DNA of 64,000 nucleotides from IMG/VR virus record IMGVR_UViG_3300044730_001993, positions 23,861 through 87,860 of that record, one strand, 5' to 3'. The notes under the pieces were generated by a model. The model saw only the letters and a program-made list of their open reading frames with translations, had not been told where the DNA came from and searched no databases. A program made the position numbers and the translations under genes. This DNA is from a virus. Positions 1 to 64,000 of this stretch are shown piece by piece. Each line of letters opens with the position of its first letter. Position 1 is the first letter of the stretch.

Positions 1-80
1 CGACGCCCGTGCGCTGTTCAACGCGGCGCGGGCCGACGGCCTCGTCGCCACCGCGAAGGCGATGCTCGCGATTCTCACGT

Positions 81-104
81 AAGAACAGCCTCGCGAGCGG
101 CGTA
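81..104 (+). promoter_or_regulatory. representative AAGAAC-N14-CGTA promoter-like motif (14 copies in the window)
   Basis: recurs at fixed spacing shortly before start codons on both strands. Confidence 0.7.
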
Positions 105-115
105 GAAGGGGCACC

Positions 116-721
116 ATGAACACCACCGAGAAGTTCACGAAGTCCGTCCGCTCCCCCGCTACGATGCGCGAGGCGAACGACCCCATCGCCTTCGTGAATG
201 CGCTCTTCGAGTCGCGCACGCTGCGCACTGCCGTGGAGCAGGCGCGCGAGCGCGGGTACAACACGCCCGTGTACCGCGACGGGATGCACTACTCCGTGCT
301 CAACGCGACGTGGACGGACGCCGGTCCCGTGCCCGAGACTGAGTTCGTCGGCGGCAAAATGTGGTCGATGGCGGACGAGAAGATCGCCCGACGCAACGCC
401 TACAAGGCACTCAAGGCGTGGGGATTTCTCGTCGATGAAGTCGAGACGTCGGATGGCCCCTGCTGCGTCGCTCGCGCGTGGTTCTCACTCGCCGCGGAGG
501 AGGTCGTGACGCTTGCGCTCACCCTCGTGCGGCAGACGCGCTCGGCGTCGCGGGCGCTCGATCACGCCGCGTGGGCGTGGCTCGGGTACTCGCGCCGCGA
601 CGTGTCGATGGCGCTCTACGACGCCCACTCGCGCGGGTTGTGCGAGATTTACGAGAGCGGGTCGATCGTGGAGCTCCGCTTCCGCGACGAGAACGGAGCG
701 TTCTTCGACGCGGTGGCGTGA
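116..721 (+). CDS. hypothetical phage protein
   Basis: 201-aa ORF directly after the AAGAAC-N14-CGTA motif at 81-104. Confidence 0.7.
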   Translation: MNTTEKFTKSVRSPATMREANDPIAFVNALFESRTLRTAVEQARERGYNTPVYRDGMHYSVLNATWTDAGPVPETEFVGGKMWSMADEKIARRNAYKALKAWGFLVDEVETSDGPCCVARAWFSLAAEEVVTLALTLVRQTRSASRALDHAAWAWLGYSRRDVSMALYDAHSRGLCEIYESGSIVELRFRDENGAFFDAVA

Positions 722-722
722 C

Positions 723-1031
723 TCACCGCGGGAGTTTCCCGCGACCGTACTTCGCGCCCGCCGTGCGGAGACTATCGATAAACGACGGGCCGCGCTCGGG
801 GATGTTCTCCATGCGGTACACCTCGCGGTCGAGCGCATTCAACTGCGCAGCGTACCTCGACACCGAGGGCCAGTCGCGTCGCTCCAGCGCGATCGTGAGC
901 GCCTCGTGGGCGTCGGAGGCTTGCCAGCGAAGGCTCGCGAGCCGCGATGCGTGCGACGTGACGTTCATCGGGCGCGTGCCGCGCTTGCGCTTCGGGTTGT
1001 GCGCCGCGGTGCGCTTCTTCGAGGTTGCCAT
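723..1031 (-). CDS. hypothetical protein with N-terminal basic/NP tag
   Basis: MATSKKRTAAHNPKRKRG; TAGTGT box 6 nt before ATG. Confidence 0.7.
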   Translation of the reverse strand: MATSKKRTAAHNPKRKRGTRPMNVTSHASRLASLRWQASDAHEALTIALERRDWPSVSRYAAQLNALDREVYRMENIPERGPSFIDSLRTAGAKYGRGKLPR

Positions 1032-1037
1032 GCCGTG

Positions 1038-1047
1038 ACACTACACG
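1038..1047 (-). promoter_or_regulatory. representative (CGTG)TAnnnT box 6-8 nt before the start codon (leaderless type)
   Basis: recurs before virion-like and tagged genes that lack an SD sequence. Confidence 0.6.
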
Positions 1048-1127
1048 AACGCAGCACCCCGCGCAATCGGCGAACAATCGCACACGGGCCGTAAGGTCGG
1101 CGGCGCTCGATGCGTAGAAGGGGCACT

Positions 1128-1460
1128 ATGAACGACGACGCATTCACCCTCGATATGATCGCCGCACTGCGCGAACTCGCGGACTGGAACTAGCGCGAGG
1201 AGGCCGAGTGCACGCTGCCTCGCAACACCTCGTTCGGCCTTCTGCGAGCGCGTGGTCTCGTCGCGACGAACACTACGGTTTGCGTGCACTACCATCGAAG
1301 CACGGGTGAGACGACTTCGTTCGTCTCGCTCCGCGCGTGGCTCACGCCGAAGGGCCGCGCTGCGTGCGAGGCCATCTTCGGGATCACGCCAGTAGCGGAC
1401 CGTCCCGACGCCGACGCGATACGCGCCGCCGAGCCAGTTTCCGTCACGAAGAACTACTGA
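1128..1460 (+). pseudogene. small winged-helix-like gene interrupted by an in-frame TAG (1191-1193)
   Basis: ATG after the promoter motif at 1093-1116; frame continues past TAG to LLRARGLV...WLTPKGRAA and TGA at 1458-1460. Confidence 0.5.
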
Positions 1461-1473
1461 CGGCGAACGTCCG

Positions 1474-2019
1474 CTAGTGCACCGACTCGGGTGCGTCGCC
1501 GCGCTCGATGCGCGCCTTGATCTGCTTGCAGATCGCGGTGAGCGTGTCGGGCGCGAGCGGCTTCTCGTACGCGCCCATCGCGCTCACTGTCCGCGCTGCA
1601 CGTTCCAGTTCGTCGGGCATCGCGCCGGTCACGAAGTACACCGCGACGCCGCGGGGGAGCGCGTGGGCCACGGTGATGCCGTTGTGCTGCGCGTGGCGGA
1701 GGTCGAGGTCGATGATCGCCGCCGCGAAGTCGCCCACGTCGGCCCGCTGCGCCGCGTACATCGCGTCGTCGGCGGTGCAGCACACGACCGTTTTCGTCCC
1801 CGTCTCCTCGCCGACGATCCCCGCGAGTTGCGTCGCGAGAAACTCGTCGTCTTCCACGATCAGCACACGGGGCTGCGGGTGAAGCGCCTCGATCACGGCG
1901 TGCAAGCGCGCGATGCTCTCGGTGAGCGTCCCGATCGCAGCGTTCTTCGCGTTGAGTGCCCTCGCGTATCGGGCCGCGAGGTCGTCGGTGATGGGGTCGG
2001 TTTGTGCGTCGGCGGACAT
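1474..2019 (-). CDS. response regulator receiver-domain protein with N-terminal coiled coil
   Basis: RVLIVEDD...AIIDLDL...FVTG...YEKP: DD, phospho-Asp, Thr and Lys-Pro of the REC fold. Confidence 0.8.
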   Translation of the reverse strand: MSADAQTDPITDDLAARYARALNAKNAAIGTLTESIARLHAVIEALHPQPRVLIVEDDEFLATQLAGIVGEETGTKTVVCCTADDAMYAAQRADVGDFAAAIIDLDLRHAQHNGITVAHALPRGVAVYFVTGAMPDELERAARTVSAMGAYEKPLAPDTLTAICKQIKARIERGDAPESVH

Positions 2020-2397
2020 CTAGCGTTTGCCTCTCGGCAATGATTCAATTACGCGGGCGGCGCTGTCAAGCGCGGCAATACCCTTAGTGATGCTCTCCAT
2101 CTCGTCGATGCGCTGCTCGGTGACGCGCGCGAGAGCCTCCGCATGCGACGTTTGCAAGGCTTGCACAGTCGCCGCATGGGCCGCGTGAATCGCTTGAACT
2201 CTATCGCCGTGCTCCTTGTCGCGCGCGTGGATCGCCTCGTGCAGCGCGGTGTTCTGCCGCGCGTGGTAGACCACCACGCCGATCAGAACCCCGATGACCG
2301 CCTTCGATCCGCCCGCGTCGATCACCGCCCACAACGCGGGTGAGACCTGCGCGAGAAATGGTAGCGCGGGGAGCATGGGCACGAGTGTTTCGAGCAT
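2020..2397 (-). CDS. membrane protein with coiled coil (holin-like)
   Basis: TM segment AVIGVLIGVVVY followed by a helical region. Confidence 0.5.
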   Translation of the reverse strand: MLETLVPMLPALPFLAQVSPALWAVIDAGGSKAVIGVLIGVVVYHARQNTALHEAIHARDKEHGDRVQAIHAAHAATVQALQTSHAEALARVTEQRIDEMESITKGIAALDSAARVIESLPRGKR

Positions 2398-2431
2398 TAC
2401 GCGAACCACGATAACACACGCGCGGCGCGGT

Positions 2432-2456
2432 TGAATAGTGCGAACGGTGGTCCCGT
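2432..2456 (+). promoter_or_regulatory. representative TGAATA-N15/16-CGT promoter-like motif (7 copies)
   Basis: recurs upstream of gene starts. Confidence 0.6.
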
Positions 2457-2466
2457 CTCACCCACC

Positions 2467-2811
2467 ATGCAGCATCAAACTGGCGATTTACACACCGCGG
2501 CGCACGACGACAGCGACGTTTCGACCGCCCACCGGCACCAGAGGATGCCCGACGTGCCGTTCCCGGCGCGCGGGGCGCGACTCTCGCGGCAACTCGCCGC
2601 CGCAGCCGCCGTGCGTACGGTGACGCTCGCGGCCCTCCGTACGGCGGCACGCGCGCTCCGCACGGTGCAGAAGAACCCGCTCTCGTTTCCGATCGCTACG
2701 CGTCTCGAAGCGCAGGGCGAGGTAGACGACTTGCTCGCGACGCTCGCCGACCTCGACGATCTCGTGAGCGGCAAGAAGACTCGCGTCGGCGGGCGCGACG
2801 TCGATGAATAA
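2467..2811 (+). CDS. hypothetical protein
   Basis: ATG just after the TGAATA-N16-CGT motif at 2432-2456. Confidence 0.55.
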   Translation: MQHQTGDLHTAAHDDSDVSTAHRHQRMPDVPFPARGARLSRQLAAAAAVRTVTLAALRTAARALRTVQKNPLSFPIATRLEAQGEVDDLLATLADLDDLVSGKKTRVGGRDVDE

Positions 2812-2839
2812 AACGCCGCGCCGAACGTCTATACGTGCG

Positions 2840-3217
2840 ATGGAACCTCGACACGGCGTACGTTTCACCTCCCCCGAAGGCGCGAGGGTCACCGTTCTGG
2901 TTGACGGGGAGTTCCGCGCCAGCGACGTGACCGTGTGCGTCGGAGGGCGTACGCTCTCCGCGGGCAACGCCACGGTGGAACGGGTCGCCACGCGGCACGG
3001 GGCGGTGTTCTCCGAGGCGGTGGCGACGCTCCTCGCGAAGCACGCTGCGATCGTTCGCGAGGCGTGCGACGGGGCCATGCGCTACGACGGCGCGCTCGTG
3101 TGCGACGCGCTCGACGCCGTAGAGTGCGAGGTGAGGGAGAAGTGCGGCCCCGAGGATCGCGAGGCGTGCGCGCAGATGATCGTCGCCCGTGCGATGATCC
3201 CCACGGTGGTGCCGTGA
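2840..3217 (+). CDS. hypothetical protein
   Basis: ATG after the TGAATA-N15-CGT motif; first gene of an overlapping run. Confidence 0.6.
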   Translation: MEPRHGVRFTSPEGARVTVLVDGEFRASDVTVCVGGRTLSAGNATVERVATRHGAVFSEAVATLLAKHAAIVREACDGAMRYDGALVCDALDAVECEVREKCGPEDREACAQMIVARAMIPTVVP

Positions 3218-3302
3218 GCGCGATCGTCGAGGGCTTCGGGTGGCTTCTGATTTCGGTCGGCGTTCTCAGCGCGATTCGCGGGTGGTTCGTCGGAGGCGCG
3301 AA

Positions 3303-3623
3303 GTGAAACGTCCGTCCATCAGCGATTCAAGCGATCCCGACGATCGCCACATCTGCGATAACGCCGCCGCGGACTACCGGGATTATGAGTCGCATCTTCG
3401 CGACGCGATCCGGCAAGCGACGGAGGCGCTGGCCTTCTGGCATGAGCACGGCGAACCGATCCCAGGACTCCTCGTGGATGCGCAACGTTCGATCGGTGCA
3501 GCTATCGTCAAGGGCGCCTACATCACCGCGCGGGCGCCGTTCGTTTCCGAAGAGGATCACGCGCGGTTCAAGATGTTCGGCGCGAAGCGCAACGGTCGCA
3601 AGGTCGGTGAGGTGGTCAAGTGA
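3303..3623 (+). CDS. hypothetical protein
   Basis: GTGA overlaps at both ends. Confidence 0.6.
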   Translation: MKRPSISDSSDPDDRHICDNAAADYRDYESHLRDAIRQATEALAFWHEHGEPIPGLLVDAQRSIGAAIVKGAYITARAPFVSEEDHARFKMFGAKRNGRKVGEVVK

Positions 3624-4042
3624 CGGCAAGAAGAATCATCACGCCCAACGAGGCGCTGGCGATCGAACTGCGGCATCCGTGCGACCCGGATACGTTCGCC
3701 GATCTGGCGTTCACCGTCGCTTCGACCGGCGATGAACTCGCGAGACTCGACGACGTTCTGCGCTCCGTGGCGCACCACGGCGTCGTGCTCACGCTCGACG
3801 ACGGATCGACGGTCGTGCGAGGACACCCGTGGATCGATGCGCCGACCCATGAAGGCTTCTGGTGGATTCTCACCCCCGACGGCAAGCGCGACGTGGTGCG
3901 CGTGGCGTTCTTCGGAACGTCGTGTGAGTACGTCGAGATCAACGACACGCGCGGGCACTTCCATATGCCTCCCGACGGCGCGCGGTGGCAAGCGATCGAC
4001 ACGCCCACCGTCCCGTCCGCGGCAAGCGAGGAGCAGCGATGA
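3620..4042 (+). CDS. hypothetical protein
   Basis: translationally coupled ORF with globular composition. Confidence 0.65.
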   Translation: MTARRIITPNEALAIELRHPCDPDTFADLAFTVASTGDELARLDDVLRSVAHHGVVLTLDDGSTVVRGHPWIDAPTHEGFWWILTPDGKRDVVRVAFFGTSCEYVEINDTRGHFHMPPDGARWQAIDTPTVPSAASEEQR

Positions 4043-4785
4043 AGCCCGAAGAACAACTGCGCGAGCGCATCACGGCGGCGCTGCAATCGAGGCACGCGAC
4101 CGACTCGGTGCGCGTCACGACGAACGTCAACGTACTCTCGGTGCCAACCGACGCAACGGGCATGGGTACGGCGCTGCGAACGTACCTGTTCCTCGAACGG
4201 GCGATGGTCGAACTCGACGGCATCAACCCGAAGGTCGCCGACGATCTCCGCGACCGCATGGACACGATCTGGCACGCCCTCACGGAGAGCGAGCGCGCGC
4301 TGCTCGACGCCCGCACCGAAGGCGCGTGGAGCGCCTGCGCCGTGGTGGGTCTCGACCACGATCGGACCACCGTTTCGCACCGGGAGAGCGAACTCGACGC
4401 GCTCGTGTCGCTCGCAATCGCGCTCGGCCTCGACGCCGACGGCACGGACCCGCGGGCCACGATCGTTACGCTCACGGCCGAGCGTGACGCCGCGGTAGCG
4501 CGAGTCGATCGCCTGCGCGCCGACTCCGCCGACTACGAAGTTCTACTCGGTGACGCGATCGAGGCACTCAGGGCCACGATCGACGAGCGTGACGCTGCTC
4601 TCGCCGACGCTGCGGCGCTGCGCCTCGCGGCGCGGGCGTACTTCGCCACGATCGACAACGCGCCGCCGTTCGGCGCTGGCGATCGATCGCTGCGCGAGCA
4701 CGATGCGCAGTGCAAGAAAACCGCACACACGCTCGCCGTTCTGGCGGGCGCGCGAGTGCCGCAACGGAACGACGAGGAACGATGA
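4039..4785 (+). CDS. hypothetical coiled-coil protein
   Basis: GAGGAG RBS, ATGA overlap, AERDAA-type heptads. Confidence 0.7.
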   Translation: MKPEEQLRERITAALQSRHATDSVRVTTNVNVLSVPTDATGMGTALRTYLFLERAMVELDGINPKVADDLRDRMDTIWHALTESERALLDARTEGAWSACAVVGLDHDRTTVSHRESELDALVSLAIALGLDADGTDPRATIVTLTAERDAAVARVDRLRADSADYEVLLGDAIEALRATIDERDAALADAAALRLAARAYFATIDNAPPFGAGDRSLREHDAQCKKTAHTLAVLAGARVPQRNDEER

Positions 4786-5351
4786 CGATTCCCCTGAAGA
4801 TCAAGGCGGTGTGTCTCTCGACCGGCTACGCCGAAGGTCTGCGATCGACGGTGATGTTCGTGTGGTGGACGGGCAAGCCGTTCACCAGCGCGATCGACGC
4901 CGTGCGCTCGCTCGTGGCGGAGTTCCTGCGCGTGTGCGCGGCCCCGAACACGCCTCGCAAGGCGTGCTGCAACGACGTTCTCGCCGCGAAGCCGAACGCG
5001 AAGGCGTGCCCCGACTGCGGAGCGATGCTCACTGGCAAGCCGCACGATGCCGTGATGACCGACGTTTTCGACTGCGTGTGGCGCACCGACTGCGACGGCT
5101 GGTCCGCCGCGACCGACCCGCACATCGTCGACCGTGACGAAGAGCACGGGATTCTCGGAGGGTGGCGGTTCTTCGTTGGGATGCCCGCCGACTGCGACGT
5201 GGTGAACGTCGACAACTTCGACGCGCTCATCCGCGAAGACAAGCGCGCCCGCGAGGTGGATTTCACCGTGACGCACGTCGGCAAGCGGGCGACGCGAGCG
5301 TCGGCCCGTGGCAAGGTCGCGCCGACCGACGTGGCGGGAGTGGCGACGTGA
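4782..5351 (+). CDS. hypothetical protein with Cys-rich zinc ribbon
   Basis: KACC...ACPDCG; RBS and ATGA overlap. Confidence 0.7.
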   Translation: MTIPLKIKAVCLSTGYAEGLRSTVMFVWWTGKPFTSAIDAVRSLVAEFLRVCAAPNTPRKACCNDVLAAKPNAKACPDCGAMLTGKPHDAVMTDVFDCVWRTDCDGWSAATDPHIVDRDEEHGILGGWRFFVGMPADCDVVNVDNFDALIREDKRAREVDFTVTHVGKRATRASARGKVAPTDVAGVAT

Positions 5352-5689
5352 CCTTCATCGACGAACAGGAATTCGAGCGGTTCAGCGACTCCGAACGGCT
5401 CGCGAAACTCAACCAGTTCGCCGCCGAGAACCGGCGCCTTCGTCAAATCCTCGACGGCGTTTCGCGCGCGACGAACACGAAGGGCGCGATCGTGGAACTC
5501 TTCGGTGCGATCGACCCCGGAGGGCGCGATGCGATCGGCATTTTGGTGTGCCGCCCCGACGTTGACGAGGCGGCGTTTATCGAGACGCTCAAGGAGTCGC
5601 TCGCCGCCCTGCTCGGCGCGGGCAGCGCCGACGTGACGTACGGCCCGACGAGAGTCACGGGCATCGAGGAAGAACGTGGCCCGCAATAA
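5348..5689 (+). CDS. hypothetical protein
   Basis: GTGA overlap, GGGAG RBS. Confidence 0.65.
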   Translation: MTFIDEQEFERFSDSERLAKLNQFAAENRRLRQILDGVSRATNTKGAIVELFGAIDPGGRDAIGILVCRPDVDEAAFIETLKESLAALLGAGSADVTYGPTRVTGIEEERGPQ

Positions 5690-6536
5690 GCACCCCACCG
5701 ATTCCGACCGTCACGCTTGCGTCGCGGTCGCCGACCTCGCCGCGACGTGGTGCGGCACCACGCAACTCACCGTCGCCGTTTCCGTGCTGCGCGGCTTCGT
5801 GACGGGCGGTCGCACCCGTAAGGACTGCGAACGTGAAACGCTCGCGATCACCGGCCCGATGGGCTTCGGCCCGTACGGGTTCATCCCCGACGATCAACGG
5901 GCGCAGCCCGCAGCGAACGCACTCAAGAATGCTCGCGATGCGTTTCTGCGCGCGTTCGAGGTGTGTTGCTGCGTGCCGCCCGAGTCGCTCAACGCGAAGG
6001 AGTGGGCGAAGATCGAGCGCGCGATTCTCGGTCACGTCGAGAACACGGGCACCCTCGTCGGGCTCGCGAACGCGATCGACACCGCACGCTCGACGTGGGA
6101 CGGCGCTTCGTCGTCCGCACTCGTCGTGCGTGGTTCCATGCCGACGCCGCACTCGACGGAGCACGCGCGGCTCATCCTGCGCGGGCAACTCGTCGAGCGC
6201 ATGAGGCTGCGACGCAAACTCTCCCCCGAGGCGTTGATCGTCACGATCAAGGAGGCGGGAGGCGATTTCTCGGTGGGGCAACTCAAGCGCGTCGAGAACG
6301 GCACCGCGGCACCGGCAACGGCCCGCAACGACGCGCTCACCCGTGCGCTCGGGTGCGAGCCATCGTGGGCCGACGACGTAGAGACGCAGGCTTACGCGCT
6401 CGCGGAGAAGTTCGCGGGGCTCGTGGCTCACGTTCGCGGGGATCGCTGGTTCGCCGACGTAGCGGCGCGTGACGGCGACGACGTGGCGTCGGCGATCACG
6501 CTCTGCGCGCTCGTTTCTACGCTGCGTAACTCGTGA
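5676..6536 (+). CDS. protein with C-terminal XRE-type helix-turn-helix
   Basis: LVERMRLRRKLSPEAL...SVGQLKRVENG...LTRALG. Confidence 0.55.
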   Translation: MARNKHPTDSDRHACVAVADLAATWCGTTQLTVAVSVLRGFVTGGRTRKDCERETLAITGPMGFGPYGFIPDDQRAQPAANALKNARDAFLRAFEVCCCVPPESLNAKEWAKIERAILGHVENTGTLVGLANAIDTARSTWDGASSSALVVRGSMPTPHSTEHARLILRGQLVERMRLRRKLSPEALIVTIKEAGGDFSVGQLKRVENGTAAPATARNDALTRALGCEPSWADDVETQAYALAEKFAGLVAHVRGDRWFADVAARDGDDVASAITLCALVSTLRNS

Positions 6537-7372
6537 GCAACGCACTCCGCACTTGCCTCGACGCGCTTCGTTACGGGGCAGCATCGACAATCCACGTCGC
6601 GTCCGGCATCGGACTCGCGCTGCACCTCACGCGCGAAAACCCCGTCGTGGTCGGACTCGTCGCAGCGATGCGCTCCGGCGCCGACTCGCACGCAATCGTC
6701 GCGCGGGAGTTGCTCTCGCTCGCGGCAGACGGCGGCGATCCCGCATACGCGCACCAGTACGACGCGGCGATGTTCGCGTTGCTCTACGCGCTCGACGAAG
6801 TGGCGCCGTCGGTTGCGCTCGCGACGGTGAGTGCGCCGTGGCCCGACGCGATTCTGCGCGCATCGTGGACGCGCGGATTTGCGACGCGCATCCTGAATAA
6901 CGGGCGACGTTCGCCCGTTCAACACTCGGAAGGTAGGACGAACACAATGTCGACGATTACCAGTGAATCCAGTCTTAGCGAGTGCGGCTTCTCTCAGCGG
7001 GCGCTCGACGCGCTCTCCGGTCTCGGGCTCGGCCCCGACGCCGCGGTGGCGTCGCTCGCCAGCATCGACGTGAAGACGTGCGGGGCGAAGAAGGCCGTGC
7101 TCTCGGAGCTCCAGCGCGCCGCGCAGGCCGCGGGCCTCTCGCTCCAGAACGCCGAGGGGCTCGTCCGCAAGACCCGCGAACCGAAGGAGCCCTCCGAGGT
7201 GTCGGAGCTCCCGACTACGGCGAAGATCGTGTCGCTCACCCTCTCCGACGAAGGGGTGGTGGTCACGCTCGACGCCGACGGCCAGCGGTTCGAGTACACC
7301 GAGGGCGCAGAGAAGGCCGCGACGCTGCGGCTCGGCGGCGTCGGTCGCATCGCGTTCGTGCCCGCGGGCTGA
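6533..7372 (+). CDS. two-part ORF; C-terminal part (internal ATG 6947) resembles the RNA polymerase alpha-CTD
   Basis: SLSECGFSQRALDAL...KAVLSELQRAAQAAGLSL; internal promoter motif at 6894-6918 and purine-rich RBS. Confidence 0.45.
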   Translation: MSNALRTCLDALRYGAASTIHVASGIGLALHLTRENPVVVGLVAAMRSGADSHAIVARELLSLAADGGDPAYAHQYDAAMFALLYALDEVAPSVALATVSAPWPDAILRASWTRGFATRILNNGRRSPVQHSEGRTNTMSTITSESSLSECGFSQRALDALSGLGLGPDAAVASLASIDVKTCGAKKAVLSELQRAAQAAGLSLQNAEGLVRKTREPKEPSEVSELPTTAKIVSLTLSDEGVVVTLDADGQRFEYTEGAEKAATLRLGGVGRIAFVPAG

Positions 7373-7433
7373 TCTTCTCACTCCCCACCAGAACGGCACG
7401 CGGCGGAGCGTCGGACTCCGCCGCGTTTCCGTT

Positions 7434-8267
7434 TCACACCTCCGCAGGCGGCGTCGTATCGGGCGCAGGAATCGTCACTTCGACGACTTCGCCGACGCGC
7501 GGGAACGTGAGCACCAGTTCGCCGCTCTCCTCGTCCCACGACACGATCGCCTCGCGACCCATCGACGCCATAACCGACGGGATGGCTCCGCGGAACGTGA
7601 CGCCCGCGTTCGTCTTCGCTTCGATGAAGTAGCACCCCGACGACTTCGTGAGTCGCACGCTCTCACGCGAGCACCCGGCGACCATCACGCGCTCCTCGGT
7701 GCGGTCGGCGTACTCATGCACCCTCACCACGGGTCGGAGCACCACCTCCGCGGGCGCTGCGGAGCCGCCAGCGGGCGCCTCGCACCGCCCACCGGGGCAC
7801 GGGCCTCCGGGGCACTTGCTCGCGCCGCACGGGGCCTTCTTGCCCGTTCGCTTGAACGCATCACGGAACCCCGCGAGCACCATCGGGTCGACACCGAGCG
7901 ACTCGACGAGGTCGAGCAGTTTCGTCGGGTCGACGTCTGCGGTCGCGTCGGCGAACGTCTGCACGGTCTTGCGGAGGCTCTTCGCGATCGACTTCGCCCC
8001 CGCTTCGGCGACGAGCAGCGCGCACGCCTGCGAGCAGGCGAGCACGAACTCACGCGGCGTCGAAGCGGCGAGCGCCGCCATCAGGCCGTTCTTCGCCGCG
8101 CGGAGCGACTCCTCGGTGCGCAGGCGCTTGCGCTCGTCACGTTCGAGGTCGGCGATGCGGTCGGTGAGTTCGTCGAGGTCCGCGAGAACGTCGCCGTAGT
8201 CGGTGCCCTCGGCATCGTCGGCGGTCGTATCGTCGGGCGTGGTTTCGGGGGCGGTGTCGGTGGGCAT
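7434..8267 (-). CDS. protein with C-terminal Hsp20/alpha-crystallin-like domain
   Basis: VMVAGCSRESVRL...FRGAIP...SGELVLTFPR pattern; GGAGGA RBS. Confidence 0.45.
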   Translation of the reverse strand: MPTDTAPETTPDDTTADDAEGTDYGDVLADLDELTDRIADLERDERKRLRTEESLRAAKNGLMAALAASTPREFVLACSQACALLVAEAGAKSIAKSLRKTVQTFADATADVDPTKLLDLVESLGVDPMVLAGFRDAFKRTGKKAPCGASKCPGGPCPGGRCEAPAGGSAAPAEVVLRPVVRVHEYADRTEERVMVAGCSRESVRLTKSSGCYFIEAKTNAGVTFRGAIPSVMASMGREAIVSWDEESGELVLTFPRVGEVVEVTIPAPDTTPPAEV

Positions 8268-8383
8268 CTCGGTGGTTCCTCCGCGCTGGTTGCGCGCGAG
8301 AGAGGTAATCACCGGGAGGGGGCGTGTCTAGGTACGGCGACGCCTCCCCCGCCGTACGTGGCGAGGGAGGCCGTCGGGGTGCG

Positions 8384-10354
8384 TCACTTCGGGTCGGTCA
8401 CGAGCGATGCGGCGTTCGGGTCGGTGTTCGGGTCGCCCTTCGCGCGAGCAATGGCCTCGGCGACCTTCTTCGCCTTCTCCGCGGCCTTCTTGCGGGCATC
8501 CTCGACGGCCCCGTAGAGCGAGGCGACGCCCTTGATGGCGTCCTTCTCGCGCTTGTTCAGCGACGCCCACCCGATGCTCGCGAGCTTCATGCACGCGAGG
8601 GCCAACGTCTCGTGCTGGTTCCCCTTGTTGTTGAGACCCTCACCGTACGCGGTGGCGAACCGTGCGCCGAGGGGCTTCTCGGCGAACTGCACGGGGACGC
8701 GGGGCGTGCCGCTGCCGGTCACCGCGTCGGGCGACTCGCGCTCGGTGCGCTCGCCGTTGCCGCCGCCCGAACGTTCGCCGCCGCCCTCGTCGTCGCGATC
8801 GTCGACCGTCGAGTTCGACACGTACTCCGCGGAGGCGCGGCGGGTCGCGATCGCGTCGCGAACGCTCGTGGCGCCCGCGGCGATCATCTCGGCGACGATG
8901 CGGCTCACCTCGTCGGGCGAGGCGCCGTTGCGGCACACTTGCAGGACGGCGTTGATCGAAATCGCGTCGCTGAACACCGCGTCGATCACGTCGGCGTTCT
9001 GCATCGAGAGGCGTTGCCACGAGCGCACCACGTTCTCGGTCCGGTTGACGTGGCGAGCGATCTCGCCGTACGGAGGCGCGGGCGCCTTCGCGTCGTTGCG
9101 GTGGGCCTTCGCCCACTCGCCGATGCGGTGCATCGCCATCGTGTAGAGCCCGCGCTCGCCGATCACCTTGCGCCCGGTGTTTTCGAGCATCACCTCGGCG
9201 GTGTACTCGTCGGCGTTCGCGGTGCCACGCCCGCCGCTCATCACCCTGAAGTCGGGGCGCCAGTTGGCGCCGAGCGTCTCACGGCGCTCCGCGACCACCG
9301 CGCGGAGGGCCTTCACATCGCGGGTGCCCGCGAGGCACTCCCACACGATCGCCCACCACACGAGGCGCGAGCGCCCGACCTTCGTGTAGACGTTCGTGTC
9401 GCCCTTGATCTGAACCACCTTGGGCTCGGTCTGCTGCCCGTCGATGAGCACCGAGAGCAGCATGTTCAGGTGATGCGCGGCGCGGTAGTGACCGCTCGCG
9501 ATGAAACCGTCGGTGTCGGCGTAGAGCGCACGGAGCTCCGAGGCGTCGGACGCGTCGGGGTCGACGAGTCCGCGGGTCGCGTCCGTCGGGGCGACGAACA
9601 GCCCGCCCTCGACGCCTTCCGCGACGATCTTGATGTCCTTCGTAGGGTCCGCGAGGGCCGGAACGCCCTTCGCCACGTTGCCGATGTTGCATGCCTGCTT
9701 CGTGATATCCATGTCGTCTTCTCCTGCCCCTTCATACGCTCCCGCCGTCGGGATTCTTTCATCGACGTGACCGTTTTCTTCTCCGCGCATCACTTCGGCG
9801 TACGCGCGCCTCGCGTGAAACAGTCGCGACATCACCGTGCCCTTCGGGATGCCTTGCTCCGCAGCGATCGCGGTGTACGCCTTGCCGTTCGCCCGCGCGA
9901 TCAGCACGTCACGGTGGGCGGGCGAGAGCGTGTGGATCGCCTCGACGACGCGGGCCTCGTGCTCGCGATCCTGCGCGACGGCGCACGGGTCCGTTTCGTC
10001 CGCGGTCGTGGGCAACTGCGAGTCGTCGCAGTCGTCGATAGAAACCGCGAGAGACGCTTTACGATTGCGGCGGTGGTGGTCGATCGCGAGGTTCGCGACG
10101 ATGCGATAGAGCCACGTCGCGAACGATGCACGACCGTCGAACTCGTCGAGGTGACGCCACACGCGGAGAAACGATTCCTGCACGATATCGTGCGTCGCTT
10201 CGGCGTCGCGGCACGCCCCGAACGCCATCGCGCGGGCGCGCGGCGTATGCCTCCTCACCAGTTCCGTGAACGCGGCGCGGTCGCCCGAACGGGCGCGATC
10301 CACGAGTTCACGGTCGTACAACGCCCCCTGCGCAGACTCGGAAACAGCACCCAT
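8384..10354 (-). CDS. ECF RNA polymerase sigma factor fused in frame to a ParB-like/HTH protein (internal start 9712)
   Basis: sigma2 DIVQESFLRVW/FATWLYRIVANLAIDH and sigma4 GIPKGTVMSRLFHAR; then DGQQTEP...VGRSRL...ENTGR and HTH YGEIARHVNRTENVV. Confidence 0.75.
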   Translation of the reverse strand: MGAVSESAQGALYDRELVDRARSGDRAAFTELVRRHTPRARAMAFGACRDAEATHDIVQESFLRVWRHLDEFDGRASFATWLYRIVANLAIDHHRRNRKASLAVSIDDCDDSQLPTTADETDPCAVAQDREHEARVVEAIHTLSPAHRDVLIARANGKAYTAIAAEQGIPKGTVMSRLFHARRAYAEVMRGEENGHVDERIPTAGAYEGAGEDDMDITKQACNIGNVAKGVPALADPTKDIKIVAEGVEGGLFVAPTDATRGLVDPDASDASELRALYADTDGFIASGHYRAAHHLNMLLSVLIDGQQTEPKVVQIKGDTNVYTKVGRSRLVWWAIVWECLAGTRDVKALRAVVAERRETLGANWRPDFRVMSGGRGTANADEYTAEVMLENTGRKVIGERGLYTMAMHRIGEWAKAHRNDAKAPAPPYGEIARHVNRTENVVRSWQRLSMQNADVIDAVFSDAISINAVLQVCRNGASPDEVSRIVAEMIAAGATSVRDAIATRRASAEYVSNSTVDDRDDEGGGERSGGGNGERTERESPDAVTGSGTPRVPVQFAEKPLGARFATAYGEGLNNKGNQHETLALACMKLASIGWASLNKREKDAIKGVASLYGAVEDARKKAAEKAKKVAEAIARAKGDPNTDPNAASLVTDPK

Positions 10355-10439
10355 GCGCCGCTTGTCGCACGCATCGTAATACAACGCAACAAAAAGCGTG
10401 ACGTTGACGCGAGCGCCAAACGTAGGCACAATCGCCCGT

Positions 10440-10646
10440 ATGTCGAAGAAGGTGAAGAAGCCCGCGGTGGCGGTGGTCGAGAGCGAGCGGCCGACGGTGG
10501 CGTTGAACCTGCGGATCACGCCGTCGCTCTCGCGTCGCCTCGACTGCGAGGTGAAGCGTGTGCTAGCGGAGCGTCCGGGTGCGGTGATTTCGAGGTCGGA
10601 TGCGGTGCGGGAGGCGCTCGCGCGGGTATTGCCCGCGGAGGCGTAG
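10440..10646 (+). CDS. ribbon-helix-helix (CopG/Arc-like) regulator
   Basis: VALNLRITPSLSRRLD...SRSDAVREAL; divergent from the sigma gene. Confidence 0.7.
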   Translation: MSKKVKKPAVAVVESERPTVALNLRITPSLSRRLDCEVKRVLAERPGAVISRSDAVREALARVLPAEA

Positions 10647-10651
10647 GCGGA

Positions 10652-10927
10652 CTACTGCGCGGCGGCGGGCTGCACGGGCGCGGGCACGGCGTTGCGCGTG
10701 ATCTTGCCCGTCGCGAGGTCGAGGCGGTCGGCTTCGGTGAGGGCGTACTTGTGCCCGAGCATCGCGTTGATGCTCTGCTGGTGCTGCGACGCGGCGTCGG
10801 CCTCGACCTTCGCTGCGGCAAGCGCGTGCGATGCGGCGAGGGCGCGGTAGTGCGCCTCGCCGAACAGCGCACGGTCGTTCGGCGAGAGGGTGTCGGGGGG
10901 AGTGGGAACGTTCGGTTGATCGGACAT
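10652..10927 (-). CDS. small coiled-coil protein, possible fibre assembly chaperone
   Basis: GGAGG RBS; lies downstream of a virion-like gene. Confidence 0.5.
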   Translation of the reverse strand: MSDQPNVPTPPDTLSPNDRALFGEAHYRALAASHALAAAKVEADAASQHQQSINAMLGHKYALTEADRLDLATGKITRNAVPAPVQPAAAQ

Positions 10928-10979
10928 GAATACCTCCGCGCCGTTGTACGCCGCGGCGCGGAGGTTATTCAAGCGGCGA

Positions 10980-12494
10980 TCACGCGGCGGGGTTGATGAC
11001 GAGGAACGCGATCGCGTAGTTCGTCGCGCCGGGGGCGCCGGAGAGTTCGATCGTGATCGTGTCCAGCGTGGGCACCGCCCGACGGATGTTCACGGAGTTC
11101 GACGTTGCGGTCTGCATGTTCACGAAGATGAGCGACGACGTGGTGACGAGGGTGTTCGAGATCGTGAGCGTGGTCGCTGCATCATCGGTGAATGTCACCA
11201 CGCCGCTCGTCGCGTTCAGCGTCGCGCTGGTTACGCCCGTCGCGGTGCTGCTCCATGCGACGATGCCCGAGAGCGCGCCCGAACCGACTCGCTCGACACC
11301 GAGTACCGTGAGGGTGTCACCGGAGTCACGGAGCATCGTGCGCCCCGCTCCGCGAGGGCGCAGGGAGAGCGATACGTCAGCGCTGCCGGTCGCCGCGGCG
11401 TAAGGCGCGATCGACACGCCGCTCGTGACCGCTGCGGCGTTCGTGGCGGGGAGCACTTCGAGGCCGTTGAGGAGCGCCGCCGCCGCCGAAGGCGCTCGCG
11501 TGCGGATGCCGACCGACGCGAGGGTGCCCGCGAACGCGGGCACGATATCGACGCGCCCCTGCTCCGCACCGGGCGTCGCGACGGCCATGCCGCCCGAGAC
11601 CTTGCCCATCGCCACGGGCGCCCCACCAGCGGGGAGTTCGACCTGAAACGCGATGGCAGTTCCGAAACCCGCCGCCGTCGTGCCCGACGACAGATGATTC
11701 AGGACCAGCACGTTCGTGTCCGTGTTCGTCTCCGCGTCGGTGCCGATGTACCCGAAACCGTCGGTCTGCATCCGCGCGGCGAGCACGCCACCGAGCGAGA
11801 ACGCGATCGTCGTGGCGTCGAAACGGTACGCTCCCGTTCCGGGTGACGCGGCGAACGACCACGACGGCTGCGCGTCGGTGCCGTTCTGCGCGTAGATGCT
11901 CGCGGAGAACGTCGGCGTCGCGCCGAGGATCACTTCGGTCGCCGACTTCGCGACGCCGATCTTCTGCACCACGGCGCCCGCGGTCGTCGGAGCGGTCGTC
12001 GTGGCCGTGCCCGCGGTCTCCGAGAGGTACACCGTCGCGCCGGGGGTGAACGCCCCGCCGCCAGTGATCGTGGCGCACTCGCCGAACTCGCGGACGACGC
12101 ACGTCAGGGTGTCGATCACGTCGACCACGACGCCGAACGCGGGGAGCGTACCGTCGGAGGCGTCGGCGAGCACGACCGAGTTCGGGTTGATGCCCTTCGC
12201 GACGAGGTTTCCGACCGCGACGAGACTCGCCGTGTTCGAGAAGATCCCATCCACGCCGTCGACACCGCCCGACCCCGAGGAGAGCAGGACGATGCGGTTG
12301 CCCGAGAGGTACGTGCCGGTCGACCCCTTGTAGTAGAGGGCGTCGTTTTCGTCGACGAAGACGAGCGTGCCGCGGAGCATCTGGTTGAACTGCGCGATGA
12401 GGGCGGCGCTGGCGCCTTCCTTGCCGGGAACTTGCGCCTCCGTGTCGACGTAGACGTTGAATGGGGATTGCGGACGCATTGAGGGGAGTGCCAT
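10980..12494 (-). CDS. virion structural protein (fibre/decoration-like)
   Basis: G/A/T-rich beta composition; LADA...GATVYLSETAGTATTTAP...VQKIGVA segment typical of phage decoration/fibre proteins. Confidence 0.65.
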   Translation of the reverse strand: MALPSMRPQSPFNVYVDTEAQVPGKEGASAALIAQFNQMLRGTLVFVDENDALYYKGSTGTYLSGNRIVLLSSGSGGVDGVDGIFSNTASLVAVGNLVAKGINPNSVVLADASDGTLPAFGVVVDVIDTLTCVVREFGECATITGGGAFTPGATVYLSETAGTATTTAPTTAGAVVQKIGVAKSATEVILGATPTFSASIYAQNGTDAQPSWSFAASPGTGAYRFDATTIAFSLGGVLAARMQTDGFGYIGTDAETNTDTNVLVLNHLSSGTTAAGFGTAIAFQVELPAGGAPVAMGKVSGGMAVATPGAEQGRVDIVPAFAGTLASVGIRTRAPSAAAALLNGLEVLPATNAAAVTSGVSIAPYAAATGSADVSLSLRPRGAGRTMLRDSGDTLTVLGVERVGSGALSGIVAWSSTATGVTSATLNATSGVVTFTDDAATTLTISNTLVTTSSLIFVNMQTATSNSVNIRRAVPTLDTITIELSGAPGATNYAIAFLVINPAA

Positions 12495-12572
12495 ACGCGC
12501 GACGATACACCGCGAATTTGGCAAACGTCAACGTGCAACCGTGCTTGTACGGTCGCGGCGACGCTGTTCTTC

Positions 12573-12794
12573 TCAGCCGCGCGTCGATTTCTTCGGCGGG
12601 TTCAGAAGTGCGGGCGGCACCATCCCGAGCGCCGACTTCGCGCGCTCGACGGCGTCACGCATTGAGCCGACGAAAACCTGCCCCGCGTCGAGCACGGTTT
12701 CGGCGGTGGCGACGTGATGTTCGACCTCGCGGATCGCGTTGGGGATCGCCTTGCGGGCACGATCGACGGTGCGCATGAGTTGCTTCGGGTTCAT
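12573..12794 (-). CDS. hypothetical protein
   Basis: TACTAT box 7 nt before ATG. Confidence 0.55.
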   Translation of the reverse strand: MNPKQLMRTVDRARKAIPNAIREVEHHVATAETVLDAGQVFVGSMRDAVERAKSALGMVPPALLNPPKKSTRG

Positions 12795-12833
12795 GCGAGC
12801 GATAGTACGCACCGCGACGGCGCGAGGCAACCG

Positions 12834-13598
12834 CTAGGCCAGCGCCTTGCGGTACTTCAACACCATGCGCGCGGCGGCATCTGGGGTGAGCGCGGGCAAC
12901 TTGCGCCCGTCGAGCACCGGCCACACGCGAGCGATCTTGCTCAGACGATTGCCGATGTACGGGCCATCGGGGCGGTCGAATCCTACCTCCGCCGTCTGGT
13001 GGTACGAGTCCGCGTCGGTGAAACGTACGCCGTAGGCCACGTTGTGCAACTCGACGACGAAACTCGTGGCGCCGTAACGTTTTCGGTTGCGCTCGCGGAC
13101 CTTCGCCGTCTCGGCTTCGACCTTGCGCAACCACGGGCGCTGCATCTTGTCGTACGCCGCCGACGCGCTCTTGATCGCACGTTCGAGGCGTTCCACGGCG
13201 TCGCGAACGGCCTTCGGGTGCGACCACGGGGTGTAATCGTGCGGGTCGATGCCGTGGCGGTCGTACAGCGCCTTGAGCGCGGTGTGGGCCTCCCGTTCCT
13301 GCGCATCGAGGTCGCGGAGCATCGCGCGGGCGGCGTCGTACTTCGGGTCCGTGCTCACCGCCCGCAGCGTGTCTTCGCCCTGCGAGAGCACGTCTTCGAC
13401 GCTGGTCTCGCCGAAAAACACCATATCGCGCCCGTCGCCGGAAAACGTGTTGCCGCGCCCCGTGATGCGCCCCGTCGCGAAAATGTCCGCGAGTTCGTCG
13501 GGCGACACGCTGCGGTACAGGACGGGCGACACGCCGTCGATGTTCTCGACGCCGTTGCGCGTGTACGGGCGGCGACGTTTGCGGGGCGAACGCTTCAC
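12834..13598 (-). CDS. tagged protein, possible ADP-ribosyltransferase-like fold
   Basis: GTG start VKRSPRKRRRPYTRNG; LYRSVSPDELADIFATG resembles ART-type toxin N-termini. Confidence 0.45.
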   Translation of the reverse strand: MKRSPRKRRRPYTRNGVENIDGVSPVLYRSVSPDELADIFATGRITGRGNTFSGDGRDMVFFGETSVEDVLSQGEDTLRAVSTDPKYDAARAMLRDLDAQEREAHTALKALYDRHGIDPHDYTPWSHPKAVRDAVERLERAIKSASAAYDKMQRPWLRKVEAETAKVRERNRKRYGATSFVVELHNVAYGVRFTDADSYHQTAEVGFDRPDGPYIGNRLSKIARVWPVLDGRKLPALTPDAAARMVLKYRKALA

Positions 13599-13822
13599 GC
13601 GATCCTCGGCCTCGGAGCGCGGGCGATGCCCTGCGCGTACGCCTCGCGGGCGCGCTTGTCGGAGTCGGCGCCAGACAGGATGTACCCCAGACCGAACCCT
13701 GCGGCGATGCCGAGCACGGTGACGATCCCCGGAACGCCGCGCGTCGGGCACGGGACGGGGTCGCCAGCGGCGGGGATCGTGCGAGGGGCGTACGTGAAGA
13801 GGAGGGCAGCGTTCGCGTTCAC
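13595..13822 (-). CDS. small membrane protein
   Basis: TM IVTVLGIAAGFGLGYIL; TATCGT box 6 nt before GTG. Confidence 0.55.
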   Translation of the reverse strand: MNANAALLFTYAPRTIPAAGDPVPCPTRGVPGIVTVLGIAAGFGLGYILSGADSDKRAREAYAQGIARAPRPRIA

Positions 13823-14083
13823 GGCGTCACGATACACGGGTCGCGGCGGCGTGTCACGCGTCGGGCGCGAGTCCGTACGTGCGGAGCCTCGCCACGCTGC
13901 GCAGGCGCCAGTTCTGCGAGTCCGAACGCACGGCACGGAGGTAGCGACGGAGCGCCCGGTTCGCCTCGACGACGGCCCGCTGCGCCTCCTCGGTGGGCGC
14001 GTCGGGCTCGCGTCGGCGTCGCTTCTGGAGTCGGCGGCGTAGGGCGTTCACGCCATATTCTACGACGCGAGGCGCGAGAATCT

Positions 14084-14695
14084 TTACCGGCGCGAACCGA
14101 AAACCACCGCGAGGGCTGCGGCGAGGGCGACGCCACCGACGACGTACGCCACCGTGTTCCCCGTCGCTTCGGGCGCAGCGGACCACGCCGCGAGGGCGGA
14201 GCGGACGCGAGCACGCATCACGTCGGCGGGCCACGTTCTCGCATCCGGGGAAAGCTCAAAATGGACGTGATCGCGGTGGTCCTGGCTCCCGGTGTACCGA
14301 TCCCACCGCGGGCCGTTGCGCGAAGCGGACCACTCGTACATCGACCACAGAACGTACTGGATGCCGAGGTACTCCGCGTTGCGCACGAGAAAATTCGCGA
14401 GCGCGTCGCCGTTCGCGGGGCGGTTCGCGTTGTTGACGACCATCGCGTCAATGGCGTTGCCCTCCAAATGCGCGTCGTGACCGCCGTTCCGACGATCGGA
14501 CGGACGAACCATCCCACCCGACGAAATACCGGGCCACGCGCGAACGATTTCTTCTTTGAGCGCCACGAGCGCGGGCGTCGGTGACCATTGCTCACCGGGC
14601 GGGACGTTGACCGCGAAGCGATACGGGACTTGCGCCCGCTCGCCCGCTGCTCGGGTAGCGGCGTCGGGAACCCATACGTGCGTGGATGCGCTCAC
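14084..14695 (-). CDS. M15/DD-peptidase-fold cell-wall peptidase with C-terminal membrane anchor
   Basis: H-x6-D (HLEGNAID) and DHVH zinc motifs; C-terminal TM YVVGGVALAAALAVVF. Confidence 0.7.
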   Translation of the reverse strand: MSASTHVWVPDAATRAAGERAQVPYRFAVNVPPGEQWSPTPALVALKEEIVRAWPGISSGGMVRPSDRRNGGHDAHLEGNAIDAMVVNNANRPANGDALANFLVRNAEYLGIQYVLWSMYEWSASRNGPRWDRYTGSQDHRDHVHFELSPDARTWPADVMRARVRSALAAWSAAPEATGNTVAYVVGGVALAAALAVVFGSRR

Positions 14696-14727
14696 GCGCC
14701 GACGATACACGGAACGTTCGCGGGAGG

Positions 14728-15033
14728 CTACGCCCGAACGTACCGCATGAGTTCCGTCGCCCGCCCGTCGCGATGCTCGACGAGGCGCACGCCGTCGAAC
14801 AACCGCCACAACGGCGTCGTCGTGTACCCGAACACAACGTACTCGCGGTTGTCGAGCACCTCGACGTAGCGTCGAAACAGCCCGTACACGAGCGCGCGAA
14901 AGGCATCCTCGCCAGTGTAGAACCGATACTCTAAGTGCTCGGCGTCGCCGCTAAATCGGTATCGGTTGTAGCCGCTGCGCTCCAGCACCCAACAGTTGCC
15001 GCCCGCGTGGTGGAACTCCAGCGAGAAGCGCAT
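14728..15033 (-). CDS. hypothetical protein
   Basis: aromatic-rich ORF MRFSLEFHH... Confidence 0.55.
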   Translation of the reverse strand: MRFSLEFHHAGGNCWVLERSGYNRYRFSGDAEHLEYRFYTGEDAFRALVYGLFRRYVEVLDNREYVVFGYTTTPLWRLFDGVRLVEHRDGRATELMRYVRA

Positions 15034-15059
15034 CCACTTCGGGTGTCTCCCGGTGCGCC

Positions 15060-15278
15060 TCACTTCCCCTCCGCGAACTTGCGGAGTTGCTCCGCGGCGT
15101 CGTCGTACTGGCCGTTCTGCATCGCTTGAAGAATCTGCGCGATGCGCGTGAACGGCACGGCGGCGCGGGCACCGTACACCATCTGCGCGCTCGACTGCGC
15201 GCTGCACGCCGCAACGTGCAGCATGTGCAGCGTCGTGTTCAGGAACTCACTGCACGGCATTGCCTTCTCGGTGCTCAC
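15060..15278 (-). CDS. hypothetical protein
   Basis: GTGA overlap with the upstream gene. Confidence 0.5.
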   Translation of the reverse strand: MSTEKAMPCSEFLNTTLHMLHVAACSAQSSAQMVYGARAAVPFTRIAQILQAMQNGQYDDAAEQLRKFAEGK

Positions 15279-15703
15279 TTCTCGCCTCCCTGCGTCGCCT
15301 TCAACCGCTCCGCCGCCAGCATGGCGACCTCCTGCTTCGCATCGACGATGCGCGCGAGTCGCGCCGTCTCCTCGTCGTACAGCCGCGCCGCCTCGCGCAT
15401 CGCTTCGCCGCGGCCCAACTTGTGAGCGTGGCGGTTCGTGCGCGCGACGGACAACGCGGCGAGCGCGGCGACGTACTGCGTCTCGGCGTCGGCGGTGCTC
15501 ACCTCGACGTGCGAGAGCGAAACGCTCCCGACGCAGCCGACGATCCACACGGAGACGTGGCCCGACATCACCGCGGCGGGCGCGCGTGTCGGCGCCTCGC
15601 CCGTCGGAGCGCCCTCGCGCGGCCCGTTCCAGTACCGAACGACGGTGCCGACGGGGTGCGCCGCGTTCCATGCGTCGGCGGCGCGTGTCTCCGCGGCGCT
15701 CAC
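15275..15703 (-). CDS. conserved phage hypothetical protein
   Basis: WNAAHPVGTVVRY...TRAPA.VMSGH...GSVSLSHV pattern. Confidence 0.65.
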   Translation of the reverse strand: MSAAETRAADAWNAAHPVGTVVRYWNGPREGAPTGEAPTRAPAAVMSGHVSVWIVGCVGSVSLSHVEVSTADAETQYVAALAALSVARTNRHAHKLGRGEAMREAARLYDEETARLARIVDAKQEVAMLAAERLKATQGGEK

Positions 15704-16149
15704 GCCACCACCGCGTCGTCGCGCGTGACGGTGAGCGCGCGGTCGTTGAGCCCCGCCCTCGACGCGAGGCCACGCGAGGCGTCACGGAGCGACTCGGCGT
15801 CGCTCGCGAGTGACTCGATCTCCGAAGAGTCGAGCACGGCGCCGGGTGCGATCGCCACGTTCACCTTCTCAGCGGTGTACATCCGCGAGCCGCGATCTTC
15901 GTCGACCTCGCACAGTTCGCACACGATCGTAACGCTCTCGACGCACGGGAACGCCGCGAGGATCGCGCGCGCCGCCTCGGTGAGATTGTCGAGCGCCTCG
16001 CGCTCCTGCGCCTGAGCGTGCGAGAGTTCGATGCGCGCGAGCATCGCTTCGGCGGCGGCGTCCTGTTCGGGCGTGGGTTCGTCGGAAGCGTACTCGTCGC
16101 CGCCGAAGCTATCGGGGCCGATCGCGTCGTCGTAGCGGGTGGGGTTCAT
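15700..16149 (-). CDS. hypothetical acidic protein
   Basis: ATG after the promoter motif at 16158-16181. Confidence 0.65.
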   Translation of the reverse strand: MNPTRYDDAIGPDSFGGDEYASDEPTPEQDAAAEAMLARIELSHAQAQEREALDNLTEAARAILAAFPCVESVTIVCELCEVDEDRGSRMYTAEKVNVAIAPGAVLDSSEIESLASDAESLRDASRGLASRAGLNDRALTVTRDDAVVA

Positions 16150-16211
16150 GCCCCTAGTACGACGGGCGGTCGCGGTTTCTTTACGACCGCCCGCCGATTT
16201 CGGGAGCGCGA

Positions 16212-16325
16212 TCAGCGCGAGGCGGCGGGGGCTTCGATGCCCCAGCCCACGGCGGCGGTCGAGGCGGGGGACTCGGTGCCCCATCCGAAGGCCAGCGCGA
16301 GGGAGAGTAGGATCGTGGTGAACAT
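16212..16325 (-). CDS. 37-aa secreted-type peptide with an internal GWGxExPA repeat
   Basis: AAGGAG RBS; MFTTILLSLALA-FGWGTESPASTAAVGWGIEAPAASR. Confidence 0.55.
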   Translation of the reverse strand: MFTTILLSLALAFGWGTESPASTAAVGWGIEAPAASR

Positions 16326-16409
16326 CGTGATGGCTCCTTGCGTGGTCGCCGACGTGGCGACGCACCGGGGGCACCCTACTCACGCAGCGGGGGCCAGCGC
16401 AAGGGGAAA

Positions 16410-16664
16410 CTACACATCGCGCAGCGATACCCCGATGTACCTCGCCACGGCACGCCGAACGTCCTCTCGCAGTTCGTCGATCGTCTCGCCGTCCCGCGCG
16501 GGGCTCGCAATGTACTCGGCGCACGCACGCAGCGACTCGTCGCGCGTTTGCGCGGGCAGGCTCATCCAGTCGGTCGGAGGCGGAAGTCCAATCGCAGAGG
16601 CGATATGGCAGTCGACGCCGACCATTGCCTTCGCAGCCATTTCGGCGATGTCATTCTCGTTCAT
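16410..16664 (-). CDS. hypothetical protein
   Basis: AGAGGA RBS, MNENDIAEM... Confidence 0.6.
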   Translation of the reverse strand: MNENDIAEMAAKAMVGVDCHIASAIGLPPPTDWMSLPAQTRDESLRACAEYIASPARDGETIDELREDVRRAVARYIGVSLRDV

Positions 16665-16672
16665 TTTTCCTC

Positions 16673-18628
16673 TTACACCGGCCGGAGCGATGCCCCGCCC
16701 TTGAGAAGCCACGTTACACCAACCTGCGCCTTCACGCGAATACCGCCGCAGAAATCCGACGGCAAGAAATCGGTGCTCACCGTACCGCTCGCCACGGACG
16801 GAATCGTGCCCGTGGTGCGGCCCGCGCACGCGGCCACGAGGTCGGCGTCAGAGAGTTCGGTGGAGTACGTTCGTACTTCGCCGATGAGCGCCGACACGAG
16901 CGGGTAGAACGTGGGCGAGTACGCGCGCGTCGAACCGATGTCGTACGTGTCCGCGCTTGTGGGCGCGGTGTACGTTCCAGCGAGAGCAGCGATCGTCTGC
17001 ACCGCGCCGCCGCTGACGGAGTAGCGGACCGACTTGTCGGCCTTGACAACGATCGCGATCACGTAGGCCGATGACACGGTGAAATCGCTGCCAGTGAGCG
17101 CGACCTCCGCGGATGCGTTCAGACCCGCGAGATAGAGGCGCACTTGCCTGCGAGCGCCAGCGTTGTTGCCGACCGCGATATACCACCCTCTTACGCCCGC
17201 CGTCGCATTGTGGGCAGCGATGATTTCTTGCCCGGTCGGCGTGGCGTTAGGATAGATGCACACGACGATCGACTGCCCCGGCCCGAACGCGGGCACCACC
17301 GCGGCGGCGCTCGCGGTGGCGTAGTCAGCCGCCGCCCAGCCCGTCGCCGACTCGCCGCCCATGTAGAACGCCGTTGCGTTGTAGAGATTGAGCCACCCCG
17401 CGACGCCGCCAGACGGTGCCACCCATGCGGGGATGCCACCGCTCACGGTCAACACTTGCCCCGCGGTGCCCACTCCGAGACGCAGCGGCGTACCGCCAGC
17501 GTTCGCGTAGAGCATATCGCCCGCGGTTGTCATCGGGTTCGTGAGCGCGGTCGACGTTTGCCACGTCGCCGTACCACCCGACACGGTGAGAACTTGCCCG
17601 ACGGTGCCGATGCCGAGCCTACCAGCGGCACCGGATACGCCGCCGACGATCAGATCGCCGACCGTTGTCATCGGGCTCACGAACGCAGGCGCCGCCCACG
17701 AGGGCGCCCCACCGGACACGGTGAGCACTTGCCCCGCAGAACCGATCCCGAGCCGTTGCTGCGCGCCGCTCACGCCGCCCGTGATGACGTCGCCGAGCGT
17801 AGTCATCGGGTTCGCTTGAATCGTGACGGTTTGCCACGACGGGGCGCCCGAAATGTACTTGAGAAACTGCCCCTCGGAGCCGCCCGCGAGTCGCGTCGGC
17901 ACCCCGAGAGTGCCGCCGTAGATCGTGTCGCCAGCGGTGGTCATCGGGTTGACGAGTGCCACGAACGTTGCCCACGCAGCGGTGCCACCGGCCACGGTGA
18001 GAACTTGCCCGTTCACGCCGATTGCGAGTCGCCCCGCCGCTCCGCTCACGCCGCCGAGAACGAGGTCGCCCGCGGCGTTCATCGGGTTCGCGAACCCGAC
18101 TGCCGCAGCCCACGCGGGAGCGACACCAGCGCCGCCCGCGGTGAGAACGTAGCCCGCGGTGCCCGCGGCGAGGCGCGTCGCTACGCCACTCGCACCGCCG
18201 TAGATCGTGTCGCCGACGCTGTTCATCGGGTTGGTGAGCGCGGTCGTCCATGCGAGCGCGCCGCCCGTGACGCCGAGCACTTGACCGTTCGTGCCGATTG
18301 CGAAACGTGTCGGCGTGCCCAATGCTCCGCCCGCGAGAAGGTCGCCAGCCGTGGTCATGGGGTTCGCGAAGCCCACCGCCGCAGACCACGCAGGCACGCC
18401 CGACTTGACGGTCAACACGTAGTCGCTCGCGCCGATGGCAAGGCGCTGCCACGCGGATGCGCCGCGCGCGAGAAGGTCGCCCGTCGCTTGCGATGCAATC
18501 GTAAGGTTGCTGGTCTGCGTGGCGATCGTGCCCGTACCCGAGCCCGTCGTGTCGCCCGTGAGCGTGACGGTGCTGCCAACGCCGCCGTTGTACGACCCCT
18601 CGATGATTTGCGTGCCGCAGGTAATCAT
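16673..18628 (-). CDS. tail fibre-like repeat protein with C-terminal LamG/ConA-like domain
   Basis: about 8 NPMTTAGD...RL.IG..GQVLTV.GG.P.W repeats; tip ends with DIGS...IGEVRTYSTELSDADL. Confidence 0.75.
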   Translation of the reverse strand: MITCGTQIIEGSYNGGVGSTVTLTGDTTGSGTGTIATQTSNLTIASQATGDLLARGASAWQRLAIGASDYVLTVKSGVPAWSAAVGFANPMTTAGDLLAGGALGTPTRFAIGTNGQVLGVTGGALAWTTALTNPMNSVGDTIYGGASGVATRLAAGTAGYVLTAGGAGVAPAWAAAVGFANPMNAAGDLVLGGVSGAAGRLAIGVNGQVLTVAGGTAAWATFVALVNPMTTAGDTIYGGTLGVPTRLAGGSEGQFLKYISGAPSWQTVTIQANPMTTLGDVITGGVSGAQQRLGIGSAGQVLTVSGGAPSWAAPAFVSPMTTVGDLIVGGVSGAAGRLGIGTVGQVLTVSGGTATWQTSTALTNPMTTAGDMLYANAGGTPLRLGVGTAGQVLTVSGGIPAWVAPSGGVAGWLNLYNATAFYMGGESATGWAAADYATASAAAVVPAFGPGQSIVVCIYPNATPTGQEIIAAHNATAGVRGWYIAVGNNAGARRQVRLYLAGLNASAEVALTGSDFTVSSAYVIAIVVKADKSVRYSVSGGAVQTIAALAGTYTAPTSADTYDIGSTRAYSPTFYPLVSALIGEVRTYSTELSDADLVAACAGRTTGTIPSVASGTVSTDFLPSDFCGGIRVKAQVGVTWLLKGGASLRPV

Positions 18629-18843
18629 ACGCCGCCAGCCTCGGTCGACCAGCAGCCCGCGACGGGAGCGTCGTTGTCGCAGCGTGTCACCGCCACGAAT
18701 CGCTCGACGAGCACGCCGGGGCGCATCACGTCGATCGTCAAGGTGTCGGCGTCAATCACTTCGACAACGTGCGCCGTGCACCGCTCAAGATCCGACGAGA
18801 GCGGCCTCGCGAGGTAGAAGAGAACGTGGTCCGTCGTACGCAT
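18625..18843 (-). CDS. small hypothetical protein between the fibre genes
   Basis: TGATG and ATGA overlaps. Confidence 0.6.
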   Translation of the reverse strand: MRTTDHVLFYLARPLSSDLERCTAHVVEVIDADTLTIDVMRPGVLVERFVAVTRCDNDAPVAGCWSTEAGGV

Positions 18844-21800
18844 CAGAGCGCCTCCACGGTGCAGTTGTCGAACGTCATCGTGACGGTGCCGCCCGCGGAC
18901 GGATTCTGAGCCATCAGCACCACAAGGTCCCATCCCTTCGTATCGAACGGAGAGTACGCGAAGACGGCGCCGCAGGATCGAAAATCGCTATCCGACGGCC
19001 TCGCTCCACCAGTCCCTCGCGCAAACGCGAACACCAGCGTGCCTCCGTCCGCAGTAAGTTGGGTCCAGTCGTTTCCGTCGTAGAGCGGCGGCGACGCGGG
19101 CGTGCCGCTCGTGATCGCGGCGGCGGTCACAAAATTCTGCGAACCGATCGTGGTCCCCGCGTAGTACATCCCGTACTTCGACGCAGCCGACCCCGTATTC
19201 TCTAACGTAACGCACGGCGTCGTTCCGCCAGTTTTGCCGCTGAACGAGGCGAGCCGGAGCGTGACTCTGAATCGTGAGGCGACAACGCCGGTCGGCATCG
19301 GCACGCGCACGCGCGGAGCGGTGTACGTCCCGCTTGCGTAGCCTGCGGTGACGCCCGCCCCGATCGACAGCGTGACGACGCTGGCCGACGTGATGGTCGC
19401 GGTGCCGTTGCCGTTCGTCGCGGCGCCAGTCGTCCAGTTGATCGTATACGTTGTCGTGCCAGTGGCCGACCACGACGGAGCAACGCCAGCGCCACCAGAC
19501 GTAAGCACGTATCCCGCGGTGCCCGCCGCGAGCCGCGTGGGCGCCCCCGAGGCGCCGCCGACGATCAGATCACCGACGGTCGTCATGGGGTTCGTGAGCG
19601 CGGAGAACGTGGCCCACGCGGGCACGCTGCTCACGATCTGGAGTACCTGCCCTTCGGTGCCCACGGCGAGTCGAGCGGGCACGCCCGACGCGCCACCTTG
19701 AATAAGGTCACCGACGGTGGTCATCGGGTTCGTGAGCCCCGCAGCCCACGTCACCGTCGTGCCGTTCGATGCGAGGAACGTTCCGTTCGCTCCGATGCCG
19801 AGTCGCGCCGGAGCGCCGGAAACACCGCCGACGATCACGTCGCCGTCGGTCGTCATGGGGTTCGCGAAGCCCACGGGTGCCGCCCACGACGGTACGCCAG
19901 CGGCGAGCGTGAGCACGTTTCCGTTCGAGCCAGCCGCGAGACGCGTGGGCACGCCGCTCACGCCGCCGTACAGCGTGTCCCCCGTCGTGGTCATGGGGTT
20001 CGAGAGACCCGCCGCCCACGACACGGCGGACCCGTTCGACGCGAGGAACGTCCCGTTCGCTCCGATCGCGAGGCGCGTTGCGGCGCCGGAGACGCCGCCG
20101 ACGATCACGTCGCCTGCCGTGGTCATCGGGTTAGCGAAGCCCACTGGCGCAGCCCACGCGGGCGCCCCACCGGACACGGTGAGAACCTGCCCCGACGTGC
20201 CGATACCGAGGCGTTGCTGCGCGCCGCTCACGCCGCCCGTGATAACGTCGCCGAGCGTTGTCATCGGGTTCGCTTGAATCGTGACAGTCTGCCACGATGG
20301 CGTGCCCGAAACGTACTTGAGAAACTGCCCCTCGGAGCCGCCCGCGAGCCGCGCCGGAGCACCACTCACGCCGCCAGCGATCATATCGCCCGCGGTTGTC
20401 ATGGGGTTGACGAGCGCCGTGAACGTTGCCCACGCAGCGGTGCCACCGCTCACGGTCAACACTTGCCCTGCGGTGCCGATCCCGAGCCGCCCCGCTGCGC
20501 CCGAGACGCCGCCGAGCACGAGGTCGCCCGCGGTGGTCATCGGGTTCGTGTACGGCGTCGCCCACGACGGCACGCCGCCAGCGATCGTGAGCACTTGCCC
20601 GGTGCTCCCGACGGCGAGGCGCGTCGGAGCGCCAGCGGTGCCGCCGTAGATCGTGTCACCTTCGGCGTTCATCGGGTTCGAGAGCACGGTCGTCCATGCG
20701 AGCGCGCCGCCCGTGACCCCGAGTACCTCGCCGTTCGAGCCGATGCCGAGTCGAGTGGGAGTGCCCGATGAACCGCCCGCGATCAAGTCGCCCGCGGTGG
20801 TCATCGGGTTCGCGAACCCGACCGCCGACGCCCACGCCGCGGTGCCGCCAGCGACGGTGAGAACCTGCCCCGCAGAACCGATCGCGAGTCGGCCCGCGGC
20901 GCCGGAAACGCCGCCGAGCACGAGGTCGCCCGCGGTGGTCATCGGGTTCGTGTACGGCGTCGCCCACGAAGGCACGCCTGCCGCGAGCGTGAGAACTTGA
21001 CCGTTCGTGCCCACGGCGAGTCGCGTCGGGGCGCCCGCGGTGCCCCCGTAGATTGTATCCCCGACGGAGTTCATCGGGTTCGTGAGCGCGGAGAACGTCG
21101 CCCACGCGGCGGTGCCGCCGCTCACGGTGAGCACTTGCCCCGCCGTGCCGATGCCGAGTCGCCCCGCCGCTCCGCTCACGCCGCCGAGCACGAGGTCGCC
21201 CGCGGTGGTCATCGGGTTCGTGTACGGCGTCGCCCACGACGGAACACCCGCGGCGATCGTGAGCACTTGCCCGGTGCTCCCGACGGCAAGGCGTGTCGGC
21301 GCACCCGCGGTGCCGCCGTAGATCGTGTCACCCACGGCGTTCATCGGGTTCGTGAGTGCGCTGAACGTCACCCACGCGGGGGCACCCGCGTTGACCGTCA
21401 ACACTTGCCCCGCGGTGCCGATCGCGAGTCGCGTCGCTGCGCCCGACGAACCGCCTGCGATCAGGTCGCCCGCCGTGGTCATCGGGTTCGCGAAGCCAAC
21501 CGCTGCGGCCCACGCCGGGGCAACGCCCGCGCCACCCGCGGTGAGAACGTACCCCGCGGTGCCCGCGGCAAGCCGCGTCGCTACGCCGCTCGCACCGCCG
21601 TAGATCGTGTCGCCGACGCTGTTCATCGGGTTGGCGAAGCCGACCGCGGACGCCCACGCAGGCACGCCCGACTTGACCGTGAGCACGTAGTTCTCGGTGC
21701 CCACCGCGAGGCGCGTGGCCGTGCCGCTCACGCCACCCGCGATCAAGTCGCCGGGGTCCGTCATCGGGTTCGTGAAACCCGCCGCAGCGGCCCACGCTGG

Positions 21801-22037
21801 CACGCCCGCGGTGACGGTGAGAACCTGCCCGTTCACGCCGATTGCGAGGCGTTGCCACGCCGACGCTCCGCGTGCGAGGATGTCACCCGTCGCCTGCGAT
21901 GCAATCGTGAGGTTGCTGGTCTGCGTGGCGATCGTGCCCGTACCCGAGCCCGTCGTGTCGCCCGTGAGCGTGACGGTGCTACCGCCGCCACCGCCGTTGT
22001 ACGACCCCTCGATGATTTGCGTGCCGCAGGTAATCAC
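18843..22037 (-). CDS. long tail fibre-like repeat protein
   Basis: about 18 copies of the same ~45-aa repeat; N-terminus nearly identical to 16673-18628; different beta-rich tip. Confidence 0.75.
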   Translation of the reverse strand: MITCGTQIIEGSYNGGGGGSTVTLTGDTTGSGTGTIATQTSNLTIASQATGDILARGASAWQRLAIGVNGQVLTVTAGVPAWAAAAGFTNPMTDPGDLIAGGVSGTATRLAVGTENYVLTVKSGVPAWASAVGFANPMNSVGDTIYGGASGVATRLAAGTAGYVLTAGGAGVAPAWAAAVGFANPMTTAGDLIAGGSSGAATRLAIGTAGQVLTVNAGAPAWVTFSALTNPMNAVGDTIYGGTAGAPTRLAVGSTGQVLTIAAGVPSWATPYTNPMTTAGDLVLGGVSGAAGRLGIGTAGQVLTVSGGTAAWATFSALTNPMNSVGDTIYGGTAGAPTRLAVGTNGQVLTLAAGVPSWATPYTNPMTTAGDLVLGGVSGAAGRLAIGSAGQVLTVAGGTAAWASAVGFANPMTTAGDLIAGGSSGTPTRLGIGSNGEVLGVTGGALAWTTVLSNPMNAEGDTIYGGTAGAPTRLAVGSTGQVLTIAGGVPSWATPYTNPMTTAGDLVLGGVSGAAGRLGIGTAGQVLTVSGGTAAWATFTALVNPMTTAGDMIAGGVSGAPARLAGGSEGQFLKYVSGTPSWQTVTIQANPMTTLGDVITGGVSGAQQRLGIGTSGQVLTVSGGAPAWAAPVGFANPMTTAGDVIVGGVSGAATRLAIGANGTFLASNGSAVSWAAGLSNPMTTTGDTLYGGVSGVPTRLAAGSNGNVLTLAAGVPSWAAPVGFANPMTTDGDVIVGGVSGAPARLGIGANGTFLASNGTTVTWAAGLTNPMTTVGDLIQGGASGVPARLAVGTEGQVLQIVSSVPAWATFSALTNPMTTVGDLIVGGASGAPTRLAAGTAGYVLTSGGAGVAPSWSATGTTTYTINWTTGAATNGNGTATITSASVVTLSIGAGVTAGYASGTYTAPRVRVPMPTGVVASRFRVTLRLASFSGKTGGTTPCVTLENTGSAASKYGMYYAGTTIGSQNFVTAAAITSGTPASPPLYDGNDWTQLTADGGTLVFAFARGTGGARPSDSDFRSCGAVFAYSPFDTKGWDLVVLMAQNPSAGGTVTMTFDNCTVEAL

Positions 22038-22040
22038 TCG

Positions 22041-22643
22041 TCAGTCGTCCGATCGCGCCGCATCGTCGAGGAGTTTGGACACGCCATCGCGCAGTCGCTC
22101 CTCCCACGCGCCCGTGAGCGTGCGGACGACCGAGAGGGCCTGCACCGTGTCGGCCGCAGCGGCGAGCGTCGACCCGGACGCGTGGTCGTCGCGCGAGGTC
22201 ACGAGCACGCACCGCGGCCCGCGGCCCATCGACGCGAGCACGCTCAGACCGGAGACGCCGTGACCGAGCGTGAGGTCCGAAATAACCACCGCGGCGCGCA
22301 CCTCGCTCCATACGGCGGCGGCGTTTTCGAGCGACGCAACGACGTGCGCGTGCGCACCGAGCATCGTGAGCGTCGAGGCGCACGTCGGATCGTCGGTGAC
22401 CGCGTGCAGCGGCACACCGAGCGGCGCGAGCAGCGCCACCAGCGCGCAGAGCGCGGGCGGAGAGTCGTCGATAATCATGATGCTGCGACGAAGTTCGTGA
22501 TCGCAGAGCCACGCTCGCAGGTGCGCGGTGAGGTCCGCGGTCTGCGATGCGAGTTCGTTCATGTGGTACGCCAGTCCGCGCATCAGTTCGCCCGCGAACG
22601 ACGGCGAAGGCCCGTCGATTGGCGTGATAACGGAGTTCATCAT
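22041..22643 (-). CDS. receiver (REC) domain protein
   Basis: IMIIDDS...VVISDLTL...SGLSVL...VLVTS; conserved Lys not evident. Confidence 0.7.
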   Translation of the reverse strand: MMNSVITPIDGPSPSFAGELMRGLAYHMNELASQTADLTAHLRAWLCDHELRRSIMIIDDSPPALCALVALLAPLGVPLHAVTDDPTCASTLTMLGAHAHVVASLENAAAVWSEVRAAVVISDLTLGHGVSGLSVLASMGRGPRCVLVTSRDDHASGSTLAAAADTVQALSVVRTLTGAWEERLRDGVSKLLDDAARSDD

Positions 22644-22969
22644 CGGACGACCACCCGAGCTACCGTCGCCGCGACTACGCCGAAAATGACGCTCACCAGA
22701 GCGGCGAGCGCGATGGCCTGCGAGCGCGTGGCTTCCAACTCGCGCAGCCGTCGCTCCACGTCATCGCGCAGCCGACGATCGATCTCCGCGCGCCACGTAG
22801 CGATATCGTCGAGTCGCGTGATGATTCTCGCCGTGACACCCTCCAGAGCGGTGTTCGCGCGCGATTGCTCCTTCGCGATTTCCGCCACGGAGCGATTGAG
22901 CGCCTCGATGCCGCCGAGGATCACTCGGCGGTGCTCCGCCCAGCTATCGCTGTCACTTGGATTCGCCAC
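22640..22969 (-). CDS. coiled-coil protein with C-terminal TM (XhlA/holin-like)
   Basis: RRLRELE followed by AIALAALVSVIFGVVAATV. Confidence 0.55.
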   Translation of the reverse strand: MANPSDSDSWAEHRRVILGGIEALNRSVAEIAKEQSRANTALEGVTARIITRLDDIATWRAEIDRRLRDDVERRLRELEATRSQAIALAALVSVIFGVVAATVARVVVR

Positions 22970-23399
22970 AGATCACTCCTCTCGCGACAGCGTAACCGTC
23001 GTGCCACGGGCTGATGCGCCACGCGATGCGTGACGGCGTTACACCATCTGCGTGCCGATACACATTCTCGAAACGTTCGACCCCGCGGTTCTCTGCGACG
23101 TTCGACGCCACAACGTCGTGTGAACTCGCCACGTCATCCGCCGACGCGAGGTAGCGCGACCACGGAGTCCCCTCGACTGCCTGCGCCTCGTAGCCGAGCC
23201 GCGCCCACCCGCCGCCGCCGACCGCGATAAAATGCGTGGTCGACACGAGGCAGTGCAGGATGTGATCGTCGGCGAGCGCCCACGACGCCGCGAGCGCCCA
23301 GCGCATCGCGGGAGGCGACGCGAGGTCGACGAGCGCGCAGAGGGCGCGGTCGATCTCCGCGAGCGTTGCGGCGGTGAGCGGTTCGGCGTCCAGACTCAT
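22953..23399 (-). CDS. stand-alone PAS-domain protein
   Basis: LGYEAQAVEGTPW...DD...FENVYRHADG...IAW matches a PAS/PAC pattern. Confidence 0.65.
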   Translation of the reverse strand: MSLDAEPLTAATLAEIDRALCALVDLASPPAMRWALAASWALADDHILHCLVSTTHFIAVGGGGWARLGYEAQAVEGTPWSRYLASADDVASSHDVVASNVAENRGVERFENVYRHADGVTPSRIAWRISPWHDGYAVARGVICGESK

Positions 23400-23725
23400 T
23401 GCCCGCCCGCCTCGATTGAGAGCGTGGTCCCGAGCGTCGATGTGAACGTCATGCGAAACGTCGTGATCGGCTCATCGCTCCCGTCGATCGTCGGAAGCGA
23501 TGCGCCCGCCGCCACCGGCACCGCCGTGATCGCCACCGCCGCGCCGAACAGCGTGCCGTTCGGAGACGATGCGACGGAGAGCGCCGTCAACGGGTTCGCG
23601 CCCGTGTTCGCGACGACGATGTTCCAGTTCGTCGCGTTGTTGATCGGCACGTCGAGCGTGCGCGGCGTCGCCGCTGCGAGCACGAGCGTCGTGGTGTAGT
23701 AGCACGTTCGCGACGGGTTCGGCAC
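23396..23725 (-). CDS. small beta-rich virion-like protein
   Basis: T/A/N-rich beta composition, GAGGGAG RBS. Confidence 0.55.
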   Translation of the reverse strand: MPNPSRTCYYTTTLVLAAATPRTLDVPINNATNWNIVVANTGANPLTALSVASSPNGTLFGAAVAITAVPVAAGASLPTIDGSDEPITTFRMTFTSTLGTTLSIEAGGQ

Positions 23726-23728
23726 GGG

Positions 23729-24844
23729 TCACTCCCTCGTCTTGGCGTTCGCGAACATCGTCCGCGCGGCGAGCGCGAGGAGTTCTTCGTTGACGTGGTT
23801 CGCAGGGTTGAACGTGCCCATCGGCACGCGGTATTTCTTGAAGAGTCGCGTCACGAGGCGCCGCTGACGGTCCGGCGACAACGCGAAGAACTGACTCGTC
23901 GCCACCATGCCAGCGCGCTTGAGAAACGACCCCTCGTCGGCCCACTGGCGCGGGATTTGGCGCTTACGCTGCGACCTCGTGAGCGGGAGTCCAGACCTCG
24001 CCATGTCCTTGCGCGAGTCGCGAATGCGTTTCTGGAAACCGCGCTTCGAGTAGCGGTCGGGGTGAAACGACGCCTCTCGCTCGATCCAGACGCTCCAGCA
24101 GTGGTTGCGCACGGCGCGGATCGCCTGCTCGACCTGATAGCGCGACTCCAGTTCGGTGATCGCGCGGAGGTGCTTCGGGAGCGCGCGACGCACCGCATCA
24201 GTGAGCGCGTAGAAATCGCCATCCTCGCCCGAGTCGGTCCACGCGGCGACGAGTTTCTCCAGTCGCTTCGGCGCGATCTTCGAGTTGACGCAGCACGGCG
24301 ACGATCCCTCACGGTGAGGGAAGGGCATATCGTCGGCGAGGTCCATCGGGTGCACGCCCATGCGCTTCGCGTCGGCCTCGATCATGCTCGTGTACCCGCG
24401 CATCTCCGCCGTGAACGACGGCGTGTCGGGGCAGAGTTTGTCCTTCGCGTGGCGCATCCTCGCGCGAACGACCGAGCGCGGCACGGGCGTTTCGATCCCG
24501 CCCTTTCCCATGTGGGTGCGCACGATGAACGACGATTGGCACCTGTACGCCTTGCCGCGTCGCCCGTGCTGGAAGATCGTTTCGCCGAGCGGCGTCGCGC
24601 AGCCGATGACCATCGACGGCGAGGGGTCACCGCGCAGCGTCACCTCGCGACCGATCAGCTTCGACTTGCACCTGTACGGCGTGCCCGCCGACTGCGTGAG
24701 CCACGGCTTCGGCACGCGACCGGGCTTCCAACCGCAGGCTTTACACAGCCCCGTCTCGCACTCGCGGTGTTCGTGCTTGGCGGCGCGCTTCGCTGCGCGG
24801 GCATCGTTTCGGAGAGCGCGGCGGGCGCGACGTTTGGCGGGCAT
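23729..24844 (-). CDS. basic hypothetical protein with N-terminal tag
   Basis: MPAKRRARRALRND; TAACGT box 6 nt before ATG. Confidence 0.7.
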   Translation of the reverse strand: MPAKRRARRALRNDARAAKRAAKHEHRECETGLCKACGWKPGRVPKPWLTQSAGTPYRCKSKLIGREVTLRGDPSPSMVIGCATPLGETIFQHGRRGKAYRCQSSFIVRTHMGKGGIETPVPRSVVRARMRHAKDKLCPDTPSFTAEMRGYTSMIEADAKRMGVHPMDLADDMPFPHREGSSPCCVNSKIAPKRLEKLVAAWTDSGEDGDFYALTDAVRRALPKHLRAITELESRYQVEQAIRAVRNHCWSVWIEREASFHPDRYSKRGFQKRIRDSRKDMARSGLPLTRSQRKRQIPRQWADEGSFLKRAGMVATSQFFALSPDRQRRLVTRLFKKYRVPMGTFNPANHVNEELLALAARTMFANAKTRE

Positions 24845-24900
24845 ACGGCGACGTTACACGATTGCGCGGAGCGGCGCTACGGGGAACGTGCGGCGTTTAT

Positions 24901-25956
24901 TCAGCTACGGAGACGATTGCGACTCGACCCGTTCTTCGCGGCCTTGCGCCTCCGCTGCGGCGCGGGCTTGCCATACGCCGCGAGTTCCGCCTGAGCGGAG
25001 CGAACGAGCGATCGAACGTCCGAGGGGACCGGCACGCCCGCCGCCTCCCGCGCCGCCACGTCGTTGAGGAAATCCTGTGATAGTTCGGCGTACAAGTCGT
25101 CCATCTTCTCACGCTTCGGCCCGCGCGACACGGTGAACGAACCCATCGAAATGAGGCGAGGAGCCGTCGCGACGGGCGGCACGCCGTGGCGGCGCTGCGC
25201 CTCTTGCAGAAGGCCGTTGAGACTGGAGTCCATCGCGCGCCACTCGCGACGTTTCTTGCCCTTCGCCAGAATCGACGGCGCTCGCCAGAAGCCCACGTCG
25301 CCGACGAAGATGCTCCCGTCACGGCGACGATAGAGCGAGAGTTCGTCGTGAACGCCCCACCCGTGTTTGCGCTCGATCGCGAGCAACTGGCCCTCCAGTT
25401 CGGCGTACTCCGTGCCCGTCATCGTCTGGAGCGGCTCGCCGTACTCGCGCACGAGCGCAGGCGTGCCGCCGTCGAGTTCCACGTAGGTCGTGCGCGGGAT
25501 GATGCTGTACCCGAGACTCGCGAGTTCGTTCGCGATGCCCGCCTCTTGCCGAAGGTTGCGCGTCTGTTCGTCGCGCATCCACGGTCGGCCATGAACGTTC
25601 GTCGCCGTCGCCAGCTTGACGACGCGCGGAGCATCGTCAGCCTCGATCTTGTACGCCGCGCCGAAGTTGCCAGAACCGAGCGGCTCGACGTAGCCGTACT
25701 GGCGCTTGCCGTCGCGGGTGAACGAGTACGATTGCGGCGCCAGTTTCAGTCGCGAGGCGATGCGAGCAGCCTCCGCGGTGTCGGGCCGTTTCCAGTGGTC
25801 ACGGGACACGCGCGGCGGGTAGGTGATCGTGCGGGTGTTTCTGCGATCGTAGGCATCGTCGCCTTCGCCGACGCGCTCCACGTAGTCTTCGTCGCGGTAT
25901 CGCTCCGCACGAAGCGGGTTGCGCGCACACGATCGGGTGTCCCGTCGAGGCTTCAT
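24901..25956 (-). CDS. protein kinase-like protein, tagged at both ends
   Basis: LGSGNFGAAY Gly-loop, VVK, QE, VHD, GDVG; N-term CARNP, C-term AAKNGSSR. Confidence 0.65.
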   Translation of the reverse strand: MKPRRDTRSCARNPLRAERYRDEDYVERVGEGDDAYDRRNTRTITYPPRVSRDHWKRPDTAEAARIASRLKLAPQSYSFTRDGKRQYGYVEPLGSGNFGAAYKIEADDAPRVVKLATATNVHGRPWMRDEQTRNLRQEAGIANELASLGYSIIPRTTYVELDGGTPALVREYGEPLQTMTGTEYAELEGQLLAIERKHGWGVHDELSLYRRRDGSIFVGDVGFWRAPSILAKGKKRREWRAMDSSLNGLLQEAQRRHGVPPVATAPRLISMGSFTVSRGPKREKMDDLYAELSQDFLNDVAAREAAGVPVPSDVRSLVRSAQAELAAYGKPAPQRRRKAAKNGSSRNRLRS

Positions 25957-26807
25957 CGCGACCCGCGCCTCGCGTGACTGCGATGCGGTTCGCTGCGACT
26001 CACGTAGGCGATCGCCTCGACGCGGCCCGTATCGAACTTGTGCCACTGAAACGAGAGCGCCACGTCTTCGACTTGCGCAGGCGAGAACGGGTCGTCGGCG
26101 TTCGATTGAGCGAGGTAGATTGCCGTGCGACCGCTATCGTGCATGAACGTGTGCGAGTCGATGACGGAGCCCCACTCGTATCCGTGTCGCGCGAGGATCT
26201 CACCGCACTTCGCGAGCGCGGCACCGATCGAACGGAACAGTGGCTTGCCGCCGACGTGCTCCGCGAGTTCACCGTTGATCGCCTCGGCGACGTGCTCCGG
26301 CATCGAACTACGAACGTGGATCTCTCCGCGCGTGGCGGGTCGCCTCGTCGCTGCGCCTCGCCCGTTCTTCTCCGCCTCGCGCCCCACGACGGCGGGCACC
26401 GGGGGCACCTCGCCGACGAGCCCCTCGCGCGAGGCGAACGTGCCCTCTTCGCGCACATCGAACTGGTCTACCGGGCCGTGAAGCCACGCGGGGTCCGCGT
26501 ACTCCGCTTGACGGTAGATGCGCACGTCGGAACCGCGCCAGTGCACGCGAGGGGCGAGCGCGGCGTTGTAGACCGCGACGGTGCGACCGCGCTCCTTGAT
26601 GACGAGCACCGACACGCCGTAGCGCGGAACGTGGCGCTTGACGCCCTTGAGCCACTGTTCGATGCCGCGCCACGCACTCGCGCGCGAGAACTTCTCGGTC
26701 CACGGCCACGCATCTTCGCCCCCGTCGGGGTAGGTCACGTCGAACGTGACTGTTCGTGCGGGAGCGGGGTTGTGAGCGGACGGACGTGTGACTCGTCGAG
26801 AGTTCAT
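25953..26807 (-). CDS. two-module tagged hypothetical protein
   Basis: MNSRRVTRPSAHNP; internal AEKNGRGAATRR; ATGA overlaps. Confidence 0.7.
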   Translation of the reverse strand: MNSRRVTRPSAHNPAPARTVTFDVTYPDGGEDAWPWTEKFSRASAWRGIEQWLKGVKRHVPRYGVSVLVIKERGRTVAVYNAALAPRVHWRGSDVRIYRQAEYADPAWLHGPVDQFDVREEGTFASREGLVGEVPPVPAVVGREAEKNGRGAATRRPATRGEIHVRSSMPEHVAEAINGELAEHVGGKPLFRSIGAALAKCGEILARHGYEWGSVIDSHTFMHDSGRTAIYLAQSNADDPFSPAQVEDVALSFQWHKFDTGRVEAIAYVSRSEPHRSHARRGSR

Positions 26808-27997
26808 CGCGAGCCCGCCTTGCGCGCCGAGCGTCGCCCGTTCTTCTGCGACGGGCGGAAGGCGGGATCGGACCGCATGATTACTTTGCCGCTCGGTGTG
26901 GTGAACGGTCGGTAGGTCATACCGCCCGGACCTCCCATGTAAGGCCCGTGGTCGTCGATGCCGATCGTGGCCGTCGCCCTGCGACCGTCCCATAGAGTGG
27001 CCGTTACCATGACGGTCCCCGGCACGGAGTGATCGAACGACCATGCGGGGTCGGCGGCGAGATCGAACTCCACGGAGAGGATGCCGCGAGCGGTATCCTC
27101 AAGACGCCGCGCTTCATCCGCGCCGATGGCCTTGGTTGCCTTCATTGATCGTCGCCCGTTCTTCTGCGCTTCGCGATCGAGGAACGTGAGACTCACCACG
27201 CTGCCCTGCCGCCAGTAGTCGAGGAACCTGTACTGGTGCGCGTGGTAGAATGCCATCTCCACGTCGCGCTCGCTCATGCCGAACATCCCCCACACGGGAG
27301 ACTCCAGCGTGCGCAGCCCATTGCCGGTCGCGTTGTGAATGTCGCGGGCGATGTACGTGAACGTTTCGTCGTCGATGTGAAGTCCGCGGCGCCGCCCTTC
27401 GGCGTTGACGTTTCTGTCGCCCGACACCTTGTACGGTTCGTCGAGCACGCTCCACGCCACGAGGGCATCGAACAGGCGCAGCGACACGGAGTCGCGCTCC
27501 TTCTGGTCCCACCGCACGCCGCCCGTAAACTCGGCCTTGTCGCGGAGGCGCGGGTGCCCGTCGTCGTCGTAGACCGTCGCCACGTCGAACTGGTACGGCT
27601 TGCGCCTGAAGTTGCAGGTTCCGCCCTCGCGGTCGCACTCGTCGCGCACCATCTTCACTGCCTCGCGCAGCGTCCGACTGGCCTTGAGCGCATCGTAGAA
27701 CTCGCGTGCGTGCTTGTAGCGGTCGCGCGACTTCGGCACGGGCACGGTGCGCGAGAAGAGTTCCGACGCATCGCCCCTCGTACGCTTCACGCCGTCCACT
27801 GCGATCACGCGCTTCGACTCGATACGGTGGGGGAACTGCCTATCCTCGGAGTGCACGGTGACGTCGCCGCCGTCGTGCTCCTGAATCGAGTCAACGTAGA
27901 TCGTGCGAACGAGCGGCTCGAAGTCCGCGCGGTACGTGACGGAGTGCTTGCGGTCGGGGTTGCCGGTTGCGCGGCGGCGGACTCTCGTGGCGGGCAT
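26804..27997 (-). CDS. multi-module tagged hypothetical protein
   Basis: MPATRVRRRATGNP; internal AQKNGRR; C-term SQKNGRRSARK. Confidence 0.75.
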   Translation of the reverse strand: MPATRVRRRATGNPDRKHSVTYRADFEPLVRTIYVDSIQEHDGGDVTVHSEDRQFPHRIESKRVIAVDGVKRTRGDASELFSRTVPVPKSRDRYKHAREFYDALKASRTLREAVKMVRDECDREGGTCNFRRKPYQFDVATVYDDDGHPRLRDKAEFTGGVRWDQKERDSVSLRLFDALVAWSVLDEPYKVSGDRNVNAEGRRRGLHIDDETFTYIARDIHNATGNGLRTLESPVWGMFGMSERDVEMAFYHAHQYRFLDYWRQGSVVSLTFLDREAQKNGRRSMKATKAIGADEARRLEDTARGILSVEFDLAADPAWSFDHSVPGTVMVTATLWDGRRATATIGIDDHGPYMGGPGGMTYRPFTTPSGKVIMRSDPAFRPSQKNGRRSARKAGSR

Positions 27998-28319
27998 ACC
28001 GGCGACGCTACACGATCGCCCGAAGTTCCGCTACGGCGAACGTCGCCCGTTTATTCACTCCGCCGTTTCCCGCTAGACGCGCGACGCGGCGCGGCGTAGG
28101 ATCGCGGGACCATGCGTAAACTCGTTCTTCTCGCCGCACTCCTCAACGCTTGCGACGACGCCGTTGTCGCGCCCCGCGACGCCACGCTCGACTCGCCCGA
28201 GTCCGATGCGGTCACCGTGTTCGACGCCTCGCAGGAGCCGCTGAACGCTCCCGCCGACGTGCTCGACGCGGGCATCGACGCGCGCTGAACATCCACGCCG
28301 CCGCTCACGTACAACTCCC

Positions 28320-28661
28320 GTGAGCACCACCCCCGACCCCAGCGCCATCACCTACTACGCCCATCGTCGCGTTCGCGCCGACGGCCTCGTCTCGTATTTC
28401 CACGCGTCGCCGAGTCGGTGGTGGGTCGAGTTGCACGGCAGTACCGAGCCCGTCGTGACGATCCGACTCCGCGAACGTACCGCTGCGGACGCGCCGTCGT
28501 CCTACTTCGCGTGGCTCAGGTTCGATCGCCCCGAGCGATACGCGATGGTATGGCCGTCGGAGGGGCAACTCGAAATGTGTTTTCCGGGCGGCTCGCAAGC
28601 GGAGGCCGACCGCGGTCTCGGACGCAAGGTGAACTTGATCGTCGAGGAGGTGACGACGTGA
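28320..28661 (+). CDS. hypothetical protein (tandem paralogue 1)
   Basis: similar to 28658-28979 (RLRERT.AD.PS.YF.WL...VNL.VEEV). Confidence 0.7.
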   Translation: MSTTPDPSAITYYAHRRVRADGLVSYFHASPSRWWVELHGSTEPVVTIRLRERTAADAPSSYFAWLRFDRPERYAMVWPSEGQLEMCFPGGSQAEADRGLGRKVNLIVEEVTT

Positions 28662-28979
28662 GCGCCGACCCTAGTTCGCACGCCTACTACGCCCACCGCA
28701 TCGTGCGGCGAAGTGGCGTACTCGCACGCGACCCCGAAGCGCGAGCGGCTTCGCTTCTACGGCGGCAACGACCCGATCGTGGCCGTGAGGTTGCGCGAGC
28801 GTACCGACGCCGACCCGCCGTCAACGTACTTCGGGTGGCTCGCAACGGGAGGGAGCGCCTACGAAATGGTGTGGCGCTCACGCACGCACTTCGAGGCGTG
28901 TTTCCAGTACACTTCCGACGAGGCGGCGAGCAAGGGCCGCGGGCGTCGGGTCAACCTCGTCGTCGAGGAGGTTCCGTAA
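28658..28979 (+). pseudogene. frameshifted tandem paralogue 2
   Basis: N-term DPS..YYAHR in one frame, remaining homology in the +1 frame from about 28713. Confidence 0.55.
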
Positions 28980-29545
28980 TGCGCTGGCTCACCTCAGATT
29001 TGCACGTCGGACACACGAACATCATCACGTACTGCAAGCGTCCGTTCCCCGACGTAGCGGCGATGAACGAGGCGATCTTCTCGCGCTGGCGGGCGTCGGT
29101 CGCGCCCGACGACGAGGTTTGGGTTCTCGGCGACGTGGTGCTCGGGCACGACTGGCGCGAGTCGCTGCACGCCATCGCCGCGCTGCCAGGGCGCAAGGTG
29201 CTCGTGGCGGGCAACCACGATCGGTGCTGGCACGGGCACGGCGCGAAGCACGCACTGTACGTCTCCGACTACGCCGTCGCCTTCGACGTTCGGCAAGGCA
29301 CGCAGCGCCTCACGATCGACGGCATCGAGTGCGACGTGTCGCACTTCCCGTACGTGGACGAAGAGCGCGAGCGGCCCGACAAGTACGCGCAGTGGCGCCC
29401 GCGCGACGAAGGGCGACCGCTGTTGTGCGGCCACGTTCACGAGAAGTGGCGGCGGCGCGGGTGCGAGGTGAACGTGGGCGTGGACGTGTGGGACTTCGCC
29501 CCCGTCGCGGAGACCACGCTCGCGGCGATGCTGCGGGCGATTTAG
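28979..29545 (+). CDS. calcineurin-like metallophosphoesterase
   Basis: SDLH, GD, GNHD, SHFP, GHVH motifs; TAATG overlap. Confidence 0.9.
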   Translation: MRWLTSDLHVGHTNIITYCKRPFPDVAAMNEAIFSRWRASVAPDDEVWVLGDVVLGHDWRESLHAIAALPGRKVLVAGNHDRCWHGHGAKHALYVSDYAVAFDVRQGTQRLTIDGIECDVSHFPYVDEERERPDKYAQWRPRDEGRPLLCGHVHEKWRRRGCEVNVGVDVWDFAPVAETTLAAMLRAI

Positions 29546-30192
29546 GACGCGCTCTTGCGCTGCTCGTACGATGCGAGCGCATCGTCTGCCGTGGGCTGCA
29601 ATTTGTCGAGGTTGATCGCCATGTAGTCGCTGTTCTTGCCGAGGCGCTTGAATCCGATGCGACTCCAGTGCTCGCGCAGTTTTCGGAACGCCGCCGTCCG
29701 CTCGGGCGAGAGAGTCGGCGCGTCGGTCGATGCGAACTGCAAGGGGAACGCCTTGCCGATCGCGTAACCGCACCCCGCCCCGAACGTCTTCACGAACCGC
29801 ATCGCCGCCATAAGCCCGACGCCGATGCCGCGGTGCGCTTCATCGACCTTCACGAGTTCGACGATGAGCGTGTCGATGCCGTTCGATGCGTCTTCGATAA
29901 GATCCTCCACCTCGTCGCGAGCGAAGCCCGTCGCGGGGTCGGCGATCGCGTTCATGTACGACACGAGTTAGCCGTCGATCGCGTCGCAGGCGTCCATCGC
30001 TTCGTGGTAGGCGCCGCACGCCAGAACACGCCACCCGCGAACCTCGCCGACGATTTTCTCGCGGTCGTCGTCGCCGACGAAAACGATCTTGCCGTCGATG
30101 CGCTGCAAGACGTGCTCGAACTCGTCTTCGACGTTTGCGAGACTGCTCTCGATGCCGAAGCGAACCCTGTACTGGTCGATGTAGTGGCTCAT
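29542..30192 (-). pseudogene. GNAT-like acetyltransferase split by an in-frame TAA (29968-29970)
   Basis: two same-frame ORFs separated by one stop codon; VKVDEAHRGIGVG acetyl-CoA motif. Confidence 0.55.
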
Positions 30193-30223
30193 GCCACGTT
30201 GACGCCGCGATGGTGGCGACTAT

Positions 30224-31273
30224 TCACCGAACGCCGCAGTCCATCGCAGCGCGAACGTACGCGGCGTGACTGTATCGGTTCTCGGCGTCGGCGAAACTCT
30301 TGGCCGCTCGGTAGACGCGCGTGACGCAGTTCGGGTTCAGAATCACCGTCTCCGACGCCATCGGCTGAAACACGTCGTAGCCCGATGCCTTCGCGTAGGC
30401 GTACGCCTCGCGCACGAACTCCAAGTGCGAGAACGAAGGATCGCCGGGAGTAATGCTCGCGATCCACGCAGCACGCATCGAACGACCGTTCGCCGCCGCG
30501 AGTGCGTGCATACGGTCGACCATCCGATCGAACCACGCAGGCTTCGACGACGGCGCAAAACCGAACCTATCGGTGACGTTTGCCGACCACTCCAGAATCG
30601 ACGCGTCAAGGCGCACTTCTACCGCGAGCACGTTCTTGCCGTACGAGGAATACGGTGTGGTCGTGGTGTAGAAGCCCTCGCCGAAGAAACCCTTGTCGGT
30701 GCGACTGCCATACATCGCAGGGTCGGGCTTCTGCTCCGCGAGCAAACGCTTCACGTTCGCCGCGGTCGAACCGTGGAAGTATCGCCGCGTGCGAAGGTCG
30801 AACTCGCGCACGGTGAGGCGCCACGGAGGCACGTCGCCCACCCCGTACCACGGGGCAACTCGATCCATGCAGTCGGCGCTCACGGTGGAACGCCCGTTCT
30901 TCTGCGCCCGTCGCCCCGCGCGCTTGCTCTCGAACGTCGCGATCACGTCACGGAGCCACGGCGCCACCGGGTCTTGCCACCCGCTCTTGCGGTAGGGGAT
31001 CGACGGCGTGCCACCCCACAAGAGCCAAGAAACCGCCGCAGGCGACTTCGGGTCGCGCATACGCTTCGCCGACTCGGCCTTCGCGACGCCGTGGCGCGCG
31101 AACCACCCGCGCATCTTCTTCGCCTTCGCGTAGTCGATCGGTTCGCCGTCGGCGAGACGTTCGGCCCACCGCACCGTCTCACCGCGCAGCCCCTTGCCCG
31201 CGTAGCCCTCGCGGACCAGCGCGAGCCCCTTGCGGAGCGCGGAGCGTACGGCGGCGGGCGCGGTGGTGCTCAT
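30224..31273 (-). CDS. phage domain (WFARH/WLLWGG) joined by a tag to an ADP-ribosyltransferase-like domain
   Basis: YFHGS...FFGEGFYTT...ETVILNP (H-Y-E type); linker KRAGRRAQKNGR. Confidence 0.65.
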   Translation of the reverse strand: MSTTAPAAVRSALRKGLALVREGYAGKGLRGETVRWAERLADGEPIDYAKAKKMRGWFARHGVAKAESAKRMRDPKSPAAVSWLLWGGTPSIPYRKSGWQDPVAPWLRDVIATFESKRAGRRAQKNGRSTVSADCMDRVAPWYGVGDVPPWRLTVREFDLRTRRYFHGSTAANVKRLLAEQKPDPAMYGSRTDKGFFGEGFYTTTTPYSSYGKNVLAVEVRLDASILEWSANVTDRFGFAPSSKPAWFDRMVDRMHALAAANGRSMRAAWIASITPGDPSFSHLEFVREAYAYAKASGYDVFQPMASETVILNPNCVTRVYRAAKSFADAENRYSHAAYVRAAMDCGVR

Positions 31274-31833
31274 CAGCCGACCAGATCGCCCCACGCTCGG
31301 ATGACGAACTTCTTCTTGGCGACATCGTAGATCACCGTGGCGATGTACGGATCGCCCATGTTCACGCAGAGGAACCGCGTGTCGCCGAAGTAGCGATCGA
31401 CCCACAGGCCGTCGTCGCGACGGATCGCCTCGACGCCGTGAGCGTCGAGCACGCGGTCTACGCGCGCGAGTACGTTGCCGACGAAACTGCCGCCGTACAT
31501 CGCGGCCTCGTTCATCGCGTCACGCAGCGACTCCGCGTCGGCCTTCGTGAACGTTCGCCCGTCGTGCCTCGCGTGCGGCGAAACCAGCGCGTAGATTGCA
31601 GCCGACGACGGGGCACGAGACACCTTGCGGGCGCTCGCGATCTTCTTGACGCGGGGCTTGCCGGTCTTGCCTCCGCAGATCGCGCACTCCTTGCCGCGGG
31701 GCCAGTGATAGAGTTCGTGACTCATGCGGACGCCGCGCCATCGGCTATCGGCGCTCTTGCCCGCCTCCCAGAAGCACGCCTCGTGAACGAACCCGCCGCC
31801 AGTGGAGTACCCGATCGTTTTCGCGCTGCTCAT
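31273..31833 (-). CDS. hypothetical protein
   Basis: TGATG overlap; zinc-ribbon N-terminus and VNMGDPY..T.IYD C-terminal domain. Confidence 0.65.
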   Translation of the reverse strand: MSSAKTIGYSTGGGFVHEACFWEAGKSADSRWRGVRMSHELYHWPRGKECAICGGKTGKPRVKKIASARKVSRAPSSAAIYALVSPHARHDGRTFTKADAESLRDAMNEAAMYGGSFVGNVLARVDRVLDAHGVEAIRRDDGLWVDRYFGDTRFLCVNMGDPYIATVIYDVAKKKFVIRAWGDLVG

Positions 31834-31886
31834 CGTGGCGACGATGCTACGCACAAGTGGTGCGCGCGAGCAAGCGATTACGCGGC

Positions 31887-32462
31887 CTACCAGTTCTTGA
31901 CGATCCTCACGAGTCGCGCGTCGTTGTGCGGCTTGAGCACAACTTCGTGCTCGTGTCCGAAGCCGCGAGAGGCCAGCGGCGTATCGTCCTGCGCGTGGTG
32001 CGCGAGAACGTCGCTCGCCGCCACGTCGTACACGGCGACGAACTTCGCAGCGCCGGTCACGTCGTCGGTGGTGACGGAGAGGCCCGACGTTTCGTCCGCG
32101 GACTCGCCCTTGAGTCGCCGGTACATCCGCGCATGGTCGCCGCCGTGATGCGAGACGAACGCCCGCTCGACCCCGGCGTCCCACGCGCTTCGCTGCGCTT
32201 GCGGCAACGACTCGTAGTCGCTCAGAAGCGCGTTCTTCGCGTCGCGTGTGCCATAGAACACCCACTCGTTTAGGGACGGGTACAGGGTGTCTAGCGCAGA
32301 AGCGTAGGCCCGCTCGCGGAACCCGTTTCGCTGCGAGCGCCTCACGCTACCGGGCCGTGCGATCGCCGAGCACCCGCACACGACGCCGCGCCCGCGGTCG
32401 TCCGTGATCGAGCACGCACGCCCGCAACCGGCGCAGCGAACGCGACGCTTGCGCGCGGTCAT
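31887..32462 (-). CDS. R-S-E type ADP-ribosyltransferase-like protein
   Basis: MYRR...LSVTTD...AAKF...HEHEVVL; tag RRSQRNG. Confidence 0.55.
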   Translation of the reverse strand: MTARKRRVRCAGCGRACSITDDRGRGVVCGCSAIARPGSVRRSQRNGFRERAYASALDTLYPSLNEWVFYGTRDAKNALLSDYESLPQAQRSAWDAGVERAFVSHHGGDHARMYRRLKGESADETSGLSVTTDDVTGAAKFVAVYDVAASDVLAHHAQDDTPLASRGFGHEHEVVLKPHNDARLVRIVKNW

Positions 32463-33055
32463 CGGCGATGTTTGCCCATCCGACGCGAGCCGTTACGCTC
32501 TGCACGGCGACGCTCCGCCTCATCGATGTCCGGGGTTTCGTTGAACGTAAGAAAACGACCCTCGCCGACGCGCTTGTGCATCCGCGCGAGACGTTCGTCG
32601 CCCTGCCAGCCGGGGATCGCCTCGATGCGCCCCGCCATCTTGGCGCGGTAGTTATCGCGATCGAGGTGACTCTCCATCGCCTCTACCACCGATGTTTTCA
32701 GCGCCTTTGATGCCTCGCGAGACCGCGCGCGAAGCCATGCAAGCCGAGCCGAAATAGGCGGCACCGCGCCACTGTTCCGCAGACCCGTGAACCACACGTT
32801 GTAGTCGACCTTGTCTCGCATCGTCATCGCATCCATCGCGTCGGCGAGACGGTCGTCCACGAACTCGCTTGCAGCGAACAACGACGTAACGTCGGGCACC
32901 CTCAGTTTCTCGTAGTGAAACTCGGTGATCTTGGCCGACGATTCGCCGTGAATGGCACGGAACTCGTAGCTGTAGTGCCGTTCGCCGCGAATCTTCTTTG
33001 TCTCGAAGCGAACGATCTCTTTGGCCGTCGCGCTGGTCTTCCACTCGTCTGCCAT
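32459..33055 (-). CDS. C-terminally tagged hypothetical protein
   Basis: ends RRRAERNGSRRMGKHRR; shares the RIEAIPGW module with the next gene. Confidence 0.7.
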   Translation of the reverse strand: MADEWKTSATAKEIVRFETKKIRGERHYSYEFRAIHGESSAKITEFHYEKLRVPDVTSLFAASEFVDDRLADAMDAMTMRDKVDYNVWFTGLRNSGAVPPISARLAWLRARSREASKALKTSVVEAMESHLDRDNYRAKMAGRIEAIPGWQGDERLARMHKRVGEGRFLTFNETPDIDEAERRRAERNGSRRMGKHRR

Positions 33056-33098
33056 TCGTCGATCCTATCGTCGGTGCGCGGTCACGCGCAAGTTGAGC

Positions 33099-34094
33099 CT
33101 ACCGCCGACTCCGCGGCGCCTTGCGGGGCTTCGCCGCCGAACGTCGCGCGGCACGCCGACCGTTCGTCGCAGCGCGGCGGCGCAGCGGCCCGAGCGCGGC
33201 TTCGACCTCCGCGTCCGTCGGGTAGTAGAACGGGACGCCGAAATCCTTCATCATCGCGCGCACCATGCGGAGTTGCGCCTCCGACGTGGCAACGCCGTCC
33301 GCGATCTGCGTTGCGAGCGTGCGGGCGAACTCAGCCGCGTCCGCGTTGCCCACGCGCTTCGCGATGGCGTACGCCTCGCGCAGTGCCACCGGGCGCCCAT
33401 CCCGCGGGTCGTAGGCGTCGGGGGCGACCGCACGCACGGGACCGGGCGCGGAGGGCGCTGCGGGGGCCGTGGGGCGCTGCGGCGGGGGTACGGACGGGGG
33501 CCGAGCGGCGGGGGCCGACGCACCGATGCCAGCGCGACGTTCCATCTGCTCGATATGCTGGTGCTCGCCTTCGGTGAGAACCTTCCTCTCGTCGGCGCGA
33601 TTGTGCATCCGCGCGAGACGTTCGTCGCTCCGCCAGCCGGGGATCGCCTCGATGCGAGCCATCGTATCGAGGCGGTATCGGCCACGATCGGGGACGCTTG
33701 CGTTGCGCTCGTAGAAGTCGGGCATCTTCGCGTACTCGGCGCGCATCGAATTGACGCCCTCGCGCCAGTTCTCACGCCAGTTCTTCGTGCGGTTGAAGCC
33801 CTTCTGCCCCTGCGCCCTCTTGTTCACCGTCTCCCCCGACACGGTGCTGATAAGCGAGAGTTGCATCGACCCTTCGCCCTTGCCGACGCCCTTGTCGCCG
33901 CTGCCGATCGTGGACGACACCTTGATCGCGACCTTGGGGCCGAGAGGGAGTCGGTAGATGCCCACATGGTTCGGGTCGCGCACCCACGGGGTGCCGAGCG
34001 TTTCGAGCCACGCTTCGAGGTCGGCGCGGGAGATTTCGACGTAGGTCGACGCGTTCGGGAACGAGCGGCGGGCAGTTCTCTTCGGGGTTCTCAC
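33099..34094 (-). CDS. tagged hypothetical protein
   Basis: basic N-terminus; C-term AATNGRRAARRSAAKPRK. Confidence 0.75.
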   Translation of the reverse strand: MRTPKRTARRSFPNASTYVEISRADLEAWLETLGTPWVRDPNHVGIYRLPLGPKVAIKVSSTIGSGDKGVGKGEGSMQLSLISTVSGETVNKRAQGQKGFNRTKNWRENWREGVNSMRAEYAKMPDFYERNASVPDRGRYRLDTMARIEAIPGWRSDERLARMHNRADERKVLTEGEHQHIEQMERRAGIGASAPAARPPSVPPPQRPTAPAAPSAPGPVRAVAPDAYDPRDGRPVALREAYAIAKRVGNADAAEFARTLATQIADGVATSEAQLRMVRAMMKDFGVPFYYPTDAEVEAALGPLRRRAATNGRRAARRSAAKPRKAPRSRR

Positions 34095-36442
34095 TTCGAT
34101 TGCTCCGTGCGCAGTTCGCGCGCGTTTCCGACGATCTCACGAAGCCCCGAAACGTAGTAGAGCTCACCGGGCTTCGCGGGGATTCCTCGCGCGGGGTCGC
34201 CTCGCAGGTTGAGCGGTCGCGTGACCGAGACGTACCAGAGGTTGAGTTCCTCTTGAACGTCCTTCGGGTTCTTCGGGCGGCGCTTCTGCCACCCGTCGAT
34301 GCCGTACTTGAACGTTTCATTGAGGATGAACACGCGGTTCGCCTCGCCGCCCTTGATGCGGTGAACCGACGTGAGCACGAGTCGCCCCGCAAGGTGCGCC
34401 TTGTACTCCTGCGGCGACATCGCCTTCACGTCGCCCTCGGTCGGCGCGATTTCCTTCAGGCGACGTTCTACTTCGGACGGGGTGTCGATGCCGGGGAGTT
34501 GCGTGAGGCCCGTGCGGTCGGGGTTCCAGAACGCGTTGTAGATGAGGTCGACCATCACGACTTCGTGATCTTCGTCGATCATCTGCGAAATGTTGCGGAA
34601 CTCCTTCCCGCTTCGACGTTGCAGTTCCGTAAGGCGCTCCCTTACCTCCGCGGATCGCGTGGCGCGCTCACGTTCGTGCCAGTTCTGGAGCGCCTCGATG
34701 AACACGCCCATATCGTCCGAGTCGCGCGTGCGCGCTCGGATCTTGTACATGATCTCCTTGAGTTCCTTCGCGATCGAACTGCCCTCTCCGAGAATCCACG
34801 GGGTGATGCCCTGCGAAATCGCGATGAGCGCCATCGGCACGAGCGCCATGTTCACGCGAGTGATTACGATATCGCCGCGGCCCCACATCTGAACCATTTG
34901 GCGCGAGTCGATGCGAGCGCACGTTCCTTCGGGGGTGCCTTCGGGCACCTCGAACTGCGGCACCAGTTTTCGCGCTTCGGCTGCGGAACACGCGGGCACG
35001 CGATACGATACGGAGAGCGGCAGAACCGTCGCATTCAACTGCTTGATGAGGCGCTTGATGGCGTCCGAGTCTGCTCCGCGGAATCGATACACCGCCTGCT
35101 TGGAGTCGCCCACGACGACAACGCGTCCACCGGGCGCGAGACTGCGGAACACGAGCGCGAGTTGCGCCTTGTCCATGTCCTGCGTTTCATCGACGAAGAT
35201 CACGTCGTACCGACGTTCGGGTTCCATGTCAGGCGTCGCCGCGACCACGAACGTCATGTCGCGGAACGAAATGAACGGAAGTCTACCGTTCTCGGTGATC
35301 TCGTCGTACGCCGCGAGGTCTTGCGGCCTCGCGATGCTGCGAGCGTATTTGGCATTGGCGGGCGGCTCTGTGAGTCGCGCGCGCTGCGCAGCATGAACCC
35401 ACCGCAGCACGTTCGCGTGCGTGAACCGCTGCGGCTTCGCCTGCGTGCCGCCGATGTACTCCCACTCTCGCGGGTCGCCCGACTCGGGGAGAAGAAGGTC
35501 GTGGTCGACTTGCACGGCGCGGATTTCGTCGTCACTGAGGGCGACGTAGCACTCGCAGAGCGAGCACAACTTCTCGATGCCTTCGAGAACGTCACGGAGC
35601 TTGTCGCCGCCGATTTGTTCGGGCACCGCAGCCCTCATCACCGCCTTGTCGCGAAGGTAGTCGAGGATGCCGGAGCTCTTGTGCTTCTTGCCCGCGGCGT
35701 AGCGAGCGTGCCAGTATCGCCGCAGGATCGAGTAACCGTGCGCCGAGAGCGTCGCGACCGTAACGTTCGTGAGGTTCGCGGGAATGCGAGCGTCGAGTTC
35801 CTTCTGAATGCTCGTGTTGAAGGCCACCACGAGAACGGAGAGGGAAGGGTCGATGTGCTTGAGAGCTTCGATCAAAACCGTAGTTTTTCCCGCCCCTGCG
35901 ACTGCCTCGATCACGAGGTGTCCGACGCCGTTGCGGATCTCATCGAAGATCGCCGTCTGGTAGTGCGACCACTTGCGTTCGGCTGTTGCGACGGCCTTGC
36001 TGCGCGAGTCTTCGGGGCGCGCTTCGAGCACCGCGCCTACGGGCGTTGAAGCCTCCTTGACGATCGCATCCTTCGGAGCGTCGGGCACGATTGCCAGTTC
36101 CCGACTCGACGGTGCTTCGTTCACGGGAATCGCGGGCTCGACCACCGTCACTTGTCGCGCGACGGGAACCGTGGGGATCGCGGCGCGCTCGGCTGCGTCC
36201 TTCGCCTTGTCCGCTTGCGAGAACACTCCGATGCTGGAACCGTTCAGGAGCGCCACGAAGCCCGCGGGACGAACGAGCGGCTCGCCAGCGATCATCGTAA
36301 CTGCGACCACGTTGTCGCCGATCGTCGTGCTCCACGACGTCGGGAACCCGAAGTTGCGCGTCCACACCGTCGGGGTGCTCCCGTTGCGGTGCGACTTGCG
36401 CGAGCGGACGATGCGGGGCGAACGGCGGGCGGAGCGACGCAT
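34091..36442 (-). CDS. UvrD/Rep-like SF1 helicase with N-terminal tag
   Basis: AVAGAGKTT, VDETQD, VGDSKQAVYRFRGA, SYRVP, SVHRIKGGE, NLWYVSVTR. Confidence 0.9.
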   Translation of the reverse strand: MRRSARRSPRIVRSRKSHRNGSTPTVWTRNFGFPTSWSTTIGDNVVAVTMIAGEPLVRPAGFVALLNGSSIGVFSQADKAKDAAERAAIPTVPVARQVTVVEPAIPVNEAPSSRELAIVPDAPKDAIVKEASTPVGAVLEARPEDSRSKAVATAERKWSHYQTAIFDEIRNGVGHLVIEAVAGAGKTTVLIEALKHIDPSLSVLVVAFNTSIQKELDARIPANLTNVTVATLSAHGYSILRRYWHARYAAGKKHKSSGILDYLRDKAVMRAAVPEQIGGDKLRDVLEGIEKLCSLCECYVALSDDEIRAVQVDHDLLLPESGDPREWEYIGGTQAKPQRFTHANVLRWVHAAQRARLTEPPANAKYARSIARPQDLAAYDEITENGRLPFISFRDMTFVVAATPDMEPERRYDVIFVDETQDMDKAQLALVFRSLAPGGRVVVVGDSKQAVYRFRGADSDAIKRLIKQLNATVLPLSVSYRVPACSAAEARKLVPQFEVPEGTPEGTCARIDSRQMVQMWGRGDIVITRVNMALVPMALIAISQGITPWILGEGSSIAKELKEIMYKIRARTRDSDDMGVFIEALQNWHERERATRSAEVRERLTELQRRSGKEFRNISQMIDEDHEVVMVDLIYNAFWNPDRTGLTQLPGIDTPSEVERRLKEIAPTEGDVKAMSPQEYKAHLAGRLVLTSVHRIKGGEANRVFILNETFKYGIDGWQKRRPKNPKDVQEELNLWYVSVTRPLNLRGDPARGIPAKPGELYYVSGLREIVGNARELRTEQSK

Positions 36443-36475
36443 GGCGGGACACTACCGCGGAATCGTGCCGAACGT

Positions 36476-36886
36476 CTACCCCGTTCTCAGACCGAAGCCG
36501 TCGGCGGCGAGACGCCACACCATCGCCACCCACGCCTCCGCTACGGGCAAGCGGTCGCGCATCGCCGCTCGAAGGTCGCTCAGGCTCACTACGTCGCCCT
36601 CCCACGCGAACATCGGGCGTGTCGGTGGCGAGCGGACTGCTATGCAGTCGAGGTACTCCGCGAGAGCGACGTACAGGTCCGCATCGATCGCAGGCATCAC
36701 GCCGATCGTTGGCGTCCGATGCGGAGGAATTTCGCCGCTATCGCCACGCGATGCGCAGACCGAGGTGTGGATAACATACGCCTTGATCCACACGTCACCA
36801 GCGGCTCTCACGTACGGGTTGTTGAACCCCGCGGCGACCGCAGCGTCGATCAGTCGGTTGGCGACGGCGTCGAGTCGATTGCTCAC
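36476..36886 (-). CDS. hypothetical protein
   Basis: GTGA overlap. Confidence 0.55.
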   Translation of the reverse strand: MSNRLDAVANRLIDAAVAAGFNNPYVRAAGDVWIKAYVIHTSVCASRGDSGEIPPHRTPTIGVMPAIDADLYVALAEYLDCIAVRSPPTRPMFAWEGDVVSLSDLRAAMRDRLPVAEAWVAMVWRLAADGFGLRTG

Positions 36887-37404
36887 GTTTTCTGCCCCTC
36901 GATTCTCGCGATCTCGGCCCTGAGAAGATCGTTCGCCTCCTCGGCCATCGCGAGCATCAGCCTGATCGGCTTCGACTGCTCGCGCTCAATCAACCCGCCC
37001 TGCACGATGCCCTCTTGCAGCAAGAGCACCACGAGCGCCCACACGCCGTCGGACTCGTCACGGAGGTATCGGTTCTGCTCGCCGATGCACCCGGCGCTCG
37101 GCTCGCGACCGGGCCACGGTGCGCGACGCAGCCCCTTGATCGTCGCCTTCACGCCCGCCTCGCGCAACCACGCGACGATGCGCCGTGCCTCGTGCTCGAA
37201 CACCACCGGCTTCTCGTCGGGCCAGTGCAGCGCGGGAACCCACGGTGTCGCCGGGAACCTGCGAGCGACAACGGAGTCGCCCTCGCGGAGCACGGCTTCG
37301 ACCCACGGGCGCTTGCGGCGGGCGAGGCGCGCGTCGGCCGACTCCGCGGTGTGCTCGCCGAGAAACACGCGCGTCTCGTCGGGGTCGATCGCGTAGAGGC
37401 GCAT
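36883..37404 (-). CDS. hypothetical protein
   Basis: TGATG overlap. Confidence 0.55.
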   Translation of the reverse strand: MRLYAIDPDETRVFLGEHTAESADARLARRKRPWVEAVLREGDSVVARRFPATPWVPALHWPDEKPVVFEHEARRIVAWLREAGVKATIKGLRRAPWPGREPSAGCIGEQNRYLRDESDGVWALVVLLLQEGIVQGGLIEREQSKPIRLMLAMAEEANDLLRAEIARIEGQKT

Positions 37405-37751
37405 CAGTCCCGCCACGGCGTCGCTCCCTCCCACGCAGCGCAGAAGTCGCGCAGCGCATCGTTGCATCGCGCTTCGATCGCGCGCGTTTTCGGCGTCTCG
37501 TTTTCGGGGTAGCCGTCAACGTAGAACCTGCGCTGGTACGAGACGTAGCGCAGTTTTCCTCCGTGCCCGAGCGCGCCGACGATGCGCAACTCGGTCGACG
37601 GACGCTCGCCGCGGGCTACCCGTTCAGACTCGTGCCGCACGTACTCCTCGCGGGAGAGGATGCGCAGTTCCGCGCCGTTCGCCGCCAGCGTGTCGTACAG
37701 CGCGGCGAAGAACGGTGCCACGAGCTCGGCCTGCTTGCGTTCGTCGCTCAC
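37404..37751 (-). CDS. hypothetical phage protein
   Basis: ELRIVGALGHGGKL...FYVDGYPENETP. Confidence 0.65.
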   Translation of the reverse strand: MSDERKQAELVAPFFAALYDTLAANGAELRILSREEYVRHESERVARGERPSTELRIVGALGHGGKLRYVSYQRRFYVDGYPENETPKTRAIEARCNDALRDFCAAWEGATPWRD

Positions 37752-37978
37752 GTCCGCGCTCCGTGGGCGCAGTGCTCGTGGCACTCGTCGGGCGAGGCGT
37801 CGTGCTCCTCGCAGAACGTGCAGCCCTTGCGCACGTCGGAGTGCGCGGTGCCGCCGCACTGCGGGCACCACGACCCGTAGTCGTCGGTGTTCGCGGTTGC
37901 GAGGGTGAATACGTGCCCGCGGACGCAGTGCATTGCGGCGCGGCGGTTGCCGCGAGCCTCGGTTACGGTGAATGCCAT
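37748..37978 (-). CDS. small Cys-rich zinc-finger protein
   Basis: CPQC, CTFC, CHEHC; promoter motif at 37987-38010. Confidence 0.65.
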   Translation of the reverse strand: MAFTVTEARGNRRAAMHCVRGHVFTLATANTDDYGSWCPQCGGTAHSDVRKGCTFCEEHDASPDECHEHCAHGART

Positions 37979-38038
37979 GCGACTTGTACGAGCGGAGCGA
38001 GCGAGTTCTTTACGTCGCCTCGCCGATTTCGTCGGCGG

Positions 38039-38599
38039 TCATCGCTTGCCGCCCGCGGTGGCGGGCAGCGTGTTCGTGAGCGAGTGCGTGCGCCCGACGT
38101 TCTGCGCGGCGCGGAGCGCACTGAGGAGGTGCGGCGCCACCACGCCGCTCTTGCGGCCCTCGACGGGCGGGAGCGGCATCGCTGCGAAACGGTAGCCGTT
38201 CTCCACCGTCTCGAACAGTTCCGCGAGTTTCGCGCGGTGGTGCTCGTAGAGTTCCACCGCGGAGAGAACCGCCGACTCCGAGCCGCGGAACTTCGTGGTC
38301 TTGCCGTCGGTGCGAAACTTCTCGTTCGCTCGCCCACGGTAGAGGGTCCGCCCGATGCTGAATGCCGCGCAGCCCGCGAACACCGCGCAGTGAACCGAGA
38401 GGCGCTCCTCGTACTCGTGCGCGTACGTTACGCACTGCTCGATCTGCGGTTCGCTCTCGGGGATCGACACTTCGGCGCCGTACTTCGCGATGTAGCGATC
38501 CATCACGCGGCGCGCGTTCTCGCGCTCCTCGGCGGTGGCGGTTTCGCACGACGCGATGGCGTGCAGGCGGCGGAACGTTTCGCGCGGGTTCTCACTCAT
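38039..38599 (-). CDS. DUF2786-like N-terminal domain protein
   Basis: RRLHAIA...EERENARRVMDRYIAKYG; GGAG RBS. Confidence 0.55.
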   Translation of the reverse strand: MSENPRETFRRLHAIASCETATAEERENARRVMDRYIAKYGAEVSIPESEPQIEQCVTYAHEYEERLSVHCAVFAGCAAFSIGRTLYRGRANEKFRTDGKTTKFRGSESAVLSAVELYEHHRAKLAELFETVENGYRFAAMPLPPVEGRKSGVVAPHLLSALRAAQNVGRTHSLTNTLPATAGGKR

Positions 38600-38671
38600 C
38601 TTGCTCTCCCAACGCCGCGAGCCCGCACCGCGCGAGTTGCGCAGGTACGGGCGTCGTGGCGGCGGCGTGCC

Positions 38672-38875
38672 TCACTTCGTGATGCGGACGACCTTCCACC
38701 CCTGCACGCTGGCGTTCATGCGGAGGAGGCCGTGCGCCGCCTTGCCCGCCGTCATGCGGACCTTGCCACTCTCGTCGATGGCGGCGATCCACCCGGCCTT
38801 CGGGGCGCGGCCGAAGCAACCGCGCATATCTTCGAGTGCCTTCGCGAGCGAAACCGTGTCGGTCGTGTTCTTCAT
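38672..38875 (-). CDS. hypothetical protein
   Basis: ATG after the promoter motif at 38887-38910. Confidence 0.6.
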   Translation of the reverse strand: MKNTTDTVSLAKALEDMRGCFGRAPKAGWIAAIDESGKVRMTAGKAAHGLLRMNASVQGWKVVRITK

Positions 38876-38922
38876 GGTGTCTCTTCTACGCCCGTCGGGG
38901 CGCCGTTCTTTACGACGCCCGA

Positions 38923-39150
38923 TCATTTTTCCGCGCAGTGCTCGCAGTCGCACGGCTCGGCGCTCACCACGTCGCGCAGGAGCGCCGCTACGGACTCGCG
39001 GTGTACGCAGTGCGTCCCCTCGTACGCCCACCCCGGACGCAACTCCGCCCACAAGCTAGGCACTTCATCGACCGTCTCGTCCCACGCCGAGAGAACGCGC
39101 GGGTGCGCGAGGATTTTCTGCCACGACTTCGTTTTCGTAGGATTGCGCAT
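38923..39150 (-). CDS. hypothetical protein
   Basis: ATG after the promoter motif at 39160-39184; C-term CDCEHC. Confidence 0.65.
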   Translation of the reverse strand: MRNPTKTKSWQKILAHPRVLSAWDETVDEVPSLWAELRPGWAYEGTHCVHRESVAALLRDVVSAEPCDCEHCAEK

Positions 39151-39219
39151 GCGCAGTTATACGCACCGCAACGACCCGCTTCTTACACGCCCCCGAAGTT
39201 TTCTTCGAGCGGGCAGAGC

Positions 39220-40269
39220 CTACCGCGTGCGGCGCCGCACGGACCGGCGACCGTTCTGCTCGCTCCTGCGGTCGTCGGGCAACTGGCCCACCGAGAACAG
39301 GTTGCGGTCGGGTTCGCCCTCGCGCGGGAGCGGGCGCTTGCGCCAGTACATCACGAGGCGACGGAACGCATCGAGTTCCCGCTGCGCAGACGCGATCGTG
39401 GCTTCGATGCGCTCGCGGTCGAACTTCTTCGTCGCGTTCTCGGCGGCGCGCTGCATCGACTCGATCAACTCGCCGAGCGCGGCGACGTTCTTCACCGTGC
39501 CCGCGGGCGACAACTCGAAGGGCGGGAACGCAACGCCGTCGCAACGTCCCTCGATGCCGCCCTGATAGCGGGGGCGCTCGTAGCCGTGCAGCACCATCAC
39601 GGGGAGGTCGCCGCGCCCAGCTTCGAGCTTGATGTTGCGGAAACACACGGGGCACGTTCCGGTGTTGTCGCGAGTCCGCGCCTCCGCGGGAACGTGCTCC
39701 TCGACGTTCAGGAAACGATTCACGCGCGCAACCCAGTCGGTCTCTTCGTCGAGCCACGAGGTCAACTCGTACGTCGAGACACCGGGCGCGCGACGCTTGC
39801 GACCGCTGGTTACGTCTACGACGTAGGTGCCGTGGCCCCGCATCGGCAGAAGCTCCACGGACTTGCCGTCGAGCGATGCGCGGATCGCGTCGACCGCGAC
39901 GACGCCCTCGTAGGTGACGTACCAGTAGCCATGCGCGACGTCTTCGGCGCTTCGGCGAACGTCGGAGAGGAACACGGCGCCCGACTTGAACTTCGCGGGG
40001 ATCTTGTCGACCACGCGAGTGCGGAGCGCGCTGGCGAGCGTCGCGAAACTCTCTTCGTCGTCGGCGTATGCGTGCGCTGGCCTGTTGTCTCCGACGCGAG
40101 CGAGCGCGACGAACTCCTCCGCGTGCCCACCGATCGCTTCGAGAACCGCCGCCAGTTGCGCGAACGTGAGCGATGCCGTCGCGCCCTTGCGGATCTTGAG
40201 CATCACCTCGCGCAACTTGTCGTCGGAGAGCGGCTTGCCGTTGCGGACGTGGTGTCGCGTGTTCTTCAT
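39220..40269 (-). CDS. hypothetical protein tagged at both ends, zinc-binding (CPVC...HGY...C)
   Basis: MKNTRHHVRNG; ends SEQNGRRSVRRRTR. Confidence 0.75.
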   Translation of the reverse strand: MKNTRHHVRNGKPLSDDKLREVMLKIRKGATASLTFAQLAAVLEAIGGHAEEFVALARVGDNRPAHAYADDEESFATLASALRTRVVDKIPAKFKSGAVFLSDVRRSAEDVAHGYWYVTYEGVVAVDAIRASLDGKSVELLPMRGHGTYVVDVTSGRKRRAPGVSTYELTSWLDEETDWVARVNRFLNVEEHVPAEARTRDNTGTCPVCFRNIKLEAGRGDLPVMVLHGYERPRYQGGIEGRCDGVAFPPFELSPAGTVKNVAALGELIESMQRAAENATKKFDRERIEATIASAQRELDAFRRLVMYWRKRPLPREGEPDRNLFSVGQLPDDRRSEQNGRRSVRRRTR

Positions 40270-40315
40270 GTCCGTCCCCTTTATGCCCGATGCGCAGTGC
40301 GCCCGCAATGGCCGA

Positions 40316-40708
40316 TCACAACGCCACGCCCGCGGCGTCGTACCACCGCACGGCGCCGACGCCCGACAACGTGAGGTCGTCGATGGTGCCGAACGCCGCG
40401 CCTTGCGGCACGCCGTTGTGCGCGCGATGCTCGCGGAACACGGGGTCGAGCACCCACCCATCGAACGACGGCGAAACGATCACGGGCAAGCGCACGCACT
40501 CCGCGGCGGTGAATTGACTGCCGAGCGATACCAGTCGCCCCGTGATGCTCCGTGGTTGCGCGAACCACGAGAACGCACCTTCGCTGCGCTGGTGTCGCCC
40601 CGCGTGAACGCGGCGCACGTCGTCGGGCTCGATGCGAACGTCGGTGATCCCGAGTGCGGCGACGATGGTGTTGAGTCGGGCGGCGAGGCGCTCGCGTGTG
40701 GTCGGCAT
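40316..40708 (-). CDS. hypothetical protein
   Basis: 130-aa ORF with globular composition. Confidence 0.55.
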   Translation of the reverse strand: MPTTRERLAARLNTIVAALGITDVRIEPDDVRRVHAGRHQRSEGAFSWFAQPRSITGRLVSLGSQFTAAECVRLPVIVSPSFDGWVLDPVFREHRAHNGVPQGAAFGTIDDLTLSGVGAVRWYDAAGVAL

Positions 40709-40756
40709 ACGCTACCGACGTGCGCTGCGAGCGCCGTATTCAGCGGGAGCGCGGCA

Positions 40757-41332
40757 TCAGGGGCGCCCGGTGCCCCACCGGATCTGGCCGAACTTGCTCC
40801 GCACGCTGGCCGCGGTCATCACCGCGACGCGGCTCGCGGGCACGCCCTCTTCGACCATCGCCTTGCGCTCGTCGACCGCATCCTCGCGGAACTCGTTGCC
40901 CGCGTGCACGAGCCCGGTGACCTTGTCGACGACGTAGTAGCCGTACTTCGCGCGACCGTTGCGGACGCTGGTGCGCTTCTGAACCGACACGACGTTCTTC
41001 CATCCGACGATCGGAGTATGCCCGAGAGCCCTCTGCTTGACGCCGGTTGCCTCGCTGCGCTTGCGCGATGACGTTCGACGGGCGAGCAACCACTTGATGC
41101 CTTCGCTCGGATTGCTACGATCAGTGATCCACGCGGTTGCGGAGTACACGCGACCATTCTTCGACGCATATGACACAGTGTCACCGAACTCGATGCTTCG
41201 CATGAGCGATTGCGCTTCGTCTCGCGTCATACCATCGGTTCGTTCAGCGAACCTCGCGTCGTAGACGCTACCGTTGCGGACGGAGGCGAACTTCGCGGGG
41301 CGCTTCTTCGGAGACTTCTTCGTGGTTGCCAT
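40757..41332 (-). CDS. two-module tagged hypothetical protein
   Basis: KKRPAKFASVRNG and internal QKRTSVRNG; TAGCGT box 6 nt before ATG. Confidence 0.75.
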   Translation of the reverse strand: MATTKKSPKKRPAKFASVRNGSVYDARFAERTDGMTRDEAQSLMRSIEFGDTVSYASKNGRVYSATAWITDRSNPSEGIKWLLARRTSSRKRSEATGVKQRALGHTPIVGWKNVVSVQKRTSVRNGRAKYGYYVVDKVTGLVHAGNEFREDAVDERKAMVEEGVPASRVAVMTAASVRSKFGQIRWGTGRP

Positions 41333-41370
41333 GCTGCGACGCTACACGAACGCCGCCAGAACGCAACCGC

Positions 41371-42528
41371 TCAGTCGCTTCTGCGTCGGCACGGTGGCGA
41401 ACGCTTGATGCCAGCCTCGTGCAGAACCGCCGCGAGTTCTTCGAGCGCGCGTTCGTCCGCATCGTCGCGACGCGGGTTTCGGGCGAGCCGCGTGTAGAGG
41501 TCGAGCGTGTTGCTGAGACCTTCGGGGTGCAGGCGGTCGATGCCGTAGAAGGCTTCGTAGAGCTCACTGGCCGTCTGCAACCGAGGGTCCGCGACGTTGT
41601 GCATCGCCTTGCCGTCGCGGAGCACCACCACCTCGTCGCCGCGCAGGCCGCACAGCGTGAGCGGCGCCTCGACGCCCGCGATGAACGTCATGCGCGGGAA
41701 CGTGGCCCGCACGCGCTCGACGAGCGTGACTTGCTCCGCGGGCGGGAGGTGCGCGTCGATCGCGTCGATGATGCACACGCCATCCATCGCGGCGTAGAAG
41801 TCGGCGGGCACCGTGCGCCCCGCCTTGACCTCGCGCACCACCCACCGGGCGCACAAGTCGGCGACCCACGCGGCGATGCCGTTCGCGCCGCTCCCGAGGC
41901 GCCGCAGGGGCACGCCGTCGACCTCGACGTGATCCTCGCCCATGCGGACTCGCTCCGCGCCGAGAATCGCCGCCAGCGCGCCGCACGTCCCGTCGTACGC
42001 GCCGCCGTAGAGCGCGGCCCACTCCGACTCGCCGACGAACGAGGCGATGCGTAGCAGTTCCGCGAGAACGTGTCGCGGTCGCAGAAGGCACGCCCGGTCG
42101 CCGAACACGGAACCGATATGCCGCCACCCGTTGAAGCCGTCGCAGTCGTCGAGGCGGTTGTCGCCCACGTTGTCGTCGCGCACGCGGTCGGCGCCGTACG
42201 CGACGAAGAACCCGCAGAACGTCGGTTCCCGAGACTGCACCGGGTTCCAGTGGGCGCCGTCGCGGGAGAAGTACGTCGCGAACGGTTCTTCGCCCGTATT
42301 GATGATCGCCATGCCCTCGCGGCACCCGTCGCGTACGATCGGGTAGATCGGTCGCGTCGGCGCACCCGCGTAGACGTTCGGCCCTGCGAGCGCGACGGCG
42401 GCGCCTCGCAGCGCGGACGTGACGCCCTCGCCGACGAGCGCGAGGAACTGCCCGCCGCGAGCGGGCGGGAACCGTACGCGAACGTCGGCGAACGGGCCGA
42501 TGTTGTGCAGCCGGAGCGAGCCGATCAC
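41371..42528 (-). CDS. degenerate ABC/AAA_21-type ATPase (PtuA-like architecture)
   Basis: LRLHNIGPF, LVGEGVTS (no GK), FFVAYGADR, LGSG, IIDAIDAHLPP, FPRMTFI. Confidence 0.7.
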   Translation of the reverse strand: MIGSLRLHNIGPFADVRVRFPPARGGQFLALVGEGVTSALRGAAVALAGPNVYAGAPTRPIYPIVRDGCREGMAIINTGEEPFATYFSRDGAHWNPVQSREPTFCGFFVAYGADRVRDDNVGDNRLDDCDGFNGWRHIGSVFGDRACLLRPRHVLAELLRIASFVGESEWAALYGGAYDGTCGALAAILGAERVRMGEDHVEVDGVPLRRLGSGANGIAAWVADLCARWVVREVKAGRTVPADFYAAMDGVCIIDAIDAHLPPAEQVTLVERVRATFPRMTFIAGVEAPLTLCGLRGDEVVVLRDGKAMHNVADPRLQTASELYEAFYGIDRLHPEGLSNTLDLYTRLARNPRRDDADERALEELAAVLHEAGIKRSPPCRRRSD

Positions 42529-42914
42529 GGCGCCACCGGAGCGGGAACCGCGGCGGCGATGGCGACGGTCGCCATCGTGTGGTGGGCGATCTTCGCCCAC
42601 TCCGCGTTGATCTTGCTCGCGAGGGCGGTGGCGTCGAGCGCCGTGCGCTTGCCGTGGAACACCCCCGCTTCGATCGCGGCCTTCGCCTCGCCGAGACCGA
42701 AGCCGGTCGCCGCGCGGAGCGCCTTGATCGCGTCGACCCTGCTGTAGCGCCCGGTGCAGTTCGTGTAGTCGGGCGTCGTGAACGCGACGACGTACACGGT
42801 CCCGGCGTGGGTTTTCGCCGCGAGCGTGTACGCCTCCGCGAGCACGGCGTCGCGGTCGGCGGGCGTGAGGCAGGCGATCGCGGTTGCGAGTTCGGTGAGG
42901 TTCGGCGTGTTCAT
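42525..42914 (-). CDS. ribosomal protein bL12 C-terminal-like domain protein
   Basis: RVDAIKALRAATGFGLGEAKAAIE. Confidence 0.65.
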   Translation of the reverse strand: MNTPNLTELATAIACLTPADRDAVLAEAYTLAAKTHAGTVYVVAFTTPDYTNCTGRYSRVDAIKALRAATGFGLGEAKAAIEAGVFHGKRTALDATALASKINAEWAKIAHHTMATVAIAAAVPAPVAP

Positions 42915-42963
42915 GCGCCTTCTACGTCGCCAGCGCCGCCGTTCTTCACGGCGCGGCGGCGAT

Positions 42964-43200
42964 TTACTGCACCGCGAACCAGCCGAGCGCGTACACGATG
43001 TTGTTGCCCACCACGAGCGCCAGCGTGGCGTAGAAGATAACTCGCGCGGGCGAGACGTTGTGCTGCACGATGCGCTGCAACTCCGGCGCGATGCTGCGCT
43101 CGCGGTCGAGTTCCGCCCGCAGCGCGACGTTCTCCGCGACCACGCGCTCGTAGTCGGTGCGCGGCACCGTGTCGTCGGGCGACGTTCGGTAGTCACTCAC
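42964..43200 (-). CDS. small membrane protein
   Basis: coiled coil plus C-terminal TM. Confidence 0.5.
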   Translation of the reverse strand: MSDYRTSPDDTVPRTDYERVVAENVALRAELDRERSIAPELQRIVQHNVSPARVIFYATLALVVGNNIVYALGWFAVQ

Positions 43201-44423
43201 ACGCGCCCCACGTTCGCGACGCCGAGCATCGCCATGTTCATCACCCCGAGCGAGAAGAGCCCGCCGAGCACCGCATACTTCGCCCACGACGGGAGCGGCG
43301 GCACCAGCGTCGCCGCGAGCACGCCCGCCAAGGCATCCTTCGCCGCGTTCGGCCCGAGCGCCGCGATCTTCGCCTGCGCTTCGGCACGGGCGCGGGCCAC
43401 CTCGACTTGCGCGGCGTGGCGCGTCACTTCGTTCGCGGACACGAGGCCCTCCGCGAGTTCCGCGACGTGCTCCAGCGCCTCGCGCCCGAGACGCTTGCGC
43501 ATTTCGCCAACCTCGACGCCGTACGTCTTAGGCGTGAGCACCCGCGCGATCGCTTCGTCGGAGCACGGGCGGCACTCCTCGACGCGCGCCTCCTTCGGGA
43601 GCGCCTCGCGCTTCGCAGTGCCCCACGAGCGCCACTCGCCGCTCGCGTGATGGTACGCCTCCCACACGTCGTCGCCCGACGCCCGCATGCGCAGCGGGAG
43701 TGCCCACCCGGAGCGCTCCGCGCGCCTCGCCTCGACACGTTCGGCGAACGCCCGCGCCGCCGCTTCGGGATCGTCGCCGTCGATCGTGTGCGACCGGAAC
43801 ATGCCGATCGGCGCTTCGATCACGCGCTCCGTCGTGACCGTCGTCGTGCGAGTGAACTGCGGCGCGAGTTCCCGCAACCACGCGGGCACACGCGCCCGCA
43901 CCTCTTCGGTGACGATCGTCGTTGCCGTCGCGGCATAGTCGCCTTCGGGCATCGGCACCACCACGTCTCGCGTGAAACGATGCACCTCGCGAACGTCGCG
44001 CTCCCCGAGGATCACCCGTGCCCACGTTGCAAACCCGTCGGTCGGCGTGTTGCGCTGGTACAGGCTCCGCTCGCGAGGCTCCGCACGCCAGCGCCACCCG
44101 ACCATATCGCGCGTGAACCAGAGCGACGTTTCGCGCGCGTTGCGGACGTTCTCCGGGTTCTTGCGCCATCGCCAGCCTTCGACGAACTGCGCGGGACCGA
44201 TCGCGCCCGCGAGCGCGACGCCGAGACGCGGCGCGGGGGCCAACGTCGCCGTGAAGCCTCGCCCGCGCAGGTACTCCAGAAACGACGCGCCGCGCATCAC
44301 CTCGCGCCCCACGGCGGGGCGAACGATCGTCGCGCAGACCGACGCCGCGCCGACGCGCAGGGTGATGCTCCCGCCGTCGCGCTCGCCTTCGGCGTTGCTC
44401 CGCCACTTGAATGCGATGTTCAT
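43197..44423 (-). CDS. hypothetical protein with C-terminal TM
   Basis: 408-aa ORF ending YAVLGGLFSLGVMNMAML. Confidence 0.6.
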   Translation of the reverse strand: MNIAFKWRSNAEGERDGGSITLRVGAASVCATIVRPAVGREVMRGASFLEYLRGRGFTATLAPAPRLGVALAGAIGPAQFVEGWRWRKNPENVRNARETSLWFTRDMVGWRWRAEPRERSLYQRNTPTDGFATWARVILGERDVREVHRFTRDVVVPMPEGDYAATATTIVTEEVRARVPAWLRELAPQFTRTTTVTTERVIEAPIGMFRSHTIDGDDPEAAARAFAERVEARRAERSGWALPLRMRASGDDVWEAYHHASGEWRSWGTAKREALPKEARVEECRPCSDEAIARVLTPKTYGVEVGEMRKRLGREALEHVAELAEGLVSANEVTRHAAQVEVARARAEAQAKIAALGPNAAKDALAGVLAATLVPPLPSWAKYAVLGGLFSLGVMNMAMLGVANVGRV

Positions 44424-44428
44424 CGTGC

Positions 44429-44716
44429 TCACCAGTAAACGTGGACGCAAAAGGCGTCGCTGAGAACGTCGTGCAGTTCGTTGAGAAGCGGGCCGTCGTA
44501 AGGGCTCAAGAAGTCGTCTTCGTTTTCCTTGCGGTACTTGCGATCGAGACGGACGAGCTCCCTGTTCTTCGCGCCGTAGTGCTTGAGCACTTCTCGCAGA
44601 GACTCGTCGAGTAACGATCCTGCTTCGGCACCGCGTCGGCGTTCGAGAAACGCGACGAGCGCGTGAGCGTCGTAGTACGACTCGGCCTTCGGCGGCGTTA
44701 TCGTCCGATCGCTCAC
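44429..44716 (-). CDS. hypothetical protein
   Basis: GTGA overlap. Confidence 0.6.
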   Translation of the reverse strand: MSDRTITPPKAESYYDAHALVAFLERRRGAEAGSLLDESLREVLKHYGAKNRELVRLDRKYRKENEDDFLSPYDGPLLNELHDVLSDAFCVHVYW

Positions 44717-44973
44717 GAGGCCACCGCCACCGTGAGGGCGCCGATGATCGAGTCGAGTTCCGCCCGGTCGGCGGGCGACGTGATCGTCGGCGAGAGGCGC
44801 AGCGCGACGAGGCGCTCGACTTGCTCGCGGACGGCCTGCGCGGCAGTCGGCGAGAGAGGCTCGACGTGGCGCACGAACGGCGGTTGACGCGGTTGCGACG
44901 GAGCACCGTACACCGGGATGGTCACGAGTTTTCGATCCAGCGGAGGGATCGTGTTGAAGGGCTTGCTTGTCAC
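44713..44973 (-). CDS. hypothetical protein
   Basis: GTG after the TGAATA-N16-CGT motif at 44983-45007. Confidence 0.55.
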   Translation of the reverse strand: MTSKPFNTIPPLDRKLVTIPVYGAPSQPRQPPFVRHVEPLSPTAAQAVREQVERLVALRLSPTITSPADRAELDSIIGALTVAVAS

Positions 44974-45177
44974 GCCCTTGCGACGGCCCGCGCCCCGCGA
45001 TTATTCACGACGCCGTGCGATTCTCTCCGCCCGCCGTTAGCAGCGCGAGCCCGCACCGGAGCACGTCGGCCCGCGTACCGACGGCGCCCGAAACGCAGTT
45101 GCGCCACCGCTCGCATCGCGCGTCGCACGGGCGCCACCCCTCGCGGAACACCGCCATCGTCACTCGCAGCGCGAGGC

Positions 45178-45864
45178 TCACCGGCACCTCGCCACGACGA
45201 TCGAGCAGTTGTCGTCGCCGCCCATCGCCATCGCTTCGTTGTGCGCATCGACGGCGAAACGTTCGATATCGCCGCCCGACGCATCCCACAGCGACGCGAT
45301 CGTTTCGTCGTCGATCATGCCGTGCAGCCCGTCGGAGCATAGCATCACGGCGTCACCGGGGAGCGTGGCGATGCGCGCGATCGTCGGTTCCCACGCGACG
45401 CGACAACCGCCACCGAGGCATCGCGTGAGCATGCTCTGCACCGCGTGGTCGCGCGTGAGTGAGATCGCGTTTCCGCGCCGCAGAAGGTACGCCCGCGAGT
45501 CGCCCGTGTGACCCACGACGACGCATCGCTCTTCGACGCGCACCGCCACGAGCGTGCAGCCCGCATCATCGGGCACGAGCGCCACCGTGCGCTGCGCGAG
45601 TCGGAACGCCTCTTCGAGCACGCCCTCCGCACGTTGCGACCGCACGCGCTTCGCGTAGTCGAGGAACGTTCGCACCGCCGCCTCGGAGGCGACTTCGCCG
45701 TGAGCGTGCCCGCCCATGCCGTCGGAGAGAACGAGAAGCTCTTCGCGGATGCCCACGCAGTCTTCGTTGTTCGTGCGCACGCGACCCACCCCCGTGAGCG
45801 CGACGGCGTTTGTCTCGCGGACGATTCTCGGAGCGGGCGCGACGGGCAGTCGCAGTTGTCTCAT
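45178..45864 (-). CDS. PP2C/PPM-family Ser/Thr phosphatase
   Basis: GRVRTNNED, SDGMGGH, GDSRAY, LCSDGL, GDDNCS. Confidence 0.92.
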   Translation of the reverse strand: MRQLRLPVAPAPRIVRETNAVALTGVGRVRTNNEDCVGIREELLVLSDGMGGHAHGEVASEAAVRTFLDYAKRVRSQRAEGVLEEAFRLAQRTVALVPDDAGCTLVAVRVEERCVVVGHTGDSRAYLLRRGNAISLTRDHAVQSMLTRCLGGGCRVAWEPTIARIATLPGDAVMLCSDGLHGMIDDETIASLWDASGGDIERFAVDAHNEAMAMGGDDNCSIVVARCR

Positions 45865-45887
45865 AATGGCGACCACGATAACACCGA

Positions 45888-46442
45888 TTATCGCGGCGCG
45901 CGAGTCACCCGATCGTACGCTTCGACGATCGCCGGGAAGTCGGCGCGGTACGTGCCCTCCGTGAGCAGTTGCTCGCGCGTGCTCCACACGGCCTCGCCTT
46001 CGGCGCCGCCACGCAGTCGTGCGCCGCTGGCGACCTCCGCAGCGAACACCGAGCAGCGGTGCCCGCCGATGCTCGCCACGAGCACGAGGCGCAGGTTGAT
46101 CGCCTCGACGCCGCCCTCTTCGCGTGCCTCTCGCACCGCCGTCTCTTCGGGCGACTCGCCGGGTTCGGCCTTGCCGCCGAGGAGTTCCGGTTGCCCGTTG
46201 TGCTTGCGCGACTTGATGGTCGCGAAACGTCCGTTGCGCTCGATCAGCACGCACGACGAGAGCGTCGCCGGTTCGCACGGCGGCACGGGTTGATCGTCGG
46301 CGCTGAATCGCGTTACTGCGTCGCGCGAGTAGACGTTGAACGTGCGGTACTTGCGCCCGTTGTCGAGGCGCTCCGCCCACCGTGCCAGCGCGCAGTTCGC
46401 GCATTGCCACACGCCACCGGAGCGTTTCCATGCGTGTCTCAC
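45888..46442 (-). CDS. NUDIX hydrolase
   Basis: GGKAEPGESPEETAVREAREEGG Nudix box. Confidence 0.88.
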   Translation of the reverse strand: MRHAWKRSGGVWQCANCALARWAERLDNGRKYRTFNVYSRDAVTRFSADDQPVPPCEPATLSSCVLIERNGRFATIKSRKHNGQPELLGGKAEPGESPEETAVREAREEGGVEAINLRLVLVASIGGHRCSVFAAEVASGARLRGGAEGEAVWSTREQLLTEGTYRADFPAIVEAYDRVTRAPR

Positions 46443-47014
46443 GACGCCCCTCCGCGGGCCACGCCCTTGCGGACACGATCGGCCTCCGCTCGCATCTGTT
46501 CGTCGAGCCCGTGCGCCGTGAACTCGTGCATTTCCTCCTTCTGCGCGCTCACGAACTCGGCGTAGGCGGCGTGCGCCTTCGCGGCGCGCAGTTCCACTGC
46601 CGAACGTGCGATCGTGGCGTGGGCGTCGCAGACAAGCGGGATCGCATCGAGTTCCGTCGGGTTATGCACCCGCCAGTGCTTCGGGAGGTCGCCCGTGAGG
46701 AGCGCCGTCACGTCGACCGACGGACGGGTGAATTGCGCGTAAGGGAGCGGCGCGGTCGGTTCCGCGGAGCAGTACAGGCATCGGTCGGCCTGCGCGAGCG
46801 TCACGATCTCCTCGCGCCGTCGCTCGCGGACGGTGAGCGCCCGCTGCGGTGGCGGCACGGAGGGCTCCGTCGCCGTGGTCGCGTCGAGGCTCGGGAGCGC
46901 CGCCGTGGGGCGCGCAGTGGCCTTCGCGCGTCGTTGCCGCGCCCGCCATACCGCGTACACCGCCGCCACCGCTGCAAGCATCACGGCCAGAAGGCTAATG
47001 TCGTACTTGTTCAA
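46439..47014 (-). CDS. membrane-anchored zinc-binding protein
   Basis: N-terminal TM; CLYC...CDAH. Confidence 0.55.
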   Translation of the reverse strand: MNKYDISLLAVMLAAVAAVYAVWRARQRRAKATARPTAALPSLDATTATEPSVPPPQRALTVRERRREEIVTLAQADRCLYCSAEPTAPLPYAQFTRPSVDVTALLTGDLPKHWRVHNPTELDAIPLVCDAHATIARSAVELRAAKAHAAYAEFVSAQKEEMHEFTAHGLDEQMRAEADRVRKGVARGGAS

Positions 47015-47468
47015 GTTGCCTCTCGATTGCTGTTGCGATGCGCGTCACGCTGCGAACGTAGATCGCCGAACGTAGGCGCGCTCTACGATATCTACGCCCG
47101 CGAGGCACCGCGCATTCACCGAACTGGTAACGATTCAACGCCCGCGGTGTAGCGCGACAACGGCGCAGGGCCGACGCGAGCGACCGGGCGGCGCACGTCG
47201 CCTGTTGCCAGTCGTCGGTGCCGTACGGGTTGCACGCCGCCAGCGAAGCCCGCGCGTTGCGTAGCCGGTAGCCCGACTCGACGAACACGATCGCGTGCAG
47301 CGTGGCGCAACGTGTGACGCCCGCGTCGGAGCAAGCGTAGTCGACCATCTTCGCGCGCACGACGAACGTGTCGCGGGCCAGCGGGTCGTGCAGCGTGCGG
47401 GCGACGGAGGGGAACAGCGCCGAGAGCGCGAGGGCGACCGCGTGGGCGGTGGGGAGGGAGACGGTCAC
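46995..47468 (-). CDS. secreted lytic transglycosylase-like protein
   Basis: signal-like N-terminus; AIVFVESG and ALNRY motifs. Confidence 0.5.
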   Translation of the reverse strand: MTVSLPTAHAVALALSALFPSVARTLHDPLARDTFVVRAKMVDYACSDAGVTRCATLHAIVFVESGYRLRNARASLAACNPYGTDDWQQATCAARSLASALRRCRATPRALNRYQFGECAVPRGRRYRRARLRSAIYVRSVTRIATAIERQLEQVRH

Positions 47469-47499
47469 TCCGAGTAGACGCGAGTGACGGGGCGGGGAT

Positions 47500-48003
47500 T
47501 CAGCGGCGCGACTTCTTGGGCTTGCGGGCGACGCGCTTCTTGGGCGTGTTCGCTTCGAGCCACTCGTCGAGGTCCGAGTCGTTGCGAACGGACGAACTGA
47601 GTCCGTACGCCTTGCCGTTGTAGCCGTCGAGCCAGAGGATCATGCCGCTCGCGGTGATGTAGGGCGCTTCGTCGTAGCTGCGACCTTCGCTGTCGAACAC
47701 GTCGCGGAGGCGCTGCACGTCGGCCACGCTCTCGACGGAGTACGGCACGGAGAGCACGTCTCCGCCGTCGTACGAGCCGCCGTTGATCTGCCGGACCTTC
47801 GCCTTCTTCGCGACCGCTTCGGACGCCTTCTGTTCGAGCGCCATCACCATGCTCGTGAGGTCGTCCATGTGCGGACGCTTGTACTTCTTGAGCAGCCCCT
47901 TCGCGAACTTCTTCGCGTCGGCGTCGCGATCACCCTTGGCGTCGTCGTCGAAGTTGTCTTGCTCGAACGTGAAGTCGACCGTGCAAATCGCTCGTGTGAA
48001 CAT
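47500..48003 (-). CDS. hypothetical protein with basic C-terminal tail
   Basis: ends ANTPKKRVARKPKKSRR. Confidence 0.65.
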   Translation of the reverse strand: MFTRAICTVDFTFEQDNFDDDAKGDRDADAKKFAKGLLKKYKRPHMDDLTSMVMALEQKASEAVAKKAKVRQINGGSYDGGDVLSVPYSVESVADVQRLRDVFDSEGRSYDEAPYITASGMILWLDGYNGKAYGLSSSVRNDSDLDEWLEANTPKKRVARKPKKSRR

Positions 48004-48124
48004 ACCCGCATCGGAGCACGGGAGGGGGGGGGGTGTCAACGGCGAAAACGTCGCTACGCGGGGAGCGCGTGGCGGGGATTCGCGGCGCTTGCCCGTGCGC
48101 GGCGTGCTCGCGTAGAGTCGCACG

Positions 48125-48646
48125 ATGCTCACCCGCAAGCCCGCTCGCCGACGTTCGCTCCTCAACCCGGAGCCGACGATTCTCTACCCCGACGGGATGC
48201 GCCCGGTGCGAGCCCCGTTCATCATCGGCGCCGAGTACAGTTTCGACAACTTCGTCGATGGCGTTTTCGTACTGAGGTTGGGGTATCGCGGGGCGGCGTT
48301 CGTGCTCGATCGTGCTGGCGCTACGCCGCAGACAGGCGCGGGGCCGGTGGGCATCCACGACGAGGCGGAGTTCTTCGCGATGAAGCCTCGCCTCGTTCGC
48401 GTAGACCGCCAGCGGATTGCATACGACGTGCAGAGCGTTTACACGCCGCTGCTCGACCCCGACGATGATCCTCGCGAGGCCGTGAGTCGCAGCGCCGAAA
48501 TGTTCGCGCACATCACGGGCACGAAGAAGGTCTCGCTCGGTCGCACGAAGGCGTCGGTTGAAGCCGCGCGCAAGCAACTTCGGCGCGACGTTCGCGCCTT
48601 CGCCGAAGCGAACCGCATCGACCCGTACGAGGGCCGCGCCCTCTAG
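48125..48646 (+). CDS. N-terminally tagged hypothetical protein
   Basis: MLTRKPARRRSLLNP; TAGAGT box 6 nt before ATG. Confidence 0.7.
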   Translation: MLTRKPARRRSLLNPEPTILYPDGMRPVRAPFIIGAEYSFDNFVDGVFVLRLGYRGAAFVLDRAGATPQTGAGPVGIHDEAEFFAMKPRLVRVDRQRIAYDVQSVYTPLLDPDDDPREAVSRSAEMFAHITGTKKVSLGRTKASVEAARKQLRRDVRAFAEANRIDPYEGRAL

Positions 48647-48674
48647 GCCGCGCCGACGCCGTGGATTCAGTGGT

Positions 48675-49295
48675 TCAGAATCCGGGGTCGAAATCGTAGG
48701 CGAGCGCGAGACTGTACTCGCGGTGCTTGATGTCGAGCTTCATGCGCTTCGCCGCCGCTTCGATGGCCTTGCGGTCCTTCGGGTGTACTTCATCCCACCG
48801 CAGCCCGCGGGAATGGTGCGCCGTTCCGCTTACGCGAGCCACGTTGCCGTACCGATCGTTCCCGAGTTTTCGGGCGAGCGCGCGGAGCTCGATGAACTTC
48901 TCGTCGTCGAGCTTCGCCTTCGCCTCCTGCTTCGCCTTCGCGGCGAGCCCCGCGGGCGAACGGCAGTAGTCGCACGGGCCTGCCCAGTGCCCGGTGTCTT
49001 CGTTGTAGCCTGCGTCGCACTCACACGCGGTCGGAGCGGCCTTCGGCTCGGGCGCGAGAAGCGATTCGGGCGACGCGCCTACGGACGTCATACGCATCGT
49101 ACCGCCGCCGGATACGGCGTACCACGATCCGATTTTGTAACGCTCACCCATCGTCTTGCGCGCAAACTTGCGTGCGCCAGCGAGGGTCTTGAAGTGTCGC
49201 GTCGCACTGTACCCGTCCGACGACTTGAGATAGATGGTGATCTCGCCGGAGTTGCGAACCGAACGTCGGACTCGCGTCTTGCTTTTCTTGCTCAT
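48675..49295 (-). CDS. N-terminally tagged hypothetical protein
   Basis: MSKKSKTRVRRSVRNSG; TATGAT box 8 nt before ATG. Confidence 0.7.
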   Translation of the reverse strand: MSKKSKTRVRRSVRNSGEITIYLKSSDGYSATRHFKTLAGARKFARKTMGERYKIGSWYAVSGGGTMRMTSVGASPESLLAPEPKAAPTACECDAGYNEDTGHWAGPCDYCRSPAGLAAKAKQEAKAKLDDEKFIELRALARKLGNDRYGNVARVSGTAHHSRGLRWDEVHPKDRKAIEAAAKRMKLDIKHREYSLALAYDFDPGF

Positions 49296-49583
49296 GGGGT
49301 AGGATCATACCGGAGAGCGCGGGGCGGCACAACTTCGTTGTTGCTGCGCCTTCTCACCCATCGCTCCGCCACCACTTGCCGCCGTTGAACCGGAAACCGT
49401 TCGCTCGAAGCCACGACTTCTCGGCATCGGCGGTGTGCCGACCGAAGCGGTCTGCCATCCACCCGTACTCGTACTCAGAATGCGGAGGGTTGCCCGATAA
49501 CACGACGCGTCGCAGTCGCTCCGTCGCGAGAGACGGCGGAGCGTCGGCGAAATACTCTCCGAACGTGGTGGAACTAATCGTTC

Positions 49584-49803
49584 TCACTCGCCGCGCGCCC
49601 GCGATCGTTCGAGTTCCGTCGCGGTCGCCGACACCAGCGCCGCGACGGCGGCGAGGGCGTCGTAGAGCATCGGGAGAGCCGCCGCGCGGCACCCCGCGCC
49701 GTAACGCATTTCGGCCTCCGCAGCGGCGAGAAGGCGCCTCGCTTCGGCCAGCGCCGAAGCCTCGCGGTCGGTGAGTTGCCCGCTCACTTGCGGTTCCGCC
49801 ATT
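49584..49803 (-). CDS. small hypothetical protein
   Basis: MAEPQVSG... just beyond the IscB element end; start approximate. Confidence 0.45.
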
Positions 49804-49843
49804 GGGCGGTAGTCACGATTTGCCCGAGCGGTTGCGCCGCTAT

Positions 49844-51226
49844 TCACGGCGGAAGGGGAGCGGATTTTCGGACCGCGACGGCATCGCGCTTCTCCTCTTG
49901 CCACGCATATCGGTATCCGTCGGCGCGTTGCAACACGCCGCAGTGTTTCCAAATCACGTCGATCCTCTTGTCTTTAGCGCAAATGGCGAATTGACCATTC
50001 GCCCGCACGGCAACGCGCCCGACGTACGTTCCAGCGTACTTGCCTCGCGGCGGTGTAGCACGGACCATATCGCCAGTGCGGAATCCACGCACGGACTTCT
50101 CGCGCATCTTCGGAACGCCGCGAGGGAAACCGTAGGCGTCCGAGTGTTGCCGTTGGTACGTGCCGCGCCCCGTGCTGTAAACGTAGAGCGTTTGCGTGTC
50201 GGCACCAATCACACCGCCGACGTTACCCGCGCACACGGCGTCGTTGGCGTGCGTCTTCGGAACGTTGAAACGGTGGCGGTTCCACTTCGTTCGCCCGCCA
50301 CTTGACGCCTCGACGGGCACCCCGAGAGACCGCAGCGCGCGATCGAGCGCCCATCGGGTCGAGTTCACCGCCGCCGCGTCGCGCAGCGACTCCTTGAGTC
50401 CTGCGAGAATGCGCGCCGCGCGTTTCGGGTCACGTTGGAGAAACACCGCCAGTGGTTGCGCGCCCTTGCGCTGGTTGCAGGGAACGCAGGCGGGCACGAG
50501 GTTGCTCGGGCGACTGCTTCCGCCGCTCACCCGCGGCACGACGTGATCGAGGTTCAGCGCCACGTTCTCGGCGTCGCAGTAGGCGCACGAGCGACCCCAC
50601 TTCTCCAACACCCACTCCCGAGTCTCGTAACCTGCGAGCGTGCCTTGCCGGTATTCCACGCCGCTGATCTCCGGGTTCTGCATCAACTGCGTGTCGAAAC
50701 GCACCCGCTCCACGCTCACGGCGGCGACGGGATACCAGCGCATGAGACGACGAGTCCATGAGAGCGTCGTTTCGACGCGGTGGTTGAGAGACGGTCGCAG
50801 CGTGCCCTTCGCGGGTCGGCGATTGCTGAAACGCGCCGGTCGGTAGCGAAGGTTTGCTAGGCGACGGCGCCTTCTGCTAGACGATCGCCTCTCCATCTGC
50901 CCGCGGATAACGTCGCCGCGGTGCGTGAGTTCCATCTTGAACAGGACGACGCGCGTCGGGCCGTCGCCTTCGCTGGCGGCGGGAACCTCGCGGACGACGG
51001 CGATGCCCGTCGTCTTGCTGCCGGGATCTTCGCAGACCCGGACGGGTTGCACGTCACCACCGACACGATCCTTGAGACGGATCACGAACGGCGTGTGATG
51101 CGCCACCACCGCACGCCCCGCACGGAGCAACTGGCGTGCTCGCGCGGGATGGCACGGCATCAGCGGAACGCCGCGCTTGTCCAGTACCGGAACCCACGCT
51201 TCTTCGGAACGATTCTTCTCGATCAT
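49844..51226 (-). CDS. iscB: RNA-guided endonuclease IscB
   Basis: PLMP, RuvC-I EDPGSK, Arg-rich bridge helix, RuvC-II ERVRFD, HNH CAYC..DHVVP..CNQRK, RuvC-III HANDA. Confidence 0.95.
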   Translation of the reverse strand: MIEKNRSEEAWVPVLDKRGVPLMPCHPARARQLLRAGRAVVAHHTPFVIRLKDRVGGDVQPVRVCEDPGSKTTGIAVVREVPAASEGDGPTRVVLFKMELTHRGDVIRGQMERRSSSRRRRRLANLRYRPARFSNRRPAKGTLRPSLNHRVETTLSWTRRLMRWYPVAAVSVERVRFDTQLMQNPEISGVEYRQGTLAGYETREWVLEKWGRSCAYCDAENVALNLDHVVPRVSGGSSRPSNLVPACVPCNQRKGAQPLAVFLQRDPKRAARILAGLKESLRDAAAVNSTRWALDRALRSLGVPVEASSGGRTKWNRHRFNVPKTHANDAVCAGNVGGVIGADTQTLYVYSTGRGTYQRQHSDAYGFPRGVPKMREKSVRGFRTGDMVRATPPRGKYAGTYVGRVAVRANGQFAICAKDKRIDVIWKHCGVLQRADGYRYAWQEEKRDAVAVRKSAPLPP

Positions 51227-51537
51227 TGGCGTTACCGCCTCAGTTGGGGCCTTGCGGCCTTGTCGTGACGGAACCGCGAGGCACCGCGGTTCGCTCCCCT
51301 CGTGAATGTCGATCGTCGCCCATGTGCGTACCCGTTTCTGTCTGACCCGACGTGACTACTGCACGCACTGCAAGTGGGTACGGACTGAGGAAGCATCCGT
51401 ACGTTGCCCGAGGCAAGCGTTCCGATCGACGTAGCGAGGCTCGAACGGGTTGCCAACCCTACCCTCGCTAACACTGGTAAACATGGGCTTTCTCAGTCTC
51501 CTTAGAAAGCCTCCGCCCGAAGGCGGAGGTCGATTAC
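51227..51537 (-). ncRNA. omegaRNA scaffold, copy 1 (guide from the flank above 51537)
   Basis: non-coding, hairpin-rich, nearly identical to 63769-64000. Confidence 0.8.
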
Positions 51538-52039
51538 ACGCCGATGGGAGCGACGCGAATAGGAGCGTCGTGGTGCATGTCTCGCGACACTATAGCGCGA
51601 TTCCATCCAGCAATGTCTCGTTTTTTGTCTTTTCACGCATCGCCGCGCCGTTGCCGACGTACTGGCCTCCCGCGCGAAGGTCGACGGGGGCACCCGTTTC
51701 GAGCGCAGTGCGGATCGTGCCGCCCGTTCCGCGAGCGCGCCCGCCGAAGCCCGCGCCGCGATACCACTCGGTGTACTCACCTCGCGCGTGTTCGGCATCG
51801 AAGCCGCCGCACGCGAGGAGCGACTGCGCGAGGGCGACCGCCATCTGCGTGTCGTCCGTGAACGCCCCCGCCTTCTCGCCGTCGGGTCCGAGGCCGAACT
51901 GGCGCCCGCCGTCGTCGCACGCGAGAAACGTGTTGTCGGGGTCGTGGCACCACGAGTAGCGGGCGCGGTCGTCGCGCGATTGCTCGAAGGGCTTGCCGAG
52001 CGCGTCGGCGGTCGCGAGTGCTGTGAGAACGTGACGCAT
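51538..52039 (-). pseudogene. ADP-ribosylglycohydrolase (ARH/DraG family), N-terminal half only
   Basis: ADALG, FTDDTQM, GNGAAMR, then an 80-nt insert, then RVAPIG, then the IscB element. Confidence 0.8.
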
Positions 52040-52193
52040 TACGATTCCTCGTTTTCGATGCCGATTAGCACGGCGGTGGTGAGAAGAAAACAGCACAAGG
52101 CCATCGGGTCGAGACGCGACGCTGCCAGCGCGAAGAACGCGCCGTCGATCGCGTAGAGGCACTTCGTCGCCGCACGTTCGAGCGAGACAACGA

Positions 52194-52658
52194 TCACGGA
52201 TGCACCCGCCCCGCGAGGAGCGCGTCGAGGCAAGCCTTCGCGTGCTCTCGCGCTGCGGTGAAGTCCGCGAACGACACCTCCGTTTCGGTGCGCCCGTCGC
52301 CCGTCGGCACGAGCCCGCCGTGTGCGTGGCGCAGCGTCACCTTGCGCGACGTGAGGCTCGACTCGATCACGAACGGCCCGACGGTGGCGCTCTCCCGCGC
52401 CTCGCGGGCCTTCTCCGCGACCGTGGCGGCGGGAGTCCCGACGGGGGCACCGCGGAGCGTCTCGAACAGCCACGAGTCACGCGGCGTGATCGTGCGCCCG
52501 TCGTCGTCGCGCCACACGACGATGCCGCGCTTCACGGAGACCACCTCGGCGGTCACCTCGACGTGCGGCGAGGGGCCGACGTGCTCGCGCCTCACCACCC
52601 GGAGGGTGACGTTGCCGTCGGGGGCGAGCGCGAGGAGTTGTGTGACGGTGGGGATCAT
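52194..52658 (-). CDS. hypothetical protein
   Basis: ATGA overlap. Confidence 0.55.
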   Translation of the reverse strand: MIPTVTQLLALAPDGNVTLRVVRREHVGPSPHVEVTAEVVSVKRGIVVWRDDDGRTITPRDSWLFETLRGAPVGTPAATVAEKAREARESATVGPFVIESSLTSRKVTLRHAHGGLVPTGDGRTETEVSFADFTAAREHAKACLDALLAGRVHP

Positions 52659-53434
52659 CCCCATCCGACGTTGTAGCGGCGCCTGTATTCAGCGAAATCT
52701 GCGATGGCCTGCGCATCGAGGAACGCGCACTCTTCGTTGCGGGAGTACCGGACGCAGTGATCGATCACGTCGAGCGCAACGGCGACGGGCGCGAGCAATG
52801 GCGCGCAGTAGCCGTAACGCATCTGCACTTCGCCCACCGATGCGACGGACGAGAACGAGACTTCGCCAGTGACGATGCGACGCGCCAGTTCAGCGTTCGG
52901 GCGAACGATGAACCTCACGCTTCGGGTCGGGCCGAAGTGATCGTGGTCGCCTGTCGCGTACACGCCCACACCGCGCTCGTCGATCGACACGATGAACGTC
53001 GCGCGACCGATGCGCCACCGCGGCGCCTTCGTCGTATGCGTGAGAACCTCCCACCCGCAGCGGTCCTTGCCCGAGAGGTACGGCTCGGCGCTCGGGGCGC
53101 CGTACCGTTCCGTGAGCGTCGCAACGATCGCAGCGTACGTGCTCGCGGGGTCGTCCGTCACGCCGCGCAGTTCGCGAACGAGCGGCGCCCGACGCGCGGT
53201 GTCCTGAGCCTTCGCTGCGGCGACTACGCGGTCGTTGCGAGCCTTCTCGGCACCGTACTCGCTCGCGCGCCGAAGGTCTTGCGGGTCGATCGCCTTGCCC
53301 GTGCGCGCAGCGTCGGCGATGCTCCTCGCCGTAGCGTTGAGCACGGCCTCGATGCGCTCCGACTCCTTGCGGGCAGCGTGCGTGGCGGCGTTGAGTTTCG
53401 CGAGTTCTGCGAGAACGTCGATCGTGTGTCTCAC
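52655..53434 (-). CDS. hypothetical protein
   Basis: GGAGG RBS, GTGA overlap. Confidence 0.65.
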   Translation of the reverse strand: MRHTIDVLAELAKLNAATHAARKESERIEAVLNATARSIADAARTGKAIDPQDLRRASEYGAEKARNDRVVAAAKAQDTARRAPLVRELRGVTDDPASTYAAIVATLTERYGAPSAEPYLSGKDRCGWEVLTHTTKAPRWRIGRATFIVSIDERGVGVYATGDHDHFGPTRSVRFIVRPNAELARRIVTGEVSFSSVASVGEVQMRYGYCAPLLAPVAVALDVIDHCVRYSRNEECAFLDAQAIADFAEYRRRYNVGWG

Positions 53435-53715
53435 GGTGCCTCCGAGGTGCGGAACGGTTGCCCGGTGCCGCGGTGAGCGGCGAAGATCGAGTTGAGCGCC
53501 TGCGCCATCGCTTCGGCGTCGTCGCGCGAGAACTGGAACGCGATGCGCGAGTCGCCGACGCGGCCCTCGCGGAGCATCGTGAGGGCATCGGTCAACCCGA
53601 GACCGAAGTGCTTGCGAAGCGCGAGCACGGCGGTGACCTTGTAGTCGTCGCTCACTCCCGCGATCGTGATGCGGTAGCGCGTGGCGGTGTCGGTGGTGTC
53701 GGTCGCGTCACGCAT
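53431..53715 (-). CDS. second bL12 C-terminal-like small protein
   Basis: KVTAVLALRKHFGLGLTDAL...SRDDAE. Confidence 0.5.
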   Translation of the reverse strand: MRDATDTTDTATRYRITIAGVSDDYKVTAVLALRKHFGLGLTDALTMLREGRVGDSRIAFQFSRDDAEAMAQALNSIFAAHRGTGQPFRTSEAP

Positions 53716-53992
53716 CGAGAAACTCGATCGTGCGCGCTGCGAGGGCGAGGTGCGCGGCGGGGGTCTCGTTCTCGCCCGTGGCCTCGATGCGGTGCCACGG
53801 GAGCACCTCGCGCCACTGGCCGTCGTGGAAGTGCTCGGTTTTCGCGCTAACGTCGTCGGGCTCGTTGCCGAAGTTCTCCCACCGCGAAGTGGTCACCCGG
53901 ATCTTGCGGCCCGAGAGAAGCCACACACTCACCGCGGTGTGGTTCTTGATGTCTTTACTCGTGTCGAACAGAAACGGTTTCGTGTCGATCAT
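53708..53992 (-). CDS. hypothetical protein
   Basis: ATG after the promoter motif at 54004-54027. Confidence 0.65.
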   Translation of the reverse strand: MIDTKPFLFDTSKDIKNHTAVSVWLLSGRKIRVTTSRWENFGNEPDDVSAKTEHFHDGQWREVLPWHRIEATGENETPAAHLALAARTIEFLDA

Positions 53993-54359
53993 GGTGTGCC
54001 TTCTGCGTGCGGTGGGCGGGTGTTCTTGCGGCGCTGCGGCGATTTCTCGCTCCCGCTAGGCGTGCCGCTCCGTGATGCGCGGGTCGTCGAGGTAAAGCGT
54101 GACGCCCCGGAAGATATCGGGGCACGACCACACGCGGTCGACCACGCGGCGCTTGAGTCCGTCTTCGAGCACCACGGAGTCGCCGATGGCGGGCGGGACC
54201 GCCGTCGAAGTGCGCCCGTACGACTCGTACCGCCCGGTGCCGATCGTGCCGTTGACTACTTCGACGAAAATGCGAACCGAAACTTCGTTGCTGCTCATGC
54301 CGCTTGTACGTCGGGTCGGCGCCGAACCTATCACCGCCGCGTCGATTTTCTCGTCGGAG

Positions 54360-54971
54360 CTACCGGCAGCGACCGTTGCGAGTCGACGGGCGCGACACGC
54401 GCACGACGATCTTGTCGGCGCCGTTGCCGCTCGCGAGGCTCACGTCGGCGTCGCTGAGTCGGTTCGGGTGGCGCGCGTACAGCACCCGCTTCTGGCCCGA
54501 CGCGCTCCCGTTCATCGCCATGAATCGCACCGCGACCGCCATGCTCGACTCGGGCAACACCGTCGTGTTCTCGATCGCGAGCGTCACGCCCTTGTCGATC
54601 CCGATGCCGCGCGAGCCCTTCACCACCACGACGCGAGCGCCGGGGCGAACGCCCGCCTGCGCGAGAACGTCGTCGTAGCGGGCCGTCGCCGACACACGGG
54701 CGGGCACTTCGCCGTCGCGGCGGAGGTAGGCGCGATCGACCGCGGCAACCGCCTCGTCGGCCCCGACGAAATCGACGAACGCTCTCGCGGCGGCGTGAAC
54801 CGTCAAGAAGTCGTAGCGGCCCTTGTTGCGCCCACGATCGACGTAGACGGCGAACAGGCGCGTGCCCGTGAGGTCGCCAGCGCCGACGGTCACGTCGTCG
54901 GTGAGGGGAACGATGCCGTCGCCGATCGCTCGCGCGACGTAGCGCGCGGCTTCTGTTTTCGTGGTTGCCAT
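54360..54971 (-). CDS. C-terminally tagged hypothetical protein
   Basis: MATTKTE...; ends RPSTRNGRCR. Confidence 0.65.
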   Translation of the reverse strand: MATTKTEAARYVARAIGDGIVPLTDDVTVGAGDLTGTRLFAVYVDRGRNKGRYDFLTVHAAARAFVDFVGADEAVAAVDRAYLRRDGEVPARVSATARYDDVLAQAGVRPGARVVVVKGSRGIGIDKGVTLAIENTTVLPESSMAVAVRFMAMNGSASGQKRVLYARHPNRLSDADVSLASGNGADKIVVRVSRPSTRNGRCR

Positions 54972-55359
54972 GCGTGGCACCGTACTACGGGATCGCCCGC
55001 AGTCGCAACGTTTCACCACGCCAGCAAGGCGTCCAGTTCGTCCGCGAGGCGCAGTCGCACGGCGCGGCGGGCGACCGCAGCGACGAACCACGGCGGCGCC
55101 CCTGCGAGGCACGCCGTGGCCTCCGCGGTGCGCCCGACGAACGATGCGAGTTCGCCCGCGCCGAGCGCCAGCGGTTCGCCACGCACGCCGTCGAGCACCG
55201 CGGCGCACTCGATCAGGTCGAGCGCACGGGACCAGCGGAAAACGTGCGAAGTGCCGTTGCTCCGCCACGCGGGCGTGCGGATGGCGGCGCGACGGTGTTT
55301 CTGGAGACGGCGGCGGGTGCAGTTCATGCTCCGTGTGACGAAGCGACGGGCGGCGGGAT

Positions 55360-55983
55360 TCAGCGGTAGGGATTGACCCAGTTGTTCCGCGCGTGATCCG
55401 AGATGCGACCGTCGCGGTTCAGTTCGTCGGTGTAGTCGAGCCACGCCGTACGCACCGAGACGCGATCCGTGTGGCGAAGGTGCGGGAGCACGTTCTCGCG
55501 GAACGATCGGTTCACTTCGGCCTTGCTCATCATCTTGCCGCGCTTCGCGCCGTTGCGCGACGCCTTGCGCTTCGCGGCGGGCTTGCGCGCCGGGGCGAGT
55601 TGCTTCGCGTACTCCTCGATCACGGCCATCACGGCGACGTCGAGGTTCTTCTTCTGCGCGGCGGTGAGCGTCTTCCACGCGCCCATCGTGAACTCGGGCG
55701 GGCACGAGTGGTCGAGCGCGCCGACCATCGACACGAACCACGCAGCGCGGTTCATGCGCTTGTTCACGACCACTTCGCGGGCCTCGGTGTAGGCCCCGAA
55801 GCCGTAGTTCCCTTCGAGAATCCACGCGATGCGTTCGGCGACGCGATCGGGGTGCTGCGCCATCACCTCGCGGAACTCGCTGCGCGCCTCTTGACGGTCG
55901 CGGAGGGGCTGCTTCTCCGTGTCGGCGATCTGCGCACGAAACATGCGCTTCTCGCGCGCGGCGTACTCTCGTTCGGTTTCCAT
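55360..55983 (-). CDS. two-module protein with internal tag
   Basis: linker PARKPAAKRKASRNGAKRGK. Confidence 0.7.
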   Translation of the reverse strand: METEREYAAREKRMFRAQIADTEKQPLRDRQEARSEFREVMAQHPDRVAERIAWILEGNYGFGAYTEAREVVVNKRMNRAAWFVSMVGALDHSCPPEFTMGAWKTLTAAQKKNLDVAVMAVIEEYAKQLAPARKPAAKRKASRNGAKRGKMMSKAEVNRSFRENVLPHLRHTDRVSVRTAWLDYTDELNRDGRISDHARNNWVNPYR

Positions 55984-56006
55984 GTTCGTGTTCTCGCTCG
56001 ACGTTC

Positions 56007-56597
56007 TCAGTACCGACGGTTGCGCGCGCTCGGCGCCTCGAACCACGGGTCGCGCGTGGTACTCCCGAAGCCGTACGCCTCGATGATCGCCTTCGCGGCC
56101 TTCTCGACGGGGTAGTGCTCCATGTTCCCGTCCACGGCGACGGCCTTGCTGAGCACGAGTTGATCCTTCGTGAGAACGACCACTTCTCCCGTGCTCTCGG
56201 TGCCGCCGAACTTGCCTCCGTGGATCAGAATGAGGTCGCCCTCGAACTGCCAGTAGTCGACGAGGTTCGTCGCCCGAACGAAGACACCGGGTTTGCCGGA
56301 GCGCATCGCCTCCGTGACGTACTTGCGGTCGCTCTCGCCACGATCGGCGATGATGGCGTCCTTGATCTGCTTCTTCCACTCGCCGATGTTTCCCTTGAGC
56401 GGGACGGCGAGGATGAGCGCCTCCATCGCCTTCTGCGCGGCGTCGGAACCGGCGTACTCGCCGACTTCGCGCTCGATCTTCTTGAGCGCGCGATCGACCG
56501 GGCCGAGGCCGCGGGCGACGGGGTTTCGCACGGCGCGGCGCTTCGCGGCGGGCTTGCGAGCAGCGGCGCGCTTGGGGGACTTGCGTGTGGTTGCCAT
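56007..56597 (-). CDS. N-terminally tagged hypothetical protein
   Basis: MATTRKSPKRAAARKPAAKRRAVRNP; GGAG RBS. Confidence 0.75.
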   Translation of the reverse strand: MATTRKSPKRAAARKPAAKRRAVRNPVARGLGPVDRALKKIEREVGEYAGSDAAQKAMEALILAVPLKGNIGEWKKQIKDAIIADRGESDRKYVTEAMRSGKPGVFVRATNLVDYWQFEGDLILIHGGKFGGTESTGEVVVLTKDQLVLSKAVAVDGNMEHYPVEKAAKAIIEAYGFGSTTRDPWFEAPSARNRRY

Positions 56598-56682
56598 TGT
56601 GATTTTCTCCGAGTGTTCCCTGCCGACGGTGCCCGATTATGCGGGCGATTGCAATAGCGAACGGCGCGCTTCTCGCGACGGA

Positions 56683-57075
56683 CTACTTCTGCTCAAGCAT
56701 CCCCGTGAGCACCACGAGCACGAACTCGTTCCAGTGCTCCATGCACTGCGTCACGTCGACCACGATGCCAACGTGCCCGAACTCGTCGCGCAACCGCGCC
56801 GACTCGACGGTGCCGACGCACACCTCCGCTTCGCCCGCGCCGACGTACAGGCGGGCGAGGCACCCGTCGGCCTTGCGGACGCTCCACGGTTGACCGCGAA
56901 GGACGTTCGCCTCACGCACGCCGACTTCGGTGCCGGGGATGTACGCACCACCGACGGACACGACCTTGCGACCGACGATGCCGAACGCCGTGAACATCGC
57001 GTTGAGCGCGGCATCGGCGGCGCGGGCGGCATCTTCGTAGCGGGACACTGCGGAAACCATCGGGTTCGTGTTCAT
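56683..57075 (-). CDS. hypothetical protein
   Basis: ATG after the promoter motif at 57088-57111. Confidence 0.65.
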   Translation of the reverse strand: MNTNPMVSAVSRYEDAARAADAALNAMFTAFGIVGRKVVSVGGAYIPGTEVGVREANVLRGQPWSVRKADGCLARLYVGAGEAEVCVGTVESARLRDEFGHVGIVVDVTQCMEHWNEFVLVVLTGMLEQK

Positions 57076-57215
57076 GGTGCCCACTCTTACGCCTCGCGCC
57101 GCGGAGTTCTTACGTCGCACCGTCGGTTTCCGCCGCACCGCTTGCTGCGCGGCGCGCGAGAGGAATCGGCGACGCGGCGTAAGGTCCGTCGTGCTGGCGA
57201 CGTAGAAGGGGGACC

Positions 57216-57443
57216 ATGCGAGACCAATTCAGCAATCAACTCGAAGCCGCTCGCCAGAACCTCCGCACGCTCCGCGCGCAACTCGAAACCGCGCGTCGGT
57301 GCCTCCGCAGCGCAATCGCGGAGTACGTTGCCGACCCGTGCGAGGCCACGGAACTCACCGTCGCCACCAAGGGCGCATCGGTGTGTGCGATCGAGGCGCG
57401 GATCAAGAGCGGAGTCGACGCGCTCGACGCGGTGATCGGGTAA
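57216..57443 (+). CDS. small hypothetical protein
   Basis: ATG after the promoter motif at 57181-57204. Confidence 0.6.
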   Translation: MRDQFSNQLEAARQNLRTLRAQLETARRCLRSAIAEYVADPCEATELTVATKGASVCAIEARIKSGVDALDAVIG

Positions 57444-57523
57444 CCTACCGCCGCACGGTGCGTGCAGGAGAAATCAGTGTGGCCGCGCAAGAATCGGGTC
57501 GCCACCGCCGTAGAAGGTTCACC

Positions 57524-57979
57524 ATGAAGAACACCGCCCGCACCGCTCCCGACCCCGAGTTCGTCGCCATCATGCGAGAGAACCCGCTTCATGTTTTCGT
57601 GTACCGAGCGGGGCAAGCGGTCGACGCGGGCAAGCGCCAGTGGGCGGACGTGGCGAGGATCTACGGTGAGGCGATCCCCGGCATCGTGCTCGACGAGGTT
57701 CCCGCCGCGGGCGGCGCCCTCGTGGCGCTTCTCACCGCCTATTCGACGGCGACAACGGCCATCGCGATCCTGCATACCGAGCGGTGTTTCGGCGCCGTGA
57801 TCGGTGGGTGCAGCGCCGAGGAGCGTGCCTACATCGGCAAGGCGTGGATTCAGGAGGGTCTCGAAGCGGAGACCGCCTTCTCGTTCGCGTGCGCGCGAAG
57901 GCTTATGGAAATGGGCGAGAGCGTCGAGGATGCGGTGGCCGACGCCCCCGCGCGCCGCGCCCGTCGCTCCTCGCGCTAG
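57524..57979 (+). CDS. hypothetical protein
   Basis: ATG after the promoter motif at 57489-57512. Confidence 0.65.
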   Translation: MKNTARTAPDPEFVAIMRENPLHVFVYRAGQAVDAGKRQWADVARIYGEAIPGIVLDEVPAAGGALVALLTAYSTATTAIAILHTERCFGAVIGGCSAEERAYIGKAWIQEGLEAETAFSFACARRLMEMGESVEDAVADAPARRARRSSR

Positions 57980-57980
57980 C

Positions 57981-59243
57981 CTACCGCCGCGCCGGACACA
58001 CGCCGCCGTCGCAGCCCGCGGGAACGTCGCACCCTACGCCCACGAGCGGCATCGCCGCGTCGGCAATCACCTTCGCCGCCATGCGAACGTTCTCTTCGTT
58101 GTTGCACTTGCCGAGGCCGATGCGAACTACCGCGCCATCGTCGGGAATGCCCATCGCTTCGAGAACGTGACTCCGCTCGCCGCCGAGCGACTTGCACGCC
58201 GCCGCCGCCGACACGTCGATCTTGCTCCGCACCGCGGCGTCGAGCGAAATCGGGCACACGCCCACGAGACGAACCGAGAGCGAGTGCGGGAGTCGCAGTC
58301 GTCGCGCCGGATCGTTCGTCGCTTGCGGCGAACCGATCGGAGCGTCGATCGCGCCGTTCACCTGAACGATTTCGTCGCCGAGCGACTCGCGCAGGAGTCG
58401 GAGCATAAGGTCGCGCAGGCGGCAGAGTCGCAGCGCCTCACCCGCGAGCCCGCCGACGTTCTGCGGCCCCACGTTCCACGTTCGCATTTCGCGGCACGCG
58501 GCGCCGAAACCGGCGATGCCGTGCAGGTTCAGCGTGCCGCCGCGCACGCCGTTTTGCTGCGAGCCACCGAGCGCAGGCACCGACATACGCGCGAGTAAAC
58601 GTTGCGGAATCAGAACGCAGCCCACGCCGGTAGGTCCGTTGAGCTTGTGCGCGCTCGCGCTCGCGAAGTCGAAGCCGCGCAGCGGAATCTTGCCGAACGA
58701 CTGGCATAGATCGGAGTGCATCGGCACGCCGTAAGCGTGCGCGACCGCTGCGATTTCTTCGATCGGCTGGATACCGCCGAGTTCATTCTGCGCGCCCATC
58801 ACGGAAACGAGCACCGTGTCGGGGCGGATCGCACGGGCCACGTCGGCGGGGTTCACGATGCCCGACGCGCCCACGGGGACTGCCGTGAACGTGCATTGCC
58901 CGCGCTTCGCGAGTTGACGCAGGGGCACGAGAATGGCGCTGTGCTCGATCGCAGAAGTGACGATGTGAGGGCGCCGCCCGCGCTCGTTCTCGCCATCGAC
59001 GATTGACCTGAGTACGATGCCGTTCGATTCTGTAGCGCCCGAAGTGAAGTAGATGTCTGCCGGATCGACGCCGCCCATCGTCTCGGCGACGCAGCGGCGG
59101 GCATCCTCGACGATCTTCGACGCCGCCTTCCCACCCTCGTGCGACGACGAGGCGTTGCCAGCGACGCGCATCGCCCGCACCACGGCGTCGATCACGGCTT
59201 CGGAGGGAGGGGTGGTCGAGTGGTGGTCGAGAAAAATGGTCAT
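57981..59243 (-). CDS. iscS: cysteine desulfurase (IscS/NifS family)
   Basis: DHHSTTP, FTSGATE, AIEH, NELG, SAHK (PLP lysine), GGTLN, SAAAAC (catalytic Cys). Confidence 0.9.
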   Translation of the reverse strand: MTIFLDHHSTTPPSEAVIDAVVRAMRVAGNASSSHEGGKAASKIVEDARRCVAETMGGVDPADIYFTSGATESNGIVLRSIVDGENERGRRPHIVTSAIEHSAILVPLRQLAKRGQCTFTAVPVGASGIVNPADVARAIRPDTVLVSVMGAQNELGGIQPIEEIAAVAHAYGVPMHSDLCQSFGKIPLRGFDFASASAHKLNGPTGVGCVLIPQRLLARMSVPALGGSQQNGVRGGTLNLHGIAGFGAACREMRTWNVGPQNVGGLAGEALRLCRLRDLMLRLLRESLGDEIVQVNGAIDAPIGSPQATNDPARRLRLPHSLSVRLVGVCPISLDAAVRSKIDVSAAAACKSLGGERSHVLEAMGIPDDGAVVRIGLGKCNNEENVRMAAKVIADAAMPLVGVGCDVPAGCDGGVCPARR

Positions 59244-59324
59244 CGCGCCCTCACGTTACACCATGCGCGGCGCGATGGGGAGGAAAACGCGACGTTCTCG
59301 TTCGGCGTCGTTTGCCGCGGAACG

Positions 59325-59768
59325 TTACGGTCGCGGACCGCGCGGCTTCTTGACCGACTTCTGGATCTGCGCCATCGGCACGCTCCACGTCTTGATGTAG
59401 TCGGCGGCATCCGCGGTGTTGAAGCGGTGGAACTTGTGCCCGGTGAGGCGCTCCAGTTCAGTGGTGAACCCGATCATCGCGCCCATGTGTCCGATCGAGT
59501 CGCGCGCCTCCGCCTCCGACGCCGTGTCCGTCCATCGGTCCGCAGCGTACTCCTCCGGGTCGAACTTCCCACGGTCAAGTCGGGCCATCGCCACCGGGTT
59601 CGTCACGAACCGCTGCGCCCACGCCTTGCCCTCGTCGATCCACCACAACTCTTGACCGTGTTCGTGGAAGATGCGGTGCACGATGGCGTCGTACTCGTCC
59701 CACTGCTCCGCGAGCGACGGACGTTTCGACGGCGGGTTGCGGAGCGAGCGACGCTTGCTGGCGGGCAT
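59325..59768 (-). CDS. tagged hypothetical protein (paralogue A)
   Basis: MPASKRRSLRNP...LAEQWD.YDA; AAGGA RBS. Confidence 0.75.
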   Translation of the reverse strand: MPASKRRSLRNPPSKRPSLAEQWDEYDAIVHRIFHEHGQELWWIDEGKAWAQRFVTNPVAMARLDRGKFDPEEYAADRWTDTASEAEARDSIGHMGAMIGFTTELERLTGHKFHRFNTADAADYIKTWSVPMAQIQKSVKKPRGPRP

Positions 59769-59859
59769 TGACGTTTCCTTCGTGTGCGGTGGATGCTGCC
59801 GCTGGCTCAACTTCGCGCTCACCCTCGACGTGCGAGAGGTTCCCGCGAGGCGTGCCGAC

Positions 59860-60288
59860 TCAGTAGTTCGGCCTCGCCCCGCGCGGTCGCTTGAACATCT
59901 TCTGGACCTCATGAAACGGGATGTTCCACTGCTCGCGTGACGTACTGGAACGCAAGAACTTGCGGCCCGTGAGACGCTCCAGTTCATCAGCGAAACCGAC
60001 CTGCACCCCCATAAATCCGAGGCTATCCTTTACCTCTTCTTCCGTCGCTGCCTCGATCCACCACTCCGTGGCTTCTTCTTCGGGGTCGAACGACGGGGCG
60101 CTCATCATCTTCGCCGCATACGGCCTCGACACGAACTCACGCGCCCACTTCTCGCCCTGATCGACCCACTGCATTTGGATAATGTTTCTGCGGTAAGTTT
60201 CCGCGACGGCAGCGTCGTAGGCATCCCACTGCTCTGCCAGCGTGAGACGCTTTGGATTGTGGATGGACGTTCGCTTGCGGGTGGGCAT
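59860..60288 (-). CDS. tagged hypothetical protein (paralogue B)
   Basis: MPTRKRTSIHNP...LAEQWD.YDA...ELERLTG.KF. Confidence 0.75.
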   Translation of the reverse strand: MPTRKRTSIHNPKRLTLAEQWDAYDAAVAETYRRNIIQMQWVDQGEKWAREFVSRPYAAKMMSAPSFDPEEEATEWWIEAATEEEVKDSLGFMGVQVGFADELERLTGRKFLRSSTSREQWNIPFHEVQKMFKRPRGARPNY

Positions 60289-60326
60289 GGGCCACAAATA
60301 CACGCCCGCGCCGCGCCCGTCAACGC

Positions 60327-60707
60327 TCACCCCTCGCCGGGGTAGCGCATCCCGCAGCAGCAGTCGCCGTCGCCCGTCGAGAACTCGCGGCAGATCATCT
60401 CGCCACGGCACGTCGCGGGCTGCGCGCTGATCGGAGGCGGCGGCGGCGAGAACACCGACCTCACTTCTTCGTCGCTCATTTCGAGCGAGACCGTCGCGTA
60501 GTGCTCGACGAACACGGGCTCGTCGGGGCCACCCACGTCCGCGTACTCCTCCCACTTCGCGAACGCCAGCGCGGCGTCGATGCGCGCTACCAGCGCGGAG
60601 GTGAGTTCCTCGCGCGGAACCACGGCCTTGCGACCGCCAGCGAAGCAGAACTCGTACGGCGACTCGACGCCGTTCACGTCGGAAACGGTGATGTTTACGG
60701 GGTTCAT
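60327..60707 (-). CDS. hypothetical protein with Cys-rich C-terminus
   Basis: ATG after the promoter motif at 60717-60740. Confidence 0.6.
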   Translation of the reverse strand: MNPVNITVSDVNGVESPYEFCFAGGRKAVVPREELTSALVARIDAALAFAKWEEYADVGGPDEPVFVEHYATVSLEMSDEEVRSVFSPPPPPISAQPATCRGEMICREFSTGDGDCCCGMRYPGEG

Positions 60708-60810
60708 GCACCCTCATACGCCCGCCGCCCCGCAGTTCTTTACGCCACCGCGTCGAAAACAAATCACCGCCCCCGTGTCAGAACTCGCCGCCCCCGAGCG
60801 TATAAGCGGT

Positions 60811-61338
60811 ATGCACACCTCGACTGCCTCGCGCATCGCCGCCGCCCTCCTCGCCACCCCCGCCGACTACCTCGCCCGTTGCCTCGCGCAGCGGTGCCGC
60901 GGCGCCGACGCCTGCGGGTCGGTGTTCGCCGACTACAGCGACCCCGCCGCCCTTCTGCACGCCCTCCAGTCGGCCGCGTGGGAGGCGTACGAGCACCCCG
61001 CTATCATGGCGGGCTGCGCCGCGTTCCGCGCTCCGATGGCGGGCCGCGTGGGCATCGTGGCGCTCGCGTCGCTCCCCGCCGACACGACGGTCGTGCTCGC
61101 CGACGCGAAGCGCACCGGCTACGTCGAGGCGACCGTTCCCGGCGCCGCCACCACGCCGGTCGACTTCGCGGTTATCATCCTCGGCACCGACGAGGGGCAC
61201 GAGATCGTGTTCACGTTCCACCCCGGCGAACCGATCGCCCCGAGCACGCTCCCCGCGTCGCTGCTCAACGGCGCCCGCATGACCGCCGCGGTGGCGATCG
61301 AGCACGGGCTCACGCACGCGAAGGTCGTCGCGGCCTAG
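60811..61338 (+). CDS. conserved phage hypothetical protein
   Basis: GSVF...IILG...VFTFHPG; promoter motif at 60779-60802. Confidence 0.7.
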   Translation: MHTSTASRIAAALLATPADYLARCLAQRCRGADACGSVFADYSDPAALLHALQSAAWEAYEHPAIMAGCAAFRAPMAGRVGIVALASLPADTTVVLADAKRTGYVEATVPGAATTPVDFAVIILGTDEGHEIVFTFHPGEPIAPSTLPASLLNGARMTAAVAIEHGLTHAKVVAA

Positions 61339-62264
61339 CGCCGTCGGCGGCGCTTCATCGCCCGCCGTCCGTTCGGCGACGACTTGCGCGTCTCGCACGG
61401 CGCATCGCTCGCCGAACGTCGGGCGTCCCGCACCTCACGCACCAGTCGCTCCCACGCCGATCGCACGACGAACACCGGGTAACTGGAACGCCCATGCGCT
61501 CGCGCGAAGAACACGCGGTTGTTGCCGTTCTCCAGACCGAGACACGGCCCTGCCGCGTCGCTTGCGCTCATGCCGCTCGCGTGCCCGTAGTAACTCGTCG
61601 AGAACGCGGGGTCCGCCGTCCCGCCGATGGTCCCCTGCCTCGATTGCCGGTCGGGGTCGACGTGTGACGATGACGTGTGCAACCAGTCGATCGGCACGTT
61701 CACGAGCACGTAGCCGCCGCCTTCGCGCCCGTCGCGTTCGATGATGCGCGTGGTTCCGCGCGCCATCTTCGCTGCCGACTCCTGCGTCTGCGGTGGGCGA
61801 CCTTCGTACATCCCGAAGCGTCGCGGCAACTGGAACTGCTCCTGCCTCCGCGCCTCCTCGACAACCTCTTCGAGCGGAACCGACTGCGCCCGCGGGATGG
61901 GCGTTGCGATCGAGCGGGCCACCCGCTCCACCGCAGCATCGAAGCGACCCGCGAGTCGCTCCGCGACGATCGCTGCATCGAGTTCCGCTGCGACGATGAT
62001 CGACTCGGGACTGTTCGCGCGGCGCTGCCCCGTGGCTTCTTCGCGCCCGAACTTCACCTTGATGCCGTCCGCGATCAATGATCGCGCGAGTGCCCGCAGC
62101 GACTCCCATGCGTTGTCGCGCAGCGTTGTGTGGCCGACGCTGGCGCACCCGTGACGCGGAACTCCGACGGATACGGTCGTGCGACCATCGCGAACATCGA
62201 CGGCGATTCTCGCCCCGCGAAGCGACGTGATGCTCAATGCGCCCTCGTGCCTACGCGATTTCAT
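61335..62264 (-). CDS. C-terminally tagged protein with possible ParB/Srx-like domain
   Basis: LENGNNRVFFARAHG...PVFV; ends SPNGRRAMKRRRRR. Confidence 0.55.
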   Translation of the reverse strand: MKSRRHEGALSITSLRGARIAVDVRDGRTTVSVGVPRHGCASVGHTTLRDNAWESLRALARSLIADGIKVKFGREEATGQRRANSPESIIVAAELDAAIVAERLAGRFDAAVERVARSIATPIPRAQSVPLEEVVEEARRQEQFQLPRRFGMYEGRPPQTQESAAKMARGTTRIIERDGREGGGYVLVNVPIDWLHTSSSHVDPDRQSRQGTIGGTADPAFSTSYYGHASGMSASDAAGPCLGLENGNNRVFFARAHGRSSYPVFVVRSAWERLVREVRDARRSASDAPCETRKSSPNGRRAMKRRRRR

Positions 62265-62353
62265 CGTCGTTTACCCTTCATTGCCCGCCGCCCGTTCGCG
62301 TACGTCCGCACGGTCGGCACGACGGTCTGCAACCACGCGGCGGTGGTCGTCAT
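62261..62353 (-). pseudogene. probable C-terminal remnant of a tagged gene interrupted by IscB copy 2
   Basis: TTTAAWLQTVVPTVRTYANGRRAMKGKRR*; its stop overlaps the next ATG. Confidence 0.45.
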
Positions 62354-62400
62354 GACTTGCCAGCGCGGGTGCACAGCCATTCATGGCGGTGGGGAAGCGC

Positions 62401-63768
62401 CTATCGGTTAGTAACCGCATCGTTTTTCTCCTCGCGCCACGCGTAGCGGTAGCCATCGGCGCGCTGCAACACGCGGCAGTGTTTCCAAATCACGTCGATC
62501 CTCTTGCCCTGCGCATAGACCGCGAATTGACCTTTCGCGCGGACTGCGGCACGTCCGACGTGCATACCGGCGTGTTTTCCCTTCGGCATCACGGCGCGCA
62601 CGATATCACCCGTGCCGAAGCCCCGTACGCGCTTCTCACGCATCTTCGGAGCGCCACGAGGGAAACCATAGGCGTTCGAGTGTTGGCGTTGATACGTGCC
62701 GCGCCCCATGCACTCCACGTATAGCGTCTGCGTGTCGGCGCCGATCACGCCGCCGACGTTTCCCACGCACACGGCGTCGTTGGCGTGCGTCTTCGGAACG
62801 TTGAAGCGGTGGCGGTTCCACTTCGTTCGCCCGCCCGATGCTGCCTCGACGGGCACCCCGAGCGCCCGCAGTTCACGATCCAGCGCCCATCGCGTCGAGT
62901 TCATCGCCGCCGCGTCCCGCAGGGGCTTCTTGAGCCCCGCGAGAATGCGTGCCGCACGCTTCGGGTCGCGCTTGAGGAACGTCGTCAGTGATTGCGCGCC
63001 CTTCTTCTGGTTGCAGGGCACACACGCGGGCACGAGGTTACTCGGACGATTGCTCCCGCCGCTCACTCGCGGGACGACGTGATCGAGGTTGAGCGGCACG
63101 TTCCCCGCGTCGCAGTAGGCGCACGAGCGGCCCCACTTCTCCAGAACGTACTCGCGCGTCTCGTATCCGGCGAGGGTGCCTTGCTGGTACTCCACGCCGC
63201 TGATCTCCGGGTTCTCCATGAGTTGCGTGTCGAAGCGAACGCGCTCGACGCTCACGGCGGCGACGGGATACCAGCGCATGAGGCGCCGCGTCCACGAAAG
63301 CGTCGTGTCGAGGCGCGTACGCAGCGAAGGTGCAAGGCGACCCTTGCGGCGCGACGATGCGCGGTTGCTGTACCGTCGCTCACGGTAGCGCGTGTTCGCG
63401 CTGCGACGGCGCTTGCGGTTCGCCGAACGTTGCCCCATCTGCTTGTGGACGTCGGCGCCGCGGTGCGCGAGTTCCATCTTGAACAGCACGACGCGGGTCG
63501 GGCCATCGCCGTCGCTGGCGGCGGGAATCTCGCGGACCACGGCGATGCCCGTGGTCTTGCTGCCGGGATCTTCGCAGACGCGGACGGGTTGAACGTCGCC
63601 GCCCACGCGATCCTTGAGTCGGATCACGAACGGCGTGTGGTGCGCCACCACGGCACGCCCCGCACGAAGCATCTGACGCGCTCGCGCGGGATGGCACGGC
63701 ATCAGCGGGACGCCACGCTTGTCCAGCACCGGAACCCACGCTTCTTCGGAACGATTCTTCTCGATCAT
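62401..63768 (-). CDS. iscB: RNA-guided endonuclease IscB
   Basis: same PLMP/RuvC/bridge helix/HNH motifs as copy 1, start MIEKNRSEE. Confidence 0.95.
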   Translation of the reverse strand: MIEKNRSEEAWVPVLDKRGVPLMPCHPARARQMLRAGRAVVAHHTPFVIRLKDRVGGDVQPVRVCEDPGSKTTGIAVVREIPAASDGDGPTRVVLFKMELAHRGADVHKQMGQRSANRKRRRSANTRYRERRYSNRASSRRKGRLAPSLRTRLDTTLSWTRRLMRWYPVAAVSVERVRFDTQLMENPEISGVEYQQGTLAGYETREYVLEKWGRSCAYCDAGNVPLNLDHVVPRVSGGSNRPSNLVPACVPCNQKKGAQSLTTFLKRDPKRAARILAGLKKPLRDAAAMNSTRWALDRELRALGVPVEAASGGRTKWNRHRFNVPKTHANDAVCVGNVGGVIGADTQTLYVECMGRGTYQRQHSNAYGFPRGAPKMREKRVRGFGTGDIVRAVMPKGKHAGMHVGRAAVRAKGQFAVYAQGKRIDVIWKHCRVLQRADGYRYAWREEKNDAVTNR

Positions 63769-64000
63769 TGGCGTTACCGCCTCAGTTGGGGCCTTGCGGC
63801 CTTGTCGTGACGACCGCGGAGTGGCTCCCCCGCGGTGCTCCCCTCGTGAATGTCGATCGTCGCCCATGTGCGCACCCGTTTCTGTCTGACCCGACGTGAC
63901 TACTGCACGCACTGCAAGTGGGTACGGACTGAGGAAGCATCCGTACGTTGCCCGAGGCAAGCGTTCCGATCGACGTAGCGAGGCTCGAACGGGTTGCCAA
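63769..64000 (-). ncRNA. omegaRNA scaffold, copy 2 (partial)
   Basis: near-identical to 51227-51457. Confidence 0.8.

Follow-up and report, generated by a model that had tools for sequence, protein, structure and literature searches.

Anatomy of the IscB Element

The window, i.e. the complete stretch of DNA that was analyzed, comprises 64,000 nucleotides (positions 23,861 to 87,860 of the 87,860-bp IMG/VR virus record IMGVR_UViG_3300044730_001993). The two IscB elements, the ARH gene, and the insert all lie on its minus strand. The iscB gene (49844..51226) is apparently intact and encodes a protein of 460 amino acids. Matches in Pfam (RRXRR, 6.7e-63; HNH_5, 1.5e-10; HNH, 4.9e-10) revealed a split RuvC domain (RRXRR/bridge helix) with an inserted HNH domain, and phmmer matched the protein to the solved TbaIscB, HfmIscB, and OgeuIscB. 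The Asp of EDPG, DH...N of the HNH domain, and the THANDA motif are visible in the IscB alignment, and we take these residues to be the catalytic ones in IscB. The record ends inside the omegaRNA of a second IscB element (62354..64000), which is thereby truncated and is 84% identical to the first. Comparison of the two iscB copies yielded a dN/dS of 0.18 at a dS of 0.57, and IscB looks functional and under purifying selection by this measure. An identical IscB is encoded on a contig of 180,664 bp. Other relatives were more distant: at most 58% identical among the best 80 of 245 matches in genome_contigs, at most 51% identical in IMG/VR (14 loci), and less than 60% identical in cultured phages (111 records).

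The omegaRNA scaffold (51289..51537) lies directly upstream of iscB on the same strand and begins with GTAATCGACC at 51537. It matched positions 1-211 of the HEARO model (Rfam RF02033) with 73.5 bits (E 3.5e-14), which is below the family gathering score of 83, and the match starts exactly at the element end. A preliminary description of this DNA, made from the sequence alone, had placed the left end of IscB at 51537. The position agrees with the start of HEARO, but the name does not, because the omegaRNA side counts as the transposon's right end in the convention found in the available text of Meers et al. (bioRxiv 10.1101/2023.03.14.532601).

The far end of the element (49817..49843) was located by alignment with the second copy, and its 18 last nucleotides finish with ...GGCAAATC. 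A hairpin-forming stretch, CGCCGTGAATAGCGGCG (~49850-49834), straddles the iscB stop codon TGA (49846-49844). Folding of the far-end hairpins gave z values of -1.77, 0.03, -1.33, and -0.02, none of them significant. A longer element end, reaching up to a CCGCC-CAAT-GGCGG hairpin, was considered and dropped because empty sites in Ralstonia phages (see below) show the order hairpin, 17-18 nt, element end, ATGA.

TnpA (PF01797) was not matched at E values up to 10 anywhere in the 87,860-bp record, and this is weak evidence because the record is only 77% complete. It does not exclude membership in the ISC group either, since most IscB elements occur without tnpA in cis according to the available portions of the reports by Meers et al. 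(bioRxiv 10.1101/2023.03.14.532601) and Goltsman.

The Disrupted ARH Gene and Its Insert

The element resides in a gene for an ADP-ribosylglycohydrolase (ARH). The N-terminal 134 codons of this gene (51638..52039; Pfam PF03747, E 2.8e-19) cover only profile positions 3-128 of 287, and the last of them encode GNGAAM (GGCAACGGCGCGGCGATG, ending at 51638). The reading frame continues into an 80-nt insert (51558..51637) and stops at a TAG (51592-51590), resulting in a protein of 149 amino acids. The insert is followed by 20 nt of ARH (51538..51557; CGCGTCGCTCCCATCGGCGT), which encode RVAPIGV if the next G, the first base of the element, is included in the reading. By its position immediately before the HEARO start, this 20-nt stretch is the guide of the omegaRNA.

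The truncated protein is identical to the intact 317-residue protein P0018 in 132 of 135 positions (98%), and it shares 90% identity with P0001 and 89% with a further intact protein. P0018 is encoded on a contig of 4,673 bp and P0001 on one of 128,666 bp. In these alleles, as well as in locus L005, which is syntenic with the ARH locus and carries an element-less ARH, GNGAAMRVAPIG is uninterrupted. GNG(A/T)AMRVAPIG is contiguous in P0001, P0002, P0003, P0006, and P0018, and the DNA of L005 reads ...GCGATG|CGCGTCGCGCCGATCGGCGT|GTGG.... Relative to intact ARH alleles, the insert is a real insertion. Its GC content of 48.8% compares with 67.3% for the whole record, and the preliminary claim that an AT-richer block of 80 nt separates GNGAAM from RVAPIG was confirmed. 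Both junctions share a CG, and the boundary can slide by 2 nt.

As evident from other sequencing runs, the insert is no assembly artefact of one sample. A contig of 853 nt from run X13 spans it (51488-52340, junction included) with 0 differences, and contigs from X15 and X16 cross the left junction, likewise with 0 differences; none of these three runs is marked as a source of the record. In addition, the truncated 149-residue ARH with its insert-coded tail is on record on 15 contigs. A joint that skips either the insert or the element was not seen among the contigs of 4 runs, which are short and shallow.

The insert is present as a single copy in the 87,860-bp record. A search for its source returned 0 exact matches in IMG/VR, only chance matches of 12-15 nt in the fetched loci, and no match in a distant-mode search of 50,697 phage records. 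The missing ~23% of the genome could contain the source. A structured RNA within the insert was considered and rejected (fold z -0.28). A tandem duplication was likewise considered: by eye, the last 15 nt of the insert agree with the first 15 nt of the guide in 11 of 15 positions, but the local alignment score of 14 was matched by 29% of 2000 shuffles.

On the other side of the element, alignment with L005 revealed remnants of ARH (49784..49811), namely TACCGC (49811-49806, Tyr-Arg codons) and the last codons with the stop, CGCAAGTGA (49792-49784). The stretch 49792-49584 aligns to the last ARH codons and the next gene of L005. Between TACCGC and CGCAAGTGA, ~525 nt of ARH are gone, and the gene after ARH has kept its GTG start at the edge of the deletion. 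Neither a full ARH domain (~290 positions, including the C-terminal metal-binding part) nor a second PF03747 match was found in the 87,860-bp record, in line with the earlier statement that the C-terminal half of ARH is not found past the right end. The ARH gene at this locus is a pseudogene remnant with a deleted 3' half.

Promoter Likeness of the Insert

The insert harbors a -35-like TTGCTG (51608..51613), with the A-rich GAAAAGACAAAAAAC just before it, and a -10-like box, TATAGTGT (51587..51594), whose TAGTGT (51592-51587) begins 15 nt past the -35-like hexamer. Judged from the ATG spacing of the family, a transcript would start at ~51580, immediately ahead of an ATG (51578-51576) that opens an ORF of 14 codons (MHHDAPIRVAPIGV) in frame with RVAPIGV. 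Two CGAGACAT direct repeats (51620-51613 and 51584-51577) bracket the promoter-like core; their significance is not established. Of these contents, the preliminary description had listed TATAGTGT, the in-frame ATG, and the two direct repeats, all of which were found as described.

A regular expression for the promoter class, TTGNNN-N14-19-TAG[CT]GT, was run over both strands of the 87,860-bp record. It occurred seven times, in every case with an ATG 4-10 nt downstream (7/7). Six of these sites head ORFs of 102-193 codons, and the seventh is the insert, in which the ATG follows the -10 box at a distance of 8 nt. The insert shares with the class the -35 hexamer T(T/A)GC.. and the -10 hexamer TA(G/T/A)(C/T)GT, followed at a distance of 4-10 nt by a start codon. 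It departs from the class in its spacer, which is 15 instead of 16-18 nt, and in the triplet directly before the -10 box, which is CTA instead of the GTG present in 9 of 13 family members.

A position weight matrix was trained on 13 sites with the insert left out. The insert ranked 14th of ~175,600 positions; those with higher scores were 12 of the training sites plus one site not used in training. Its score of 15.5 bits was lower than those of all 12 well-scored training sites (15.8-27.8 bits). When the insert was shuffled 5000 times by mononucleotides and 5000 times by dinucleotides, 15.5 bits was reached once and never, respectively. Among 162 AT-richer 80-nt windows, three reached this score, namely a training site and two windows that overlap with the insert. 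The training set derives partly from a pattern that was picked after the insert had been seen, so some circularity remains in the matrix test. A generic sigma70 and terminator scan of positions 49000-53000 returned 0 promoter-like and 0 terminator-like sites. The promoter-like character asserted in the preliminary description thus held for the phage's own class, with the boxes oriented into guide, omegaRNA, and iscB, while the generic sigma70 scan was blank there. By these sequence criteria, the insert matches the phage's own sigma70-like leaderless promoter class, and the element probably has its own on-switch in the form of a candidate promoter.

Guide, Target Motif, and Intact Alleles

The assignment of the guide to the 5' flank of the scaffold, taken as established in the preliminary description, agrees with the literature, with the elements of Ralstonia phages, and with a contig resembling the second copy, which keeps the scaffold start GTAA(A)CGACC next to a different flank. 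Of the second copy itself, the upstream flank is known for 6 nt only, and a 40-nt stretch of its omegaRNA gave 0 matches in IMG/VR. Within the window, the guide occurs once with 0 mismatches and at no other place with up to 2 mismatches; a chance match with 3 mismatches lies at 8978. An exact protospacer for the guide was not found in IMG/VR.

At its far end, the element is followed by GTGA (49813..49816), a candidate TAM, and the second copy is followed by ATGA (62353-62350). The flanks read ..GGCAAATC|GTGA and ..GGCAAGTC|ATGA, respectively, giving RTGA. By analogy with the empty sites of Ralstonia phages, RTGA is a candidate for the target motif, one that rests on five natural flanks only.

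Intact ARH alleles have GTGG in place of the motif. The TGG is a conserved Trp codon, and a working ARH cannot have TGA there because this codon would become a stop. L005, L006, and L007 each have 2 mismatches to the 20-nt guide, and P0018 has Met where the last two bases of the guide code for Val. When the two flanks of the element were compared with intact alleles, the left flank agreed with L005 in 18 of 20 positions, with GT|GT. The right flank reads GTGA-C-TACCGC here versus GTGG-TA(T/C)CGC in intact alleles, and then ~525 nt are missing; this is not a clean match to an empty site.

Possible Roles of the Locus

The likeliest reading, to which we give an even chance, is that of a promoter-bearing, TnpA-less IscB element that sits in a dead ARH gene and maintains or homes itself. 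An IscB-omegaRNA element belonging to the IS200/IS605 (ISC) type, for which the record contains no TnpA, would have come to lie inside a wrecked phage ARH, and the insert abutting its guide would be a copy of the phage's own leaderless promoter (-35 TTGCTG, 15-nt spacer, -10 TAGTGT). If the insert works as a promoter, one transcript starting ~23 nt before the guide would comprise guide, scaffold, and iscB, and its expression would be independent of read-through from the dead ARH. Two orders of events are conceivable: the promoter may have inserted beside a resident element, or ARH may have been killed by the promoter first, with the element landing behind it afterwards. The cognate target would be a guide match plus RTGA, that is, the element-less form of the same dead allele, either as the donor joint or in a sibling genome. 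Given cleavage there, with the TAM presumably read strictly, the likeliest role of the nuclease would be the maintenance and spread of its own element ("transposon homing"). Such self-maintenance or homing is more likely than the killing of phages with a working ARH.

It is unlikely that the insert is simply a moron-type phage promoter for downstream genes that killed ARH, with IscB landing 20 nt behind it later and unrelatedly, or being retained only for expression. Since a working ARH cannot contain GTGA at this place, the gene had probably died before the element inserted; upstream of the insertion site, its sole lesion is the insert with the in-frame TAG. The six other genes headed by the same promoter class and the preserved GTG start of the gene after ARH would also fit an ordinary promoter. 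However, it would be improbable, without selection or a mechanistic link, for the element to land by chance within 20 nt of an 80-nt block when the genome measures >88 kb. Equally, one mutation from TGG to TGA that preceded both events could have inactivated ARH and at once produced the motif. Moreover, an allele with the insert alone was not seen among the short contigs of 4 runs.

It appears quite unlikely that the insert has no function and is mere filler, left as a scar by repair or template switching while the pseudogene decayed, with a promoter likeness and position that are coincidental. The remaining 3' part of ARH is indeed decaying (a stop, one additional base, and the ~525-nt deletion), the fold of the insert is not significant, and the spacer is off by 1-3 nt. 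The likeness of the insert end to the guide start hints at a slippage-type origin, although the alignment test was not significant. A scar would hardly be expected to rank 14th of ~175,600 positions with a score reached by 0-1 of 5000 composition-matched shuffles, nor to be correctly oriented to the element with an A-rich tract before its -35-like box and an ATG at the usual distance of the family.

We consider it very unlikely that the locus encodes a domesticated OMEGA nuclease whose promoter-driven guide is aimed at the intact ARH of related phages in order to exclude or convert them, as the preliminary description had proposed. In favor of this reading, the insert lies exactly at the 5' edge of the 20-nt guide, which still matches insert-less alleles, close intact-ARH relatives exist in nature (P0018, 98% over 135 residues; the syntenic L005), TnpA is absent from the record, and purifying selection acts on two intact IscB copies that have diverged from each other. 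Against it, the intact alleles have GTGG versus RTGA in both copies and in 3 of 3 Ralstonia-phage insertion sites, so a compatible TAM on them tends to fail. The two guide mismatches to each of L005, L006, and L007, the Met of P0018, and the lack of an exact IMG/VR protospacer point in the same direction, and the absence of TnpA carries little weight at 77% completeness. The guide matches ARH because the element sits in ARH; any IscB inserted in this gene would do so, and a guide equal to the own flank is the default of any IscB insertion, not a sign of aiming. Neither a further guide match in the window (at up to 2 mismatches) nor a loss of transposon ends was found, and both copies keep similar hairpins and RTGA ends, so the suggested domestication was not borne out. 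Compared at the sequence level, the case for a nuclease aimed at intact ARH alleles is weakened.

For the self-maintaining, promoter-bearing element, a broader meaning can be sketched. A guide that lies outside the element implies that a mobile IscB element cannot carry its own guide promoter along, and a real gap in knowledge therefore exists as to how natural omegaRNAs are transcribed with a correct 5' end. The present locus offers a concrete case, with a promoter-like site of the local class 20 nt from the scaffold, a predicted start, a defined guide, and a candidate RTGA, and with natural intact and disrupted ARH alleles in the same lakes. It is a doubtful idea that the element captured one of the phage's promoters at the outer edge of its guide, and that a transposon RNA dependent on read-through thereby became a self-contained unit of promoter, fixed guide, scaffold, and nuclease, serving as an RNA-guided homing or competition cassette among sibling lake phages. 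If true, the unit would stand, as a natural intermediate, between an omegaRNA borne by an IS and a CRISPR-like guide with expression of its own. A working promoter would illustrate a route by which a transposon-borne guide RNA becomes autonomous, as must have happened among the ancestors of CRISPR-Cas9. Without promoter activity, the locus would represent the ordinary case of an IscB that inserted into a phage gene undergoing decay.

Comparison with Known Systems

Among the papers listed in a literature search, there was no description of a promoter inserted before an IscB guide. One of the closest counterparts is formed by the IscB elements from Ralstonia phages (Claudette/Alix, Adzire/Simangalove, and Heva; MT740731, MT740725, and MT740742), in which IscB is annotated in GenBank as a hypothetical protein or HNH endonuclease. 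Like the element studied here, they are phage-borne, and their IscB is 51% identical to ours over 96% of the protein. Their HEARO matches score 111-120 bits, and their layout is flank|GTCAACC...CAGACTG|ATGA, with sharp ends and the far-end hairpin ~17-18 nt away. They represent precise insertions for which empty sites exist in sibling phages, namely Gervaise (versus Claudette) and Bakoly (versus Adzire). ATGA is present in these empty sites and, on this sequence comparison, belongs to the target in Ralstonia phages.

The insertions in Ralstonia phages are clean, whereas the one described here is not. Their upstream flanks are ordinary phage sequence without a visible promoter-like inserted block, and a promoter-like box was not seen by eye within the ~40 nt upstream of the scaffold in any of the three elements. 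A dedicated promoter is consequently not a general feature. The Claudette element lies 8 nt after the ssb stop codon. Read-through of the ARH operon could express the guide without a new promoter, and this apparently is the case in Claudette.

In GstIscB from Geobacillus stearothermophilus, as far as described in the available text (bioRxiv 10.1101/2023.03.14.532601), the omegaRNA (HEARO) precedes iscB and has the transposon end as its boundary, the sequence flanking this end on the outside serves as the guide, and the target motif is located at the other end. Cutting of the element-less joint followed by recombination that restores the element has been proposed in the same text. The present element resembles this system in the HEARO upstream of iscB, the guide outside the end, and the motif at the far end. 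It differs from GstIscB, so far as that text extends, in being phage-borne, in the lack of TnpA in the record, in the promoter-like insert at the outer edge of the guide, and in a TAM-side flank that is mutated and partly deleted.

The free-standing homing endonuclease genes of T-even phages (SegF and SegB) and "transposon non-restorative homing" are treated in a review (PMC13565253), the available part of which also shows that OMEGA homing into coinfecting phages has already appeared in print as a concept. From that part, the likeness would consist in a phage nuclease gene with its own expression signal, here a putative one, whose product cuts the allele lacking the gene in a coinfecting genome, with the gene being copied in by repair. 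Unlike with SegF and SegB as portrayed there, recognition would depend on an RNA guide plus a 4-nt motif instead of a protein, homing is only inferred here, and the obvious candidate alleles are without the motif.

A further parallel is provided by TldR (bioRxiv 10.1101/2023.11.30.569447), going by the available portion of that report, because in both cases a phage or host has kept a transposon-derived RNA-guided protein together with a fixed guide. TldR is portrayed there as a nuclease-dead repressor whose guide matches another locus, whereas the element presented here has intact nuclease motifs and takes its guide from its own flank.

Anatomy of the ARH/IscB locus

The window covers bases 23861-87860 of the virus record (87,860 bp, 67.3% GC, from lake water, 77% complete by CheckV). 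Its minus strand carries an ADP-ribosylglycohydrolase (ARH) gene that starts at 52039, with a Pfam PF03747 match (E 2.8e-19) covering profile positions 3-128 of 287. The last ARH codons, GNGAAM, end at 51638 and are followed by an insert of 80 nt with 48.8% GC (51637-51558, minus strand), which reads REKTKNETLLDGIAL and then a stop in the ARH frame. The next 20 nt, CGCGTCGCTCCCATCGGCGT (51557-51538, minus strand), encode RVAPIGV together with the following G and are, by position, the guide. The omegaRNA (HEARO, 51537-51289, minus strand) was matched from the first position of the Rfam model with 73.5 bits (E 3.5e-14), which is below the Rfam gathering score of 83. The iscB gene (51226-49844, minus strand) encodes 460 aa with RRXRR (6.7e-63) and HNH domains; this IscB could be aligned to solved IscB structures. 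All sequence details listed in the preliminary description were recovered on the minus strand.

A second copy of the element, 84% identical, lies at 62354-64000 (minus strand), where the record stops inside its omegaRNA. Identity between the two IscB proteins is likewise 84%, and a dN/dS of 0.18 at dS 0.57 indicates that both have long been maintained as functional proteins. Contigs resembling copy 2 run past the end of the record and share the scaffold start GTAA(T/A)CGACC but not the flank, which places the guide-side end of copy 1 at 51537. A look-up of the exact copy 1 IscB (P0019) found it on 12 contigs; the longest has 180,664 bp, and the phage may thus be considerably larger than the record. 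TnpA (PF01797) was not found in the record; Meers et al. and Goltsman describe its absence as common among IscB elements.

The insert is absent from intact ARH alleles

The motif GNG(A/T)AMRVAPIG is unbroken in full-length ARH homologues. The ARH fragment is identical to the 317-aa homologue P0018 at 132 of 135 positions and shares 90 and 89% identity with P0001 and P0002, respectively. L005, a syntenic metagenome contig with about 84% DNA identity, reads ...GCGATG directly followed by CGCGTCGCGCCGATCGGCGT and GTGGTATCGC..., and its ARH gene contains neither insert nor element. The boundaries of the insert are clean, its 80 nt being defined with a 2-nt CG ambiguity. A contig from sequencing run X13 spans 51488-52340 with zero differences, and runs X15 and X16 supply contigs across the left junction; the insert is therefore real rather than the product of a single assembly. 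A truncated ARH of 149 aa bearing the insert-coded tail is recorded on 15 contigs. The intact P0018, 98% identical to the fragment, occurs on one 4,673-bp contig and has RVAPIGMW in place of RVAPIGVW.

A source of the insert was sought without success: there was no second copy within the record, no exact match in IMG/VR, and no match among cultured phages or in any of the loci compared. The final 15 nt of the insert (51558-51572, HDAPI) agree with the guide's first 15 nt (51543-51557, RVAPI) at 11 of 15 positions, the two stretches lying in tandem and sharing the frame; the likeness was not significant in a local-alignment shuffle test. It hints at an origin by slippage or template switching and could be a diverged duplication.

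The insert resembles the promoters of the phage

A generic sigma70 scan of 49000-53000 gave no site. In the promoter class of the phage itself, a spacer of 16-18 nt, usually with GTG at its end, separates T(T/A)GC.. from TA(G/T/A)(C/T)GT, and the start codon lies 4-10 nt beyond the -10 box as in leaderless mRNAs. The pattern TTGNNN-N14-19-TAG[CT]GT, chosen with the insert already known and thus not blind, occurs seven times in the record, each time with an ATG 4-10 nt downstream; six of these sites head ORFs of 102-193 aa, and the seventh is the insert (TTGCTG 51613-51608, TAGTGT 51592-51587, ATG 51578, minus strand). A two-block weight matrix built from 13 training sites, with the insert left out, placed the insert at rank 14 among about 175,600 positions. 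Those ranking higher were 12 training sites and a single untrained one at window 48113 (plus strand), which precedes ORF 48125-48646. When the insert was shuffled 5000 times by each method, one mononucleotide shuffle and no dinucleotide shuffle reached its score of 15.5 bits; among 162 AT-richer 80-nt windows, only the insert and one training site reached it. This score lies at the bottom of the promoter family, the spacer is 15 nt rather than 16-18 nt, and the GTG ahead of the -10 box is missing. The preliminary description had called the insert promoter-like, and the match to the phage's own class makes this likeness stronger than could be seen there.

The boxes are oriented into the guide, omegaRNA, and iscB. 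By the typical distance from promoter to start, transcription is predicted to start near 51580, about 23 nt ahead of the 20-nt guide. No significant RNA fold was found in the insert.

The untrained site (48113-48160, plus strand; TTGCCC, 18 nt, TAGAGT, ATG) is of the leaderless class, ranks 11th in the record, and lies in a 2.1-kb stretch (47458-49584) missing from L005. At 48736-49103, the summed depth of contigs reached 100-320 in X13 and X15 and 29-75 in X16 compared with about 3-8 elsewhere; part of this interval, inside ORF 48675-49295, also occurs in DNA that is far more abundant in those lakes.

The far end and the target-adjacent motif

On the far side, the two copies align through ...GGCAA(A/G)TC, up to 49817 and 62354, and the sequence then continues with GTGA-C in the first copy and ATGA-C in the second. 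To assign RTGA to element or target, cultured Ralstonia phages belonging to three genera were compared. Their IscB is 51% identical, their HEARO scores 111-120 bits, and the ends of their elements are sharp. Two sibling phages lack the element; their flanks are 100% identical, and in their empty sites the flank is directly followed by ATGA. Thus, ATGA is the target sequence directly after the element in these phages. As the elements share a far-end layout of hairpin, 17-18 nt, and end, RTGA was taken by analogy as the natural target-adjacent motif (TAM) of the element studied here, on five natural flanks (two here and three in Ralstonia phages).

The IscB-HEARO element of the Ralstonia phages Claudette, Adzire, and Heva is nearly identical across the three genera and occupies different sites, its iscB being labeled hypothetical protein or HNH endonuclease in GenBank; Gervaise and Bakoly are the siblings with empty sites. 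In Adzire, the 13-nt far-end motif recurs (L128, about 371-383) some 830 nt upstream of the IscB element, and this second motif may be a solo end or a remnant of another copy. Copy 1 starts with GTAA (51537-51534) as opposed to the target GTGA (49816-49813, minus strand), which leaves a near-TAM, one mismatch off, behind the guide DNA; in this way the element may avoid cutting itself.

State of the ARH gene and targets of the guide

Past GTGA, the window reads C-TACCGC, whereas intact alleles read GTGG-TA(T/C)CGC (Val-Trp-Tyr-Arg). Therefore, the Trp codon TGG is now TGA, and one base has been added. Beyond this point about 525 nt of ARH are missing, and the last codons with the stop, CGCAAGTGA (49792-49784, minus strand), are retained; they align to L005 and reach into the beginning of the following gene. 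No further ARH pieces were found elsewhere in the record, in line with the earlier remark that the C-terminal half is not found past the right end. ARH is dead, with its 134-codon N-terminal part undamaged.

The preliminary description had proposed that a dedicated promoter drives a guide matching intact ARH alleles, in a possibly domesticated OMEGA nuclease aimed at related phages, and had rightly raised the TAM as the point to check. The match of the guide to ARH follows from the position of the element in that gene, as is true of any IscB insertion with respect to its surrounding gene. In every intact allele seen, the match is followed by GTGG in place of RTGA; the Trp is conserved in P0001, P0002, P0003, P0006, P0018, and the loci L005-L007. 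Since TGA at this position is a stop, a working ARH cannot carry RTGA there. In addition, the guide has two mismatches of 20 each to L005 (positions 9 and 12) and to L006 and L007 (12 and 18), and P0018 has Met at the codon where the last two bases of the guide encode Val. The earlier interpretation is partly supported: its promoter likeness stands, and the idea of a weapon against intact alleles is weakened by the TAM and the guide mismatches. That part would revive if IscB tolerates G at the fourth TAM position. With no RTGA in intact alleles, the cognate target would be this same dead allele without the element.

Order of events and relation to known systems

A working ARH cannot contain GTGA, so the gene had probably died before the element arrived; the insert with its stop could have killed it, or the TGG-to-TGA change itself. 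Had the insert come first, elements landing just behind promoters would be those that were expressed and persisted. Had the element come first, a promoter insert leaving exactly 20 nt of flank would be expected under selection for guide expression, provided that the guide still matched alleles without the insert. Proximity of insert and element by pure chance is unlikely.

The best reading, to which we give about an even chance, is a TnpA-less IscB element with its own putative promoter that maintains or homes itself. A cognate target in its own element-less allele would fit self-maintenance or homing, which Meers et al. present as the ordinary logic of IS200/IS605 nucleases; 'transposon non-restorative homing' into coinfecting phages is discussed in PMC13565253.
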